DNA of 64,000 nt, from contig JAFATB010000023.1 of NCBI GenBank assembly GCA_019244185.1, positions 448,001 through 512,000 of the forward strand, written 5' to 3'. Origin of the DNA: Acidobacteriota bacterium (lineage in GTDB: Bacteria > Acidobacteriota > Thermoanaerobaculia > Gp7-AA8). Of this stretch, positions 1 through 64,000 are shown in pieces (within the stretch, counting starts at the first letter, position 1; every line of letters begins with the position of its first letter). A program made the position numbers and the translations under genes. The notes below the pieces were generated by a model, which was not told where the DNA came from, made no database searches, and was given only the letters and a program-made list of their open reading frames with translations.

Positions 1-2
1 AA

Positions 3-65
3 GACCAGATCACCGACGCGCTCGAGGCGAGTCTGGCCGGCATGAAGAGGAAAGCCCGTGGCTGA
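3..65 (+). CDS. 3' end of upstream gene, probably another Ku-like protein (partial)
   Basis: Frame 3 reads DQITDALEASLAGMKRKARG* and overlaps the ku GTG start. 'ITDALEASL' resembles the Ku C-terminal 'DLMxALxxSL' helix. Confidence 0.45.
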   Translation, partial: DQITDALEASLAGMKRKARG

Positions 66-1056
66 CGAAGACGACGACCTCGAACAACCTGCCGGACTGC
101 GCCCGTTCTGGAGCGGCACGATCACCTTCGGACTCGTGACGGTGCCTGTGGCGCTCTTCACCGCGACGCGGCCGCGCGGCGTCTCGCTGCGCATGATCGA
201 GCCGGAAACGCAGTCGACGATCCAGCGGCGCTACGTCTGCTCGAAGGACGAAGAGCCGCTCGACAACGACGACATCGTGCGCGGCTACGAGATCGAGAAA
301 GGGAAGTTCGTCGTCGTCACCGATTACGAGCTCTCGGCGATCGAGCCGCGCAAGTCGCGCGAGATCGACCTGCGCCTCTTCGTCGACCGCGACGAGATCG
401 ATCCGATGTACTTCGAGCGCGCGTACTTTCTCGTTCCCGCCGGCGGCACCAACAAAGCGTACCGGCTGCTTGCGGAGGCGATGCAGCGCACGAAGCAGGC
501 CGGCATCGCCACGTTCGTCATGCGCGCGAAGGAGTACCTCGTCGCGATCCTCGCCGAGAACGGCATCCTGCGCGCGGAGACGTTGCGCTTCGCCGACGAT
601 CTCCGCTCGCCGGAAGACGTCGGCCTCGACGACATCCCGAAGCCCGCCGGCGCCGACGTGAAGAAGTTCGAGGAGCAGATCGCGCGGCACACGAAAAAGC
701 AGGTCGACCTGCACGATCTCCTCGACGACTACACCGAACAGCTCGAGAAGCTCGTCGCGCAGAAAGAGAAGAAGGGCGACCACGTCATCGGCATGCCGGA
801 GGAGTCCAGCGGCGGCGGCGGTGCGGGCGGCGGCGGCGCGGAGGTCGTCGATCTCCTGCAGGTGCTCAGCCGCAGCCTCGGCGAAGCCGGCGCGGTGCGC
901 AAGTCGCCGAAGAAAACGACCACGACGGCGAAGCGCAGTTCGGGGACGAAGCGCGCGTCGAGCACCAAGCGCACGTCGAGCGCCAAACGCGCGTCCGGCA
1001 CGAAACGCGCGCCGACGACGAAGGCGCGGAAGACCGCGGGCGCGAAGAAACGTTAG
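58..1056 (+). CDS. ku: Ku protein (NHEJ DNA end-binding) with basic C-terminal tail
   Basis: RPFWSGTITFGLVTVPVALF, IVRGYEIEKGKFVVV, IDPMYFERAYFL, VVDLLQVLSRSL motifs; Lys/Arg/Ser/Thr repeat tail. Confidence 0.95.
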   Translation: MADEDDDLEQPAGLRPFWSGTITFGLVTVPVALFTATRPRGVSLRMIEPETQSTIQRRYVCSKDEEPLDNDDIVRGYEIEKGKFVVVTDYELSAIEPRKSREIDLRLFVDRDEIDPMYFERAYFLVPAGGTNKAYRLLAEAMQRTKQAGIATFVMRAKEYLVAILAENGILRAETLRFADDLRSPEDVGLDDIPKPAGADVKKFEEQIARHTKKQVDLHDLLDDYTEQLEKLVAQKEKKGDHVIGMPEESSGGGGAGGGGAEVVDLLQVLSRSLGEAGAVRKSPKKTTTTAKRSSGTKRASSTKRTSSAKRASGTKRAPTTKARKTAGAKKR

Positions 1057-1065
1057 GCTTTTCGC

Positions 1066-1848
1066 ATGACCACGAAACCGCTCATCGGCATCGGCTCCGA
1101 CATCAACAGTCCCGCGGGACAGCGCGAGAAAGCGTTCGCGTACCTCACGTACACCGAGGCGCTGCGGCGCGCGGGAGCGATCCCGGTGGTCATTCCGCCG
1201 CAGCCGGAGAACGCGGCCGCGCTCGTCGAGGCGCTCGACGGCGTGCTGCTCGCCGGCGGCGACGACTGCGATCCCGCCGCGTACGGACAGGAGCGCCATC
1301 CGAGCGTCGAGCCGATGGACCCGCGCCGGCAAGCGAACGACCTCGCGCTCGCGGAAGCGGCGCGGCGCCGCGGCATCCCGACGCTCGGGGTCTGCCTCGG
1401 ACTGCAGGTCATCAACATCGTCGCCGGCGGCTCGCTCGTGCAGGACATCGACTCGCAGGTCGACACCGAGATCGTGCACGCCAGCAAGCCCGAGGATCGC
1501 GCGCGGCACGATGTGCTCGTCGAGCAGGGGACGCAGCTCGCGTCGATCGTCGGCGAGCGCGAGCTCAACGTGAACTCCTCGCATCACCAGGCCATCGGCG
1601 ACGTCGGCGCGGGGCTGCGCGTCACCGCGCACGCGCCGGACGGCATCGTCGAAGGTCTCGAGGATCCGCGCCTGCCGTTTTATCTCGGAGTGCAGTGGCA
1701 TCCCGAGGACATGAACGGCGAGGAATCGGCGTCGACGCTCTTCGGCGCATTCATCGAGGCGGCGCGCCGTTACGCCGCGGAGAAGCGCGAGCGCGCGCTG
1801 AAACAAGAGGCCACGGAGCTGTCACCGGCCGTTAGCGAACCGCGCTGA
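1066..1848 (+). CDS. Class I glutamine amidotransferase, peptidase C26 / gamma-glutamyl-GABA hydrolase (PuuD-like)
   Basis: LDGVLLAGGDD, LGVCLGLQ (catalytic Cys), VNSSHHQA, GVQWHPE. Confidence 0.9.
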   Translation: MTTKPLIGIGSDINSPAGQREKAFAYLTYTEALRRAGAIPVVIPPQPENAAALVEALDGVLLAGGDDCDPAAYGQERHPSVEPMDPRRQANDLALAEAARRRGIPTLGVCLGLQVINIVAGGSLVQDIDSQVDTEIVHASKPEDRARHDVLVEQGTQLASIVGERELNVNSSHHQAIGDVGAGLRVTAHAPDGIVEGLEDPRLPFYLGVQWHPEDMNGEESASTLFGAFIEAARRYAAEKRERALKQEATELSPAVSEPR

Positions 1849-1899
1849 GACGCGGAATAGGGGTAGAACACCTCCCGTTTCGACGCGGCGGAGGCCCTC

Positions 1900-2751
1900 T
1901 TGAACCGACGAATCGCTCTGCTCGCCGTCCTGGCGCTCACGCTCGCGCCCTCCACGTTCGCCGCCGGCACGTGGCTCAAGACCGTCGGCGCAGCGCAGAC
2001 GGCCGCGAAAGCGAAGAAGCAGCTCATCCTCGTCGACATGTTCGCGGAGTGGTGCGGCTGGTGCCATCGGTTCGAGCGCGAGGTCTTTCCCTCCGCGATC
2101 TTTCAGACCGCGACCTCCGACATGATCCTGCTTCGCCTCAATACCGAGGACAACGGCGAGGGGACGCAGTTCGCGCGCAAGTTCGGCGTGACGTCGCTGC
2201 CGACGTTTCTCATCCTCGACTCCGACCTCTCGCTCGCCGGCTTGATCCGCGGCTACGCGCCGCCGACGGACTTCGCGAACTCGCTCAAGGACAGCCGCAC
2301 GAAGTACGCGATGTTCATGAACCGCGTGAAGAACGAGCCGAACCTCGGCAAGGACTACATGGCGCGGCTCGATCTCGCGAAAGAGTTCCTCAGCCGCAGC
2401 GCGTGGGACAAGAGCGATCCGCGGCTCAAGAAGCTGATGACGGAGAAGGGCGTGCCCGCCGCGATCCGCGATGAGGCGTACTACCAGCTCGCCGTCAGCT
2501 ACGCGGTGCAGAACAAGAACGAAGAAGGTCTCAAGACCATCCGCGCGCTCAATCAGCTGAGCAAGCAGGGCGAGTCCCTCGAGCGTGCGCTGTATCTCGC
2601 GGGACAGATCTACATGCAGCAGGGCAACCTCATGGCCGCGGCGAACGAGTTCCGGAAGTTCAAGACCACGTTCCCCGCGTCGCCGCTCGTCGAGAACATC
2701 GACGTCGTACTGCCCGAGCTCGAGCGCCGTCTCTCCAACGGCGGAAAATAA
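1900..2751 (+). CDS. Secreted thioredoxin-fold protein with C-terminal TPR/YbgF-like repeats
   Basis: Signal peptide; ILVDMFAEWCGWCHRF (CxxC); helical TPR-like C-terminus. Confidence 0.85.
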   Translation: MNRRIALLAVLALTLAPSTFAAGTWLKTVGAAQTAAKAKKQLILVDMFAEWCGWCHRFEREVFPSAIFQTATSDMILLRLNTEDNGEGTQFARKFGVTSLPTFLILDSDLSLAGLIRGYAPPTDFANSLKDSRTKYAMFMNRVKNEPNLGKDYMARLDLAKEFLSRSAWDKSDPRLKKLMTEKGVPAAIRDEAYYQLAVSYAVQNKNEEGLKTIRALNQLSKQGESLERALYLAGQIYMQQGNLMAAANEFRKFKTTFPASPLVENIDVVLPELERRLSNGGK

Positions 2752-2757
2752 ACCGAC

Positions 2758-4476
2758 GTGAAAAAGCAGCTCGTCGTACTGCTGTTCGCCCTCTTCGCTA
2801 CCCGTGCGTCGTTCGCGCAGTTCGGGATGCCGGACGCGACGCCGAAGGTCACCATCGACGGCTCGCTGCAATCGCGCAACGGCGATGCCGTGACCGGAAC
2901 GATCCGCGCGCACGTCGCCAGCGGATGGCACGTCAACTCGCACACGCCGTCGGAAGAGTTCGCGATTCCGACCGTGCTCACGCTCGAAGGCGCGGAGCTC
3001 GTGAGCGCGCAGTATCCGGCGCACGTCATGAAAGCGTTCGAGTTCACCGGCGGCAAGCCGCTCGCGGTGTACGACGGCACGGTGTCGATCGCGTTCACCG
3101 CGAAGCTGCCGGCGAACGCCGCGAAGTTCCGCGCGAAGCTGCACTATCAGTCGTGCAGCGACCGCGTCTGCCTGCCGCCGAACGATGCGTTTGCCGACAT
3201 CGACGCGAATGCCATCGTTGCCGCGCCTGCGACCACGGTGGCAGCGCCGACGCCCGCAACCGGCAGCTTCACACCGTTGTCTTCCGCGCCGAAGAACGCC
3301 GCGCCGCCGAATCGACTCGCGGAAGCGTTCGCGTCGAAAGGCATGGTGCTGACGCTCGGCCTGCTGTTCCTCGGCGGACTCGCGCTCAATCTCACGCCGT
3401 GCGTCTTTCCGCTCATCCCGATCACGCTCGGCTTTTTCGCGATGCAGAGCGACGGCCGCCGTTCGAGCCGTTTCGCGCTCTCGCTGATGTACGTGCTCGG
3501 CATCGTCATCACGTACTCGGTGCTGGGCGTGCTCGCCGCGATCGGCGGAAAGCTGTTCGGCGCGTGGATGCAGCTGCCGGTCGTGCTGATCGGCTTCGCG
3601 CTGCTGATGCTCGTGCTCGCGTCGTCGATGTTCGGCGCGTTCGAAATCCAGGCGCCGCGCTTCATCGCCAACCAGTCGCAGGGGCGCGCGGGACTGGTCG
3701 GCGCGCTGTCGATGGGACTCGTGATCGGCATTGTCGCCGCGCCCTGCGTCGGCCCGTTCGTCATCTCGCTCATCACGTACGTCGCGCAGCTCGGCGATCC
3801 GTTCCTCGGCGGCTGCATGTTCTTCGTGCTCGGCTTCGGCCTCGGCTTCCCGTACCTCGTCATGCTGAACGCGCTGCCGCGTCCGGGCGAATGGATGCTG
3901 ACCGTGAAGAAGGGGATGGGCTTCGTGCTCGTGGCGATGGCGTTCTACTTCCTCCGCGCGCTGGTGGGCGAGAACGTCTTCCGCTTCGGCGTCGCGGCGA
4001 GCCTCATCATCGGCGCGGCGTATCTGCTCTTCTCGCGCACGCGCGGCGCGCGCGCGCTGCAGCTCAGCGTCGCCGCGCTCCTGCTGGTCTGCGGTGTCGC
4101 GTTCGCGCTTCCGCACAAGGAGAGCCGCGTGACGTGGGAGCGTTACGACGAGCAGGCCATCGCCGCCGCGAAGAACGCGCACAAGCCGGTCATCGTCGAC
4201 TTTTACGCCGACTGGTGCATCCCGTGTAAGGAGCTCGACCAGAAGACGTTCAGCGACGATCGCGTCGCCGCGGAGCTCGATCGCTTCGCGCGTTTCAAAG
4301 GCGATCTCACGACGCCGGACAGCGCGACGACGAAGGCGCTCACGAAGCAGTACGCGATTCTCGGCGTGCCGACGATCGTGCTCATCGACGCGAACGGCAA
4401 CGAGGTCGCGGCCGCGCGTCTGACCGGATACGAAGCGCCGGACGCGTTCCTGCAACGCCTCCGGCAGGTGAAATGA
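2758..4476 (+). CDS. dsbD: Protein-disulfide reductase DsbD
   Basis: N-domain YQSCSDRVCLPP; TM domain LNLTPCVFPLIP and AAPCVGP; C-terminal thioredoxin DFYADWCIPCK. Confidence 0.93.
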   Translation: MKKQLVVLLFALFATRASFAQFGMPDATPKVTIDGSLQSRNGDAVTGTIRAHVASGWHVNSHTPSEEFAIPTVLTLEGAELVSAQYPAHVMKAFEFTGGKPLAVYDGTVSIAFTAKLPANAAKFRAKLHYQSCSDRVCLPPNDAFADIDANAIVAAPATTVAAPTPATGSFTPLSSAPKNAAPPNRLAEAFASKGMVLTLGLLFLGGLALNLTPCVFPLIPITLGFFAMQSDGRRSSRFALSLMYVLGIVITYSVLGVLAAIGGKLFGAWMQLPVVLIGFALLMLVLASSMFGAFEIQAPRFIANQSQGRAGLVGALSMGLVIGIVAAPCVGPFVISLITYVAQLGDPFLGGCMFFVLGFGLGFPYLVMLNALPRPGEWMLTVKKGMGFVLVAMAFYFLRALVGENVFRFGVAASLIIGAAYLLFSRTRGARALQLSVAALLLVCGVAFALPHKESRVTWERYDEQAIAAAKNAHKPVIVDFYADWCIPCKELDQKTFSDDRVAAELDRFARFKGDLTTPDSATTKALTKQYAILGVPTIVLIDANGNEVAAARLTGYEAPDAFLQRLRQVK

Positions 4477-4477
4477 C

Positions 4478-4777
4478 ATGGCCGCACTGACGAGCAAGCA
4501 ACGGCGGTTTCTGAAGGGTCTCGCGCATCCGCTCTCACCGATTGTGCGCGTCGGCAAAGGCGGCGTGACGCAGGCGGTGATCGCGGAGACGCAAAAGTCG
4601 CTCGACGCGCACGAGCTCATCAAGGTGCGCATCGACGTCGAAGACAGCTCCGAGCGGCGCGCGTTCGCCGAACAGCTCGCGACGCAGACCGACGCGCAGC
4701 TCGCCGGCACGATCGGCAAGATCGCGATCCTCTATCGCGAGCGCGACGAAGAGCCCCAGATCGAGCTGCCGGGGTAG
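4478..4777 (+). CDS. yhbY: YhbY (CRM domain) RNA-binding ribosome assembly protein
   Basis: LTSKQRRFLKGLAHPLSP..VGKGG, LDAHELIKV, IGKIAILYR. Confidence 0.93.
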   Translation: MAALTSKQRRFLKGLAHPLSPIVRVGKGGVTQAVIAETQKSLDAHELIKVRIDVEDSSERRAFAEQLATQTDAQLAGTIGKIAILYRERDEEPQIELPG

Positions 4778-4784
4778 CGCGCGA

Positions 4785-5963
4785 TTACTTCTGCGTTCCG
4801 CCGTGCGCGGCCACGGTGACGTGCGCGGCGGTCGATGCGGCCGCGGGCGTCGTCGTCGCGGGCGGGGCGGGAGGTGCCGGAGGCGTGGGGAACTTCAGCA
4901 GCCACGACGCCTCGACGCGTTTGCCGGTCTTCATGTCCGTGCCCCACACGACCGCGCGGTGATAGCGCGCCTTCATCGAGTCGAGCGCGTCGCGGAGCAC
5001 GAGCGTGATCGAGCCGCTGCGAGGATCGTACGTGTACGGAATCGCGGAGCCGAGCGAGAGGAGCGCCATGCCCACCGACTTCGGGTCGAGCTGCTGATAG
5101 CCGGGGATCTTCGCCGAGATCACGGTGACGCCGGCGTCGAGCGGCTTCGTCGGCGCGGGCGTGACGTCGGCGAGCTGCATCGGCGTCGCGCCGAGGTAGT
5201 GGCGGAAGGCGGCAAAATCCATGCGGTCGTCGATCACGAAGCGGCGCATGCGCAGCGGATCGGAGCCGCGACGGACTCTGCCGAAGTCGCACGTCAGCGC
5301 CGCGGAGTAGCCCGCCTGCGCGACCGCCTTCGTCAGCTTCTCGTCGTAGTCGCCGTACGGATACGCGAGGAACGATACCGTCTTGCCGGTCTCTTTCTCG
5401 AGAAGGCGCTTGCTCTCGACGAGCTCGTGCTGCACCCACAACGCGTACTCGGTGTCGTTGAACGAGCCGTGGCGGCGGCGGGTGAGGTACGGATGCGAGA
5501 GCGAATGGCTCTGGATGTCGACGCCGGCGTCGGACATCTCGCGGATTTGCTTCCAGGTCAGCGCGTTCGCGGTCTGCCCGATGATCTTCGGATAAACGAA
5601 CACCGTGAACGGAAATTTGCGTTTCTGCAGCTCGGGGAACGCCTCGGTGTACGTGCTGCGCCAGCCGTCGTCGAACGTCAGCACCACCGCGTTCTTCGGC
5701 AGCGACGCGCGTTTGCCCATCACGTACTCGTACAGATGCTGCAGCGGGATGACGTTGTAGCCGGTCATCTCCAGGTACTGCAGATGCTGGCGGAACGCGC
5801 TGCGGCTGATGAGCATCCGCGGCGCGGACGGACCTTCGACGATGTGATAGCAGATCACCGTCGCGCCGGAGAGATCGGGCGTGGGTACGCTGGGAGGCGC
5901 GGCGAAAGCCGTCGCGGATAGAAGAACGAGAATCGTGGCCAGGTTCGCGCGCCGCGCGGTCAT
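4785..5963 (-). CDS. Secreted polysaccharide deacetylase (CE4)
   Basis: Signal peptide; VICYH, VVLTFDDGW, IQSHSLSHP, LAYPYG motifs. Confidence 0.9.
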   Translation of the reverse strand: MTARRANLATILVLLSATAFAAPPSVPTPDLSGATVICYHIVEGPSAPRMLISRSAFRQHLQYLEMTGYNVIPLQHLYEYVMGKRASLPKNAVVLTFDDGWRSTYTEAFPELQKRKFPFTVFVYPKIIGQTANALTWKQIREMSDAGVDIQSHSLSHPYLTRRRHGSFNDTEYALWVQHELVESKRLLEKETGKTVSFLAYPYGDYDEKLTKAVAQAGYSAALTCDFGRVRRGSDPLRMRRFVIDDRMDFAAFRHYLGATPMQLADVTPAPTKPLDAGVTVISAKIPGYQQLDPKSVGMALLSLGSAIPYTYDPRSGSITLVLRDALDSMKARYHRAVVWGTDMKTGKRVEASWLLKFPTPPAPPAPPATTTPAAASTAAHVTVAAHGGTQK

Positions 5964-6094
5964 GGTGCTCCCGAATTGCCGAAGATCGATGACGTACCGA
6001 AGGTTGAAAACGTGGTCGGGCCCACTGCAACTTCAATGCCCCGGAGTGCGCTGCTTTTCCGGCGGGAACCGACCCGCGGACTATTGTAGCTCCG

Positions 6095-6123
6095 TTGACG
6101 GTTCTTGCGGCCTACAGTAGAGT
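6095..6123 (+). promoter_or_regulatory. Sigma70-type promoter for the 6157 gene
   Basis: TTGACG, 17-nt spacer, TAGAGT; GGAGG downstream before ATG 6157. Confidence 0.55.
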
Positions 6124-6156
6124 CGCCCCTCTTCAACACGGAGGCTTTTCCCACCC

Positions 6157-6876
6157 ATGGACCGTCAACACCGTTACGATCTGAAACACGACAGGTTCGT
6201 CGATGAAATCGGCGCCCTCTCGTCGAAAGCACGCGCCAACCAGCGCCTGCTCCTGACCATCGCCGCCGGCGCGGTACTCATCGCCCTCGTCGCCTTCGGC
6301 GTCTATTTCTACCGCTCCACGCGTGAGGACAACGCCCAGCAAGCGCTCGCCGAGGCGATCGACACGATCGAGGCACCGGTGGATCAGCCGGGACAGCCCG
6401 CGCCGAAGACCGGACCGCACTTCAAAACGAACGAAGAGCGCAACGCCGCCGCCGAGAAGCTGTTCAAGGACGTGCAGGCGAAGTACTCCGGCACCAACGC
6501 CGCCGATCTCGCCGAGCTCTTCCTCGCGCGCATCACCGTCGCGCGCGGCGACAGCGCCGGCGGCCGCAAGATGCTCGAGTCGTTCATCGACGATCACAAG
6601 AAGAGCATCCTCGTCGGCGGCGCGCGCTACAGCCTCTATCAGCTGCGCATCGACAACGGCGAAGCCGCGCAGGTGACCGTCGAGCTGAACGCCGAGATGG
6701 CGAAGGCCGATCCGGTTCTGCCGGGCGACTCGATCCTCTCGCTCCTCGCGCATGCGTACGAGGTGCAGGGCAACCCGGCCAAAGAGCGCGAGGCGTATCG
6801 CCGCATCGCGAACGAGTTCCCCGACTCGCCGTACGCCGTCGACGCGCAGCGCAGAGCGGGAATGGGACCGGCGTAG
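6157..6876 (+). CDS. Membrane-anchored TPR protein (YfgM-like)
   Basis: RYDLKHDRF N-terminus, one TM helix, TPR-like helices ending YRRIANEFPDSPYA. Confidence 0.75.
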   Translation: MDRQHRYDLKHDRFVDEIGALSSKARANQRLLLTIAAGAVLIALVAFGVYFYRSTREDNAQQALAEAIDTIEAPVDQPGQPAPKTGPHFKTNEERNAAAEKLFKDVQAKYSGTNAADLAELFLARITVARGDSAGGRKMLESFIDDHKKSILVGGARYSLYQLRIDNGEAAQVTVELNAEMAKADPVLPGDSILSLLAHAYEVQGNPAKEREAYRRIANEFPDSPYAVDAQRRAGMGPA

Positions 6877-6900
6877 CATGCGGGCGCGCTCCGCGCTCGC

Positions 6901-8022
6901 ATGAACGCACTCGCGACCGTCGTCCTCATCCTCTGGCTCCTCGCCCTCGGGCGAACGATTCTCAACCTGCTCTTCGTCCCGCGGCTGCGCGCGGCCAGTC
7001 CCGCGCGCACGCCGCTCGTGTCGGTGATCGTCCCCGCGCGCGACGAAGAACGCGCCATCGGACGTTCGGTGCGCGCGCTCCTCGCGCAGACGTATCCCGC
7101 GCTCGAGGTCATCGTCGTGAACGATCGCTCGGTGGATGACACCAGCGCGATCCTCGCCGCGATCGACGATCCGCGCCTCGTCGTGGTGAAAGGCGAAGAT
7201 CCGCCCACGAGCTGGCTCGGCAAACCGTGGGCGCTGCATCAGGGCAGCCTTCGCGCGCGCGGCGAGCTGCTGCTGTTCGTCGATGCCGACGTGCTGTACG
7301 AAGAAGGCGCCGTTTCCGCCGCGGTGGCGCAAATCGAATCGCGCGGCGCGGCGCTGCTCGCGCTGTTCCCGCGCTTCGTCATGCGCGGCGCGTGGGAGCA
7401 CATCGCCATGCCGAACCTGCCGCTGACGGCGTTCGTCGTGCTGCCGCTGTGGCTCGCCAACCGGACGCGCATCCGGACGCTCGCGATCGGAGGCGGCCCG
7501 GGGAATCTCATCCGCCGCGCCGACTACGACGCCGCCGGCGGACACGAGGCGCTGCGCGACGCCGTCGTCGACGACATCGCGCTCGCGCGTCTCGTGCGGC
7601 GCGCGGGCCGCCGCACGGAGATCGTGCGCGCCGACGACTTCGTCTCCGTGCGCATGTACCACGGCCTGCGCGAGATCGTCGGCGGCTTCACGAAGAACTT
7701 CTTCGCCACGCTGAGCCGCAACTATGTCGCGGCCGCGCTGTCCGCCGTGCTTCTGCCGCTGATGTGGATCGCGCCGTACGCCGGCGCGTTCGCGGGCAAC
7801 CGCATCTGGCTCGCGGCGCTCATCGCGATGACGCTCGTGCGCGTCGTGCTCTTCGCCGCCCTCGGCTATTCGATCGCGAGCGCGCTCTTCGGTGCGATTC
7901 CGATGGCGCTGGTGTGGCTCTGGATTCTCGTGCGCTCGACGTGGAAGACCGGCATTCGCCGCCAGCTGGACTGGCGCGGCCGCACGTACGACGCGAGCCG
8001 CACGCGCTTCGGCGCGGACTGA
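6901..8022 (+). CDS. GT2 family membrane glycosyltransferase
   Basis: VSVIVPARDEE, VNDRSVDDT, WLGKPWAL, LFVDAD, VDDIALAR, RMY motifs; C-terminal TMs. Confidence 0.9.
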   Translation: MNALATVVLILWLLALGRTILNLLFVPRLRAASPARTPLVSVIVPARDEERAIGRSVRALLAQTYPALEVIVVNDRSVDDTSAILAAIDDPRLVVVKGEDPPTSWLGKPWALHQGSLRARGELLLFVDADVLYEEGAVSAAVAQIESRGAALLALFPRFVMRGAWEHIAMPNLPLTAFVVLPLWLANRTRIRTLAIGGGPGNLIRRADYDAAGGHEALRDAVVDDIALARLVRRAGRRTEIVRADDFVSVRMYHGLREIVGGFTKNFFATLSRNYVAAALSAVLLPLMWIAPYAGAFAGNRIWLAALIAMTLVRVVLFAALGYSIASALFGAIPMALVWLWILVRSTWKTGIRRQLDWRGRTYDASRTRFGAD

Positions 8023-8054
8023 CGCGGGAATGCGGGTTTGTTCTCATCAGTGAG

Positions 8055-9047
8055 ATGAACCCTCTTCACGGAATCGACGAGGCGGCGTCTCTCACGCCGC
8101 CGTTTGCTCCTCCCACCGAAGACGAAGCGATCCTCGACGCGTACTCGCGCGCGGTGATCGGCGCCACCGAGCGCATCATGCCGTCGGTCGTGAACATCGA
8201 CGTGCACGCGCAGCGCGGGCGCGGCGGCGGCTCCGGCTTCCTCTTCACGCCGGACGGCTTCGTCATGACGAACTCGCACGTCGTGCACGGCGCGACGAAG
8301 CTCGAGGTCGCGCTCGCCGACGGCACGCGCTGCGGCGCTACGCTCGTCGGCGACGATCCGCATACCGATCTCGCCGTCATCCGCATCGAAGGCCCGCGCC
8401 AGCCGGCCGCGCAGCTCGGCAACTCCGACTCGATCCGCATCGGCCAGCTGGTCGTGGCCGTCGGGAATCCGTTCGGCTTCCAATGCACCGTCACCGCCGG
8501 CGTCATCAGCGCGCTGGGCCGCACGATGCGCGCGCAGAGCGGCCGCGTCATCGACAGCGTCATCCAGACCGATGCCGCGCTGAATCCCGGCAACTCCGGC
8601 GGACCGCTCGTCAACGCGCGCGGCGAAGTCGTCGGCGTGAATACGGCGGTCATTCGTCCCGCGCAGGGGATCTGCTTCGCGATTCCGGTCAACACCGCGA
8701 CGTTCGTCGCCGCGCGACTCATCCGCGACGGCCGCATCACGCGCAGTTGGATCGGCCTCGGCGGCCAGAATGTGCCGCTGCTCACGCGCGTCGTCCGCTT
8801 CTACGATCTGCCGGTCGCGAGCGGCATCCTCGTCGTCTCGGTCGAGCCCGACGGACCGGCCGCGAAGGCCGGGCTCGCCGAAGGAGACCTCATCGTCGGC
8901 TTCGATGAAACGCCGATCGCGAGCATCGACGATCTGCATCGGCTGCTCACCGAAGAGTACGTCGGCGTGAGCGCGGAGCTGACCGTCATCCGCCGCACGG
9001 AACGGCTGTCGCTGACGGTCGTTCCGCTGCCGGCCGGCGACCGGTGA
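8055..9047 (+). CDS. HtrA/DegP-like trypsin serine protease with PDZ domain (no signal peptide)
   Basis: TNSHVV, DLAVIR, IQTDAALNPGNSGGPL; C-terminal PDZ. Start placed at ATG 8055, not the GC-artefact upstream extension. Confidence 0.9.
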   Translation: MNPLHGIDEAASLTPPFAPPTEDEAILDAYSRAVIGATERIMPSVVNIDVHAQRGRGGGSGFLFTPDGFVMTNSHVVHGATKLEVALADGTRCGATLVGDDPHTDLAVIRIEGPRQPAAQLGNSDSIRIGQLVVAVGNPFGFQCTVTAGVISALGRTMRAQSGRVIDSVIQTDAALNPGNSGGPLVNARGEVVGVNTAVIRPAQGICFAIPVNTATFVAARLIRDGRITRSWIGLGGQNVPLLTRVVRFYDLPVASGILVVSVEPDGPAAKAGLAEGDLIVGFDETPIASIDDLHRLLTEEYVGVSAELTVIRRTERLSLTVVPLPAGDR

Positions 9048-9095
9048 GGAACGGGAAATATGATAGATTTCTGACGGTTCTCACGCAGACGCACT

Positions 9096-9863
9096 ATGTC
9101 CAAACCTGCCGAACGGTACACCCGCATCCTCGATCAGCTCATCGGTCCCTTCGACCTCAGCCACGACTTCGGACGCAAAGGCGCGTACGAGGCCGCGATC
9201 GACTATGCGCGGCAGAATCTCATCGACGATCCGCACTGCAACGAGTTCCTGCTCGCCGCCGCGAAACGCCTCGGCTTCGCCGCCATCACGCGCGAGGCGC
9301 TCGAGAGCCGCATCAAGCTGCCGAAAGAAGCGTGGCTCGACGTCTGGATCTCCGACGAGGACGATGAGGTCGCGCTCACCGGCACGCGCGAGGGCATCCA
9401 GTACCTGATCGATCTCCTCACGCAGCTGCGCGATGCGAGCGATCCCGAACAGCACATCCACCTCGACCGCGGCGCGCTGCCGATGACGGAGAACTCCGCG
9501 AACCTCGTCCTCTTTAAGGAAGACGAGACGTGGTTCACCGGCGTGGCCGGCGAAGGCGCGCAGGATTTCCCCGAGCGCGAGATCGATCCGAAGTCGATCT
9601 ATGCGATCCAGTTCATCCACTATCCGCCCGACGATCTCCCCATCAGCGCGCACCGTCTCTATCGCGTGCTGAAGGTGGAAGAAGACCGCGGCAACGCGTC
9701 GAACATCAAGGAATTCGGCGAAGGCAGCGAGACGCGCTATTACCGCTTCACGTTCCTCGCCGACAATGACGAGCGCTTCACGTACACCTTCCACCTCGAC
9801 GACCCGGCCGTGAACTACTTCACGCATCGCGAGATCCTCTCGCTGGCGATGAAGGCCGTTTAA
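9096..9863 (+). CDS. Hypothetical acidic protein with an Imm32-like central segment
   Basis: Typical codon usage; EVALTGTREGIQYLIDLLTQL...HIHLD resembles the Imm32 pattern. Confidence 0.7.
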   Translation: MSKPAERYTRILDQLIGPFDLSHDFGRKGAYEAAIDYARQNLIDDPHCNEFLLAAAKRLGFAAITREALESRIKLPKEAWLDVWISDEDDEVALTGTREGIQYLIDLLTQLRDASDPEQHIHLDRGALPMTENSANLVLFKEDETWFTGVAGEGAQDFPEREIDPKSIYAIQFIHYPPDDLPISAHRLYRVLKVEEDRGNASNIKEFGEGSETRYYRFTFLADNDERFTYTFHLDDPAVNYFTHREILSLAMKAV

Positions 9864-10098
9864 TCACGGTCGTCGTTCCCGCACAGAACTGTAGGAATGC
9901 GCCGCCTCAATGGAGGTGTGTCTGCCCGCTTTTCTTCAGCGGGTAGGGAAATCAGGCGTGCCGTCACTCCTTAAAGCGAGAGTGCTCTGAGACAAGAGGA
10001 AGTGTCGCTGTGTGCCGGCGACCGCGACTGCGACCGGCACCCATGATTCGTTCCGAAGGTCGTATTGGCGCGCTGCGGCGCCAAAAAGGAGCAACGAC

Positions 10099-11400
10099 AT
10101 GAAGACGGTGATGTTTGTTGCATTGTTCATGACGTCCTCACTGTCCGCCGATGAATTACCGGCGCTGCCGGCCTTTGCGCGCGTGCGCGCGGCCTCACAG
10201 GCTCACGACGGACAGGCAGTCGCGGCGTTGAAGCGCTTCTATGAAGGACGCGCGCTCATTGTGGGCGATTTTCGCTCGACGAACGATGCGTTGGCGCTGG
10301 CGGACGCCATTGAAGCAGCAGGCGGCCGTATCGATCAGATCGTCAATGACCGCGCTCTCGTGGGATTCATCCCCGCGGCCATCGATGAATTCGTGCGGCA
10401 TGCACCGGGCGTGCGTTTTTTCTCGCGAATTCCTGTCGTCGACCTGACAGCCGTCCCCTTCAATGACGATGAGGGCGTGCGCGGCGCGGTGCGACATTTC
10501 AATCGCACGCTCGACGGCTCGGTCCTCCGCGATCTGATGACCAGCGAGTTTCTCCCGCCGGACCGCGACGTCATTGTGGCGCCGGAATCGAGCGTGCCCG
10601 TCGTGAGCACGCAGGACGTGCACGCGCAGGCGGCCGTGCGCAATGTCTCGATGACCGGCCGCATCGGCATTACGTTTCATTTCGTGGAGAGCAACGGCGC
10701 CATCGACGCGGACGAATTCACCTGGACGCCGGCCGACCGCGGCACGATCATCACCCGCGCGCAGGACGGTTACGACTGGTGGCAGTCGCAGGCGAACGCG
10801 CGCGGCAAATCGATCCTCTACACGATCCGCTTCCTGTCGACGCCAGGAAACGCACAGGAGTACGAGCCCTACGAGCCGATCCGCCATCCCGTGAATCACA
10901 AGAGCTATCTCTGGGTGAACCCGATCATGGCCAACTTCGGCTACACGATGACGGACCCGGATCAGGAGATTCAAGCGCTCCGCCGTGTCGATGCGTACAA
11001 CGAGGCCTTGCGCGCCACGATCAACGCGCAGGCGACCTTCTCCGTTTTCGTCATCTACAACCCGAGCCCGGCGCCGACGACGCACACGGACGGTTTCTAT
11101 ACGCTGACGTATTTCGGCGGGCCATGGATGGATCACCCGTTCCGGCCGGGCGGCTATCCGACGTCGTCGTGGGGCTGGGTGCTGGCACACGAGATGGCGC
11201 ACGTCTTCTGGGCGTGCGACGAGTACGCGCCGGTCTGCACCACGTGCAGTTACTGCTTCCCAGGGCAGGGGCCACGTCCGACGACGCCGAACGGAAACTG
11301 CGACAATCCATGCAACACGACTCCGACCGCCTGCATCATGCGCATTGTGAACCCGAGCCAGCCGGTGTGCTCGTATACGGCGACGCAGATCGGCTGGTGA
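10099..11400 (+). CDS. Secreted zinc metalloprotease (HExxH, Cys-rich C-terminus)
   Basis: AAGGAG RBS before ATG 10099; signal peptide; LAHEMAHVFWACDEY, several Cys, CIM putative Met-turn. Confidence 0.8.
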   Translation: MKTVMFVALFMTSSLSADELPALPAFARVRAASQAHDGQAVAALKRFYEGRALIVGDFRSTNDALALADAIEAAGGRIDQIVNDRALVGFIPAAIDEFVRHAPGVRFFSRIPVVDLTAVPFNDDEGVRGAVRHFNRTLDGSVLRDLMTSEFLPPDRDVIVAPESSVPVVSTQDVHAQAAVRNVSMTGRIGITFHFVESNGAIDADEFTWTPADRGTIITRAQDGYDWWQSQANARGKSILYTIRFLSTPGNAQEYEPYEPIRHPVNHKSYLWVNPIMANFGYTMTDPDQEIQALRRVDAYNEALRATINAQATFSVFVIYNPSPAPTTHTDGFYTLTYFGGPWMDHPFRPGGYPTSSWGWVLAHEMAHVFWACDEYAPVCTTCSYCFPGQGPRPTTPNGNCDNPCNTTPTACIMRIVNPSQPVCSYTATQIGW

Positions 11401-11419
11401 GAACGCAAGGAGGCAAGTC

Positions 11420-12112
11420 ATGCGACGTTTGATGGTCACGGCACTTCTTCTGATCGCGGTTCGCCTCCACGCCATCGAGTTCGAACGGGTCCTGCTGCCC
11501 ATCACGGTGCTGGACGTGCCGGGCGCGTACGGTTCGTTATGGCGCTCCGAGGCGTGGGCGGACATTCGGGAATCCGGCGTCACGATTCTGCTCGTGCGGC
11601 AGACGCATGCGAATCCGCAGCCTCCCGGCAGTCAGCAACTGTCGATCTTTTTCAACGGACCGGGACAAGAGCCTGGCCAGTTTCTCCAGGTGACGCGCGG
11701 CGCCCAGATCTCGTTCAACCTGCGTATTCGAGATCTCTCGCGTGCTGCCGAGACGTGGGGCACGGAAATCCCCGTCGTGTGGGAACGCGACTTCCGCACG
11801 ACGGTCACGCTGCTCCCCATTCCGGCGAACGACGAGTTTCGCAGCACGGTGCGCATCTATGGCGGCACCGCGGGCGACGTGCGCGTGCGCGTCACGGATC
11901 TCGAGACATCAGCCGTGTTATCGGACGACGTGATCTCGCTGCCGGCGACCATCTCCGAGTACCAGCCGCCCTACGCCGAACTGAATCTCCCCACGAACGC
12001 GAACCTCATGCGCGTCGACGTCGACGCGGTATCGCCCGATCTGCGCTTCTGGGCGTTCGCCTCCGTGACGAACAACGCGACGCAGCACGTGACGACGATC
12101 TCGCCGCAGTGA
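11420..12112 (+). CDS. Secreted hypothetical protein, tandem copy 1 (230 aa)
   Basis: AGGAGG RBS; signal peptide; paralog directly downstream. Confidence 0.85.
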   Translation: MRRLMVTALLLIAVRLHAIEFERVLLPITVLDVPGAYGSLWRSEAWADIRESGVTILLVRQTHANPQPPGSQQLSIFFNGPGQEPGQFLQVTRGAQISFNLRIRDLSRAAETWGTEIPVVWERDFRTTVTLLPIPANDEFRSTVRIYGGTAGDVRVRVTDLETSAVLSDDVISLPATISEYQPPYAELNLPTNANLMRVDVDAVSPDLRFWAFASVTNNATQHVTTISPQ

Positions 12113-12144
12113 GGGCATCGCGCCGCAGAATGAGACAGACGGTT

Positions 12145-12837
12145 ATGCGACGTTTGACGCTTGCAGCACTCATCCTGATCGCCGTTCGCCTCCATGCGTT
12201 CGATGCCGAGCGGGTCTTGCTGCCGATTGCGGTTCAGCAGGTGCCGGGCGCATACGGTTCGCTGTGGACGTCCGACGTCTGGGCCGATATTCGCGCAGCC
12301 GGCGTGTCGATCGTCCCGCTACGCATTACAGACACGAATCCGCAATTTCCCGGCAGTCAGGAACTGCCGGTCGTGCTGTTCGAAGCTGGCCATCCACCAG
12401 GCCTCTTCCTCGAGGTATCGCGCGGCGCGGCCATCACCTTCAATCTGCGTATTCGAGATCTCTCGCGCGCCACCGAAACGTGGGGTACGGAAATCCCGGT
12501 TGTTTGGGAACGTGACTTCCGCACGACGGTCACGCTGCTCCCCATTCCGGCGAGCGACGAATTTCGCAGCACTGTGCGCATCTACGGCGGAACCGCGGGC
12601 GACGTGCGCGTGCGCGTCACGGATATCGAGACCTCCACGGTGTTGTCGGACGACGTGATCTCGCTGCCGGCGACAATCTCGGAGTTCCAGCCGCCCTACG
12701 CCGAACTGAATCTCTCGCCAAACGCGAACCTCATGCGCGTCGACGTCGACGCGGTGTCGCCCGATCTGCGCTTCTGGGCGTTCGCCTCCGTGACGAACAA
12801 CGCGACGCAGCACGTCACGACGATCTCGCCGCAGTGA
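12145..12837 (+). CDS. Secreted hypothetical protein, tandem copy 2 (230 aa)
   Basis: ATG 12145; colinear without indels with 11420-12112. Confidence 0.85.
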   Translation: MRRLTLAALILIAVRLHAFDAERVLLPIAVQQVPGAYGSLWTSDVWADIRAAGVSIVPLRITDTNPQFPGSQELPVVLFEAGHPPGLFLEVSRGAAITFNLRIRDLSRATETWGTEIPVVWERDFRTTVTLLPIPASDEFRSTVRIYGGTAGDVRVRVTDIETSTVLSDDVISLPATISEFQPPYAELNLSPNANLMRVDVDAVSPDLRFWAFASVTNNATQHVTTISPQ

Positions 12838-12890
12838 CGTCGCTGGCGTCGACTCTCGTGCTACGATCCGCTCCCTTCAGGAGGTGCAAC

Positions 12891-13136
12891 ATGCGCAAGC
12901 ACACTGATTACGAGAACCTCGCTTCCTTTTGAGCGGTCGAGCAAACGGAGGAAGGGGATATCCATCCGAAACGAACGTGCGGCGAGGGCCGCGCGTCGTG
13001 CACGGCGACAAGGTTCTGCTCGAGAAGCTTGGACGCAACGATCCCTGCCCCTGCGGCTCCGCACGCCGGTTTCAAACACTGCTGCATGAAGACCGGCGAC
13101 TTCGACGGGCAGCGGCGCGATCACTATGAACGGTAG
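12891..13136 (+). CDS. SEC-C zinc-motif small protein (80 aa) requiring three +1 frame transitions (programmed frameshifting or pseudogene)
   Basis: AGGAGG RBS + ATG 12891; segments 12891-12929, 12931-12957, 12959-13072, 13074-13136 join to give ...KRRKGYPSET...[21 protein letters not shown]...; the SEC-C motif is complete only after the last shift. Confidence 0.75.
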
Positions 13137-13143
13137 CCACCGC

Positions 13144-13170
13144 GGCCGCGGGCGAAACACGCCCGCGGCC
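13144..13170 (+). terminator. GC-rich hairpin after the SEC-C gene (no U-tract)
   Basis: ggccgcgggcg-aaaca-cgcccgcggcc, 11-bp stem, 7 nt after TAG 13136. Confidence 0.55.
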
Positions 13171-13199
13171 CGCGACGCGTGCGATACACTTCGCGGCCG

Positions 13200-14054
13200 A
13201 TGATCCGGCAGATTTCCGTTCTCGGCACCGGCACGATGGGGCGCGGCATCGCGTATCTCGCGGTCGTCGCGGGCTACGACGCGGTGCTCTTCGACGTCGA
13301 CTCCGCGGCGCTCGACGCGGCGAAAGCGTCCATCGAGTCGCTGCTCCGCAAGGCCGTGGAGAAGGGGAAGCTGAAGGATGGAGACGCCGCCGACGCGGGG
13401 GCGCGCCTGCAGCTCGTCCCCGAGCTCGAGCCGGCGGTGAGCGGCGCGGATCTCATCATCGAGGCGGTGCCGGAGATCGCGGAACTGAAGATCGATCTCT
13501 TCGCGCAGGCCGATCTCTTCTGCGGCGTCGACACGATCCTCGCGTCGAACACGTCGTCGATCTCGATCACGCAACTGGCCTCGAACGTCGAGCGTCGCGA
13601 CCGCTTCGTCGGGATGCACTTCTTCAATCCGCCGCACGTGATGAAGCTGATCGAGATCGTACGCGGCGAGCGCACCAGCGACGCGACGGTCGATCAGGTG
13701 CGCGCGGTCGCGGAGAAGATGGGCAAGACGCCGATCGTCGTGCGCGACAGTCCCGGCTTCGCCACCTCACGCCTCGGCGTGGCCATCGGACTCGAGGCGA
13801 TTCGCATGCTCGAAGAAGGCGTCGCCGAGGCCGAAGACATCGACCGCGCCATGGAGCTCGGCTACAACCATCCGATGGGACCGCTGCGTCTCACCGATCT
13901 CGTCGGCCTCGACGTGCGCCTCGGCATCGCGGAGTATCTCGCCGCGACCCTCGGCCCGCGCTTCGACCCGCCGCAACTCCTCCGCGACAAAGTCGCGGAG
14001 GGGAAGCTGGGGAAGAAGACGGGCGAGGGCTTCTATCGCTGGCCGAGCGACTGA
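13200..14054 (+). CDS. 3-hydroxyacyl(butyryl)-CoA dehydrogenase
   Basis: GTGTMGRGIA, IIEAVPE, LASNTSS, GMHFFNP, HPMGPL, GKLGKKTGEGFY. Confidence 0.95.
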   Translation: MIRQISVLGTGTMGRGIAYLAVVAGYDAVLFDVDSAALDAAKASIESLLRKAVEKGKLKDGDAADAGARLQLVPELEPAVSGADLIIEAVPEIAELKIDLFAQADLFCGVDTILASNTSSISITQLASNVERRDRFVGMHFFNPPHVMKLIEIVRGERTSDATVDQVRAVAEKMGKTPIVVRDSPGFATSRLGVAIGLEAIRMLEEGVAEAEDIDRAMELGYNHPMGPLRLTDLVGLDVRLGIAEYLAATLGPRFDPPQLLRDKVAEGKLGKKTGEGFYRWPSD

Positions 14055-17000
14055 ACGCGCCGCTGCGCGAGCTCGTACGTCGTGCCGCCGCCCTTGCGCT
14101 CCGGCTTGACGACGCGCTTGTACGCGGCGAGCGCGGCGTCGTTCGCGCCGTAGTTCTCGGCGATGCGGCCGAGGACGTACCAGTCGACGCTCGACGGCTC
14201 CTCGCGGCCCGCGGCGTCCATGCATTCGAGCAGCTTCGTGCGCGCTTCGAGGCTCTTGCCCGCTTCGGCGTATGCAGACGCGAGCGTATGCAGCGCGGGC
14301 CAGCCGCCGCCCGGCATCGACGTCGCCTGATGCGCGTCGTCGATGGCCTTGTCGTACGCGTTGCCGAGGAAGAGCTCGGCCCAGGCGATGGCGTTGTAGT
14401 CGTCGGACGTCGCGGACGACTGATCGATGAGCTGGCGGAGATACTTCGACGCGGTGTCGTACTGCCCTTTGTCCTCCGCGACCTCGGAGAGCAGCCGCAG
14501 CGCATCGCGGTCGTTCGGCATTTTTTCGAGACGCCCCTTCGCGACCTGTTCCGCGCCGGCGGCGTCGCCGCTGCTGATGAGCGCGTGCACGAGCGCGGTC
14601 AGCGCGCGCGGTGAATCGGGATACGCGGCGCTGATGCGGCGCGCGACGGCGAGCTCGTTCGCGTCGTCGCCGTTCTGCGCGTACGCGGTGAAGAGCGCGA
14701 TGTCGATCCAGATGCGCGAGGCCTCGGGTGTCTTCTCGCGGACTTCCGCGAGGAGCGGCGCCGCGGCGGGCGCGTAGTCCTGATCGGAGGTGAGCAGGAT
14801 GGCCGCGGCGGCACGCAGCTCGTCGGCGGTCGCGGTGCTCTTCGCCTTCGGCCAGAGCTCGGCGAACGGCGCGCCGCCGAGCGGATCGTCGCCGCCGCCG
14901 GCGGTCATGTCTTCGCGAATCCAGTTCAGCCACTGCCGCGCGGTCTCGAGCTCGTTCTTCTCGACGAAGTGCAGCACGGCGACGCCGATGCTGCCCGGCT
15001 GCGTGCGCGTGCCGGCGACGGCGAGGCGATCGTTCTCGCGGACGACGAACATCGCTTCGCCGGCGGCCGCGAAGCCGGAGAGTCCTGCCTTCGCGCGGAG
15101 GCGAATGCGATAGCCGGTGGCGTCGCTGCCGTCCTGCAGCAGGTCGATCGCGGCGATGCCGAGCTCCATCACGACGCGCGGGGACAGGTCATTGTCGGAG
15201 CTCTTCATGCGCGCGCGGGTGAGCGGATCGGCGCGCGGCGTCTCGTTCGTTTTCGCTTTTGCCTTCGCCTTTGCCTTCAGATCTTTCTCGAACGCCGCGA
15301 TGTACGACGCCTCGTACTTGTCGAGATCGTCGGAGGTGATGCTGTCGTCGGCGAAGAGCGACATCAGCTGCAGCGTGAGCGCCTTCGGATCGTCCTTCGC
15401 GAACTGCATCTCCTCGAGGCGTTTCGTGTGGCGCAGCACGTCGACGAGGCTGCGCACCTGCGTCGCGTTCGGCGCGCCCTGCGCGGACTGCTCGAGCAGC
15501 GCCGCCGCCTGCGGGTAGTAGCGCAGCTGCGTGAGCGTCTGCGCGGCGCCGGCGAGCACGCGGCGGCGCACGGTCGTGTCGACGGACGCGGCCTCGCGGA
15601 GCGCGCCGTCGACCCCTTCGGTCGCGGCGGCGGCGACGACGAGCGCCATCATCTTCTGATCGGCGTCCTTCACGTCGCGGGCGCGCGTCTTCATGTCGTC
15701 GAAGCGGCCGGCGTGCGCCATCGTCAGCAGCAGCTCGCCCTCGTAGCGCTCGTCCTTCAGATCCGTGACGATGCTCTTGTACTCGTCGATCGCCTCGGCG
15801 AGTTTCGCGTTGCGGCCGAACGCGACGCCGTCTTCGCCGCGCGTGAGGAGCTTCGCGTATTCGCCGCGGATCTCGACTTCTTTTGGGGCGAGCTCTTTCG
15901 CCTTCTTGTACTCGGCGAGCGCGCCGGCGAGGTCGAAGCCCTTGCGGAACTCGCGCGCGAGAAGGTCGTGCTGCAGGACGACGCCCATGAAGCGGTGCGC
16001 GGGCGCGTAGTTCGGCTCGAGCGCGATGGCGCGTTTCAGTTCGTCGCGCGCGACCTCGCCCATGCCGCCGCCGAAGTACGCGCGCGCGATCTGCACGTGA
16101 TGCCGCGCTTCCTTCGGATGCAGCGCCGCGAGCTTGCGGAACTCGGCGAGCGCGCCGCCGATGTCGCCGTTCGTGAGCTTCGTCCAGCCGAGCGAATCGA
16201 AGCCGAGGATCACGGCGTCGCTTTTCGATGCGGCGACGATGGCTTTGCGCGTCTCCTCGAACTCCGCGGGCGTGAGGCGGCGCTTGCCGCTGTCGAAGCG
16301 GATCGTCGCGACGATCGCGCCGTCGGGTGCGACTTCGTACTTCGACGTCAGCGTCGCCGCGCCGAGCTGGCGCGTGTCGCTCGGCGGCAGCGTACGCGCG
16401 ACGAAGCCGGGAGGCGGCACCGCGCGGTAGACCCACTCCTTCACGTACGGCGACGGGTTCACGAAATCGTGGACGCGCGTCTTCTTCGCTTTCTTGTCGT
16501 TCTCGTCCGGCTCGTTGTGCAGCGACCACGGCAGCGCATTCGCGAGCTGCTGCGGGAACAGCGCGACCGCGGCGTCGACGTCGCCGGTGCGTCCGCGGCC
16601 CGCGTCGGTCGCCTCGATGTTGATGTGGAACGGCGCGGTGAGATCGCGCGGATCGGTGTGATCGACGTTCTTCACCGCATCCGCCGCGTACTCCTGCTTC
16701 GCGTAGTTCTCCATCGCCTCGCGATAGTTCTTCTTGCTCGCGCCGGCGGCGTAGCGGCGCATCGACGAATCCTGCGACCCGGTGCCCTCGGTGAGCTCCG
16801 CGACGACAGCCTTGCCTTCGTCGGCGAGCGTGAACGTGCGCGTCTCGCGGATGAGGTTCGCGGACGACTCCGCGGCGGGCGTGCGGATGAGCGCCGTCGT
16901 CGCGGCTTCGGCGACGAGCACGAGGCGATCCTGATCGGAGATCGGCAGCGTGCCGGCGGGGGAGAACTCGTCGGTCGGATCGACCCACATCGGCTGTTCG

Positions 17001-18160
17001 CCGCCGACGCGCACGATTACGTGATTGAAGCCGCCGAGGCTAGGGAGATCGCTGTCAACGTCGAGGGAGGTGCCGGCGCGGAGCAGGACCACGTTCGCGG
17101 GAATGCCGGCGGAGCGCAGCATGGCCACGAGCAGCGTCGCCTTGTCCTTGCAGTCGCCGTACTTGAGATTGATGACGTTCTGCGGCGCGCGCGGCACGAT
17201 CGAGCCTTCGCCCACTTCGATGCCGGCGTAGCGGATGTTCTTCTGGATCGCCGCGAGCGCGCGCGCGACGACTTCGCGGCGATCGGTGGCGTTGCCGATC
17301 GCGTTCTTCGCGAACGCGGCGACGCTCGACGCGTCACCGATCTGCTTCTCCACGATCTCGTTGTAGCGGCGCGCGACTTCCTGCCACGAGCGGCCGGTCG
17401 AGAACGCGACGTACGGAACGTTCGATTCATCCGGCGGCAGGTTCCATTCGAGGTCCTCGAGCGCTTCCATGCGTGCGGACTCGAAGACGATGTGCTGCCG
17501 CCCGTCCTGCTCCGTCTTCAGCGGCTCGAGGTGCGGCGCGGTCTTGTTGACGAAACGCATCGCGAGCGCCGACGGCGCGTCGATGACGAGCCGCGCCTGC
17601 TGCACTGGCGCGAAACGGCCGAACATCATGCGACCGCTCGTGCCCGCGTCGTACAGCGGATTGCGGTCGTGATAGGTGATGAGCTGCTCGACGACCGCGC
17701 CCGCGGCCATGCCGGGGAGCGGCGCGCGCAGGATGCGGTTGTCGCTGAAGATGTCGTCGGACTCGTCGCCGGCCGCGGTTTCGGTAATCGACTTCGGATC
17801 GAGCGTCTGCACCGAGCCGTCTTTCGCGATCACGCGTGCTTCGAGCGCCGGCTTCTCGTAGTACCAAGGAGCCCAGTCGGCTTCGACGGTCGACCAGTCG
17901 TCGACCGCGGAGGCGTCGGCGATGCGAAAGATCAGGTGCTCTTGGCGTGTGGCGCGGCCGTCCGCGTCGAACGTGTAATGGAGCTCGTCGAGCAGCACGA
18001 CCGCGGGCGCGTCGCCGGCGGGAACGGCTTCGGCCGCGGCGACGATCGCTTTGGGCTCGCCGGAAAACGGCGCGCCGTTCCACGGCAACTCGGCCGCCGC
18101 GAGAGGAAGCGCAAGACACACGACCGCCGCGAGCCGGGCGCGCAGGATGAAACGCAACAT
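14033..18160 (-). CDS. Secreted DUF3857 / transglutaminase-like / TPR protein
   Basis: Signal peptide; DUF3857-like N-terminus; triad motifs YGDCKDKA, FNHVI, WVDPT; long TPR C-terminus. Confidence 0.88.
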   Translation of the reverse strand: MLRFILRARLAAVVCLALPLAAAELPWNGAPFSGEPKAIVAAAEAVPAGDAPAVVLLDELHYTFDADGRATRQEHLIFRIADASAVDDWSTVEADWAPWYYEKPALEARVIAKDGSVQTLDPKSITETAAGDESDDIFSDNRILRAPLPGMAAGAVVEQLITYHDRNPLYDAGTSGRMMFGRFAPVQQARLVIDAPSALAMRFVNKTAPHLEPLKTEQDGRQHIVFESARMEALEDLEWNLPPDESNVPYVAFSTGRSWQEVARRYNEIVEKQIGDASSVAAFAKNAIGNATDRREVVARALAAIQKNIRYAGIEVGEGSIVPRAPQNVINLKYGDCKDKATLLVAMLRSAGIPANVVLLRAGTSLDVDSDLPSLGGFNHVIVRVGGEQPMWVDPTDEFSPAGTLPISDQDRLVLVAEAATTALIRTPAAESSANLIRETRTFTLADEGKAVVAELTEGTGSQDSSMRRYAAGASKKNYREAMENYAKQEYAADAVKNVDHTDPRDLTAPFHINIEATDAGRGRTGDVDAAVALFPQQLANALPWSLHNEPDENDKKAKKTRVHDFVNPSPYVKEWVYRAVPPPGFVARTLPPSDTRQLGAATLTSKYEVAPDGAIVATIRFDSGKRRLTPAEFEETRKAIVAASKSDAVILGFDSLGWTKLTNGDIGGALAEFRKLAALHPKEARHHVQIARAYFGGGMGEVARDELKRAIALEPNYAPAHRFMGVVLQHDLLAREFRKGFDLAGALAEYKKAKELAPKEVEIRGEYAKLLTRGEDGVAFGRNAKLAEAIDEYKSIVTDLKDERYEGELLLTMAHAGRFDDMKTRARDVKDADQKMMALVVAAAATEGVDGALREAASVDTTVRRRVLAGAAQTLTQLRYYPQAAALLEQSAQGAPNATQVRSLVDVLRHTKRLEEMQFAKDDPKALTLQLMSLFADDSITSDDLDKYEASYIAAFEKDLKAKAKAKAKTNETPRADPLTRARMKSSDNDLSPRVVMELGIAAIDLLQDGSDATGYRIRLRAKAGLSGFAAAGEAMFVVRENDRLAVAGTRTQPGSIGVAVLHFVEKNELETARQWLNWIREDMTAGGGDDPLGGAPFAELWPKAKSTATADELRAAAAILLTSDQDYAPAAAPLLAEVREKTPEASRIWIDIALFTAYAQNGDDANELAVARRISAAYPDSPRALTALVHALISSGDAAGAEQVAKGRLEKMPNDRDALRLLSEVAEDKGQYDTASKYLRQLIDQSSATSDDYNAIAWAELFLGNAYDKAIDDAHQATSMPGGGWPALHTLASAYAEAGKSLEARTKLLECMDAAGREEPSSVDWYVLGRIAENYGANDAALAAYKRVVKPERKGGGTTYELAQRRVQSLGQR

Positions 18161-18231
18161 GAGAGCTCCTGGTGGGTTATTTGAACCGTTGACGATGGTA
18201 GCACGCGATACGATGCGGACGGACGACCTCG

Positions 18232-19005
18232 ATGCATTCCGAAGCCTATGATGCGTTCGCTTACGCCTACGACGCCGCGCTGGGACGAAGGTTCTTCACC
18301 GCCGCGCGCGCGTTGCTGCACGAGCTGCTCGATCGCTATCCCACGCCGAAGCGCTCGCATCTCGATCTCGCGTGCGGCACCGGCCTGGCGATGGAGTTTT
18401 TCCGTTCACAGGGGTGGCGTCCGACGGGCGTCGACGCCTCGGTGCCGATGCTCGAGATCGCGCGCGGCCGCGTGCCCGACGCGCGTCTCGTCGCCGGCGA
18501 TCTGCGCGCGCTGCCGCTGCGCGGACGCTTCGCGCGCATCACGTGTCTCTACGACAGCCTCAATCATCTGCTCGAGCGCGAGCAGCTCGTCGCCGCGTTC
18601 CAGGGCGTGCGCGGCGTGATGGATCACGACTCGCTCTTTTTCTTCGACATGAACCATCCCGACATCTATCCGGAGGTATGGGGACTGGCAGAGCCGTACA
18701 CGTCGCGCGGCGAAGATCATCAGCTCGAGATCGCCACGACGTATCGCAAGCGGCAGAAGCTCGCGACGGCAATGGTGCGCGGTTGGGCGACGATCGGCGG
18801 TACGCGCGTCACGATCCGCGAGCAGCGGCTGCAGCGCGCGTACAGCGAGAAGGAGATCGTAGGCGCGCTGGAGGAGGCGGGACTCGCGCCGGTCGACGTC
18901 ATCGACTTCGATCCGTATCAGGAAGCCGATGACGTCGACGCGGCGACGGTGAAACTGTTCTTCGTTTGTGCGCCGGTCAGTGTTGGCCGAGCACGGCTTT
19001 CTTGA
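18232..19005 (+). CDS. Class I SAM-dependent methyltransferase
   Basis: HLDLACGTG, GVDASVPML, CLYDSLNHL, FFFDMN. Confidence 0.9.
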   Translation: MHSEAYDAFAYAYDAALGRRFFTAARALLHELLDRYPTPKRSHLDLACGTGLAMEFFRSQGWRPTGVDASVPMLEIARGRVPDARLVAGDLRALPLRGRFARITCLYDSLNHLLEREQLVAAFQGVRGVMDHDSLFFFDMNHPDIYPEVWGLAEPYTSRGEDHQLEIATTYRKRQKLATAMVRGWATIGGTRVTIREQRLQRAYSEKEIVGALEEAGLAPVDVIDFDPYQEADDVDAATVKLFFVCAPVSVGRARLS

Positions 19006-19534
19006 AGTCGTCGCCGGGGCCGGGCTTCGGGCCGATCCACGTGTTGAGGATCGCGTCGGACGTCGCTTTGCCGCCGAGCGTCCCCTTGCTCTTGCCGTTG
19101 ACTTCGACGGTCGTGCCGATGCCGGGGACGTACGTCAGCACGATCGTGTGACCGCTCGGCACGTCTTCCATCCACGACTGCAGCGTCTTGAATGCCGTCT
19201 TCACCTCGGGCGACGCATTCGGCGTGTTGTCCTCGAGCCCTTCCTGCCACGCGTCCGCCATCTGCGACTTGCTGACGCTGAAGAGGAAGTGCAGCACCAT
19301 GCGGCGCGGCGCGTCGGTGGCGATCACGGTCGCAGCGCTGGTCTGCTTCGCCGGCAGATAGAGTCCGCCGACGTAGACCTTGATGAAGAGCTTCTTGCGG
19401 AGCGCCGCGCCGTTGAGCACGAGCGTCTGGTTGTTGACCGAGGTCCGGTCTTCGAGCGTGACACCCGCGACAGTGGCGGCGTTTGCGGCAGCCGCTGCCA
19501 GGACGAGGGTTGCGGCGAGGAGCAGCTTGCGCAT
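18977..19534 (-). CDS. Secreted chalcone-isomerase-like protein
   Basis: GGAGG RBS; signal peptide; LVLNGAALRKKLFIKVYVGGLYL, IGPKP motifs. Confidence 0.88.
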   Translation of the reverse strand: MRKLLLAATLVLAAAAANAATVAGVTLEDRTSVNNQTLVLNGAALRKKLFIKVYVGGLYLPAKQTSAATVIATDAPRRMVLHFLFSVSKSQMADAWQEGLEDNTPNASPEVKTAFKTLQSWMEDVPSGHTIVLTYVPGIGTTVEVNGKSKGTLGGKATSDAILNTWIGPKPGPGDDFKKAVLGQH

Positions 19535-19592
19535 CAGTTCGATTCCTCCGTGCGGGATTGTAACCCGCGGCATCGACGTTAAACTCCGTCCA

Positions 19593-20591
19593 GTGACGAA
19601 CCACCTCGAACGCTCGTTCTCGATCGGCGGCGTGCACATCGCGCAGCCGCTCGCCCTCGCGCCGATGGCCGAGGTGACGGACACGTATTACCGCTCGCTC
19701 ATCAAAGAGCTCGGCGGCGTGGGGCTCGTCGTCTCGGAGTTCATCTCCGCGGAAGGGCTGACGCGCAAGAACGACCGCAGCCATCAGATGCTCGCGTTCA
19801 ACGAGAACGAGCGGCCGGTGGCGATTCAGATCTACGGCGGCGATCCGGAGCGGATGGACGACGCGGCGGCGATCGTCGAGGCGCAGGGCGTCGACATCGT
19901 CGACGTCAACATGGGCTGCCCGGTGAAGAAGATCGTCAACAGCGGCGCGGGCTCGGCGCTGCTCAAGGACTTCGACAAAGCGGCGCGCGTGGTCGAGAAG
20001 ATCAAAGCCGCGGTGAAGATCCCGGTCACGGTGAAAGTGCGCAAGGGGTGGGAGTCGAACGACGTCATCCCGCTGCTCAAGCGCTTCGAGGACATCGGCG
20101 TCGCCGCGATCGCAATCCACGGCCGCACGCGCAGCGAGGCGTACACCGGCGCAAGCGACTGGAACTACATCGCGCGCGTGAAGAGCGAGCTCACGATTCC
20201 GGTGTGGGGCAACGGCGACGTGAAGACCGCCGCCGACGCGATCCGCATGTTCGAGACGACCGGCGTCGACGGCGTGATGATCGGCCGCGCCGCGCTGCAC
20301 AATCCATTCATCTTCCGCGACATTCACGCGTACGTGCGCGGCGAGCGGATGATCGAGAACGAAGTCGAGCGCCGCATCGACGCGATGCAGAAGTACCTCT
20401 CGAAGATCGACGCCGCGCCGCAGATCGACCGCTGGAAGCTGCACAAGGCGCGCACCGTGATCGGCTGGTTCTCGAAAGGCATCCCGCACGGCAAGGACAT
20501 CCGCATGGGACTGCAGGACATCGCCTGCGTCGCCGACGCCCAGCGGCTGCTCGAGCTCGCGCGCACGCGCATGAACGCGTACGCCGCGTGA
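19593..20591 (+). CDS. dusB: tRNA-dihydrouridine synthase
   Basis: LALAPMAEVT, DVNMGCP, VTVKVRKG, IHGRT, GNGDV, GVMIGR; GTG 19593 chosen as start. Confidence 0.9.
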   Translation: MTNHLERSFSIGGVHIAQPLALAPMAEVTDTYYRSLIKELGGVGLVVSEFISAEGLTRKNDRSHQMLAFNENERPVAIQIYGGDPERMDDAAAIVEAQGVDIVDVNMGCPVKKIVNSGAGSALLKDFDKAARVVEKIKAAVKIPVTVKVRKGWESNDVIPLLKRFEDIGVAAIAIHGRTRSEAYTGASDWNYIARVKSELTIPVWGNGDVKTAADAIRMFETTGVDGVMIGRAALHNPFIFRDIHAYVRGERMIENEVERRIDAMQKYLSKIDAAPQIDRWKLHKARTVIGWFSKGIPHGKDIRMGLQDIACVADAQRLLELARTRMNAYAA

Positions 20592-21538
20592 GCTTTCCCG
20601 AGCATCTCGATCGCATCCTGAACGCGTACGGCGTCGCGGCGGACACGAAGGCCGCGCTCTACGATCTCTATCTCTCGCTCGGCGATGAAGTGCTGGAAGT
20701 CTTCAGCGACATCGCGGAGACGTCGGCTTCCGTCGCGTCGCTGCGTCCGGAAGACACGACGACGATTCGCGCGCGCGTCGTCGAGCGCTATCTCGCGCGC
20801 AATCATCCGCGCTGGACCGCGGGCCAGCCGACCGCGAGCCTGTGGCATCCGCGCGTCGCGGAAGGTCGCGCGTCAGGCCTGGCGATTCCGCTCGGCGAGC
20901 CTCCCGAAGCCGCGCGTCGGGCGGTGGGCGAGGGGCAGTCGGTCCCCGACGGCTTCCTCATGCTCGGCCGCAACGCGCACCTCGGCGGACGCGCGGATAC
21001 GATCTCGTTCGACCTCGTGGCGACCTCGCTCGACGATGCGCTCGCGCTCGCGCGCGCCGAAGGGCAGCAGCACACGTTGCCCGGTTCCGCGGGCGAAACG
21101 AGCGGCACGTTCGACAGCCAGCGCGGTCTCGCGCTGCTGTGGGAAGTGCAGCCGAACGTCTACAAGCCCGCGGGCGAGCGCAATCGCGCCATCGCGCGGC
21201 TGTACCGGCGGCATCGCAACTGGCACCTCGCCACACTTGCATCCGCGCTCGACTGGCTCGCGCAGCAGCGCTGCACGACGTTCATCCTGCGCGGCGATGC
21301 GCTCGCGGCGACGCACGAGGTGAATCCCGAAAAGCCGCTCTCGCCGGCGATCGCCGCGCTGCACGACCGCACCGTCGAACGCGTCACGCGCGCGCTCGCG
21401 CTGACGCTCGAAGCGCCGTCGCCGCTCGACGAGCTGCAACTGCTCGATTCGGCGGTCATGAACCACGCGCTGCGGCGTCACGTTCTGCAGCACGGCGCGG
21501 CGGGCGCCGTCTGGCGCGTGATGGGAATGCCAGCTTAG
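20588..21538 (+). CDS. Hypothetical protein (316 aa), translationally coupled to dus
   Basis: GTGA overlap with the dus stop; protein-like composition from VSFPEHLDRIL onward. Confidence 0.7.
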   Translation: MSFPEHLDRILNAYGVAADTKAALYDLYLSLGDEVLEVFSDIAETSASVASLRPEDTTTIRARVVERYLARNHPRWTAGQPTASLWHPRVAEGRASGLAIPLGEPPEAARRAVGEGQSVPDGFLMLGRNAHLGGRADTISFDLVATSLDDALALARAEGQQHTLPGSAGETSGTFDSQRGLALLWEVQPNVYKPAGERNRAIARLYRRHRNWHLATLASALDWLAQQRCTTFILRGDALAATHEVNPEKPLSPAIAALHDRTVERVTRALALTLEAPSPLDELQLLDSAVMNHALRRHVLQHGAAGAVWRVMGMPA

Positions 21539-21583
21539 CCGCGCGGGAAGCGTGCGCGGCATGTTCCTGTTGCTAGCAGTTCC

Positions 21584-22948
21584 ATGACCGTTGTCGCACC
21601 CGAAAAGCCTGTCCGCCGCGTGGGGATGATCTCCCTCGGCTGCCCGAAGAATCTCGTCGATGCCGAGATCATGCTCGGGCAGTTGCAAGCGGAGTCGGAC
21701 GTCGTGCTGACGAACGACCTCGACGATGCCGACGTCGTCATCGTCAACACCTGCGGCTTCATCGATGCGGCGAAGCAGGAGTCGATCGACACGATCCTCG
21801 AGGTCGCCGAGAAAAAAGGGCGCGGCGTCGAGCGGCTCATCGTCACCGGCTGCATGGTGCAGAAGTACCGCACCGACCTGCAGCAGTCGATCCCCGAGAT
21901 CGACGCATTCGTCGGCCTCGATCACCTCGAGAAAATCACCGAAGCGGTCACCGGTGTCGTCGATGACGCGGCGCCGGTGAAGCGGAAGATGTCGGTGCGG
22001 TTGTACGAAGATCTGCCGCGCGTGCTCACGCACGGTACCGCGCACGCGTATCTCAAAGTCAGCGAAGGCTGCTCGAATCCGTGCACGTTCTGCGCGATTC
22101 CGCAGATGCGCGGCAAGTTCCGCTCGCGCAGCATCGAGTCGCTCGTGCGCGAGGCGCAACAACTCCAGGCCGCGGGCGTGCTCGAACTGAACCTCGTCGC
22201 GCAGGACACGACGCGTTACGGCGAAGACCTCGGCCACGCGCACGGGCTCACGCAACTCGTGGAGACGCTGCTGCGCGAGACCGACTTCCGCTGGATCCGT
22301 TTCCTGTACGCGTATCCCGGCTCGCTCGACTGGAGCCTCTTCGAGCTGATGGCGCGCGAGCCGCGCTTCGCGTCGTACGTCGACATCCCGCTGCAGCACG
22401 TCTCCGCGAACGTCCTCGGACGCATGCGTCGTCCCGGGTCGCCGTCGGAGTATCGCGAAATGATCGCGCGCATGCGCTCGCTCGTGCCGGACCTCACGAT
22501 CCGCACGACGTTCATCACCGGACATCCCGGCGAAACGCCGAAGGATTTCGGCGAGCTCTATGACTTCGTCGAATGGGCGCGCTTCGACAACATGGGCGCG
22601 TTCGTCTATTCAGCCGAGGACTCGACGATCGCCGCGCGCATGCCGGACGTGCCGACGCGCAAGACCGCGGAGCGCCGCCGCGCGAAGCTGATGGAACTGC
22701 AGCAGCAGATCGCGCTCTCGCGCAATGAAGCACGCGTCGGGCAGACGTACGACGCGCTCGTCACCGGCGTCTGTGAGGAGACCGAGCATCTGCTCGAAGG
22801 CCGCATCATCGGCCAGGCGCCGGAGATCGACGGCCGGCTGCTGATCAACGACGGCATCGATCGCCTGCCGAAGTCGCTGCCGGCGTTCGCGCGCATCGAG
22901 ATCACCGACGCGCATCCGTACGATCTCGTCGGCGCCGTCGTCGCGTAA
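21584..22948 (+). CDS. rimO: Ribosomal protein S12 methylthiotransferase RimO
   Basis: ISLGCPKNLVD, NTCGFID, radical SAM EGCSNPCTFC, APEIDG TRAM domain. Confidence 0.96.
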   Translation: MTVVAPEKPVRRVGMISLGCPKNLVDAEIMLGQLQAESDVVLTNDLDDADVVIVNTCGFIDAAKQESIDTILEVAEKKGRGVERLIVTGCMVQKYRTDLQQSIPEIDAFVGLDHLEKITEAVTGVVDDAAPVKRKMSVRLYEDLPRVLTHGTAHAYLKVSEGCSNPCTFCAIPQMRGKFRSRSIESLVREAQQLQAAGVLELNLVAQDTTRYGEDLGHAHGLTQLVETLLRETDFRWIRFLYAYPGSLDWSLFELMAREPRFASYVDIPLQHVSANVLGRMRRPGSPSEYREMIARMRSLVPDLTIRTTFITGHPGETPKDFGELYDFVEWARFDNMGAFVYSAEDSTIAARMPDVPTRKTAERRRAKLMELQQQIALSRNEARVGQTYDALVTGVCEETEHLLEGRIIGQAPEIDGRLLINDGIDRLPKSLPAFARIEITDAHPYDLVGAVVA

Positions 22949-22963
22949 CGCGTCGCCTGCCTC

Positions 22964-24757
22964 CTAGGGAACGGACGGCGGTTCGACGCACGGCAGCACG
23001 TGCGCGGCACGTCCGCCGGCCTGCACACCGACGAGGGCACCGAGCGTCGGCGCGAGATCGATCGGCGACGCGTCGCCGTCGTAGCGTCCCGGCTTGATGC
23101 CCGCGCCCCACAACAGCAGCGGCACGTGCAGATCGTTTTCGACCGGCTGCCCGTGCGTGGTGCTGTTGACGCCCCAGGTCCAGATCCAGCCCGGGCGCAG
23201 CGCCATGAGTACGTCGCCGCTGCGGTCGCTGCGATACGACGCGCGCATGAACTGCTCGGCCTGCGTGGCGTTCGCGCGCGGCTCCAGCAGGTCGGTGCTC
23301 GTCCACGCGTCGGCGATGCCGATGTCGCTCATCGCGCGCACGGCATCGCGCACGATGCGTTTGACGCGATCGTGGTCGAGGCCGAGCGCGTCGATGCGAC
23401 GCCAGTTCAGATATAGCGACGGCTCTTCGAAGAAGTAGACGAACGCGTCGGTGAGCGGCGTCTGCTCGTCGATGCGAATGCCGAGCTTCTGCGCGACGGC
23501 GCGCTCGATGGCCACGCGCGCGGGCGGCAGGTCGCCGAGGACGCGCGCCTTCGGATCGGCGTTGCGCAGATCGGTGCGTCCGACGTCGGCGTTCGGATCG
23601 CGCAGCTTCACGATCTCCGGAGTCGACTGCACGCCGTGATCGGCGGTGAGCGCGACGACGACACGATCGCCGAAGCGGCGTTCGAGCGCGTCGAGGAAAT
23701 CGGCGAGCGCGCGGTCGAGCCGCACCATGCTGTCGGCGACTTCCATCGAGTCGGGGCCGTAGTAGTGGCCGAGGTAATCGGTCGAGGAGACGCCGACGAA
23801 GAGCACGTCGGGCGCGTCGGCGTGCGTCCCGAGCTGTTCCGTCGTCAGCACGTGCAACGCGAAGTCGAGCAGCATCTGATGCGCGAACGGCGTGTACGTG
23901 AACGCGCGGATGTCTTTCGCGGGATGCGGGAACGTGCCGCCGTAGCGCGTGTTCTTCAGCGGCCACGCGGCGGGCGGATCGAACGTCGCGCGCTCGAGCT
24001 CCGCGGGCGGAATCGACGGCAGCAGGCGCCACTCCTGCGACGCGGGGAGGTAGCCGGGAATGCTCGCGTTGAACGAGAAGACCGCCGGATCGTAGTGGTA
24101 ATACGTCGATGAGATGAACGCGGGCAGCTTCCAGTCGAACCAGTACGCGGCGTCGGCGCGGCGTCCGCCCATCAGGATCGCGGCGCGATCTTTCAGCGCG
24201 ACGGACATCACGCGCGCGGTCGGATACCGGTTTTTCACGCGATCGCCGAAGCCATCCTCGGAGAGCGACGCCGGCGACATGCCGTCCGTCGCGCCGGCGG
24301 TCGGCTTCACGTGCGCGTCGTAGACGCAGTAGCGCGGCGAGCCGCCGTTCTTCCACCACCAGTCGCCCTCGTAGGTGAACGGTGTCAACCTGATGGTGGG
24401 CGGACGCCACGGCGTGGTGTCGTCGAAATACCACTCCCACTTGCGCGGGTCGATCGGCGCGTCGCGCTCGAACCACGTGTTGCCGATGATGCCGTTCTCC
24501 GTCGGCAGGCGTCCGCTGCCGATGGCCGCGTGTCCCGGTCCGGTGAACGTGACGGCGTGGCGATAGCGCGCATTCGTGAACACCGCGCCGTTGCGCGTGA
24601 AGCGCGCGAAGCCGCGCGTCGTGAACCACGGCGCGAAGCGGTCGACGTAATCGAAGCGCTGCTGATCGACGGAGATGACGACGATGAGGCTCGGCCGCTC
24701 GGCGGCGTACGCCGCGAGCGACGCGAAGAATGCGAGGATGGCGACGAGGCGGCGCAC
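22964..24757 (-). CDS. Alkaline phosphatase superfamily (PafA/nucleotide pyrophosphatase-like)
   Basis: ISVDQ, TFTGPGHA (Thr nucleophile), KDRAAI, DYLGHYYGP, LTADHG, THG. Confidence 0.9.
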   Translation of the reverse strand: MRRLVAILAFFASLAAYAAERPSLIVVISVDQQRFDYVDRFAPWFTTRGFARFTRNGAVFTNARYRHAVTFTGPGHAAIGSGRLPTENGIIGNTWFERDAPIDPRKWEWYFDDTTPWRPPTIRLTPFTYEGDWWWKNGGSPRYCVYDAHVKPTAGATDGMSPASLSEDGFGDRVKNRYPTARVMSVALKDRAAILMGGRRADAAYWFDWKLPAFISSTYYHYDPAVFSFNASIPGYLPASQEWRLLPSIPPAELERATFDPPAAWPLKNTRYGGTFPHPAKDIRAFTYTPFAHQMLLDFALHVLTTEQLGTHADAPDVLFVGVSSTDYLGHYYGPDSMEVADSMVRLDRALADFLDALERRFGDRVVVALTADHGVQSTPEIVKLRDPNADVGRTDLRNADPKARVLGDLPPARVAIERAVAQKLGIRIDEQTPLTDAFVYFFEEPSLYLNWRRIDALGLDHDRVKRIVRDAVRAMSDIGIADAWTSTDLLEPRANATQAEQFMRASYRSDRSGDVLMALRPGWIWTWGVNSTTHGQPVENDLHVPLLLWGAGIKPGRYDGDASPIDLAPTLGALVGVQAGGRAAHVLPCVEPPSVP

Positions 24758-24758
24758 G

Positions 24759-25673
24759 CTATTTCCTGAGCGCGTTCACCTTCGTCTGCAGTTGCGCGCA
24801 CGGATTGTCGCCGCCCTGGAACGCGCGCTCCCACGAGCCGTAAATCGGATTGGGGATGATGATCCAGCGCGTGCCCCAGCGGTCGCGCGTGTTCTGGATG
24901 ATGGCGTCGCGCTCGGCCGCGGATTTCTCGCGCGCGTTGGTGAAGTCGTTGAGATCGTCGCCGAGGAGCAGCAGCACGCGATGCGTCGACGCGACGAACG
25001 CGCGGCGCGAGGTCTTGTCGGACGTCCACTCCTTGCGTTCCTCGCGCATGAGCAGCGTGTCCTCGGTGTCGCTCAGCGGGAAGCCGAGCGTCTCGAGATT
25101 GCGGCGCACGTTCGCTTCTTCTTTTTCGAGGCGGTTCGTGACGTAGTACGGCGTCACGCCGCGGCTCTTCGCATAGTTGAGAAACTCGGCGGCGCCGGGG
25201 ATCGCGCGCGCGGCGCTCTCACCCGACCACGTCGCCCACGTCGCATCGAACGTCTTCGGGTCGTAGTCGGCGCCCTGTTCGATGAGACGCGCTTCGAACG
25301 CGGTGTTGTCGATCGCGGTCTCGTCGAGATCGAGCACGATCACCGGCGGCTGCGACGGATCGTCGTTCTTCTCCTCGTCGGCGCCGGTCCACGACTTGTC
25401 GGCGAGCGCCGCGTCGAGCGCGCGGCGCGCGGCGGCGTAGGCCTGCAGCGCGGAGGCGCGGTATTCGGCCGACTGCTGCACCCACAGCGTCGAGCTGAGG
25501 ATCGCGTTCACGGTGTTGCACGGCACGGTGGCCGTCGATGCGGTGGACGTCGACGACGATGATGCCGTCGTCACCGCGGCCATCGGAACGTCGTTCGCGT
25601 CGGCCGTCGGCATGGTGGTGTGCGCGCAGGAAACAGCGAACAGGAAGGCGAGAGCGAAGGTCAGTTTGCGCAT
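24759..25673 (-). CDS. Lipoprotein 5'-nucleotidase / acid phosphatase, e(P4) family (HAD)
   Basis: Lipobox AVSC; DLDETAIDN, YVTNR, GDDLNDF, PNPIYGSWE. Confidence 0.92.
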   Translation of the reverse strand: MRKLTFALAFLFAVSCAHTTMPTADANDVPMAAVTTASSSSTSTASTATVPCNTVNAILSSTLWVQQSAEYRASALQAYAAARRALDAALADKSWTGADEEKNDDPSQPPVIVLDLDETAIDNTAFEARLIEQGADYDPKTFDATWATWSGESAARAIPGAAEFLNYAKSRGVTPYYVTNRLEKEEANVRRNLETLGFPLSDTEDTLLMREERKEWTSDKTSRRAFVASTHRVLLLLGDDLNDFTNAREKSAAERDAIIQNTRDRWGTRWIIIPNPIYGSWERAFQGGDNPCAQLQTKVNALRK

Positions 25674-25721
25674 CGAAGAGCCGCCCCCTCACGGCGGCGG
25701 GATCATCGCACGCGGCGGTAC

Positions 25722-25760
25722 AAAGAAAAAGGCCGCCTGTCGCCAGGCGGCCTTTTCTTT
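25722..25760. terminator. Intrinsic terminator after the TonB-dependent receptor (bidirectional form)
   Basis: aaagaaaaaggccgcctg-tcgc-caggcggccttttcttt. Confidence 0.85.
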
Positions 25761-25779
25761 ACAGCGGATTGATGCGGAA

Positions 25780-28700
25780 TTAGAAGGTGATGCGGAGTCC
25801 GAGGCGACCCTGCCAGCGCGACTGAAGGTTCGCGGTGGAGTACTGGTTGCCCGGGGTGAGGCGGCCGGCGGCGGCTTCGCGGTAGACCGGAAGTCCGGAC
25901 GTCGGATCCTGACCCGAGTAGATCACCGGCTGATACGTGTTGTTGAGGACGAACTTCTCCACGCCGGCGTTGTCATCGAAGAGGTTCAGCAGGTTGAGGA
26001 TGTCGGCCTCGATCGACACGCGCGTGCCGAAGATCTGCGGCAGGCCGAGGGCGTAGTGGAAGTCCAGGCGGCGCGTCCACGGCTGCGACAGCGTGTCGCG
26101 CTTCGGCGTCTGGCCGGTGCCCGGCTCGTAGCCGACGGACTGGAGGAAGTTGTTGAAGAGCGACTTGTCGAGGGCGGTCGTCGTGTTGCCGTTCGACAGG
26201 CGGCACGGCGCGGTCGCATTCGGCGCGCTGGTGGCGTTGGACGGGCAGAGGATGAGGTTCTGCGGGATGAAAAGCAGGTCGTTGTTCGACGAGCCGTCGC
26301 GGTTCGGATCGCCGCCGAGGAGCAGCGAATACGGCTGGCCGGCCTGCGCCACGTAGAAGAGGCCGAAGTTGTGGGTGAAGGGGCCGGTGGCGAGGTCGTA
26401 CGACGCGCCGATGTTGAAGCGGTGCTCGATCTGGAAGACCGACGTCGTCAGCTCGGGCGTGAAGATGTCGCCGCGGGTGATGTAGCCGAACTGCCAGTTG
26501 GAGCTCGCGGTGCTCGAGGTCGGATCGCCGATCGACTCGGCTTTCTGGTGCGCGTAGGAACCGGTGAGCTCGAGGTGGCCGAGGCGCTTCTCGAGCTGCA
26601 GCGATTCGGTCAGCTCGTGACCTTCGGTCGAGTTCGTGAGGAAGTAGGCCTGGCCGATCTGCGTGCTGACCGACGCGTACGTCGGGCGGCCGTCGAGCGG
26701 GCTGGTGCCCACCTGATGCTTGTTGACGTTCTGGTAGAAGACGTCTTCCTGGCTCTTGGAGTAGAGCACTTCGGCGCTGGCGCGCACGCCCCAGAACAGC
26801 TCGCGGTCATAACCGAGAGTCGCGCGGAGCACGCGCGGGAAGCGGAAGTCGGAGTCGGAGAGCGAGATGTCCGGCACGGCGCCCGCGCCGAGGTTGCGCG
26901 GCTGCGTGTCCGGGTTGGGGTTGAACGTCGGGGGCGTGCAAGCGGGAGCGACGCAGCCGAGAGCGACCGTCTCGACGCCGGTGCCGCCGTAGTTGTTGGA
27001 GATCCAGACGAACGGCGTGCGGCCCTGGAAGACGCCGACGCCGCCGCGGAGCTGCTGCTTGCCCGCGCCGCCGATGTCCCAGTTGAAGCCGACGCGCGGC
27101 TCCCACGTGATCGACTCGCTCGGGATGTCGGAGGTCGAGAAGCCGATCGCGGACTGCACGGTCGGGTTGAAGGACGGCGTGGTGTCGAAGCGCGGCTTGT
27201 CGGCGCGCAGGCCCATCGTCAGCGTGACGTTGTGCGGGAGGTGCCACTGGTCATTGACGTAGAGGCTGTACTGCGCGGCCTTGAACTCCGTCGCGCGGCG
27301 CGGATCGTTGCCGGTGGCGAAGCCGATGCGGTAGATGTCCGGCGTGCCGGCCTGCAGCGCGGCGAAGTCGCGGAAGTGGTAGTAGCCGTAGAAGTCCGCA
27401 ATGAAGAGGTTCGCGAACTTGAACATCTCGTTGTGCGTGCCGACGATGATGTTGTGGTTGCCGTGCACCCACGTGAAGTCGTCGGTCACTTCGAGGATGT
27501 CCTGGTCGAGCGCGTTGGCGCCGGAGAAGCGCTCGATGCCGGCCTGGATCGTACCGGTGCGCTCGCCGCCGCCGATCTCGATGGTGGGGAAGATCGAGCC
27601 CGGGGTCTCGCGGTGCTCGCGGATGGTCTGGAAGCCGACGCGGCCTTCATTGAACATGTTCGCGCCGAAGACGCTGTTCAGCTGCGCGACCGTCGAGTTG
27701 GTCTTGCTGGGGAAGAGGTAGATGTTGTTCGGGTAGTAGAAACGCGTGGTGCTGCGGACGAAGCTCGACGGCGCGTTGCCGTTCGTGGCGTCGACGTAGT
27801 TGTGACGGAGCGTGAGGTTCTCGGACGAGCTGAGGTTCGCGTCGAGGCGGCCGAAGAGCAGCTTGCTCTCGGTGCCGAACACGAGATCGCCCAGTGGGCC
27901 CGGATCGTAGTTGTAGGTGGTGCGGAGGAAGTTCGCGACGTCCGCGGCGCTCGGCGTGCCGGTGTAGATGGTGCCCGTCGAGGTGTCGGCGGACGTGCCG
28001 TTCGGATCGTTGCGCTTGTTCGATTCGCCGCTGAGGAAGAAGAACAGACGGTCCTTGATGATCGGACCGCCGATGCGGCCACCGTACTGCGTCTGGTCGA
28101 ACTCGCCGATCTTCGTGCCGCTGGGACCTTTGCCGACGTAGTCGGGATTGCGCTTCGTGCCGAAGACCGAGCCTTCGAAGTCGTTCGTTCCGGAGCGGGT
28201 GACGGCGTTCACGCCGCCGCCGGTGAAGCCGCTCTGGCGGACGTCGTACGGCGAGATGAGGAGCTGGATCTGCGAGATGGCGTCGAGCGAGATCGGCTGC
28301 GTGCCCGAGCCGCCGCCCGGCGTGCCGGAGGAGGAGAGACCGAACAGGTCGTTGTTGACGGCGCCGTCGATCTGGATGTTGTTGTAGCGGTTGTTGCGGC
28401 CCGCGACGAACATGAACGTGCCGTCGCCGGTGAGGCTGCTGACGAAGTACGGATTCGTGCGTGCGAAGTCCTGGATCTGGCGGTTGACGGTCGGCAGGGT
28501 CTCGAGCTGCTGCGTCGAGACTTCCGAGGTCGAGCCGGTGCGGTTCGGGTTGATCACGTCATCGGCGCTGGCCGTGACGGTGATCGCCTCGCTCACCGCG
28601 TTGAGGCGGAGATTGACGTCGAGGTCCGCGGTCTCGCCGAGCGCGACCTGCACGTTGTTCACGTCGAAGGGCTTGAAGCCTTCGAGGTTCGCGGTGACGT

Positions 28701-28941
28701 GGTACGGACCGCCGACGCGCACGTTCGGGATGGTGAAGCGGCCATTCGCGCCGCTCACTGCCTGATAGTGCGTGTTGGTCGGAGTATGGACGGCTTCGAC
28801 GGTCACGCCCGGAAGCGCGGCGCCGTCTGCGCCTGTGACCGTGCCGGCGATGTTGCCGGTCGTGGTCTGTGCCTGCATCATCGGCGCGAACGCCAATAAC
28901 GCCACGGCAATCAACAACAACAATCGGTGGGGAATACGCAT
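25780..28941 (-). CDS. Oar-like TonB-dependent receptor with carboxypeptidase-regulatory-like N-domain
   Basis: GGAGG RBS; signal peptide; GAALPGVTV, YNNIQIDGA, FTGGGVNAVTRSGTN, C-terminal LGLRITF. Confidence 0.92.
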   Translation of the reverse strand: MRIPHRLLLLIAVALLAFAPMMQAQTTTGNIAGTVTGADGAALPGVTVEAVHTPTNTHYQAVSGANGRFTIPNVRVGGPYHVTANLEGFKPFDVNNVQVALGETADLDVNLRLNAVSEAITVTASADDVINPNRTGSTSEVSTQQLETLPTVNRQIQDFARTNPYFVSSLTGDGTFMFVAGRNNRYNNIQIDGAVNNDLFGLSSSGTPGGGSGTQPISLDAISQIQLLISPYDVRQSGFTGGGVNAVTRSGTNDFEGSVFGTKRNPDYVGKGPSGTKIGEFDQTQYGGRIGGPIIKDRLFFFLSGESNKRNDPNGTSADTSTGTIYTGTPSAADVANFLRTTYNYDPGPLGDLVFGTESKLLFGRLDANLSSSENLTLRHNYVDATNGNAPSSFVRSTTRFYYPNNIYLFPSKTNSTVAQLNSVFGANMFNEGRVGFQTIREHRETPGSIFPTIEIGGGERTGTIQAGIERFSGANALDQDILEVTDDFTWVHGNHNIIVGTHNEMFKFANLFIADFYGYYHFRDFAALQAGTPDIYRIGFATGNDPRRATEFKAAQYSLYVNDQWHLPHNVTLTMGLRADKPRFDTTPSFNPTVQSAIGFSTSDIPSESITWEPRVGFNWDIGGAGKQQLRGGVGVFQGRTPFVWISNNYGGTGVETVALGCVAPACTPPTFNPNPDTQPRNLGAGAVPDISLSDSDFRFPRVLRATLGYDRELFWGVRASAEVLYSKSQEDVFYQNVNKHQVGTSPLDGRPTYASVSTQIGQAYFLTNSTEGHELTESLQLEKRLGHLELTGSYAHQKAESIGDPTSSTASSNWQFGYITRGDIFTPELTTSVFQIEHRFNIGASYDLATGPFTHNFGLFYVAQAGQPYSLLLGGDPNRDGSSNNDLLFIPQNLILCPSNATSAPNATAPCRLSNGNTTTALDKSLFNNFLQSVGYEPGTGQTPKRDTLSQPWTRRLDFHYALGLPQIFGTRVSIEADILNLLNLFDDNAGVEKFVLNNTYQPVIYSGQDPTSGLPVYREAAAGRLTPGNQYSTANLQSRWQGRLGLRITF

Positions 28942-29032
28942 GAATCCTCCTGATTTGCTGAACGCGGACATGGACGCGCGCCGTCGGACGAACGGCGCGC
29001 TGAACGAAACCTGATTTTGGTCGGACAGTTTA

Positions 29033-29050
29033 GATCAGTCGGCACTGATC
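29033..29050. promoter_or_regulatory. Inverted repeat, possible operator upstream of the TBDR
   Basis: GATCAGT-cggc-ACTGATC in an AT-richer intergenic region. Confidence 0.35.
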
Positions 29051-29065
29051 GAGTAAAGATCGTGC

Positions 29066-29101
29066 AAAAAAAAGCGTTCCTCAGAAGCTCTTGAGGAACG
29101 C
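29066..29101 (-). terminator. Intrinsic terminator overlapping the rho stop codon
   Basis: Minus strand gcgttcctca-agagcttc-tgaggaacgc followed by T8. Confidence 0.75.
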
Positions 29102-30445
29102 CTCGTTCGACGGAAACTTCTGCAGCCGTTCGAGCAGCATTTTCATGGCCGTCATCGGATCCGTTCCCGCCAGCGCCCGGCGCAGCGTGTGGATCTTCGG
29201 CAGCACCGTCGGCGGCAGGAGTTTCTCTTCCTTGCGCGTGCCGGTCTGGCCGATGTTCATGGCCGGGAAGATGCGGCGCTCGAAGAGACCGCGGTCGAGC
29301 ACGATCTCCGTATTGCCGGTTCCCTTGAATTCCTGAAAGATCACTTCGTCCATGCGCGAACCGGTGTCGATGAGCGCCGTCGCGATGATGGTCAGCGAGC
29401 CCCAGTCCTCGGCGTTGCGCGCCGCGCCGAAGAAGCGCCGCGGCTTCTCCATCGTGCGCGCGTCGATGCCGCCGGAGAGGATCTTGCCGGAGCCGCGCTG
29501 CTCGTTGTTGTACGCGCGCGACATGCGCGTGATCGAGTCGCAGAGGATCACGACGTCTTTCTTGATCTCGACCAGACGCCGCGCGCGCTCGAGGATGATC
29601 TCGGCGAGATGAATGTGGCTGTCGGCCGTTTCGTCGGAGCTCGACGCCACGACTTCGCCGTTCTCGACCGAGCGCCGGAAGTCGGTGACTTCCTCGGGAC
29701 GCTCGTCGACGAGCAGCACGAACAGCAGCACGTCGGGATGGTTGCGGTTGATGCCGTGGGCGATGTCTTTCAGCAGCGTCGTCTTGCCGGCTTTCGGCGG
29801 CGCGACGACGAGGCAGCGCTGCCCCTTGCCGATCGGCGCGAGCAGATCGAGGACGCGCGTCGTGAGGCGCTCGGGCTCGGTCTCGAGCTTGAACATCTCG
29901 TTCGGATCGATCGAGATCAGCTCGGAGAACGGACGGCGCGACTCGCGGTACTCCTCGAGCGGCACGCCTTCGACGGTCTCGAGTCCGATGAGCTCGAGGC
30001 CGTTGCCGGTGCGGCGCGCGGAGCCGCCGAGGAGAAGGCCCGCCTGCAGGTGGAGGCGTTCGATCGTGGAGCGCGGAACGATCGCGTCGCCCGGCTGCGG
30101 GTAGTAGTTGTTCGCGGGATCGACGAGCACGCCGGCGCCGTTCGGCTTGATGAAGAGGACGCCGCCCGTGGCGACGAGCTCGCCCGGCGCGATGTCGATC
30201 GGCGGAGCGCTGCCGTTTTCCTGCGGCATCGGACGGCGGTCGCTGCCTCCCGGCCCGCTACCGCTGCGACCGCGGCGCCGGCGGCGGCGTCCGCCGCCTC
30301 CACCGTAGTTGCCGGAGGGATTTGCTTCGTTTCCTGGTGACGGGCCGTTGCCGTTGCCGTGGGGCGGCTGCCCCTCCGGTCCGGCACCGCCCGGGCGGCG
30401 TCTGCGGCGACGCCGCTTACGCGGAGTGCGGTTGTCTGGTGTCAT
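29081..30445 (-). CDS. rho: Transcription termination factor Rho (atypical N-terminus)
   Basis: PIGKGQR, APPKAGKT, LVDERPEEVTD, DSITRMSRAYN, EFKGTGN, GTRKEEKL. Confidence 0.95.
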   Translation of the reverse strand: MTPDNRTPRKRRRRRRRPGGAGPEGQPPHGNGNGPSPGNEANPSGNYGGGGGRRRRRRGRSGSGPGGSDRRPMPQENGSAPPIDIAPGELVATGGVLFIKPNGAGVLVDPANNYYPQPGDAIVPRSTIERLHLQAGLLLGGSARRTGNGLELIGLETVEGVPLEEYRESRRPFSELISIDPNEMFKLETEPERLTTRVLDLLAPIGKGQRCLVVAPPKAGKTTLLKDIAHGINRNHPDVLLFVLLVDERPEEVTDFRRSVENGEVVASSSDETADSHIHLAEIILERARRLVEIKKDVVILCDSITRMSRAYNNEQRGSGKILSGGIDARTMEKPRRFFGAARNAEDWGSLTIIATALIDTGSRMDEVIFQEFKGTGNTEIVLDRGLFERRIFPAMNIGQTGTRKEEKLLPPTVLPKIHTLRRALAGTDPMTAMKMLLERLQKFPSNEAFLKSF

Positions 30446-30596
30446 GCAAATTCATCAACTCGACTCAATCTGATGAGGCGAACCTTACTGAGTTTTCACC
30501 TGCGAGTCCCGGGAACCGACGACGTCGGGGCGGAGAGTCAAGTCTCAACGCCCGGCGGGATGCGAAACGCAAAATCGTCGCGCTAGGTGCGCGCGT

Positions 30597-30625
30597 AGTA
30601 TGCGAAAGGTGGAAGGCAAATGCAA
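30597..30625 (-). promoter_or_regulatory. Putative rho promoter (about 145-nt leader)
   Basis: Minus strand TTGCAT, 17-nt spacer, CATACT. Confidence 0.4.
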
Positions 30626-30631
30626 GCGGCG

Positions 30632-30755
30632 ACGAAAAGCGAATGAAGAATGCAGAACGCAGAATGCAGAATGAAGAATTGTGGTGGCGCTGCGCGCACG
30701 TTTCTAAATTCTTCATTCTGCGTTCTGCGTTCTGCATTCTTCATTCGCTTTTCGT
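30632..30755. repeat. 49-bp inverted repeat built of heptamers (GAAGAAT/GCAGAAY)
   Basis: Arms 30632-30680 and 30707-30755, one mismatch, 26-nt loop. Confidence 0.9.
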
Positions 30756-30819
30756 TCTCTTTTCCCTCCGCCTGTGCCAAAATCCCCTCCCGAAACCCCC
30801 AACCTGACGATGGTCCTGC

Positions 30820-33696
<2,877 letters not shown>

Positions 33697-33724
33697 TCGA
33701 GCAAATTGATTTGGAGGATGTCAG

Positions 33725-33955
33725 ATGCCGGTGCTGACCGACCAGCAGCGCAAGTTCTACGAGACGACGCTTCAGGTGACGAAGCAGGAGATCAGCGATC
33801 TCAAGGACCAGATCGAGGAAGAGCTCGCGAAGGTGAAGGACCGCATCGCCGAGTTGCAGTCCGCGATCAACGCGTCGAAGCAGATGTACGGCGCCGCGTG
33901 CTCGCGCCTCGGCGTGAACAACGATCTCGACGAAGACGACGGTGGCGAAGCGTAG
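33725..33955 (+). CDS. Small coiled-coil hypothetical protein
   Basis: GGAGG RBS; heptad pattern ISDLKDQIEEELAKVKDRIAELQ. Confidence 0.8.
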   Translation: MPVLTDQQRKFYETTLQVTKQEISDLKDQIEEELAKVKDRIAELQSAINASKQMYGAACSRLGVNNDLDEDDGGEA

Positions 33956-34826
33956 TCTGCTGACCGGCGACGATCGACGACCGCGGCTTCACGCCGCGGT
34001 TTTTGTTTGTCTGCTCGCGTTCGCGTCCTGCCGCGCTCCCGAGCCGCTCGCCACGCAGCGCGACGATCTCGGCCGCGCGGTGGCGATGCCGCGCGACATC
34101 ACTCGCGTGGTCTCGCTCGCGGCCAACGTCACGGAGATGATCTACGCCGTCGGCGCGGAGGAGAAGCTGGTCGGGACGGACGACTTCTCGAACTATCCCG
34201 CCGCGGCGCGCGCGCTGCCGAAAGTCGGCGGCATGCAGCCGAACGTCGAGCGCATCATCGCGCTGCGTCCCGATCTCGTCTTCGCTTCGAGCGAAGGCAA
34301 CATGCCGAACATCGAGCCGCCGCTCAAAGCGGCCGGCATTCCGATCTACGTCGTGCGCACGGACCGTCTCTCCGAGATTGCGCCGGCCATGGAGCGCATC
34401 GGCGCACTGCTCGGCGCGGAGCAGCGCGCGATCGCGGCCACCGAGCTCCGCCTCCACATCGCCGCGCAGCGGCGCATGCGCGTGAATCATCCGCGCGTGC
34501 TGTTCGCGGTGTGGGCCGATCCGCTGTACGTCGCCGGACGCGCGACGTTCACCGACGATCTCTTCGCGCTGGCCGGTGCACAGAACGCGGTGCAGGTCAC
34601 CGGCTGGCCGCAGTATTCGCTCGAGTCGCTCGCCGCCCATCCGCCCGACCTCGTGCTCCATCCGCGCAAGTCGGTGACGCGGGCGGAGATCGACGCGATG
34701 CTCGCGCGCGTGCCCGGCGTGCATCCGCGCGTGGTCGCCGTCGATGAGGACATCTTCCAGCGTCCCGGCCCGCGCGTCGTCGATGCGGCGAAGGAGCTCA
34801 ATGCGATACTGGATGCGCAACGATGA
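33942..34826 (+). CDS. ABC transporter substrate-binding lipoprotein (BtuF/iron-chelate class)
   Basis: Lipobox FASC; DDLGR, RVVSLAANVTE, PNVERIIALRPDLV, RPGPR. Start uncertain. Confidence 0.88.
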   Translation: MAKRSLLTGDDRRPRLHAAVFVCLLAFASCRAPEPLATQRDDLGRAVAMPRDITRVVSLAANVTEMIYAVGAEEKLVGTDDFSNYPAAARALPKVGGMQPNVERIIALRPDLVFASSEGNMPNIEPPLKAAGIPIYVVRTDRLSEIAPAMERIGALLGAEQRAIAATELRLHIAAQRRMRVNHPRVLFAVWADPLYVAGRATFTDDLFALAGAQNAVQVTGWPQYSLESLAAHPPDLVLHPRKSVTRAEIDAMLARVPGVHPRVVAVDEDIFQRPGPRVVDAAKELNAILDAQR

Positions 34827-34899
34827 GAGCTGAGCGATGAACGATGAACGCACGGCGGCAGGCTCGCCGTCATCGTTCATCGTTCATCGTTCATCGTTC
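34820..34899. repeat. Heptamer inverted repeat (CGATGAA / CATCGTT x4) over the permease start
   Basis: cgatgaacgatgaacg ... catcgttcatcgttcatcgttcatcgttc, with inner stem acggcg/cgccgt. Confidence 0.8.
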
Positions 34900-35838
34900 G
34901 GCGTCGCGCTCCTGGCGTTGTCCGCGCTGCTCGTCCTCTCCATCGCTCTCGGTGTTCGCTTCGGCGCGACGCCCATCCACTGGAATGACCCCACGTCGCG
35001 CACGATCCTCCTGCAGATCCGCCTGCCGCGCGTGCTGCTCGCCGCGGCCATCGGCGCGGCGCTCGCCGTCGCGGGCGTGACGTTTCAGACGCTGCTGCGC
35101 AATCCGCTCGCCGACCCGTTCATCCTCGGCGTCTCCGGCGGCGCGGCGTGCGGTGCCGCGGTCTCCGCCGCGCTCGGACTCTCGCGCATTCCCGGACTCG
35201 TGCCGCTCATCGCCTTCGCCGGCGCATGCGGCGCGACGGCCGCGGTGTTCCTGCTCGCGCGCCGCCGCGATCACACCGATCCGACACGGCTGCTGCTGTC
35301 CGGTCTCGTGCTCAACGCGTTCTTCTCCGCCGTGATCCTGATCTCGTTCGGACTCGCGCGGCAGAGCGATCTCACCGCCGCGCTCCGCTGGATGATGGGC
35401 ACCGTCGCCGGCGCGACGTGGACCGCGGTCGCACTCGTCGTCGCGTTTCTCGTCGTCACGATGCTCATCCTCGCGTGGTTCGCGAACGATCTGCGCATGC
35501 TGGCGTTCGGTGAGGAAGACGCGAAAGCGCGCGGCGTCGACGTCGAGCGCGTCACGCTCGCGGGCTTCGCCGCCGCCTCGATCGTCACCGGCGCCGCCGT
35601 CGCCGTGAGCGGCATCATCGGCTTCGTCGGTCTGCTCGTGCCGCATCTCATCCGGCTGATCTGGCGCCGCGACTTTCGTTTTCTTCTTCCGCTCTGCGCG
35701 CTCGGCGGCGCGGCGCTGATGGCCGGCGCCGATCTCGTGTCGCGCGTCTCCGTTCCCGACGCGGAGCTGCCGATCGGCGCGTTCACGGCGATCCTCGGCG
35801 TGCCGTTTTTTCTGTCGCTGCTGCGGAGAGCGCGCTGA
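34837..35838 (+). CDS. FecCD/BtuC family ABC permease
   Basis: IRLPRVLLA, QTLLRNPLADPFILGVSGGA, GIIGFVGLLVPH. Confidence 0.93.
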   Translation: MNDERTAAGSPSSFIVHRSSFGVALLALSALLVLSIALGVRFGATPIHWNDPTSRTILLQIRLPRVLLAAAIGAALAVAGVTFQTLLRNPLADPFILGVSGGAACGAAVSAALGLSRIPGLVPLIAFAGACGATAAVFLLARRRDHTDPTRLLLSGLVLNAFFSAVILISFGLARQSDLTAALRWMMGTVAGATWTAVALVVAFLVVTMLILAWFANDLRMLAFGEEDAKARGVDVERVTLAGFAAASIVTGAAVAVSGIIGFVGLLVPHLIRLIWRRDFRFLLPLCALGGAALMAGADLVSRVSVPDAELPIGAFTAILGVPFFLSLLRRAR

Positions 35839-36605
35839 TGCTGGAGCTGCGCGACGTCGCGTACGCGTACGCCGGCGCGCCCGCGCTGCGCGACGTCACG
35901 CTGCGCGTCGGGCAGCGCGAGCTCGTCGCGCTCGCGGGGCCGAACGGCTCCGGCAAGTCGACGCTGCTGAAGCTCATCGCGCGGGTGTTCGCGCCGCAGC
36001 GCGGCACGATCGCGTTCGAGGGCACGCCGCTCGCGCAGTGGCTCGGCAAGGACTACGCGAAGCGCGTCGGGTATCTGCCGCAGGATCCCGATCCCGCGTT
36101 TCCGATGCGCGCGCTCGACGTCGTGGTCACCGGCCGCGCGCCGTATCTCGGTCGCTTCGCGTGGGAGTCGGCGCGCGACTGGGACGAGGCGCGCGCGGCG
36201 CTCGCGCTCTGCGACGCGGAGCATCTCGCAGAGCGTTACCTCGACGAGATGAGCGGCGGGGAGCGCAAGCGCGTCTTTCTCGCGCGCGTGCTCGCGGGGC
36301 AGCCGCGCCTCATCCTGCTCGACGAGCCGCTGGCCGCGCTCGACCTCGCGCACGTGCAGCAGTTCGCGGCGCTGCTGCGCGACGTCGTCGACCGCACCGG
36401 CGCGACCGTGCTCTTCGCCGCGCACGACCTCAACTGGGCCGCCGCGCACAGCGACCGCATGCTGGTGATGCAGCAGGGCGCGCTCGCGCTCGACGCCGCG
36501 CCATCCGAGGTCATGCGCGCGGAGGTCGTGCGTGCTCTGTTCGGGCTGGAGGTGGAGACGGTCGCGCGCGACGGCAGAACCTGGATCGTGCCGCGCGTTA
36601 CGTAA
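35838..36605 (+). CDS. ABC transporter ATPase (FepC/BtuD class)
   Basis: GPNGSGKS, MSGGERKR, LLDEP, HDLN. Confidence 0.93.
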   Translation: MLELRDVAYAYAGAPALRDVTLRVGQRELVALAGPNGSGKSTLLKLIARVFAPQRGTIAFEGTPLAQWLGKDYAKRVGYLPQDPDPAFPMRALDVVVTGRAPYLGRFAWESARDWDEARAALALCDAEHLAERYLDEMSGGERKRVFLARVLAGQPRLILLDEPLAALDLAHVQQFAALLRDVVDRTGATVLFAAHDLNWAAAHSDRMLVMQQGALALDAAPSEVMRAEVVRALFGLEVETVARDGRTWIVPRVT

Positions 36606-36636
36606 ACGCGCGAACGCGGTCGCGCGTCGATTCGGT

Positions 36637-38112
36637 ATGAATCGATTGGTCCCCATCGCCGCGCTCGCGCTTCTCGCGGCCGCGCCGCAGCCGCAACAGC
36701 TGACCGAATCGCAGCGCGCGTTGCACGCGCTGAATCGCCTCGGCTTCGGCGCGCGTCCCGGCGACGTCGAGCGCGTCACGAGCATCGGCGTCGACCGCTG
36801 GATCGAACAGCAGCTCCATCCCGAACGCATCGACGACCGCGCCGTCGACGCGCGACTCGCGCGCTACACGACGCTGCAACTCTCCGACGACCAGGTGATG
36901 CAGCAGTTCGCGAAACCGATCCTCGATGCGCGCAAGCAGAAGAAGCAGCAGCAGCTCAGCGCCGAAGACCTCGAAGCGATGCGCGAGAAGATCCCGCCGT
37001 CGCAGCGTCCGCGCCGCCTCGTCGCCGAACTCTCCGCGCAGCGCCTCGTGCGCGCCGCGGAATCGGAGCGTCAGCTCAACGAAGTGCTCGTCGACTTCTG
37101 GATGAACCACTTCAACGTCTACGCCGCAAAAGGGCTGGACCGCTATCTCATCGCGTCGTACGAGCGCGACACGATCCGCCCGCGCGTGTGGGGCCGCTTC
37201 GAAGACCTCTTGCTCGCGACCGCGCAGTCGCCGGCGATGCTCTTCTACCTCGACAACGCGCGCTCGCGCGCCGGCGCGATCAACGAGAACTACGCGCGCG
37301 AGATCATGGAGCTGCACACCCTCGGCGTCGACGGCGGCTACATGCAGAAAGACGTCACCGAGCTCGCGCGCGTGTTCACCGGCTGGAGCATGTCGCGCCC
37401 GCAGGACGCGCGCATGGAATTCGTGTTCCGTCCGCGTCTGCACGACCGCGGCGCGAAGACGGTGCTCGGCGTGCGCTTCGCGCCGAACGGCGGCATCGAC
37501 GAAGGCGCGCGGATGATCCGCATCCTCGCGCGGCATCCCGCGACGGCTCATCATCTCGCGACGAAGCTCTGCCAGCGCCTGGTCAGCGACACGCCGTCGG
37601 CCGCGCTCGTCGAGCGCGTCGCGCAGCGCTACCTCGCCACGAACGGCGATCTGCGCGAGACCGTGCGCGCGATCGTGACCAGCCCCGAGTTCTGGGACGC
37701 GCGCAACTACCGCGCGAAAGTGAAGTCGCCGTTCGAGTACGCCGTCTCCGCGATCCGCGCGACCGGCGCCACGATCGAGAATCCGCTGCCGCTCGCGCGC
37801 GAGCTCAAGACCATCGGCGAGCCGCTCTACTTCGCGCAGCCGCCGATCGGATACTCCGACAAATCCGAGGCGTGGGTGAACAGCGGCGCGCTGCTCGCGC
37901 GGCTCAACTTCGCGCTCGCGCTGGCCGGCAACAAGATGCAGGGAGTGCGCGTCGACGTCGCGAAGCTCGGCACGTCGACGGACGCCCTTGCTCGCGTGCT
38001 GACCGGCGGGCAGCTGACCGACGAAACGAAGAAGACGATCGCCGCGCGCGGCAACGATCCGCAGCTCGTGGCGGGTCTGATTCTCGGAAGCCCGGAGTTC
38101 CAACGCCAATGA
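36637..38112 (+). CDS. DUF1800 family protein
   Basis: HALNRLGFG, QLNEVLVDFWMNHFNV, NENYAREIMELHTLG, SPEFQRQ. Confidence 0.92.
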   Translation: MNRLVPIAALALLAAAPQPQQLTESQRALHALNRLGFGARPGDVERVTSIGVDRWIEQQLHPERIDDRAVDARLARYTTLQLSDDQVMQQFAKPILDARKQKKQQQLSAEDLEAMREKIPPSQRPRRLVAELSAQRLVRAAESERQLNEVLVDFWMNHFNVYAAKGLDRYLIASYERDTIRPRVWGRFEDLLLATAQSPAMLFYLDNARSRAGAINENYAREIMELHTLGVDGGYMQKDVTELARVFTGWSMSRPQDARMEFVFRPRLHDRGAKTVLGVRFAPNGGIDEGARMIRILARHPATAHHLATKLCQRLVSDTPSAALVERVAQRYLATNGDLRETVRAIVTSPEFWDARNYRAKVKSPFEYAVSAIRATGATIENPLPLARELKTIGEPLYFAQPPIGYSDKSEAWVNSGALLARLNFALALAGNKMQGVRVDVAKLGTSTDALARVLTGGQLTDETKKTIAARGNDPQLVAGLILGSPEFQRQ

Positions 38113-39311
38113 ACCGACGCTTTTTTCTCAAGTCCACCGGCCTCGTGCTCGCCGGTTCCGCGCTCACGCCGAACGTCTTCGCGAAGATGGCGAACGTCTC
38201 GTCGACGCGCGGCAAACGCGTGCTCGTGGCGATCTTCCAGCGCGGCGCCGTCGACGGTCTGAACATGATCGTGCCGCACGGCGAGCGCGCGTACTACGCG
38301 GCGCGGCCGTCGATCGCGATCCCGAAGGCGAACGTGCTCGACCTCGACGGCTTCTTCGGCGCGCATCCCTCGCTGCAGTCGCTGATGCCGTTCTGGCGCG
38401 ACAAGTCGCTCGGCATCGTGCACGCGGCCGGCAGCCCCGACGCGACGCGCTCGCACTTCGACGCGCAGGACTTCATGGAGTCGGGCACGCCCGGCGTCAA
38501 ATCGACCGAAGACGGCTTTCTCTCCCGCGCGCTGATGACCGAGGCGCGCGCGAAGTCGCCGCTGCGCGCGGTCGCGATCTCGCCGTCGATGCCGCGCATT
38601 CTCTCCGGCAGCGCCGGCGCGATCGCGACCACGAGCCTCGCCGATTTCGCGGTGCGCTCCGGCAAGTCGAGCGCGGACGCCGCGGCGTCGTTCGAGTCGA
38701 TGTACGGCGAGGCCGTGGCCGGTGCGCTCGGCGACACGGCCAAAGATTCGTTCGAGGCCGCGCGGCTGCTGCAGTCAGTCGACACCGCCGCGTCGAAAGA
38801 TGGATATCCAAGGAATCCACTCGCCGACGCGCTGCAGCAGATCGCGACGCTCATCAAGAGCAACGTGGGACTCGAGATCGCGTTCGCCGACGTCGGCGGC
38901 TGGGACACGCACGCGGCCGAAGGCGGCGCGCAGGGCCAGCTGGCGAACAATCTCCGCGGCTTCTCCGATGCCATCGCCGCGTTCGCGAACGACCTCGGAT
39001 CGCGCATGGCCGACGTCACGCTGGTGACGATGTCGGAGTTCGGGCGCACGGTGCACGAGAACGGCAATCGCGGCACCGATCACGGGCACGCGACGGTGAT
39101 GCTCGCGCTGGGCGGCGGCGTCAACGGCGGCAAGGTGCACGGACACTGGCCGGGACTCGAGACCTCGCAGCTGTACGAGCAACGCGATCTCGCGGTGACG
39201 ACCGACTTCCGCGACGTCTTCGCCGAACTGCTCACGAAGCGGCAGGGCGTCACGTCGCTGGCGAGCGTCTTTCCGCGCCATCAGCCGAGAGCGGTCGGAC
39301 TCGTGGCCTGA
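38109..39311 (+). CDS. DUF1501 family Tat-exported protein
   Basis: MNRRFFLK Tat motif; FQRGAVDGLN, RSHFDAQ, GGWDTH, SEFGRT, GTDHG; ATGA overlap with DUF1800. Confidence 0.92.
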   Translation: MNRRFFLKSTGLVLAGSALTPNVFAKMANVSSTRGKRVLVAIFQRGAVDGLNMIVPHGERAYYAARPSIAIPKANVLDLDGFFGAHPSLQSLMPFWRDKSLGIVHAAGSPDATRSHFDAQDFMESGTPGVKSTEDGFLSRALMTEARAKSPLRAVAISPSMPRILSGSAGAIATTSLADFAVRSGKSSADAAASFESMYGEAVAGALGDTAKDSFEAARLLQSVDTAASKDGYPRNPLADALQQIATLIKSNVGLEIAFADVGGWDTHAAEGGAQGQLANNLRGFSDAIAAFANDLGSRMADVTLVTMSEFGRTVHENGNRGTDHGHATVMLALGGGVNGGKVHGHWPGLETSQLYEQRDLAVTTDFRDVFAELLTKRQGVTSLASVFPRHQPRAVGLVA

Positions 39312-40480
39312 GCGGCGTCCGCGCGCGGACGCGCGGCGTAGGCGAGCGACGCGGAGAGAATGCCGCTCGCGCCGCACGCGAGCCAGAGCAGCGTCTCGTT
39401 GTACGCGTAGAGCACCATGCCGATCGCGGGACCGAGGAGCATGCCGCACGACCACGTCATCAGCCAGAGGCCCATGTAGCGGCCGCGATAGCGCTCCGGC
39501 GCGAGTCCGGTGACGAACGCTCCGGTCACCGGCGCCCACGTCATCTCGCCGAACGTCCAGAGCACGACCGTCGCGCCGATGGCGACGACGTTGTGCGCCA
39601 GTCCCGTCATCGCGAAGCCGACGCCGGTGAGCCCGTAGCCGAGCGCGATGAGCAGCTGCGGCTGAAACCGCTGCGACCACGACACGATCGAAAGCTCGAA
39701 GCAGACGATGAGCAGACCGTTGAGCGAGATCAGCGTGCCGTACGTCGACGGCGAGTAGCCGGCCTTTTCGATGTGCAGCGGAAGCGTGGAGTGGTACTGG
39801 AACTCGATCCACGTCATGCACAGCGTGGCGAGGAGAAACGTGACGAATGTACGGTCGCGCAACGCGACGCGCACCGCCGCCGCGGGCTCTTCATCGTGCG
39901 CGCTCGAACGGAGTCCGTGCGGCAGCGCGAAGAACGCCACGCAGCCGAATGCGAACGAGGTCAGCGCGTCGCCGGCGAAGAGCAGAAAGAACGAGCGGTT
40001 CGCGAGGAAGCCGGCGGTCGCGGGTCCGGCGGCGAAGCCGAGGTTCACGGCGAAGCGATACATCCCGAACGCGGCGATGCGCTGTTCGGGCGCGACGAGA
40101 TCGCCGAGGAGCGCGTTCGCGGCGGGACGATAGATCTCCCCGATCGCGCCGACGGCGAAGGTGAAGATCGCGATCAGCGGCAGCGTGCGGGCCTGCGAGA
40201 GCGCGAGCATCGTGGCCGCGGAGCCGAACATCGACAGCGCGATCGTGTTGCGGCGCCCGATGCGGTCCGCGAGATGGCCGCCGGCGATCGACGCGATGAG
40301 ATGCCCGGCGCCGTACGCGCCGATGGCGATGCCTGCCTGCGCCGGCGTGAAGCCGCGGCGCGTGAGGTAGATCGCCAGGAACGGCATGACGAACGTGCCG
40401 AAGCGATTGATGAACGCGCCGCCGAAGAGCACCCACGCGGGGCGGGGGAGGGCGCGGAGGTTCTGGCGGAGCGTGGGCAC
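39281..40480 (-). CDS. MFS transporter
   Basis: About 12 TMs; GHLADRIGRR motif A; APERYRGRYMG. Confidence 0.9.
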   Translation of the reverse strand: MPTLRQNLRALPRPAWVLFGGAFINRFGTFVMPFLAIYLTRRGFTPAQAGIAIGAYGAGHLIASIAGGHLADRIGRRNTIALSMFGSAATMLALSQARTLPLIAIFTFAVGAIGEIYRPAANALLGDLVAPEQRIAAFGMYRFAVNLGFAAGPATAGFLANRSFFLLFAGDALTSFAFGCVAFFALPHGLRSSAHDEEPAAAVRVALRDRTFVTFLLATLCMTWIEFQYHSTLPLHIEKAGYSPSTYGTLISLNGLLIVCFELSIVSWSQRFQPQLLIALGYGLTGVGFAMTGLAHNVVAIGATVVLWTFGEMTWAPVTGAFVTGLAPERYRGRYMGLWLMTWSCGMLLGPAIGMVLYAYNETLLWLACGASGILSASLAYAARPRADAAQATSPTALG

Positions 40481-40492
40481 GCTCGCAGTGTA

Positions 40493-40527
40493 GATGAGCG
40501 GCGGGCGCCGCGCGCCCGCCGCTCATC
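40493..40527 (-). terminator. 16-bp GC hairpin after the VPS10 gene
   Basis: gatgagcggcgggcgc-cgc-gcgcccgccgctcatc; no U-tract. Confidence 0.55.
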
Positions 40528-40536
40528 GGGGAAGGG

Positions 40537-43500
40537 TTACTCGAAGAAGAAGCGCGCCATGAAGGCGCGGAACTGCGACTTCGTGGTCGCGCCGATCACA
40601 CCGCTGTCGGCCTTCTCCCATTCCTCGCGCGTGAGCACTTTGATGGGATCGAGCTTCTTCGCGGCGAGGGTTTTGTTGACGGCGTCGACATCCTTCGCCG
40701 CCGCGTCGAACGCCGACTGCTTCTTCGCCAGCTCGGCCGCCAGCGCGTCGGCCTCGGCGAGCTGCGAGTCGGTCGGACGTCCGTCGAAGCTGTTCACGGC
40801 GCCGTAGACGGAGCCCATGCGCTCGCGGAGCTGTTCCTCGCCGGAGAGCCAGCCGCCCTCGCGCGTGGCGACGAGGGTCTTGTACTGCTCGTCGAGCTTG
40901 TTCGCGAAGTCGGTGAGCTTCTTCTTGTCGGCGCCGGAGAGCTTGGCCGCGCGCGCGTTGGCTTGATCGCGCAGCGTCTTCACGCGCTCGGTGAGGAACG
41001 TGAAGTCGGCCAGCATGTCGTACAGCCGGCGCACGCTCTTCTGCTGCAGCGCGCGGTCTTCGGCGCTGTACGTCGCGCGCGTGTCGGGCACGAGATCGAT
41101 CGTCGAGGTGTACGTCTCTTTCCCCTTGATCAGCTTCACCGTGTACTTGCCGGCGGGCGCGCGCGGACCGGTGAACGAGCCGCCGGAGAAGATGACCGAG
41201 CTGCCGGCCGGCATCTTCGGCGCCTTCAGGCGCATCGGCCATTCGACGTGATTGATGCCGCGCCGTTTGCCGGCGGGCAGCGTGGAGATGAGCTTGCCGT
41301 CGGCGTCGTAGATCTCGATCTTCGAGTCGCCGACGATGTGGCGCTTCTTGAAGTAGTACGCGATCGACGCGACGTCGCCGACGTCATCGGAGGAGAAGAC
41401 CGCGTCGCCTTCCGAGCGCGACTCGAATGCGGGGATCTTCAGCGCCGCGGCGCGGCTCGGCAGCATGACCACGTCTTTCGCGAGCGCGTCGGGCGTGAGC
41501 GCGCGGAGGGGCGTGATGTCGTCGATGACGTAGATGCCGCGGCCGTGCGTGGCGACGAGGAGATCGGCGTCGCGCGGATGGAGCTGGAGGTCGAACACCG
41601 GAACGGCGGGGAAGTTCTCGCGGAACTGCGCCCAGCTCGCGCCCGCGTCCAGCGAGATCCACAGCCCCGCCTCGGTGCCGAGGAACAGCAGGTTCGGGTT
41701 CACGAGATCTTCGCGGACGACCTGCGCGTAGCCTTTGACGTCGCCCGTCGCGAGCGGCTCCCACGTCTTGCCGCCGTCGCGCGTGCGGTAGACGTAGGTC
41801 TTCATGTCGCCGGTGCGGTGGCCGTCGAAGGTGACGTACGCGGTGTTCGCGTCGGCGTGCGAGGCGTCGACGCGCGAGACCCACGTCTTGGCCGGCACGC
41901 CCTTCACGTTCGCGACGACGTTCGTCCAAGACTTGCCGCCGTCGCGCGTGACCTGCACGTTGCCGTCGTCGGTGCCGACCCAGATCGTGTTCGGGTCCTT
42001 CATCGACTCGGAGATGGTGATGATGGTCGTGTAGTTCTCGGCCGACGAGTTGTCGATCGAGAGGCCGCCCGACTCGAGCTGCTTCTGGTGGCTCTGATCG
42101 TTCGTCGTGAGATCCGGCGAGATGCGCTCCCACGAGTCGCCGCGGTCGCGCGAGCGCATGAGGTACTGCGAGCCGAGGTAGACCACGCCCTTCTGCGTCG
42201 GGCTGGAGTAGATCGGCGTGTTCCAGTTGAAGCGCAGCTTCTGCTCGTCCTTGCGCGCGTACGGATAGATCTCTTTGTTCTCGCCGGTGGAGCGGCGGAC
42301 GCGCACGATGCGGCCGCCCTGCGACTCGACGTAGACGTAGTCGGGCTCGACGGAGTCGATGGCCACCGCGAAGCCGTCGCCGCCGCCGATGGGGCGCCAG
42401 TGGTGGTTGGTCACGCCGCCGGGATACTGCGACGGGCCGGTCCACGTGCCGTTGTCCTGCAGGCCGCCGTAGACGTGGTACGGCGTGTCGAGGTCGTAGG
42501 CCACGTGGTAGAACTGCGAGACCGGCAGCACCTCGAGATGGCGCCAGCGCTGCGCTTTGTCGCGCGACTGGTAGACGCCGCCGTCGGTGCCGACGAGGAT
42601 CTCGTTCGGATCGCTCGGATTGATCCAGAGCGCGTGCAGATCGGGATGCATGGCGTTGCCGAACGAGAGGATCGAGCCGGAGAACGTCTTGCCGCCGTCG
42701 TCGCTGAACGTGAGCGAGTATCCGGGCTTGTAGACGCGGTTGTGATCCTTCGGGTCGACGATGATGTTGGCGAAGTAGAACGGGCGCACCTGCACGTTGA
42801 ACGAGTCGTTCATCTCGCGCCAGTGCTCGCCGAGGTCGTCGGAGCGGAAGAGCGCGGTCTTCTTCGCCTCGACGACGGCGTAGACGGTGCTCGGCCGCGA
42901 CGGCGCCACCGCGACGGCGATGCGTCCGAGGTTGCCTTCCGGAAGTCCGGTCTTCAGCTTCTCCCACGTGTCGCCGCCGTCCTTCGAGCGGTAAAGACCG
43001 CTGCCCGGACCGCCGGAAGAAAAGAAGTCCGGCTGGCGGCGGAACTGCCACATGCCGGCGTAGAGGATGTTCGGATCGCCCGGATCGAGCGTGACGTCGG
43101 CGCAGCCGGTGTTGGTGTCGACGTAGAGCACTTTCTTCCACGTCTTGCCGCCGTCGGTGGTGCGGAAGAGGCCGCGCTCTTCGTTCGAGTTCCACGCGTG
43201 GCCGGTGGCGCAGACGTAGACGGTGTCGGATTTCTTCGGGTTCACGACGATGCGCGCGATGTGCTCGCTGTCGCCGAGGCCAACGTTCGTCCACGTCGCG
43301 CCGGCGTCGGTCGACTTGTAGACGCCGTCGCCGACGGAGACGCTGTTGCGCACCCACGACTCGCCGCTGCCGACCCAGACGGTCGACGGATTGGCGTCGT
43401 CGATGGCGATCGCGCCGATGGACTGGATGTGATCGTCGAAGACCGGTTTGAACGTCGTGCCGTCATCGGTCGACTTCCACACGCCGCCGCTCGCGGCGCC

Positions 43501-43695
43501 GATGTAGATCGTCGACGGCGAGCCGGCCGTGCCGTCGATCGCGGCGATGCGGCCGCCCATGACCGCGGGGCCGATCGCGCGCGCGCGAAAGCCGCCGAAG
43601 GTCGACGAGTCGAGTTTGACCGGCTCGTCGCCGAAGAGCGGTGTTGAGAGAGGCAGCAAACCAGCGAGGCACAACGCAACTACGCTTTTCTTCAC
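40537..43695 (-). CDS. Secreted VPS10/BNR-repeat beta-propeller (glycosyl hydrolase-like) protein
   Basis: Many SxDGGxTW Asp-box repeats; RAIGPAVMGGR, GGLQDNG, ATHGRG motifs. Confidence 0.9.
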   Translation of the reverse strand: MKKSVVALCLAGLLPLSTPLFGDEPVKLDSSTFGGFRARAIGPAVMGGRIAAIDGTAGSPSTIYIGAASGGVWKSTDDGTTFKPVFDDHIQSIGAIAIDDANPSTVWVGSGESWVRNSVSVGDGVYKSTDAGATWTNVGLGDSEHIARIVVNPKKSDTVYVCATGHAWNSNEERGLFRTTDGGKTWKKVLYVDTNTGCADVTLDPGDPNILYAGMWQFRRQPDFFSSGGPGSGLYRSKDGGDTWEKLKTGLPEGNLGRIAVAVAPSRPSTVYAVVEAKKTALFRSDDLGEHWREMNDSFNVQVRPFYFANIIVDPKDHNRVYKPGYSLTFSDDGGKTFSGSILSFGNAMHPDLHALWINPSDPNEILVGTDGGVYQSRDKAQRWRHLEVLPVSQFYHVAYDLDTPYHVYGGLQDNGTWTGPSQYPGGVTNHHWRPIGGGDGFAVAIDSVEPDYVYVESQGGRIVRVRRSTGENKEIYPYARKDEQKLRFNWNTPIYSSPTQKGVVYLGSQYLMRSRDRGDSWERISPDLTTNDQSHQKQLESGGLSIDNSSAENYTTIITISESMKDPNTIWVGTDDGNVQVTRDGGKSWTNVVANVKGVPAKTWVSRVDASHADANTAYVTFDGHRTGDMKTYVYRTRDGGKTWEPLATGDVKGYAQVVREDLVNPNLLFLGTEAGLWISLDAGASWAQFRENFPAVPVFDLQLHPRDADLLVATHGRGIYVIDDITPLRALTPDALAKDVVMLPSRAAALKIPAFESRSEGDAVFSSDDVGDVASIAYYFKKRHIVGDSKIEIYDADGKLISTLPAGKRRGINHVEWPMRLKAPKMPAGSSVIFSGGSFTGPRAPAGKYTVKLIKGKETYTSTIDLVPDTRATYSAEDRALQQKSVRRLYDMLADFTFLTERVKTLRDQANARAAKLSGADKKKLTDFANKLDEQYKTLVATREGGWLSGEEQLRERMGSVYGAVNSFDGRPTDSQLAEADALAAELAKKQSAFDAAAKDVDAVNKTLAAKKLDPIKVLTREEWEKADSGVIGATTKSQFRAFMARFFFE

Positions 43696-43704
43696 CCGTT
43701 CTCC

Positions 43705-44463
43705 TTATTGCGGTTTGGCCGCCGGCGCTTCCGCCGTCTTCGCCGGGATCGCGAACAGCGCGTCGGCGACGACGGGGTTCACCTCGACCTTCGTGATGTT
43801 GATGCGCTGGCCGCCCGGCTGTCCCGCGCGTTTGACTTCGAGCGAGTAGGCGAACAGCACTCCGTTGACTTCCTGATAGTTGCCGATCGAGGTCTGCGTC
43901 TCGACGTCCTCGCCGTGCATGTGGCGCCGCGAGTCGGCGCGCACTTCGAGAAACGAGTCGGCGTCGATGTAAAGCGTGCGATCGACGGTGCCTTCTTTCG
44001 AGACGTGCAGCTTGTAGGCGGGCGTGCCTTCGATCTCGCTCTTGCCGAGGAGCTCGAGCTTGTAGCCCTTCTTCGCGGCGTCGACGATCGCGCCGTCGAA
44101 GTCCGCTTCTTCGCGGATCTGATCGAGCAGTTCGCCCGACAGCACTTCCGGATCCTTCTTGCCCATGAACGGCATCACCGCCCAGCCGGTCGTGCCGTCG
44201 TACGCGCGCGAGCCGGTCATGCCTTGCAGCGTGAAGTCGATGCGCACTTTCTCGGGGCGCTTCTTGGTGATCGTGAGCGGGACGTCGGAGCCGTGCATCG
44301 ACATCGTGCCGGTGAGGCGGAGCGTCTGCACGGCGTGCAGTTTTTCGAGACCGCCGCGCGCGGCGGCGTTGCGGGCGAGGATGTCGTCGAGCGTGAGCTC
44401 CGCCGCGGACGACGTGACTGCGATGGACAGAGCAACAGCGAGGACGATGAGATTGCGTTTCAT
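43705..44463 (-). CDS. Secreted LolA-like / lipoprotein-sorting family protein, paralog B
   Basis: Signal peptide; LDDILARNAAARGG, YDGTTGW, GNYQEVNGVLF. Confidence 0.8.
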   Translation of the reverse strand: MKRNLIVLAVALSIAVTSSAAELTLDDILARNAAARGGLEKLHAVQTLRLTGTMSMHGSDVPLTITKKRPEKVRIDFTLQGMTGSRAYDGTTGWAVMPFMGKKDPEVLSGELLDQIREEADFDGAIVDAAKKGYKLELLGKSEIEGTPAYKLHVSKEGTVDRTLYIDADSFLEVRADSRRHMHGEDVETQTSIGNYQEVNGVLFAYSLEVKRAGQPGGQRINITKVEVNPVVADALFAIPAKTAEAPAAKPQ

Positions 44464-44526
44464 CGGAATTCTCCTTCGGCGTTCATGAGGTCGAGAGCAG
44501 AACGCGCGAAGGCGGGGAAAGTTGCA

Positions 44527-44561
44527 GCGGCGCCGCGAATCACACCACTTCGCGGCGCCGC
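44527..44561. other. 13-bp intergenic hairpin between the LolA-like paralogs
   Basis: gcggcgccgcgaa-N9-ttcgcggcgccgc. Confidence 0.6.
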
Positions 44562-44574
44562 CGCGGTTCGAATG

Positions 44575-45333
44575 CTACTGCTGCGGCTTCGCGGCCGGCG
44601 CCTCGGCCTTCTTCGGCATCTTGAAGAGGTCGTCGGCCATCACCGGGTTCACCTCGATCTTCTCGACCGTGATGACCTGCGAGCCCGGCTGCCCCTTCGC
44701 CTTCGACTCCATCGAGTACGGGAAGAGCATGCCGTTGACTTCCTGGTAGTTGCCGAGCGTGGTCTCGGTCTCGACGTCCTGTCCCTGCATCTTCCGCTTG
44801 CCTTCCATGCGGATCTCGAGGAACGAGTCGGCGTCGAGGTAGACGAGGGTCTCGTCGCCGTCCTTGGTCACCTTCAGTTTGTAGGCGGGCGAGCCTTCGA
44901 TCTCGGTCTTGCCGAGGAGCTCGACCTTGTAGCCCTTCTTCGCGGAGTCGATGAACGGGCCGTCGAAGTCGGCCTGCTCCTTGGCGTCCTTGAGCATGTC
45001 GCCGGAGAGAGGCTCGGCGTCCTTCTTGCCCATGAACGGCATGAGCATCCAGCCGGTCGAACCGTCGTAGGCCTGCGAGCCGGTCATGCCCTGGATGGTG
45101 AAGTCGACGCGCATGTTCTCGGGGCGCTTCTTCGACATCGTGAACGGCGCTTCCATGCCGCCCATGTTCATCTTGCCGCTGTACTTGATCGACTGGACGG
45201 CTTTGATCTTCTCGAGGCCGCCGCGGGCGGCGACGTTCTTGGCGATGATTTCATCGAGGGTCAGCTCCGCCGCGGACGCGGTGACCGCGAGGCACAGAGC
45301 TGCCGCGAGAGACAAAATGAGACGTTGACGCAT
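44575..45333 (-). CDS. Secreted LolA-like / lipoprotein-sorting family protein, paralog A
   Basis: Clearly homologous to 43705-44463; start at MRQRLIL. Confidence 0.82.
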   Translation of the reverse strand: MRQRLILSLAAALCLAVTASAAELTLDEIIAKNVAARGGLEKIKAVQSIKYSGKMNMGGMEAPFTMSKKRPENMRVDFTIQGMTGSQAYDGSTGWMLMPFMGKKDAEPLSGDMLKDAKEQADFDGPFIDSAKKGYKVELLGKTEIEGSPAYKLKVTKDGDETLVYLDADSFLEIRMEGKRKMQGQDVETETTLGNYQEVNGMLFPYSMESKAKGQPGSQVITVEKIEVNPVMADDLFKMPKKAEAPAAKPQQ

Positions 45334-45435
45334 TGAGGTTCTCCTTCTTTGGACACACGTTGGACGCACTGACTCCGTGCATTGTACGAGAGCGCCCGCG
45401 GAAGGTTGTGGCGAAAGGTCGAAAAAGGCGCGCGC

Positions 45436-46743
45436 TCAGCGGGGCGTGACGCGCCAGATCGTGTTGCCGACGTCGTCGGCCACGAGCAGCGCGCCCGCGC
45501 GGTCGAAGACGACGCCGACGGGACGGCCGCGCGCTTCTTCCTTCTCGTCGACGAAGCCGGAGAGCACGTCTTCCGCCGCTCCGGAAGGATGGCCGTCCGT
45601 AAACGGCACGAAGAGCACTTTGTAGCCGCTCAGCGGCCGGCGGTTCCACGAGCCGTGCTGGCCGACGAACGCGCCGCCGGCGTAGTGCGCGGGGAAGAGC
45701 GTGCCCTCGTCGAACGCGAGCCCGAGCGAGGCGGTGTGCGGTCCGACCGCGTAGTCGGGCACGAGCGCGCTGGCGACGAGGTCGGGCCGCTGCGGCGTGA
45801 CGCGCGCGTCGACGTGCTGGCCGAAGTAGCTGTACGGCCAGCCGTAGAAGCCGCCGTCTTTGACGGAGGTGATGTAGTCGGGCACGAGGTCGCTGCCGAT
45901 CTCGTCGCGCTCGTTGACGGCCGCCCACAGCGCGCCGGTGCGCGGCTCCCACGCTAGGCCGTTCGCGTTGCGCAGGCCGGAGGCGAAGATCCGCGAGCGG
46001 CCGCTGGCGAGATCGATCTCGAAGATGTCCGCGCGATTCGTCTCGACGGCCATCCCGTGCTCGGCGGCGTTGCTGTTCGAGCCGATGGTCGCGTAGAGCT
46101 TCGCGCCGTCGCGGCTGGCGAGGATGTTTTTCGTCCAGTGATGGTTGCGCGTGCCGGCCGGAAGATCGGCGACTTTCATCGGCGTCGCGGAGATCTGCGT
46201 CGCGCCGTCGGCGTACGGGAAGCGAACCACGGCGTCGGTGTTCGCGACGTAGAGGTCGTGGCCGACGAGCGCCATGCCGAACGGCGAGTTGAGGCCCTGC
46301 AGGAAGACGGTGCGCGTTTCGGCGACGCCGTCGCGATCGGCGTCGCGCAGGAGGGTGATGCGGTTCGCGCTCGGCGTCGCGGAGCCGGCGTGGCGCATGA
46401 AGAAGGCCATGAACTTCGCCTTGATGCCCTTCTGTTCGTCCGGACGCGGCGGCGCGTTCGTCTCGGCGACGAGCACGTCGCCGTTCGGCAGCACGTACAG
46501 CCAGCGCGGGTGATCGAGGCCGGTGGCGAACGCGTTCACGGTCAGTCCCGCCGCGGGCGTCGGCATCACGCCCGCCGGCCACCCTTTCGCCGGCGCGATC
46601 TTGACGGTCGGGATGAGCTGCGGATGCGGCGCGGGCAGTTCGGGACTCGGTCCCATGCCCGCCTGTACGGGCAGCCGCGCGGATTCGCTGCAGGCGGCGA
46701 GGCCGAGCACGACGATGAGCGAGAGAGCGAGTTTGCCGCGCAT
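45436..46743 (-). CDS. PQQ-dependent sorbosone/glucose dehydrogenase family lipoprotein
   Basis: LAAC lipobox; [43 protein letters not shown]. Confidence 0.92.
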
Positions 46744-46789
46744 GGAGAAGCGCGCAGCAAGAGGTGAGCCTGCGAGCTGAATCAGCCAG

Positions 46790-48442
46790 CTACGCCGTCA
46801 TCGCCGGCAGCATCGTGAGGAACCGCTCGATGAGCGCGGCGTCGAACTGCGTGCCCGCGCCTTCGCGCAGCTTCACGGCGGCGCGCTCGCGCGCGATGGG
46901 CGGCTGATACGAGCGCTCGGAGGTCATCGCGATCCACGCGTCGGCGATCTGCAGGATGCGCGAGGCGAGCGGGATCTGCGAGCCGCTCATGCGGCTGGGA
47001 TAGCCCTTGCCGTCGACGCGCTCGTGATGGCGGAGCACGGCCTGCGCGACGTCGCTGCCGAGGATCGGCTCGACGAGCGCGGCGCCGACGACGGGGTGCT
47101 CCGCGAGGCCGCGCAGTTCATCGCTCGTCAGCGCGGGGCGTTTGTACAGACGCTCGTAATCGAGGAGGCGCAGCCCCGCGTCGTGCACGAGCGCGGCGAT
47201 GCGCACGGTCTCGATCTGCGTCGCGGGCAGTCCCAATGCTTTGGCAAAGCGCCGCGAGAGCTCGGAGACCGAGCGGCAATGTTCGGCGAGCTCGGGGAAC
47301 TTCTGGAAGTCGGGCTCGAGAATGCGCTCGGCGAGGAGCTGGCGGTCCTGCCGTCCCGACGCGGCTACGAACGCGGCCTCGATGAACGGCTCGATCGACT
47401 TGACGAAGAGCTGCACGCCGCGCTGCGCCTGCACTTCCGTGATGCGGTCGAACGCGACGGTGACGAGCAGGCCGTCGATGGTCTGCGCGTTGAGCGGCGC
47501 GGTGACGATCGCGCCGACGTTGGCCATCGTGATCGGCACGCTCTGCGTTCCGAACGGCATCGACGGCTCGATGCGCGTCGTCGCGTGCGGCTGGTTCGCG
47601 CGTTTGAGGCCTGCCTGCAGATGCTGCTCGATCGCGGTCATGGCGTCGTCGGCGACGCCCGAGCGCGCGGCGACGGCCTGCGGGTTCTGCAGCTGGCCCA
47701 TGACGCTCACGCACGCGACGACCGCGTACGGGATGCCGAGGGCCGACGGCAGCAGCAGGCGCAGCACGTCGAGGTCCGACTCGACGATCGTGCGCTTGCC
47801 GCTCGGCGGCGCGACGAGCTGCCGCTTCGAGAGGTACTGCCGCGCCGCCTCGATCGCGCGCAGCGCTTCCGGCGAGAACACCTGTCCCGCTTGCGCGGGT
47901 CGCGGCGCCGCGGGCTCCGGTGTCGGGCGCACGATGTTGGCCGGATCGAGCGGGCGCGTCGGGTCTTCGACGAGCGCGATCGAGCCGAGGCCGAACAGCT
48001 TGTTCGTGGCGAGCACGGCCAGCATCTGATCGCTGATCCTCCTCGCCGCCTCGACGTCGGGGACATCGAACGGCTTCTTGCCCGCTTTGTCGCGCATGTC
48101 GATGAAGCCGACCATGCGGCCGCGCCCGAAGAGCGGGGCCACGAGCAGGCGGTCGTTCCCCTGGCGGAAGAGCATCTCCGCGAAGCGCTGATCGGCGCTG
48201 AGACCGTTGACGTAGAAGGGGTTGCGCTTGACGGCCATGCGGTCGACGAGATCGTCGTTCGCGCTCACCACGCGCCGGTCGGCGACGTTGTACTGGTAGC
48301 TCGTCACGATCTCGAACGTCTTCGCGTTGAGGTCGTGCGTCGACGACAGATACAGCGCGGCCTTCGTTGCCTGCACGTGCTCGACGCAGCCGTAGAGAAT
48401 CTGCTTCAGCTGCGCCTCGATCGACTTCACTTCCGGGAGCAT
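46790..48442 (-). CDS. GAF + HD-GYP domain protein (putative cyclic-dinucleotide phosphodiesterase)
   Basis: N-terminal GAF-like region; [31 protein letters not shown]. Confidence 0.88.
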
Positions 48443-48457
48443 GGTGGACGGGACAGA

Positions 48458-48925
48458 TTACTCGAATTCGAAGCGCACGCGCAGCCGTGCATGGCCGAGA
48501 CACGCGCCGGCCACCGCACCGATCGTGTTCCAGATGACGTCGTTGATGTCCGCCACGCGCGAAGGGAGGAAGTATTGCCATCCTTCGATCGCGAGAGAAA
48601 GGGAAAAACCGATGAGAATCGTGAGGATGTACGTCTGCATCGTCGGCCTCTCCACGCTGTAGAGCAGGATGAACAGAAAGAAGCCGAACGGGAGAAACAG
48701 CAGGACGTTGGCGATGATCGGCACGACCAGCACGGCCAGGATGTGCGTCGAGATCGGCCGGGCTTCGACGCGATGGATGAGAAACCGCACGTCGTCGAAG
48801 GGAATCGGGTCGAGGTTCGCGTAGCTCTTGCCCGACATCCATACGGTCACCGTCGCGATGACCACGATCGTCGCGAGCAGCAGCAGGACGGTGACGGGAC
48901 GGCGGATGACGACTTGCGCGGGCAT
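48458..48925 (-). CDS. VanZ family membrane protein
   Basis: NLDPIPF, NVLLFLPFG, IEGWQYFLPSRVADINDVIWNTIG. Confidence 0.85.
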   Translation of the reverse strand: MPAQVVIRRPVTVLLLLATIVVIATVTVWMSGKSYANLDPIPFDDVRFLIHRVEARPISTHILAVLVVPIIANVLLFLPFGFFLFILLYSVERPTMQTYILTILIGFSLSLAIEGWQYFLPSRVADINDVIWNTIGAVAGACLGHARLRVRFEFE

Positions 48926-48967
48926 AGAAGCCGGACGGAACTCGCCCGCTGTTTTACCATGCTCCTC

Positions 48968-49627
48968 ATGAACCTCGGCGAACGCGTGCGCATCCGCAGA
49001 GTGGACGCCGGCCTCACGCAGGCGCGCCTCGCGCGCATCGCCGGCGTGAGCCGCCGCCATCTCGCCGCGCTGGAGAAAGGCGCGAACGTTTCCCTCCTGG
49101 TGCTGAAGCGCGTCTCCGACGTCCTCGACGTTTCGCCCGCGACGTTCTTCGCGAGCGACGCGCCGCGCGCGGCGTTCACGCCGCGCTATGCGTCCGTATT
49201 TTTGAGCTACGGCGGTCCCGACGAGGCGGTCGCGCGACGCATCTACGAGGAGCTGACGTTCGCCGGCGTGCGTTGCTTCTTCTTTCCGGTGAGCGCGATT
49301 CCCGGCATCCGCCTCCACCGCACGATGTCCGAGGCCATTCGCCAGTTCGATCGCGTGGTGCTGCTTTGCTCGGAGGCGGGGCTGCAACGTCCGGGCGTCG
49401 CGAACGAGCTCGAACAGGTGCTCGCGCGCGAGGCCGAAGAAGGCGGCGCGGAGCTGATCATTCCGGTGGCGCTCGACGACGTGCTCTTCCCCGCCACCGC
49501 CGCGCGGCATCACGTGCTGGCGCAGATCCGCCAGCGCGTCATTGCCGACTTTCGCAATGCGCTGAGCGACGACGAGGCGTGGCGGCGCGGAATCGATCTG
49601 CTTCTCAAGTCGCTGCGGGAGCGGTGA
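48968..49627 (+). CDS. XRE-family HTH fused to a TIR domain
   Basis: LGERVRIRR...LTQARLARIAGVSRRHLAALEKG; VFLSY, AIRQFDRVVLLCS, VANEL, IIPVALDD. Alternative start ATG 48959. Confidence 0.85.
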   Translation: MNLGERVRIRRVDAGLTQARLARIAGVSRRHLAALEKGANVSLLVLKRVSDVLDVSPATFFASDAPRAAFTPRYASVFLSYGGPDEAVARRIYEELTFAGVRCFFFPVSAIPGIRLHRTMSEAIRQFDRVVLLCSEAGLQRPGVANELEQVLAREAEEGGAELIIPVALDDVLFPATAARHHVLAQIRQRVIADFRNALSDDEAWRRGIDLLLKSLRER

Positions 49628-49654
49628 CGGCGTGCCCGAGGAAACCGCTGCGCG

Positions 49655-49931
49655 CTACCGCAGCGTGATGGCGTGGCAGACCGTGCACAGCATGGCCGTC
49701 CGAGTCTTGCCGGCGCGCACGAGCGTCCTTCGTTCGCCATGCGGCGGCGCGAACACCAGCCGGCGTACGGACTGCTTCCAGCTCACGAGCGCCCGCCAGC
49801 CGCTGCGCTGCACGCGCACGACGCCGAGGATCACCTCGGCCGCGCAGAGGGGCCTCGGCCCAGTTCGCCCGCAGCTCCGAGAAACCGGCGTTCAGTTCGC
49901 TGCCGCAGAACGGGCACGGCCGCGTCGCCAC
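49655..49931 (-). pseudogene. Frameshifted small CxxC...CxxC (zinc-ribbon-like) gene
   Basis: GTG overlaps the tonB stop; CPFCGSEL in one frame; LCAAEVILG...AMLCTVCHAITLR* in the +1 frame after about 49852. Confidence 0.5.
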
Positions 49932-50899
49932 TACGACTGCGGCACCTGCATGTTGTAGTAGAACGTCGCGGTCACGCGCTCGCTCGGCTTCGGGAACTCC
50001 TTCGGGAGCGCGTTGAGCGGGGAGGAGAGCTCGATCGCTTTCTTCGCGGCGTAGTCGTACGGCGGAATCCCGGACGGCCGCACGATCGTGACGTCGGTGA
50101 TGCGGCCGTCGCGCTGGATCGTGAAGCGGATCGAGACGAAGCCCTGCATGCCCGTCTTGAGGATCGGCGGCATGTTGCCGTACCAGTTCACGCGGATGCG
50201 GCTCACCATCGACTGCGCGTAGTCGCCCCAGTCGAACCACGACGTCTCGAACGAGATCGGTCCTTCTTTCGCGAAGCCTTTCTCGCCGCCGAGCTCCGGC
50301 GCGTCGACGCCGTCGCCGCGCGCGCCGCCGGGCGCGATCACTTTGCTCACCTCGCGAATCGCGGTCTTCCAGTCGACGGGCCCGGCCGGCGCGGCCGCGG
50401 CAGCTTTGGTCGGATCCTCGCGATACGTGAGGCCGTCGGGAAGCGGCTGCTGCTGCGCCTGCGGCGCGCTCTGCGTCGGCGGCGCGAGGTTCGGCGACGC
50501 GCTGCGCGGCTGCATGGCCGCGCGCGGGGTAGGAGCGCTCGTCCGCTGCTGCATCGGCGGTGAATAGACGCCGCCGTTCTCGCCGGGCCGCATCGTGGGA
50601 CGATCGCCGGTCGGATGCGGCATGCTCGCCTCGCGGTTCGCGTCGGACGGCGGCGCCTGCAGCGGCTTGCGGTCGATCTGGTGTCCCGGCGCCTCGGTGA
50701 ACTGCTGCGGGTTCTGCTTGATCAGCTCGACGTAGCGCGCGATCGGCACTTCCGCGGCGCGCGGCGCAACGCGCGTCGAACGGATGAACCAGACCACCAG
50801 CAGCGAGTGGACGATCATCGAAACGACGACGGCGATGCTGAGGCCTTTGCCGGTCTTCGGCTCCTCTTCCACAGCAACGAGATCGATCGGGTCGTCCAA
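49931..50899 (-). CDS. TonB/TolA family energy transducer
   Basis: N-terminal TM with SxxxH (SMIVH), Pro-rich linker, C-domain FTIQRDGRI...SGIPPYDYAA. Confidence 0.85.
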   Translation of the reverse strand: MDDPIDLVAVEEEPKTGKGLSIAVVVSMIVHSLLVVWFIRSTRVAPRAAEVPIARYVELIKQNPQQFTEAPGHQIDRKPLQAPPSDANREASMPHPTGDRPTMRPGENGGVYSPPMQQRTSAPTPRAAMQPRSASPNLAPPTQSAPQAQQQPLPDGLTYREDPTKAAAAAPAGPVDWKTAIREVSKVIAPGGARGDGVDAPELGGEKGFAKEGPISFETSWFDWGDYAQSMVSRIRVNWYGNMPPILKTGMQGFVSIRFTIQRDGRITDVTIVRPSGIPPYDYAAKKAIELSSPLNALPKEFPKPSERVTATFYYNMQVPQS

Positions 50900-50959
50900 G
50901 GTTCGCTACAACATTGACGGACCACGTTTCTTCCAAGTTACGAGGTGTACACTCCGGCC

Positions 50960-51715
50960 ATGTCCGACGTGCCGTTCACCCCCGAGCCGCCGTCTCCGGT
51001 GCCCCCTCCGCCGCCTCCGCCCACCGCGCCGGCAACGCAGGAGTTCGACTTCGTCAAGCCGTTCTCGTTCGTCTTCGACGATCCGCGCTGGGTGAACAAG
51101 ATCCTGCTCGGCGGTCTCTTTTATCTCGCCGGGTTTCTGCTCGTCGGCTGGTTCTTCATCCTCGGCTATGTCGCGCAGCTGATGCGCAACGTGATCCTCG
51201 GCCAGCCGCGGCCGCTTCCGGAATGGGACAACCTCAGCGACTACTTCGGCGAAGGCGCGCTGCTCTTCGCCGTCGGCTTCGTCTGGATGCTGCCGATCTT
51301 CGCGCTCGTCGGCATCATCATCGTGCCGGCGATCGTCAGCGGCGCGCTCGACGCGCACCACACCGCGGCGGCGCAGGCGGCGAGCTTCATGACCGCGGGC
51401 GTCACGGCCGTCTTCTCCTGTCTCATGGTGCCGCTCGGTCTGGCCGTCACGGTGTTCCTGCCGGCGTCGTTTCTCTTCGTCGTCGTCGAGCGGCGTTTCG
51501 GCGCGGCGTTCGAGTTCGCGCGCATCTGGGCGTTCATCCGCAACAATCTCGCGAACTATCTCCTGGCCGTCGTCGTGTATCTCATCGCGCGCTTCCTCGC
51601 GGGCTTCGGGATCGCGCTCTGCTGCATCGGCGTCGTCTTCACCGGCTTCTGGTCGTTCCTCATTACCGGCTACGCGTTCGCGCAGACGTATCGACTCGCC
51701 ACGACGCCGCGATGA
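50960..51715 (+). CDS. DUF4013-like membrane protein
   Basis: FSFVFDDPRWVNKILLGG, ILGY, LPEW; several TMs. Confidence 0.8.
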   Translation: MSDVPFTPEPPSPVPPPPPPPTAPATQEFDFVKPFSFVFDDPRWVNKILLGGLFYLAGFLLVGWFFILGYVAQLMRNVILGQPRPLPEWDNLSDYFGEGALLFAVGFVWMLPIFALVGIIIVPAIVSGALDAHHTAAAQAASFMTAGVTAVFSCLMVPLGLAVTVFLPASFLFVVVERRFGAAFEFARIWAFIRNNLANYLLAVVVYLIARFLAGFGIALCCIGVVFTGFWSFLITGYAFAQTYRLATTPR

Positions 51716-52173
51716 TGCGACGCGACACGAAGATCGTGTTCGCGCTCGTCGGCGCGGTGCCGGTGTCGATCCTCGCGGCGGCGACGTTGTGCTCGTGGGC
51801 GATCGCGCGCGGCGCGTCGATGCAGTGGCGCTTGCTGTTCCGCATGCTCTGTCACGGCATTCCGCGGCGCTGCTTCGAGCTGTTCGGCGCGCCGATGCCG
51901 ATCTGCGCGCGCTGCACCGGGATCTACATCGGGATGCTCGGCGGGATGTGCGCGTTTTTGCTCCTGCCGGCGGTGCGCGAACGGTTCGCGCGGATCGCTG
52001 CATTCGCGGCCGTGACGCCGCTCGCGATCGACGGTCTGACGCAGCTCGCGGGGCTGCGCGAGAGCGTGAATCCGCTGCGTCTCGCGACCGGTCTCGTCGC
52101 CGGTTTGGCCTTTGGATTCTGGATTTTGACCGCGGTCGAGCATCGCGATGACGCGCTGTTGACCAATCCTTGA
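51712..52173 (+). CDS. DUF2085-like membrane protein
   Basis: LCHGIPRRCF, MPICARCTGIY, PLAIDGLTQ, ESVNPLRLATG; ATGA overlap. Confidence 0.85.
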   Translation: MMRRDTKIVFALVGAVPVSILAAATLCSWAIARGASMQWRLLFRMLCHGIPRRCFELFGAPMPICARCTGIYIGMLGGMCAFLLLPAVRERFARIAAFAAVTPLAIDGLTQLAGLRESVNPLRLATGLVAGLAFGFWILTAVEHRDDALLTNP

Positions 52174-52198
52174 CCTGTCAAGATCGCTGGGTTACGCT
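52170..52198 (+). promoter_or_regulatory. Sigma70-type promoter for the DUF4388 gene
   Basis: TTGACC, 17-nt spacer, TACGCT. Confidence 0.55.
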
Positions 52199-52216
52199 TC
52201 AGCGACATCCAACGTC

Positions 52217-53026
52217 ATGGCATTCCAAGGCTCCCTCAAAGAACTGCCGTTGCCCGACATCATCCAGCTGGTGAGCGTGTCGGGAAAAACGGGCAAGTTC
52301 ACGCTCACACGCGACGGAGACCGCGGGTTCATCTACCTGAAAAACGGGCAGATGGTGCACGCCATCGTCGGCGATCTCATCGGCGAGGAAGCGATCTACT
52401 CGCTCGCCATCTGGAACCAGGGCGAGTTCCAGTTCAGCCCCGGTGAAGAGCCCGATCGCCAGACCATCACGAAGTCGAACACGAACCTGCTGATGGAAGC
52501 CGCGCGCCGCCTCGACGAGTGGCGCGTGCTGTCGAAGAAGATCCCGTCGGTCGATCACGTACCCGAGCTCCTCGCGCGCGAGAACCGCCACGAGCAGGTC
52601 ACGCTGAACCCGCACGAGTGGATGCTGATCACGAAGATCGACAGCCACCGTTCCATCGCCGAGATCGGCCGCGCGCTGAACCTCTCCTCGTTCGACGTCG
52701 CGAAAATCCTCTACGGGATGATCACGGGCGAACTGGTCCAGCTAAAAAAAAAAATTGATTTCGGCGACGACCGGGAAAACGGAGAGCTCGTCGACCTTGC
52801 CGCACGCATTCGCGCGGTAGCCGAGGAGTTCATCGGCGACAGCGCGCACAAGACGATCGAGAAACACTTCCTCCACGCCCTCGACTCGATCATGAACGGC
52901 AGCGGCCCCGGCGCCGTCGAGACGATGGTGCAGGAGTTCGAGAAAACCGCGTCGCTTCTGCGCGGCATCGCCGTGACCGAGAAGCTGCGGTCGCGCATCG
53001 CCGAAGTGCGGCAGCTGGCCAGCTGA
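52217..53026 (+). CDS. DUF4388 (PATAN-like) domain protein
   Basis: MAFQGSLKELPLPDIIQL..SGKTG, W..GEFQF, LLMEAARRLDEW; wHTH-like segment follows. Confidence 0.9.
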   Translation: MAFQGSLKELPLPDIIQLVSVSGKTGKFTLTRDGDRGFIYLKNGQMVHAIVGDLIGEEAIYSLAIWNQGEFQFSPGEEPDRQTITKSNTNLLMEAARRLDEWRVLSKKIPSVDHVPELLARENRHEQVTLNPHEWMLITKIDSHRSIAEIGRALNLSSFDVAKILYGMITGELVQLKKKIDFGDDRENGELVDLAARIRAVAEEFIGDSAHKTIEKHFLHALDSIMNGSGPGAVETMVQEFEKTASLLRGIAVTEKLRSRIAEVRQLAS

Positions 53027-53076
53027 CCACACGCGCCCGTTGTTAACCACTAGCCGTCCGGCGGGTTGTATCCGCC

Positions 53077-54690
53077 ATGAGCACGGCTCGCACCCTCGCC
53101 ATCCTCTTCATCGCCTTCACGGTTCGCGCTGACGTGACGGCGACGCTCGACGACTACTTCACGCGCGCCGCCGCGCACGGCTTCTCCGGCTCGGTGCTCG
53201 TCGCGCGCGGCGACGAGATCCTGCTGCGCAAAGGGTACGGACTCGCCGACCGGCGCGCGCGCATCGCCGCGACGCCGCGGACCGCGTACAACATCGCGTC
53301 GCTCGACAAGCAGTTCATCGCCGCGGCGATCCTGAAGCTCGAAGAGAGCGGGAAGCTCGCGACGACCGACACGCTCGCGCGCTTCTTCGACTTCGCTCCC
53401 GACGACAAGAAGAACATCACGCTGCATCAGCTGCTCTCGCACACCTCGGGACTGCCGAACGATTACTGGGACGAGCACGCGGAGCTCTCGCGCGAGCAGT
53501 TCGTGCGCTTCGTGCTCGCCCAGCCGCTCGAGAGCCGCCCCGGAACGGAGTGGAGCTACTCGAACTCCGCGTTCATCGTGCTGGAGCGGATCATCGAGCT
53601 CGCGTCCGGGGTCGCGTACGAGCGCTACCTGCACGACGCGCTCTTCGCGCCGGCCGGCATGGCGTACACCGGCTTTGCGATTCCGAAATTGAAGCCGCAT
53701 CAGGTGGCGCACTACGACTTCTGGACCGTCGACACGAAGTCGCTGCCCGGCGACGTCGCGTTCGACGATCCGCTCCAGCGCCCGCCCGCGCGGCGCGTGC
53801 TCCTCTCCAGCGTCGACGATCTCCGCGCGTGGCACCAGCAACTGCCGTCGCTCCTCGGCCGCGCCTCGCTCGCGAAGCTCTACACGCCGGTGATGAGCGA
53901 CTACGCGTACGGCTGGAACGTCGTGCGGACGACGCGCGGCACGCGGCTCATCCACCACGGCGGCTCCGACACGAACACCGGGATGCTCGTCACGTATCGC
54001 AACTACGCCGACGAAAACGTCTTCTTCGTCATCGCCACGAACAGCATGCAGCCGTCTCTCGTCTCCGATTACATGGCCGCCGACGTCGAGGCGATGCTCT
54101 TCGGCGGCGCGGTCACGTTCCCGCCCGCCGCGCGACCGAACCGCGACGCGCTCGCCGGCAAGTACGGCGCGTACGACGTCGTCGCCGTCGACGGCGGTCC
54201 GCTCGTGCTGCGCACCGAGGATCGCACGGCGATGCTGGAGCTTCGCTTTCCCTCCGCACCGGCGGCGCAGGACGACGCCGCGAACGACCTCGTGCGCGCG
54301 GCGTTCGCCGGCGACTCCGCGACGGTCCAGCGCGCGACGCACGCGGGCGACGCATTCATGCAAACCGTCCGCGAAGGCATCGCGCAGTGGAAGCAGGCGT
54401 ATGGAAACGTCACGAACATTCGCACCGTCGGGCAGCGCACGTTCGTCTTCGAGGCGGAGCCGGAGATCCAGTCGTACGTCCGCGTCGACTTCGAGCGCGG
54501 CGCCGAGATCCTGCGCGTCATCCACACCGGCGCGGGACTGCTACGCCTCGATCGTCTGAAGATGCCGCCGTTCCTCGAAATGGTCCTCGCGCCGGCCGGG
54601 CCGGGGAAGTGGACGACGTGGGACTTCAAGCTCGGCACCGGCGCGATCGTCAGCCGCGACGGCAGCCGGCTCGTGCTTCAGGGACAATGA
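53077..54690 (+). CDS. Secreted serine hydrolase, beta-lactamase/AmpC family
   Basis: FSGSVLVA, IASLDK (SxxK), LLSHTSG, YSN, HGG. Confidence 0.88.
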   Translation: MSTARTLAILFIAFTVRADVTATLDDYFTRAAAHGFSGSVLVARGDEILLRKGYGLADRRARIAATPRTAYNIASLDKQFIAAAILKLEESGKLATTDTLARFFDFAPDDKKNITLHQLLSHTSGLPNDYWDEHAELSREQFVRFVLAQPLESRPGTEWSYSNSAFIVLERIIELASGVAYERYLHDALFAPAGMAYTGFAIPKLKPHQVAHYDFWTVDTKSLPGDVAFDDPLQRPPARRVLLSSVDDLRAWHQQLPSLLGRASLAKLYTPVMSDYAYGWNVVRTTRGTRLIHHGGSDTNTGMLVTYRNYADENVFFVIATNSMQPSLVSDYMAADVEAMLFGGAVTFPPAARPNRDALAGKYGAYDVVAVDGGPLVLRTEDRTAMLELRFPSAPAAQDDAANDLVRAAFAGDSATVQRATHAGDAFMQTVREGIAQWKQAYGNVTNIRTVGQRTFVFEAEPEIQSYVRVDFERGAEILRVIHTGAGLLRLDRLKMPPFLEMVLAPAGPGKWTTWDFKLGTGAIVSRDGSRLVLQGQ

Positions 54691-54696
54691 CCGCCC

Positions 54697-55107
54697 ATGC
54701 GCGCGTATCAAGTCGACAATCTGATCGCCATCACCGCGTCGTTCTTCATCGTGCTGACGATCACGCTGATCGTGGTCCGCGCGTGGCGCCGCGCGTTCGA
54801 GGCGCAGCACGAGCTCCGGCGGCAGCTGATCGACCGCATTGCTCCGGACGACCTCGCGCGCATGCTCGAGAGTCCCGACCGCGCGCGCGTGATCGCGGCG
54901 CTCACCGGCAGCGGCGAGGCGTCCGGCGCATCCGGCGCCATCGGCCGCGGCCTCATGCTGCTGCTGATCGGCGCGGCCCTCGGCGTCTCCGCGGCGACGT
55001 CGCACCTTCCTCTCGTCGGGATCGCCGGCATGGTCGCGTTCGCGGCCGGACTCGCGCAGCTGATCGTCGGCGCGCTGATGAAACGCGAACGCGAACGGCA
55101 TTCGTGA
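54697..55107 (+). CDS. Small membrane protein upstream of ECF sigma
   Basis: Three hydrophobic helices; GTGA overlap with the sigma gene. Confidence 0.7.
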   Translation: MRAYQVDNLIAITASFFIVLTITLIVVRAWRRAFEAQHELRRQLIDRIAPDDLARMLESPDRARVIAALTGSGEASGASGAIGRGLMLLLIGAALGVSAATSHLPLVGIAGMVAFAAGLAQLIVGALMKRERERHS

Positions 55108-55559
55108 ACGAGCAGGAGCTCGAAGAGCTCTACCGCGCGACGGCGCCACGCCTGCGCCGCTACCTCGGCCGGCTCGTCGATCACGCGGACGATCTGACGC
55201 AGGAGACGTTCTATCGCTATCTGCGCGCCGGCTACACGGCGAGCGGCGAGGATCGAGTGCGCATTCTCTTCACCATCGCCACGAACCTCGCGCGCAATGC
55301 GTGGACACGAACGCGCACGCATGAGGAGTTGCACGAACGAACGCGCGCCGTCGACGCCGATCCGATCGAGCGCATCGATCTCATCGCGGCGCTACGGAAT
55401 CTCTCGCCGCGCGAACGGGCGCTGCTTTGGCTCACGCATGCCGAGGGCTACGAGCATCGCGAGGTTGCGCGCATGATGGGAATGGCACAGGCCAGCGTGC
55501 GCGTCCTGTTGTTTCGCGCGCGCAGGAAGCTCGCGCGGCTCATGGAGCGGGAACGATGA
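55104..55559 (+). CDS. ECF RNA polymerase sigma factor
   Basis: ADDLTQETF, LFTIATNLARN, LSPRER, EGYEHREVA, SVRVLLFRARRKL; GTG start 55104. Confidence 0.88.
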   Translation: MNEQELEELYRATAPRLRRYLGRLVDHADDLTQETFYRYLRAGYTASGEDRVRILFTIATNLARNAWTRTRTHEELHERTRAVDADPIERIDLIAALRNLSPRERALLWLTHAEGYEHREVARMMGMAQASVRVLLFRARRKLARLMERER

Positions 55560-55789
55560 TCGACCTCGACAAAGCATTCGCCGCACTGCCGCCCGCGGAA
55601 GCCGATCCCCGCGACAGCGGCACGGCGCGCGCGATCTGGCTTCGCGCGCGGATGGCTGCAATGGTCGAGGAAGACGCGCGCGCCGTGCGTCTCCGGCGGC
55701 TGCGGTTCGCGAGCGCCGCGCTGTTCGTCACGGCGATGGACGCGATCGCGCTGCTGGTCATCGCGTCGGTATTCACGACGAGCCGTTAA
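55556..55789 (+). CDS. Small membrane protein, putative anti-sigma factor
   Basis: ATGA overlap with the sigma gene; IWLRAR followed by a C-terminal TM. Confidence 0.6.
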   Translation: MIDLDKAFAALPPAEADPRDSGTARAIWLRARMAAMVEEDARAVRLRRLRFASAALFVTAMDAIALLVIASVFTTSR

Positions 55790-56202
55790 TCGAGCCGCCC
55801 GCGCAGTCGCTTCGTCTCGCCGCGCCGCTTCTTCTCCTCGATCCGCTTTTGCTTCGCCGCCCGTGACGGACGTGTTTTCTTCCGCGGCTTCTGCTCTTCG
55901 AGCGCGGCGCTGAGCAGGTCTTCCATGCGCGCGAGGGCGCGGTCGCGGTTCTCGCTCTGGCTGCGCGCGATCTGCGAGGTCACGCGCAGGACGCCGTCGC
56001 GGTTGATCCTCGATGCGAGACGCTCGCGCACGAGCGTTTTCTTCGCGTCGTCGAGCGGCAGGCGATCGACGTCGGCTTCGATCGTGACACGCGTCTCGAC
56101 CTTGTTCACGTTCTGGCCGCCGGGACCGCCGCTGCGCGAGGTCGTCACGCGCAGCAGGTCCGCGGGAACGACGGTGCCGTCGGCGAGGACGAGGTCTCTC
56201 AT
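55786..56202 (-). CDS. arfB: Alternative ribosome rescue factor ArfB (YaeJ)
   Basis: RSGGPGGQNVNKVET, RSQSENR, basic tail RKKTRPSRAAKQKR. Confidence 0.93.
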   Translation of the reverse strand: MRDLVLADGTVVPADLLRVTTSRSGGPGGQNVNKVETRVTIEADVDRLPLDDAKKTLVRERLASRINRDGVLRVTSQIARSQSENRDRALARMEDLLSAALEEQKPRKKTRPSRAAKQKRIEEKKRRGETKRLRGRLD

Positions 56203-57848
56203 CGCGTCACGCGGTGCAGCACGGCCTGTCCCGGTTTCGCGCCGGTGTGCTCGCCGTCGCGCAGCACCTGCGTGCCGTTGACGAACACGTCGACCATGCC
56301 CGTCGCGTACTGGAACGGCCGGTCGTACGTCGCGTGCGCGGCGACCGTCGCGGGATCGAAGACGACGACGTCGGCGTAGTTGCCGGCGCGCAGCAATCCA
56401 CGATCGGCGATGCCGAGGTTCGACGCCGGTAACGCCGTCAACCGCCGCACCGCTGCTTCGAGCGGGACGATCTGTTCGTCGCGCACGTACTTGCCGAGGA
56501 GGTTCGCGAAGTTGCCGTACTCGCGCGGATGCGTGCTGCTCTTGAGAAACACGCCCTCGGGCGCGGACGCCGCGGCATCGGAGCCGAAGCTCACCCACGG
56601 TTTGCGCAGTTCCTTGCGCAGATTGTCTTCGTCGATGATGAAGTAGACGGTGCCGATGGGACTCTCATCCTCGATCACGAGATCGACGATGGCGTCCTCG
56701 GCGGACACGCCGCGCATGCGCGCGACCTCCGCGAGCGTCTTGCCGGTGAGCGGCTTGAGCTTCTCGCTCTTGAAGCCGGTGAGCAGCACGCGCTCGGGCG
56801 AGCCGGAGAGCAGCAGCAGGTTCTCCCATGCGTCGCTCGGCGTGCGCATCTCGCGGATGACGCGCTCGCGCACGGCGGGATCCATGAGCCGCTGGCGCCA
56901 CGCCTTGAAGCCGCCTTCCTGCACCCACGGCGGCATCGTCGCGCCGAGCGAGGTGGCGCCGGCGGTGTACGTGTACATGTTCGCGGTGATGCGCTGCCCG
57001 CCGGCGCGCGCGGCCTCGATCTTCGCGAGCGTCGCGTCGAGCTTCGGCCAGTTCGCCTGACCGGCGGCCTTGAGGTGATAGATCTCGGCGGGGACGTTCG
57101 CTTCCCTTGCAATCGTCAGCAGTTCGTCGACCGCTTCGTCGAGGCGGTTGCCTTCGCTGCGCATGTGCGAGATGTACATGCCGCCGTACGGCGCGGCCGC
57201 CTTGCACAGTTCTACTAATTCCGTAGTTTTCGCGTAGAAGCCGGGCGGATAAATGAGCGCGCTGGCGATGCCGAACGCGCCGTCTTCCATCGCCTGGCGG
57301 ACGAGCGCGCGCATCTGATCGAGCTCCTGCGCGTTCGGCGCGCGATCGACTTCGCCGAGGACGTAGATGCGGACGGTGGTCGCACCGAGGAAGGAGGCGA
57401 CGTTCACGGAGACGCCGCGGCGGACGAGCGAGTCGAGATACTGACGCAGCGTCGTCCAGTCGACGGTGTACTTGATGTCGCCCTGCTGTTCCTGCGCGTC
57501 GCGCTTCATCGCGTCATTGAGCGGTCCCATCGACCACCCTTCGCCGAAGACTTCGAGCGTCACGCCCTGCTTCACGTCCGCCATCGCGCGGCCGTCGACG
57601 ATCAGCGACTCGGTGGCCCAGCTGAGCATGTTGATGAAGCCGGGCGCGACGGCGAGTCCGTGCACGTCGACCTCGCGCGCGGCGTGCCCGCGCACGTGGC
57701 CGATCGCGGCGATGCGCTGGCCGCGAATGGCGACGTCGCCGTGCACCGGCGGACCTCCGCTGCCGTCGTAGATCGTGCCGTTGCGGAGGATCGTGTCGTA
57801 GTGCGCGCAGGCGGGGAGGAGCAGCAGCAGGAAAAGCAGCTTGCGCAT
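56199..57848 (-). CDS. D-aminoacylase / N-acyl-D-amino-acid deacylase (amidohydrolase)
   Basis: VAPGFIN, SHMRSEG, IYHLK, GSD, HPREYG, ADVVVFDP. Confidence 0.9.
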   Translation of the reverse strand: MRKLLFLLLLLPACAHYDTILRNGTIYDGSGGPPVHGDVAIRGQRIAAIGHVRGHAAREVDVHGLAVAPGFINMLSWATESLIVDGRAMADVKQGVTLEVFGEGWSMGPLNDAMKRDAQEQQGDIKYTVDWTTLRQYLDSLVRRGVSVNVASFLGATTVRIYVLGEVDRAPNAQELDQMRALVRQAMEDGAFGIASALIYPPGFYAKTTELVELCKAAAPYGGMYISHMRSEGNRLDEAVDELLTIAREANVPAEIYHLKAAGQANWPKLDATLAKIEAARAGGQRITANMYTYTAGATSLGATMPPWVQEGGFKAWRQRLMDPAVRERVIREMRTPSDAWENLLLLSGSPERVLLTGFKSEKLKPLTGKTLAEVARMRGVSAEDAIVDLVIEDESPIGTVYFIIDEDNLRKELRKPWVSFGSDAAASAPEGVFLKSSTHPREYGNFANLLGKYVRDEQIVPLEAAVRRLTALPASNLGIADRGLLRAGNYADVVVFDPATVAAHATYDRPFQYATGMVDVFVNGTQVLRDGEHTGAKPGQAVLHRVTR

Positions 57849-57856
57849 GAAGCGTG

Positions 57857-57864
57857 AGTATAGT
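57857..57864. promoter_or_regulatory. Overlapping divergent -10 elements
   Basis: TATAGT (+, 57859-57864) and TATACT (-, 57857-57862) in the 26-nt gap between divergent ATGs. Confidence 0.55.
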
Positions 57865-57874
57865 GGCGCGCCTC

Positions 57875-58576
57875 ATGTGGACGATCGAGCCCTCATCCCT
57901 CGGCCGCATCGCCGTTCCTCCGCAAATCCCCGACGGCTTCGCCGTCTTCTGCACGACGCGCGACTATCCGGGGAAGATCGTCGCGGACGAGCTCACGCGC
58001 GCGATCGCCGAACGCTTCAGCATCGACGCGTCGCTCACGACGTGCGTGCAGGTGCATGGCGCGCATGTGGTGCGCGCGCGTCGCGAAAACGCGTGGCGTG
58101 AATGCGACTCCTGCGACGCGCTTTGGAGCGACGAAATGCATACCGCCCTCGGCATTAAGGTTGCAGATTGCCTCCCGGTCACGATGATCGATCCTCTGCA
58201 GCGCGTCATGGCCAACGTGCACTCCGGATGGCGCGGCGCGGTGCAGCGCATCACGGCGGAAACGCTCGACGCACTGACGCGCGAAACGCGGTTCGACGCG
58301 GCGCAATCCTTCGCGTATCTCGGCCCTTCGATCCGCGCCTGCTGCTTCGAAGTCGGCGAGGAAGTGGCGTCGCGGTTCGACGAGCAGTTCGTCGATCGCA
58401 GCCGCGCGAAGCCGCACGTCGACCTCGTCGCGTTCACCGCGGCGTTGCTGCGCGAGCGCGGCGTCACGCGCATCTCCGACTCCGAGCTCTGCACGCGCTG
58501 CGACGGTTCGATCTTTCATTCGTTTCGTCGTGACGGAAAGGGCGGCGGCCGCAATCTCATGCTCGTCGCGCAGTAA
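57875..58576 (+). CDS. pgeF: Peptidoglycan editing factor PgeF (YfiH)
   Basis: QVHG, KVADCLPV, VHSGWRG, GPSIRACCFEVG, CTRC, SFRRDG. Confidence 0.92.
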   Translation: MWTIEPSSLGRIAVPPQIPDGFAVFCTTRDYPGKIVADELTRAIAERFSIDASLTTCVQVHGAHVVRARRENAWRECDSCDALWSDEMHTALGIKVADCLPVTMIDPLQRVMANVHSGWRGAVQRITAETLDALTRETRFDAAQSFAYLGPSIRACCFEVGEEVASRFDEQFVDRSRAKPHVDLVAFTAALLRERGVTRISDSELCTRCDGSIFHSFRRDGKGGGRNLMLVAQ

Positions 58577-58582
58577 CGACCG

Positions 58583-61402
58583 ATGACGACGATTCCTCCG
58601 ACGACCGACGCACCCGCTCCCGCCCCCGCACCGCGTCCCCGCCGGCGCCGTCCGCGCGTCACGCGCCGCACGGTGTTCCGCGCGATCTCGTGGACGGTCG
58701 GCGCGCTGTTCCTCCTCATCCTCATCCTCGGCGTCTACATCTACCGCTCCGCGGTCGGCCGCTTTCAGGTGCGCAAGCTCCGCCTGCCGACGCGCATCTA
58801 CGCCGACTTCACGCCGCTGCAGCCGGGCACGCGTCTCCACGCCGACGACGTGCTCGAGAAGCTCGACCGCCTCGGCTACCGCGAGGCCGAGCGCGTCGAG
58901 AAACCGGGCGACTTCCAGCGCTCCAACGACGGGCTCGACATCTACACGCGCGCGTTCAACCGCGCGAACGACGACTATCCCGCGGTGCCGCTGCGCGTCA
59001 CGTTCAACGGCGACGGCATCGAACAGGTCGTGTCGCTGAAGGAAGCGCGCCCGCTCGCGCGCGCGGCGCTCGAGCCGGAACTGCTGACGTCCGTGCTCAG
59101 CGAAGAGCTCGAGAACCGCAGTCCTGTGACGCTCGATCAGGTGCCGCAGTCGCTGCAGGACGCGGTCGTCGTCACCGAGGACGTGCGCTTCTGGCATCAC
59201 CCCGGCGTCGATCCGATCGGCATCTTCCGCGCGGTGTTCCGCAACGTGAAAGCGGGCGGCGTCTCGGAAGGCGCGTCGACCCTCACGCAGCAGCTCGTGA
59301 AGAACTACTACCTCACCAGCGAGCGCACGTTCAAACGGAAGATCGTCGAAGCGTTCATGGCGGTCATCCTCGACGCGCGCTATTCGAAGCGCGAGATCCT
59401 CGAGGCGTACCTCAACGACATTTACCTCGGCCGCAATCGTTCGATCTCGATCCTCGGCGTCGGCGAAGCGGCGCGCTTCTACTTCGGCAAGCCGGTCTCG
59501 GAGCTCAACATCCAGGAGTCGGCGACGCTCGCCGGCATGATCCGCAGCCCGAACAACTACTCGCCGTTCAACAACCCCGAGCTGTCGATGAAGCGCCGCA
59601 ACACCGTGCTGCAGCTGATGCTCAAGGAGAAGAAGATCACCCAGGCGCAGTACGACGCGGCACATGCGTCGAGCCTGCCGCGCAAGCCGTTCCGGCAGAA
59701 AACGGGACTCTCGTCGATCCCGTACTACGTCGACCGCGTGCTGCAGGAACTGCAGGATGACTACGGCATCGACGACGTCAAGGGGCGCGGACTGAAGATC
59801 TACACGGCCATCGACCTCGGCGCGCAGGACGCCGCCGCACGCGTCGTCGAGGCGAGCCTGCAGAGCATCGAGAAAGGCAACCGGCGGCTGCGCACGCATA
59901 CGCCGGCGTTGCAGGGCGTGCTCATTCACGTCGACGTGCCGACCGGCGAGATCCGCGCGCTCGTCGGTGGCCGCAACTACGAGCGCTCGCAGTTCAACCG
60001 CGCGCTGAAGTCGAAGCGCCTCGTCGGCTCGCTGTTCAAGCCGTTCGTCTATCTCACGGCCTTCGAGCCGAGCCTTTCGAATCAGAACATCACGCCGGCG
60101 ACGATGGTCAGCGACACGCGTTTCGTGCTCAAGCGGCGTTGGTCCGAGGACTGGTCGCCGCGCAACTACGACGGCCACTACGAAGGCAACGTGACCGTGC
60201 GCGAGGCGCTCGAGCATTCGCTCAACTCCGCGTCCGTGCGCATCGGACTCGCGTGCGGCATCGCGCCGATTCTCAAGACCGCGAAGACGCTCGGCGTCGA
60301 CACGGAGCTCGACGACAGCAACCCGTCGATCCTCCTCGGCGCGGTCGGCATTCCGCCGATCGAGATGGCCGAGGCGTATTCGACGATCGCGCGGCAAGGC
60401 GCGCGCATGCCGCTGCGCGCGATCCGCTACGTGACGGACGATCGCGGCCGCGCGCTGAGCGGGCCCGAGGATGCGAAACCGTCGCAGGTGTTCCCGCAGC
60501 GCGACATCTATCTCATCACGCACGTGATGGAAGGCGTCGTCGAGCGCGGTACGGCAGCGGGGGCGCGGTCGATGGGCTTCCGCAAAACGGCGGCGGGCAA
60601 GACCGGCACGACGAACGACAAGCGCGACGCGTGGTTCATCGGCTTCACGCCGCAGACGCTCACGGCGACGTGGGTCGGCTTCGACGACAACACGCCGACG
60701 GGCCTCGCCGGCGGCGACGCGGCGGTGCCGATGTGGACGCGCTACATGCTCGCGGTCACGGCGAACGAGCGAAACGCCGCGTTCCCGGTGCCGCCGGGCG
60801 TGACGTTCGCGGAAGTCGACAAGATGAGCGGCGGACTGGCCACGCCGTACTGCCCCGCGAACGCCGTGGTCAACGAGGCGTTCAAGGAAGGGACGCAGCC
60901 GACGCAGGCCTGCTCGCTCCACAGCGTCACGAATCCGAACCCCGTCATTCCGATGTACGACGAGTTCGGGAACCTCATCACCACCAACACCGCGCCGCCG
61001 CCTCCGCCGGAGCTGCCGCCGTCGTCCGCGACGGAGCCCGACTCGACGCTCACCGGCGGCATCTTCCGCACCGACACGAATCCGGCCGCGCAGGAGCCGC
61101 CGCCGGCGTCGCAACCGCCGCAGCAACGGCCGCCCGACCGTCAGCCGCCGCCCGAACGCCAGCCGCCGCCCACCACGACCGAACCGCCGCCCGAGCCGAC
61201 GCAGACGGACACGGACGCGGAGCCGCCGCCGACGTCGACCGACACGATCGGCGGCAATGCCGGTCGCAATCCCGATCGCACGGTGGCGGACGTATCATGG
61301 CCGCATGGCGGACGAAGTGAAGAACAGGCTGCGCAACTGGGGCATCGACGTCGACCGCTTCGAGGAGCGCGCGAAGGAATCGCTGCAGAACGCGCGCGGT
61401 GA
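58583..61402 (+). CDS. mrcB: Class A penicillin-binding protein (PBP1b type)
   Basis: UB2H-like LDRLGYR; GT51 EDVRFWHHPGVD, GASTLTQQL; TP motifs GSLFK, SLN, KTGT; Pro-rich tail. Confidence 0.92.
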   Translation: MTTIPPTTDAPAPAPAPRPRRRRPRVTRRTVFRAISWTVGALFLLILILGVYIYRSAVGRFQVRKLRLPTRIYADFTPLQPGTRLHADDVLEKLDRLGYREAERVEKPGDFQRSNDGLDIYTRAFNRANDDYPAVPLRVTFNGDGIEQVVSLKEARPLARAALEPELLTSVLSEELENRSPVTLDQVPQSLQDAVVVTEDVRFWHHPGVDPIGIFRAVFRNVKAGGVSEGASTLTQQLVKNYYLTSERTFKRKIVEAFMAVILDARYSKREILEAYLNDIYLGRNRSISILGVGEAARFYFGKPVSELNIQESATLAGMIRSPNNYSPFNNPELSMKRRNTVLQLMLKEKKITQAQYDAAHASSLPRKPFRQKTGLSSIPYYVDRVLQELQDDYGIDDVKGRGLKIYTAIDLGAQDAAARVVEASLQSIEKGNRRLRTHTPALQGVLIHVDVPTGEIRALVGGRNYERSQFNRALKSKRLVGSLFKPFVYLTAFEPSLSNQNITPATMVSDTRFVLKRRWSEDWSPRNYDGHYEGNVTVREALEHSLNSASVRIGLACGIAPILKTAKTLGVDTELDDSNPSILLGAVGIPPIEMAEAYSTIARQGARMPLRAIRYVTDDRGRALSGPEDAKPSQVFPQRDIYLITHVMEGVVERGTAAGARSMGFRKTAAGKTGTTNDKRDAWFIGFTPQTLTATWVGFDDNTPTGLAGGDAAVPMWTRYMLAVTANERNAAFPVPPGVTFAEVDKMSGGLATPYCPANAVVNEAFKEGTQPTQACSLHSVTNPNPVIPMYDEFGNLITTNTAPPPPPELPPSSATEPDSTLTGGIFRTDTNPAAQEPPPASQPPQQRPPDRQPPPERQPPPTTTEPPPEPTQTDTDAEPPPTSTDTIGGNAGRNPDRTVADVSWPHGGRSEEQAAQLGHRRRPLRGAREGIAAERAR

Positions 61403-61646
61403 TCTCTCGGAGATCACCGGCACGCTGCGCCACACGCTGATCGAGGCGAAGGACGTCCTGGTCGGCCTGCACGCGAACGGCGCGCCCGTCGCCGCCGAGC
61501 TGAAGTCGGGCTTCGAGCGCGCATGGCAGGAGATCGAGCGCGCGTTCTCATCGGCGCGGCAGAAGGCGAAAGATGCTGTGCATTCTGATGACGCGCCGCC
61601 GCTCGACGAGACGACGGGCGAAACGAACAACAACGATGAACGCTGA
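61305..61646 (+). CDS. Small helical hypothetical protein
   Basis: TATCAT 6 nt before ATG; amphipathic helices (ELKSGFERAWQEI). Confidence 0.7.
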   Translation: MADEVKNRLRNWGIDVDRFEERAKESLQNARGDLSEITGTLRHTLIEAKDVLVGLHANGAPVAAELKSGFERAWQEIERAFSSARQKAKDAVHSDDAPPLDETTGETNNNDER

Positions 61647-61761
61647 AGAAGCGTTCGCTGGTTGCTTCCGTTCGAAGGGACGCTGATTCCCTTGTTTGAC
61701 TTCTCTCCGTACGTCATGTTCTCCTTCCGATATCCGTCCGAAGGATCCTCTGCACCGTTGC

Positions 61762-63366
61762 ATGGCTTTCATCGCTGTGCCGTTGTTCCTCTCCACGATC
61801 TCGGCGTTCGCGGTGGTACCCGAGGTTGTCTTTCCCGTTCTCGCCGGCACGATTGACGGTCGGACGTACCGCACGACCGTCGATGTCCGTGGCGCCTCGG
61901 CCGCCGACTGCACGTTCGAGCTCGTACGACCCGGTGGCGCGATTCTCCGTTCGGTCGTACACATCGAGCCCGATGAGCCGAAAGTGTTCGACGAATTTGC
62001 CACCGACTTTCAACCGCTCGCGACGACGGTCCGCGTGTCCTGCACCGGTGCGGTCGATGTTCACAGTCGCATCCACGAGTCGACGGACGGCGGCATTACG
62101 TTCGACGACGGTGCGCTGTATCGAGCCTCTGCTGCCGAACCTTTCGTTGCAGGTCAAACCATCGCAACGCCGATCACGGGTGACTTCATCGTTGCCGAAG
62201 TCGGCGGCGCACCCGTTCGCGTCGCGGCGACGTTGACGGCTACGGTATCGGGGCGCGTTTTGGAGCGAGTGTATGAGTTGGGTCCCCGCGCTCAGCACTC
62301 CGTCGCGATCGTGGCTGCGCTCCGAACCCTTGGCTCGATCGATGGGCGATTTGCAATCGAAGGCGAAGGACGAGTGATCGTCTTCCGCGCCATAACGGAT
62401 ATCGCCGTGGCGAACATCGCTCAACGTGGCCGCAGCAGGCAGGGAATCGCGTCAGATCCTCAGCCGCCGTCGATGACGAGGCAACTATTGATCTCGTCCT
62501 TCAAAGCGGCTCCATTCCAGGAACCGGCGACGGGCCTTGTGTTTATGCGCGGTCGCTGGTACGACCTTTCGACCGGGACGTTTCTCACGCCCGATCCCCA
62601 GGGTTTCGCCGATTCATCCAATCTTTACGCCTTCGGCAAAGGCGATCCTGTGGACACGAGTGATCCCACCGGCCGCCTGGTGCGATTCACCGGCAAGGAT
62701 CCATGGGGCGATTTTTTCCTCTTCCGCGGCAGCCTGCACAATCCCGCTGCAGCGGCACTCCTTACGCTTCAGGGAGACTCGAAACACGGGTACGTTCTGG
62801 GGCTGCGACCGGGCGTTACGAAAGCTCAGTTTCTTGCAACAGCGATCCCGGATCCACCTACCTATCGATCTGATCTCGCGGCGCAGGGCATCCCGCTTCC
62901 GAAGGACCGCCGAACCGTCGAAGAGAAAGTCTTCGACCTGATCAGCAGTATGCACATCACCGAGTTTGAAACGGGGGACAGTCTTACCCGTCTGTCTTCG
63001 TGGCCGTTCTCCTGGTTCGCACGGACACGCACATTTCAGGAAGCCACGAGTCGATACGGCGGCGCAATGACGCTCGAGCCATCCGAGACTCCGTCCGGCA
63101 ACACCGCCATTGCCGTCAATCCTCTGGAAATCAACAATGGGAGCGCGTGGGCAGCGACCGCCGCGTATCACCTGGCCTATGACCCCGAAATCGCAGTCAT
63201 CCACGAGTTCGGCCATGCGCTTGCCTATCACGACAACAACGTGCCGTGTTTTCAGATGTGGTCCGTTTACTTCGAGAATCAGGTTCGCGCGCGGCGCGGT
63301 GAACGGCTCTTTCGCACATCGGAACGTCCTCTCCGGAACGATCCAAAGACGCTAATCTGTCCCTGA
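61762..63366 (+). CDS. Secreted protein with Rhs-associated core motif and C-terminal HExxH domain
   Basis: Signal peptide; TGLVFMRGRWYDLSTGTFLTPDP...NLYAF...DPVDTSDPTG; IHEFGH...ENQVR. Confidence 0.8.
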   Translation: MAFIAVPLFLSTISAFAVVPEVVFPVLAGTIDGRTYRTTVDVRGASAADCTFELVRPGGAILRSVVHIEPDEPKVFDEFATDFQPLATTVRVSCTGAVDVHSRIHESTDGGITFDDGALYRASAAEPFVAGQTIATPITGDFIVAEVGGAPVRVAATLTATVSGRVLERVYELGPRAQHSVAIVAALRTLGSIDGRFAIEGEGRVIVFRAITDIAVANIAQRGRSRQGIASDPQPPSMTRQLLISSFKAAPFQEPATGLVFMRGRWYDLSTGTFLTPDPQGFADSSNLYAFGKGDPVDTSDPTGRLVRFTGKDPWGDFFLFRGSLHNPAAAALLTLQGDSKHGYVLGLRPGVTKAQFLATAIPDPPTYRSDLAAQGIPLPKDRRTVEEKVFDLISSMHITEFETGDSLTRLSSWPFSWFARTRTFQEATSRYGGAMTLEPSETPSGNTAIAVNPLEINNGSAWAATAAYHLAYDPEIAVIHEFGHALAYHDNNVPCFQMWSVYFENQVRARRGERLFRTSERPLRNDPKTLICP

Positions 63367-64000
63367 TGCGTCGAGCATTTACCTGGCTCGGTACACTCCT
63401 GAACGCCGCGCTGATCGGCGTGTGCATGTGGCCCGCCGAGCACTCGCTGCTACTCTTCGCTGTGGTCGCGGCTGCCGTTCTCGTGAGCCTTTCATGCGAC
63501 TCCACGATCCTGGAAGCGTCTGCGACGACGCTCGGAGTCGTCGCGGCCACGGTGCTCGCCGAGCCGGCGCTCGCCATATCCCGCGGTTCATTCGATGTGC
63601 GCATCGCATGGGCAGCGATCCTCGCAGCGGTTCTTTTTCGCTCCAACCCCAGGATTCGTGTGCACAGCCTCGTCACCGCCGCAGTCATTGCGGTGACGAT
63701 CATCCCGCCGTCCGATACGAGTCTCCTCATCGTTTCGCCGCCGGTTCTTCTACAGGTCGTCGTGTGTTTGGTCGCGATCTCGCTGCAAGCGTTCGATCAC
63801 CGAACGCGCCGTTGGTGGCCAGCGTATCGAATCGCGGAGCCGCTTCTCGTGGTGGCTCTCGCCAGCGCATTCGTTCTGCCCTTCGCTCACAACGGCCTCA
63901 CGCTTTCCGAGCTGGTTGCGTGGCATGTTTACGTCGGTGTTGCCGCTTCGCTCATCGCGTTCGTCGACGAGCTGCTGATGCGCTTCGGACCACGCCAGCA
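63366..64000 (+). CDS. Multi-pass membrane protein (partial, runs off the window)
   Basis: TGATG overlap; frame open to the window end (MRRAFTWLGTLLNAALIGVCMW...); hydrophobic. Confidence 0.7.
   Translation, partial: MRRAFTWLGTLLNAALIGVCMWPAEHSLLLFAVVAAAVLVSLSCDSTILEASATTLGVVAATVLAEPALAISRGSFDVRIAWAAILAAVLFRSNPRIRVHSLVTAAVIAVTIIPPSDTSLLIVSPPVLLQVVVCLVAISLQAFDHRTRRWWPAYRIAEPLLVVALASAFVLPFAHNGLTLSELVAWHVYVGVAASLIAFVDELLMRFGPRQ

Follow-up and report, generated by a model that had tools for sequence, protein, structure and literature searches.

The window, the 64,000 nt stretch of DNA analysed here (Acidobacteriota bacterium assembly GCA_019244185.1, contig JAFATB010000023.1, forward strand, positions 448,001-512,000), carries a small gene that reads as one protein of 80 residues only if the reading frame moves forward by one nucleotide at three places. 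Its features are as follows, in window coordinates:

12879..12884, + strand: Shine-Dalgarno (SD) sequence AGGAGG, 6 nt ahead of the ATG at 12891
12891..12929, + strand: segment 1, the leader M...ASF, 13 codons in the start frame, from the ATG at 12891 to a final TTT (12927-12929)
12927..12932, + strand: site 1, putative UUU_U +1 shift site, with a zero-frame stop TGA (12930-12932) after the TTT
12931..12957, + strand: segment 2, E-R-S-S-K-R-R-K-G, 9 codons in the +1 frame, with a final GGG (12955-12957) followed by ATA
12947..12951, + strand: SD-like GGAGG, 3 nt 5′ of the site 2 shift codon GGG
12955..12960, + strand: site 2, putative GGG_A +1 shift site ahead of a rare AUA, with one extra base relative to most genus orthologues
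12959..13072, + strand: segment 3, 38 codons from YPSET in the next +1 frame, carrying the first two Cys of the SEC-C motif
13070..13075, + strand: site 3, putative UUU_C +1 shift site within the SEC-C motif, TTT at 13070-13072 and zero-frame CAA
13074..13133, + strand: segment 4, KHCC...HYER, in the next +1 frame, which is the ATG frame again, followed by TAG (13134-13136)
13141..13174, + strand: GC-rich hairpin 3′ of the stop codon, without a U tail (fold -34.9 kcal/mol, z -2.74)

These coordinates of segments, sites, SD and ATG agree with those of an earlier sequence-only reading of the same stretch, which had also pointed to the hairpin after the stop. A terminator scan called nothing on the + strand, and the hairpin is therefore not called a terminator; Rfam searches of 12600-13400 (E up to 10) and of the whole window (gathering threshold) returned no relevant match. 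Segment 4 holds the last two Cys of the SEC-C motif and a conserved tail, and at a further position of interest in relatives, the last Phe (site 5), the window gene needs no shift (Y-E-R-stop). All three P-site codons would be able to re-pair at +1 (UUU_U, UUU_C, GGG_A).

The decoded product belongs to a highly conserved family of about 75-85 residues, in which a short leader of acidic character and a strongly basic middle are followed by a SecA-type zinc knuckle (C-x-C-x8-C-C) and a tail with the consensus ...DG..R..Y(F)R. Pfam PF02810 (SEC-C, 19 model positions, gathering score 20.4 bits) matches the unshifted middle ORF of the window with 26.5 bits over model positions 1-14, and the decoded orthologue of locus L003 (P0121) with 37.9 bits over positions 1-18. 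The four ligands C-x-C-x8-C-(C/H) become complete only through the +1 frame at 13073 (CPCGSARRF + KHCC), just as had been proposed from the sequence; in the zero frame past site 3 the last two metal ligands are absent, and the ORF 13029-13136 alone gave no family match. Segment 2 likewise fits the family consensus FE.(S/T)SKRRKG, which runs on into segment 3 without a break in 84 of 86 loci.

The same knuckle, ending in ..(F/Y)K.CC, is found in the C-terminal zinc-binding domain of SecA and in YchJ/YecA, although outside these approximately 22 residues the proteins are unrelated to the window family. PDB matches by sequence cover residues 40-63 only: the YchJ C-terminal peptide 9l6b_C (E 1.9e-7) and the SecA peptides 1sx0 and 1ozb. 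NCBIfam models of the YchJ/YecA type reached 29-34 bits (best 34.1) with the motif alone aligning, and membership in YchJ/YecA (UPF0225/UPF0149) was rejected given equivalog cut-offs of 140-158. An AlphaFold2 model built from 47 natural in-frame homologues was of low confidence (pLDDT 58.7, pTM 0.35) and thus too poor for a fold search. Longer or fused forms of the family were also considered and rejected, since the 126 matches were in essence artefactual extensions at the 5′ side, in which unrelated Pfam domains were scattered and no fusion recurred.

At least 589 stretches of the family were confirmed in species-representative genomes, and at least 13 phyla are named in the record titles of the matches. 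Eighty-six loci were parsed, 8 from the genus plus 78 of the best 80 among those at least 589 stretches; isolates are represented by Chthoniobacter flavus Ellin428, Caulobacter sp. CCUG 60055, Microvirga sp. 2TAF3 and Acidobacteriaceae KBS 96. The distribution is patchy: within the genus the gene is present as one copy in 11 of 35 genomes, at 72-78% nucleotide identity, and in a sample of the phylum it occurs in 9 of 401. A protein atlas hinted at viral SEC-C clusters. A phage origin of the family was rejected, given only 2 loci in 2.9 million viral contigs. Gene callers mark only the middle ORF of the gene.

The frame breaks recur in distant taxa, which the sequence-only reading had proposed to check. 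Site 1 (TTT TGA) and site 3 (TTT CAA) are found in all 11 genus genomes that have the gene, the window included (10/10 other orthologues). Among the parsed loci, a +1 shift is required after the leader Phe (site 1) in 83/86, as TTT_TGA (45), TTT_CGA (23) or another TTT_Y (15), and inside the SEC-C motif (site 3) in 85/86, as TTT_CAA (75), TTT_TAA (4), TTT_TAG (2), TTT_CAG (2), TTT_CCG (1) or TTT_GAA (1); these loci are phylogenetically related and the counts are not of independent events. All 25 database proteins examined stop in the zero frame at site 3. Two further sites come into view in the relatives, one of which, site 5, requires a shift in 64/83 loci and was missed in the earlier reading, and the other, site 4, in 12/84. 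Site 2 is by comparison a local event, confined to the window genome and one congener, G016 (2/86 loci), so that of the three sites originally proposed the first and third stand as widely conserved and the second does not. The extra base at site 2 sets these two genomes apart from 9 of 11 genus orthologues, and the 9 codons between sites 1 and 2 differ between them by two synonymous changes only (TCG/AGC Ser, AAG/AAA Lys). Three shifts per gene are needed in 70/83 loci, with a range from two to four.

A start codon with an SD-like motif opens the leader frame in 85/86 loci (ATG 72, GTG 12, TTG 1), and the middle segment measures 114 nt without indels in 86/86. Some homologues lack one of the breaks: the leader is in frame, with no shift at site 1, in L020, L061 and L086; site 3 requires no shift in L043 or in any of the 47 database proteins of one alignment (A2); and site 5 is in frame in 19/83 loci, which end in R/RD/RE-stop. 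Such homologues agree with the decoded product, an example being Desulfatibacillum alkenivorans P0123, which is in frame at site 3 and 79% identical to the decoded L003 product. This agreement rules out both an error and a family that is uniformly a single ORF, two of the outcomes that had been named as fatal to the original proposal, and with the same breaks occurring in relatives from many phyla, the slips seem to be part of the gene and not a sign of damage. Replacing sites 1 and 2 by a single -1 shift, or by initiation at a TTG at 12929, was also weighed and rejected, as the alternative frame lacks the family consensus SSKRRKG and, in the frame between the sites, the window and G016 differ only synonymously. 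Separate translation starts for the middle or tail ORFs were rejected as well, there being no conserved start codon.

What the breaks have in common is a short signal. Approximately 240 of 246 called breaks (those of L078 read by eye) consist of TTT followed by T or C, four nucleotides on which +1 slippage is known to occur readily. The rule that an in-frame TTT followed by T or C is read as Phe with one base skipped decodes 70/86 loci to a full-length protein with all motifs; the exceptions are a TTT_G in L025, sites in L043 and L067 that do not fit, and breaks of the types GGG_A and CUU_U. The constant feature of sites 1 and 3 is thus UUU plus a pyrimidine, whereas the zero-frame codons vary among species: UGA, CGA, CAA, UAC and others at site 1, and CAA, UAA, UAG, CAG, CCG and GAA at site 3. 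Their identity follows from the need of the +1 frame to encode given residues. A stop codon would stand in the A site in 45/83 loci at site 1 (UGA; CGA or another sense codon in the remaining 38/83) and in 6/85 at site 3. It had been suggested that slow decoding of AUA (lysidine-modified tRNA) and CAA (U34-modified tRNA) drives the shifts. Both codons are indeed uncommon in the window genome: among 1745 long ORFs, crudely selected, ATA makes up 1.2% of Ile codons and CAA 12.8% of those for Gln. Given the variation of the zero-frame codons at sites 1 and 3, however, this mechanism is not supported.

Stimulatory elements were sought around the sites. The GGAGG lying 3 nt ahead of the site 2 shift codon (GGAGG-AAG-GGG), noticed from the sequence, does have the spacing known from prfB, a geometry that among 8 aligned genus orthologues is limited to the window and G016, the other six showing GCCGG, GAAAG or GCCGC. 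An SD-like element at prfB spacing is absent from sites 1 and 3 in the window, a comparison of hexamers gave no consistent motif upstream of site 3 in the family, and RNAalifold on 60 ungapped loci found no consensus structure; no conserved stimulator emerged. Within the middle segment, 38 in-frame Phe codons precede a pyrimidine and none of them is TTT, against 16.5 expected from flanking ORFs, a difference whose significance is overstated by the relatedness of the loci; TTT_Y is apparently avoided where no shift is wanted. Avoidance of UUU_C is not seen genome-wide, TTT accounting for 27% of Phe codons before C (crude ORF set), and UUU_C is therefore not intrinsically very shifty in the window organism.

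Selection was followed segment by segment, and pN/pS was lowest in the decoded frame for leader, middle and tail. The middle segment gave 0.175 in the decoded frame versus 1.8 and 2.1 in the others; the tail gave 0.317 versus 1.34 and 1.00 (the zero frame being the one at 1.00); and the leader, from 10 genus orthologues, gave 0.43 in the start frame versus 2.24 in the frame of the middle segment and 0.86. Past site 5, the +1 frame is always R, RE, RD or RK with a stop within 1-4 codons, while the zero frame runs for 0 to >50 unconserved codons. All three segments are, on this evidence, evolving as coding sequence in the decoded frames, and the 80-residue path through three shifts first read from the window is the one on which selection acts. 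The number of shifts may itself be constrained. Where a shift at site 4 is present, site 5 is in frame in 9/12 loci, and otherwise in 10/71 (no phylogenetic correction); in the lineage of the window and G016, site 2 was gained, site 5 is in frame and the total is kept at three. That gains at site 4 or 2 go with an in-frame site 5 suggests that the number of shifts is under selection.

We consider it likely that this is a real gene, expressed by recoding, of a widespread family of small proteins whose full product would be made only through programmed +1 ribosomal frameshifting at several sites. With UUU in the P site, the one tRNA-Phe (anticodon GAA) would come off and pair anew with an overlapping UUU or UUC, and translation would proceed in the +1 frame. 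In the window this would happen at UUU_UGA (site 1) and UUU_CAA (site 3), and additionally at the lineage-specific GGG_AUA (site 2) with its prfB-like SD; ribosomes that do not shift would terminate at once or within a few codons. That the ribosome would be the agent of the shift, and not RNA editing or a special tRNA, is part of this proposal. The output would then be the product of three efficiencies, and so either very low or steeply dependent on the rate of +1 slippage. Points against the proposal are that no conserved stimulator was seen, that UUU_C is tolerated genome-wide and that a few family members fall outside the simple rule.

A different view of the same sites, which we regard as unlikely, is that they are tolerated indels with no sensing role, saved by an error level of UUU_Y slippage that yields a constitutive trace of protein, a low dose being enough or even preferred. 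Such an account agrees with the missing conserved stimulatory structure, with the zero-frame codons that vary among loci and with a gene that, from its occurrence in the genus and phylum samples, is patchy and dispensable; moreover, translational correction of problem indels is already known as a use of frameshifting, being listed in a 2016 recoding review (PMC5009743). It sits poorly with the retention of the sites across phyla, given that single-base deletions would restore the frame, with the repeated appearance of new sites (sites 2 and 4; L043) and with a mode held at three shifts (70/83), site 5 being in frame more often where site 4 is a shift (9/12 vs 10/71, uncorrected for phylogeny). 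Restoration of the frame without ribosomal slippage, by a dedicated tRNA that decodes four bases, by excision of the surplus base at the RNA level or by transcriptional slippage, seems to us very unlikely. A tRNA reading UUUY would produce just such a near-perfect rule that UUU plus pyrimidine equals Phe, and some relatives do adjoin tRNA or tRNA-like arrays, including a tRNA-Phe at L054; most loci, however, have no tRNA nearby, ARAGORN finds 55 tRNAs in the window genome with one ordinary tRNA-Phe (GAA) and no odd tRNA, and GGG_A and CUU_U, the exceptions to the rule, count among the classical ribosomal +1 sites. The T runs at the sites are of 3-4 bases only, too short for known transcriptional slippage. 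Hardly credible is a decaying pseudogene, or a gene of which only a partial product functions (either the leader peptide or a middle ORF whose motif is cut short) with the downstream frames as relics: annotation of the middle ORF alone and the patchy distribution would fit, but purifying selection in the leader, tail and post-site-5 frames, the indel-free 114 nt in 86/86 loci, the identical breaks across phyla and the want of any ATG, GTG or TTG between the preceding stop and FE.SSKRRKG in 7 of 8 genus middle frames all argue against it. Sequencing or assembly error, which the position of the sites within T3-T4 and G4 runs could have invited, is refuted by contigs from three other metagenomes of three studies (X2 and X3, identical to the window from 12786 on, and the divergent X4 with substitutions only) that cover the gene without inserted or deleted letters, and by the identical breaks in 10 other genus species and in isolates of other phyla.

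Programmed +1 frameshifting, our preferred reading, can be set beside known systems. In bacterial chromosomes it has been described for very few genes, prfB foremost, with one site each. The window genome has its own prfB with the classical site (GGAGC-TAT-CTT-TGA-C). The window gene resembles prfB in the proposed slip of a P-site tRNA onto an overlapping cognate codon, in the zero-frame UGA at site 1, in the SD-like element 3 nt upstream, at site 2 only, and in the short peptide that would follow from a failed shift. It differs in having about three sites per gene rather than one, in using UUU instead of CUU, in needing no stop codon (CGA, CAA and CCG serve in other species) and in the lack of an SD at sites 1, 3 and 5; since the product is not a release factor, autoregulation of the RF2 type is not implied. 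The tetranucleotide UUU_Y is shared with Yersinia YopN-TyeA and influenza A PA-X. According to PMC5009743, YopN-TyeA probably shifts at UUU followed by U or C, UCC_UUU_CGU is the influenza site, and some prfB genes, a minority, carry UUU_U; many family sites 1 read TCC TTT CGA or TCC TTT TGA, close to the influenza site. YopN-TyeA and PA-X each involve one low-efficiency shift that yields an additional, alternative product, whereas the family would have no complete product without shifts and requires several in series. More than one +1 shift within a coding sequence is described for Euplotes and some mitochondria (PMC5009743, whose passages on this subject name no bacterial case), there as a genome-wide peculiarity of decoding in a ciliate or organelle, and here in a single bacterial gene family within otherwise normally decoding genomes.

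A hint of function comes from the gene neighbourhood. Eight of the 86 loci lie in RNA-repair clusters of Rsr (Ro60), YrlA Y-RNA and RtcB, where the gene shares the strand of these neighbours and immediately follows tandem YrlA-like RNAs and Rsr and/or precedes RtcB. Clustering of flanking ORFs by blast gave no neighbour common to all loci; the top-ranking clusters consisted of ORFs that overlap the gene, and the only meaningful ones were Rsr and RtcB. Most family loci, including the window, are without these genes, and the window genome has no TROVE (Rsr) gene. The adjacency fits, as circumstantial evidence, a link to translation damage, and it is the sole support for the translation-stress sensor or AND gate that the sequence-only reading put forward as a candidate role. 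In the literature searched on Rsr, RtcB and Y RNA the family does not figure among the members of these operons, and a term search of Chen et al. 2014 (PMC4201824) found no mention of SEC-C, SecA or zinc. Searches on SEC-C proteins, +1 frameshifting, multiple frameshifts, UUU_Y sites and RNA repair likewise found no description of the family.

Synthesis of an RNA-repair-associated, probably RNA-binding protein could in this way be coupled to trouble in the translation apparatus. In E. coli, the UUU_Y shift is at a level of a few percent; at such a rate per site, three in series would be completed by about 1 in 10^4-10^5 ribosomes, which counts against the proposed recoding. We speculate, as a possibility we hold to be doubtful in its full form, that this is a pan-bacterial "frameshift-counting" gene: a basic zinc-knuckle protein acting with Rsr-Y RNA-RtcB repair, made only by three +1 slips of tRNA-Phe in some 80 codons, with a level that would vary roughly as the cube of the slippage rate and so report tRNA damage, tRNA-Phe hypomodification or other loss of frame maintenance, the gates being held near three by selection, with site 5 lost as site 2 or 4 is gained.

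One practical consequence is for annotation, as thousands of database entries for the family are truncated or wrongly extended ORFs. For biology, a single 80-codon family across many phyla would use two to four shifts, usually three, on a minimal UUU_Y signal that has no evident stimulator. Efficient shifts would mean that +1 slippage is stimulated by unrecognised means; inefficient ones would make the family a natural way of converting an infrequent decoding error into a steep, multiplicative gate on expression. In both cases, it may offer a ready-made natural reporter of reading-frame maintenance (tRNA-Phe modification, RF2, tRNA damage) and is a candidate new component of Ro60/Y-RNA/RtcB RNA repair.

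Re-inspection of the sequence reproduced exactly the coordinates and frames that the sequence-only reading had assigned to the SEC-C gene, whose parts are listed here as read from the sequence.

12879-12884, + strand: SD motif AGGAGG, upstream of ATG 12891
From ATG 12891, + strand: leader of 13 codons, the last being TTT
12927-12932, + strand: site 1, TTT TGA
Up to 12957, + strand: segment E-R-S-S-K-R-R-K-G in the +1 frame after site 1, ending in GGG
12947-12951, + strand: GGAGG, three bases 5′ of the site-2 GGG
12955-12960, + strand: site 2, GGG ATA
Up to 13072, + strand: middle, 38 codons (YPSET...) in the next +1 frame, ending in TTT
13070-13075, + strand: site 3, TTT CAA
Up to TAG 13134-13136, + strand: tail (KHCC...DHYER) in the next +1 frame, which is the ATG frame again

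The TAG is followed by a GC-rich hairpin that lacks a U tail. Unshifted, the middle ORF matches Pfam SEC-C to model position 14 of 19 only. Immediately 5′ of the gene are two tandem paralogues of ~230 aa (11420-12112 and about 12140-12837) with signal-peptide-like N-termini and near-identical C-terminal halves, which returned no Pfam family, just a sub-threshold 'tify' match; 3′ of it, on the same strand, a 3-hydroxyacyl-CoA dehydrogenase gene (13200-14054; 3HCDH_N E 7e-63, 3HCDH E 6e-31) is unrelated to the frameshift finding.

The frame breaks are not sequence error, a concern raised by the short homopolymers at the sites. Assembled Logan contigs (not raw reads) from three other metagenomes of three studies, with the possible source sample X1 excluded, list no insertions or deletions between 12786 and 13300: a single contig of sample X2 spans this interval with zero differences, two contigs of X3 cover the gene with zero differences, and the diverged strain in X4 shows only substitutions within the gene.

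A DNA search of 40 relatives returned seven orthologous loci (72-78% identity), and an HMM built on the middle segment detected single copies of the gene in 11 of 35 genus genomes. In all 11, six-frame translation and nucleotide alignment show a leader of 10-13 codons followed by TTT TGA, and G-S-x-R-R-F followed by TTT CAA. Within the genus, only the window and G016, a genome of the same genus, carry the extra site-2 base, sharing CGG AGG AAR GGG A TAT; six other aligned orthologues have (GCCGG/GAAAG/GCCGC) AAR GGN TAT in this region, and three further ones likewise lack the extra base. The nine codons from site 1 to site 2 differ between the window and G016 by two changes, both synonymous. 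Among the ten orthologues, G002 comes from an unpublished genome, and every statement stands without it.

Scanning species-representative genomes gave at least 600 pattern matches, of which at least 589 were confirmed. Record titles of the best 80 of these loci name Acidobacteriota, Pseudomonadota, Gemmatimonadota, Chloroflexota, Bacillota, Planctomycetota, Verrucomicrobiota, Armatimonadota, Eremiobacterota, Methylomirabilota, Deinococcota and Sumerlaeota, as well as Entotheonella, and cultured isolates are present among them. The 78 parsable loci of these 80, together with eight genus loci, form a set of 86 in which the frame breaks recur across many phyla. Homologues are not uniformly a single open frame. 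Site 3, inside the SEC-C motif, needs a +1 shift at TTT in 85 of 86 (next codon CAA in 75, TAA in 4, TAG in 2, CAG in 2, CCG in 1 and GAA in 1).

The leader is opened by an SD-like motif and a start codon (ATG 72, GTG 12, TTG 1; none found in 1), has a median of 12 codons and ends in Phe, encoded at site 1 by TTT with T or C as the next base in 83/86 loci (TTT_TGA 45, TTT_CGA 23, others 15); past it the +1 frame reads F-E-x-(S/T)-S-K-R-R-K-G. L020, L061 and L086 differ in having the leader already in frame. Two further sites emerge from this set. Site 4, between G-x-F and D-G, needs +1 in 12/84, mostly at TTT_CGA or TTT_TGA, and site 5, at the last Phe, in 64/83 (TTT before TAG 40, CCG 16, CAG 6 and CAA 1, plus one CTT_TAG), after which the +1 frame adds R, RE, RD or RK and stops within 1-4 codons; the 19 loci in frame there finish likewise in the zero frame. 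Site 5 is invisible from the window alone because it is in frame there.

UUU plus a pyrimidine accounts for about 240 of 246 called breaks, and the 83 fully called loci need three shifts in 70 cases, two in 11 and four in 2. Applied blindly, a single rule (read in-frame TTT before T/C as Phe and skip one base) yields a complete protein in 70/86 loci, most failures being due to the strict pattern or to sites that are TTT_Y but vary in spacing or residues. True exceptions are GGG_A (window and G016), TTT_G (L025), L043 and L067. L043 (Acidobacteriaceae bacterium KBS 96) is in frame at site 3 and needs +1 ~7 codons past it, in a CGC_C/CGG_G context that offers no evident re-pairing; at its last site it has the prfB-type shift codon, as CTT_TAG.

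Selection in each segment favours the decoded frame. Over all pairs, the middle has a pN/pS of 0.175 (n = 86), where its two other frames give 1.8 and 2.1. The tail gives 0.317 when read in +1 and 1.00 when left in the zero frame (n = 67); the leader gives 0.43 in the ATG frame and 2.24 if read in that of the middle (n = 10). Saturation of pS makes all these ratios upper bounds. The middle has zero indels in 86 loci, and TTT before a pyrimidine where no shift is wanted occurs at 0/38 positions vs 16.5 expected. Once decoded, the L003 orthologue scores 37.9 bits against SEC-C (positions 1-18 of 19) and is matched by natural proteins that need no shift at the earlier sites, e.g. P0123, P0125, P0130 and P0134, with P0123 (Desulfatibacillum alkenivorans) showing 79% identity over 89%. 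We aligned 47 such natural in-frame proteins; several still stop at ...YF, where site 5 lies, or at ...G(R/C)F, the position of site 4. The selection evidence argues that the decoded protein is real, and comparative evidence strongly supports the reading with three +1 shifts, which proves to be the rule in a large family.

The constant feature of the shift sites is UUU_Y, onto whose overlapping UUU or UUC the lone tRNA-Phe (GAA) of the window's genome can re-pair; no odd tRNAs are among the 55 listed for that genome. UUU_Ynn is described as especially prone to +1 shifting in bacteria in PMC5009743, which cites YopN-TyeA, the influenza site UCC_UUU_CGU and the UUU_U of some prfB genes. Slow AUA and CAA codons had been put forward as the drivers. 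Both are indeed uncommon (ATA 1.2% of Ile, CAA 12.8% of Gln codons over 1745 crudely chosen long ORFs of this genome), but which zero-frame codon follows UUU depends on the coding needs of the +1 frame, so these arguments are not general, though a local contribution may exist. The GGAGG 3 nt before site 2 is present in the window and G016, and the geometry resembles the programmed +1 site of the genome's own prfB (GGAGC-TAT-CTT-TGA-C), a classical one at C17 (L104:2490-2580, minus strand; ...CGG AGC TAT CTT TGA CCT...). A conserved RNA structure was not found at the SEC-C gene. UUU_C is not avoided in ordinary genes of this genome: in a crude set of long ORFs, 27% of the Phe codons that precede C are TTT, against just 2-11% of those preceding A, G or T, a bias that is possibly an artefact of wrong-frame ORFs. 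Either the shift sites have a stimulator that has escaped notice, or very little product is made.

With the middle segment as query, 2089 database proteins of 31-102 residues were retrieved; the best 120 are 76-94% identical, with source names from many phyla, and all 25 that were fetched terminate in the zero frame right after ...GS.(R)F-Q. More than 2000 database entries of the family are mis-called ORFs, named YecA, YchJ or SEC-C domain protein, with spurious upstream extensions, zero-frame tails or ends at ...G(R/C)F or ...YF. Despite its many phyla the family is sparse: 9/401 good genomes sampled from the phylum carry the gene (14 candidates scored per genome), and a viral collection holds 2 loci. 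We found no description of it in the searchable literature.

Outside the SEC-C motif the protein, which is very basic and called 'nucleic acid-binding protein' in some source records, resembles no solved structure and no named family, and its AF2 model is poor. A Ro60/Rsr gene (TROVE + vWA_Ro60) adjoins it in 7/86 loci, RtcB lies 3′ in L081, L072 and L017 (the last cut by the contig end), and 8/86 have an Rsr and/or RtcB neighbourhood altogether; the window's genome has no TROVE gene. Between Rsr and the SEC-C gene sit two to five YrlA-like Y RNAs, under the Rfam gathering threshold with E 1e-13 to 1e-6 for most copies. The operon-like row at L081:123-5123 (also L017, L038, L053) runs on one strand from Rsr/Ro60 through tandem Y RNAs (RF02553, 29-67 bits, gathering score 69), the SEC-C gene and an unassigned 205-aa ORF to RtcB; having as many as five Y RNAs in tandem seems unusual. 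Just 3′ of the SEC-C gene, the Acido-Lenti-1 RNA motif (RF01687, gathering score 37) occurs at L053:3397-3441 (39.1 bits) and, slightly under that score, at L038:3564-3609 (36.3 bits), with weaker copies on the opposite strand. In L020:991-2183, L054:62-1841 and L061:5124-6143, a subfamily with an in-frame leader, 3-9 tRNA or tRNA-like genes adjoin the SEC-C gene and Rsr; ARAGORN reads the L054 array as Asp, Pro, Asn, Phe(gaa), Arg(gcg), Thr, His and a suppressor-like 'Stop(tta)'. In PMC7790460 the Rtc operon is described as responsive to damaged tRNAs. The neighbourhood is consistent with, but no proof of, +1 slippage being tied to RNA repair. The SEC-C gene may be a translation-stress sensor.
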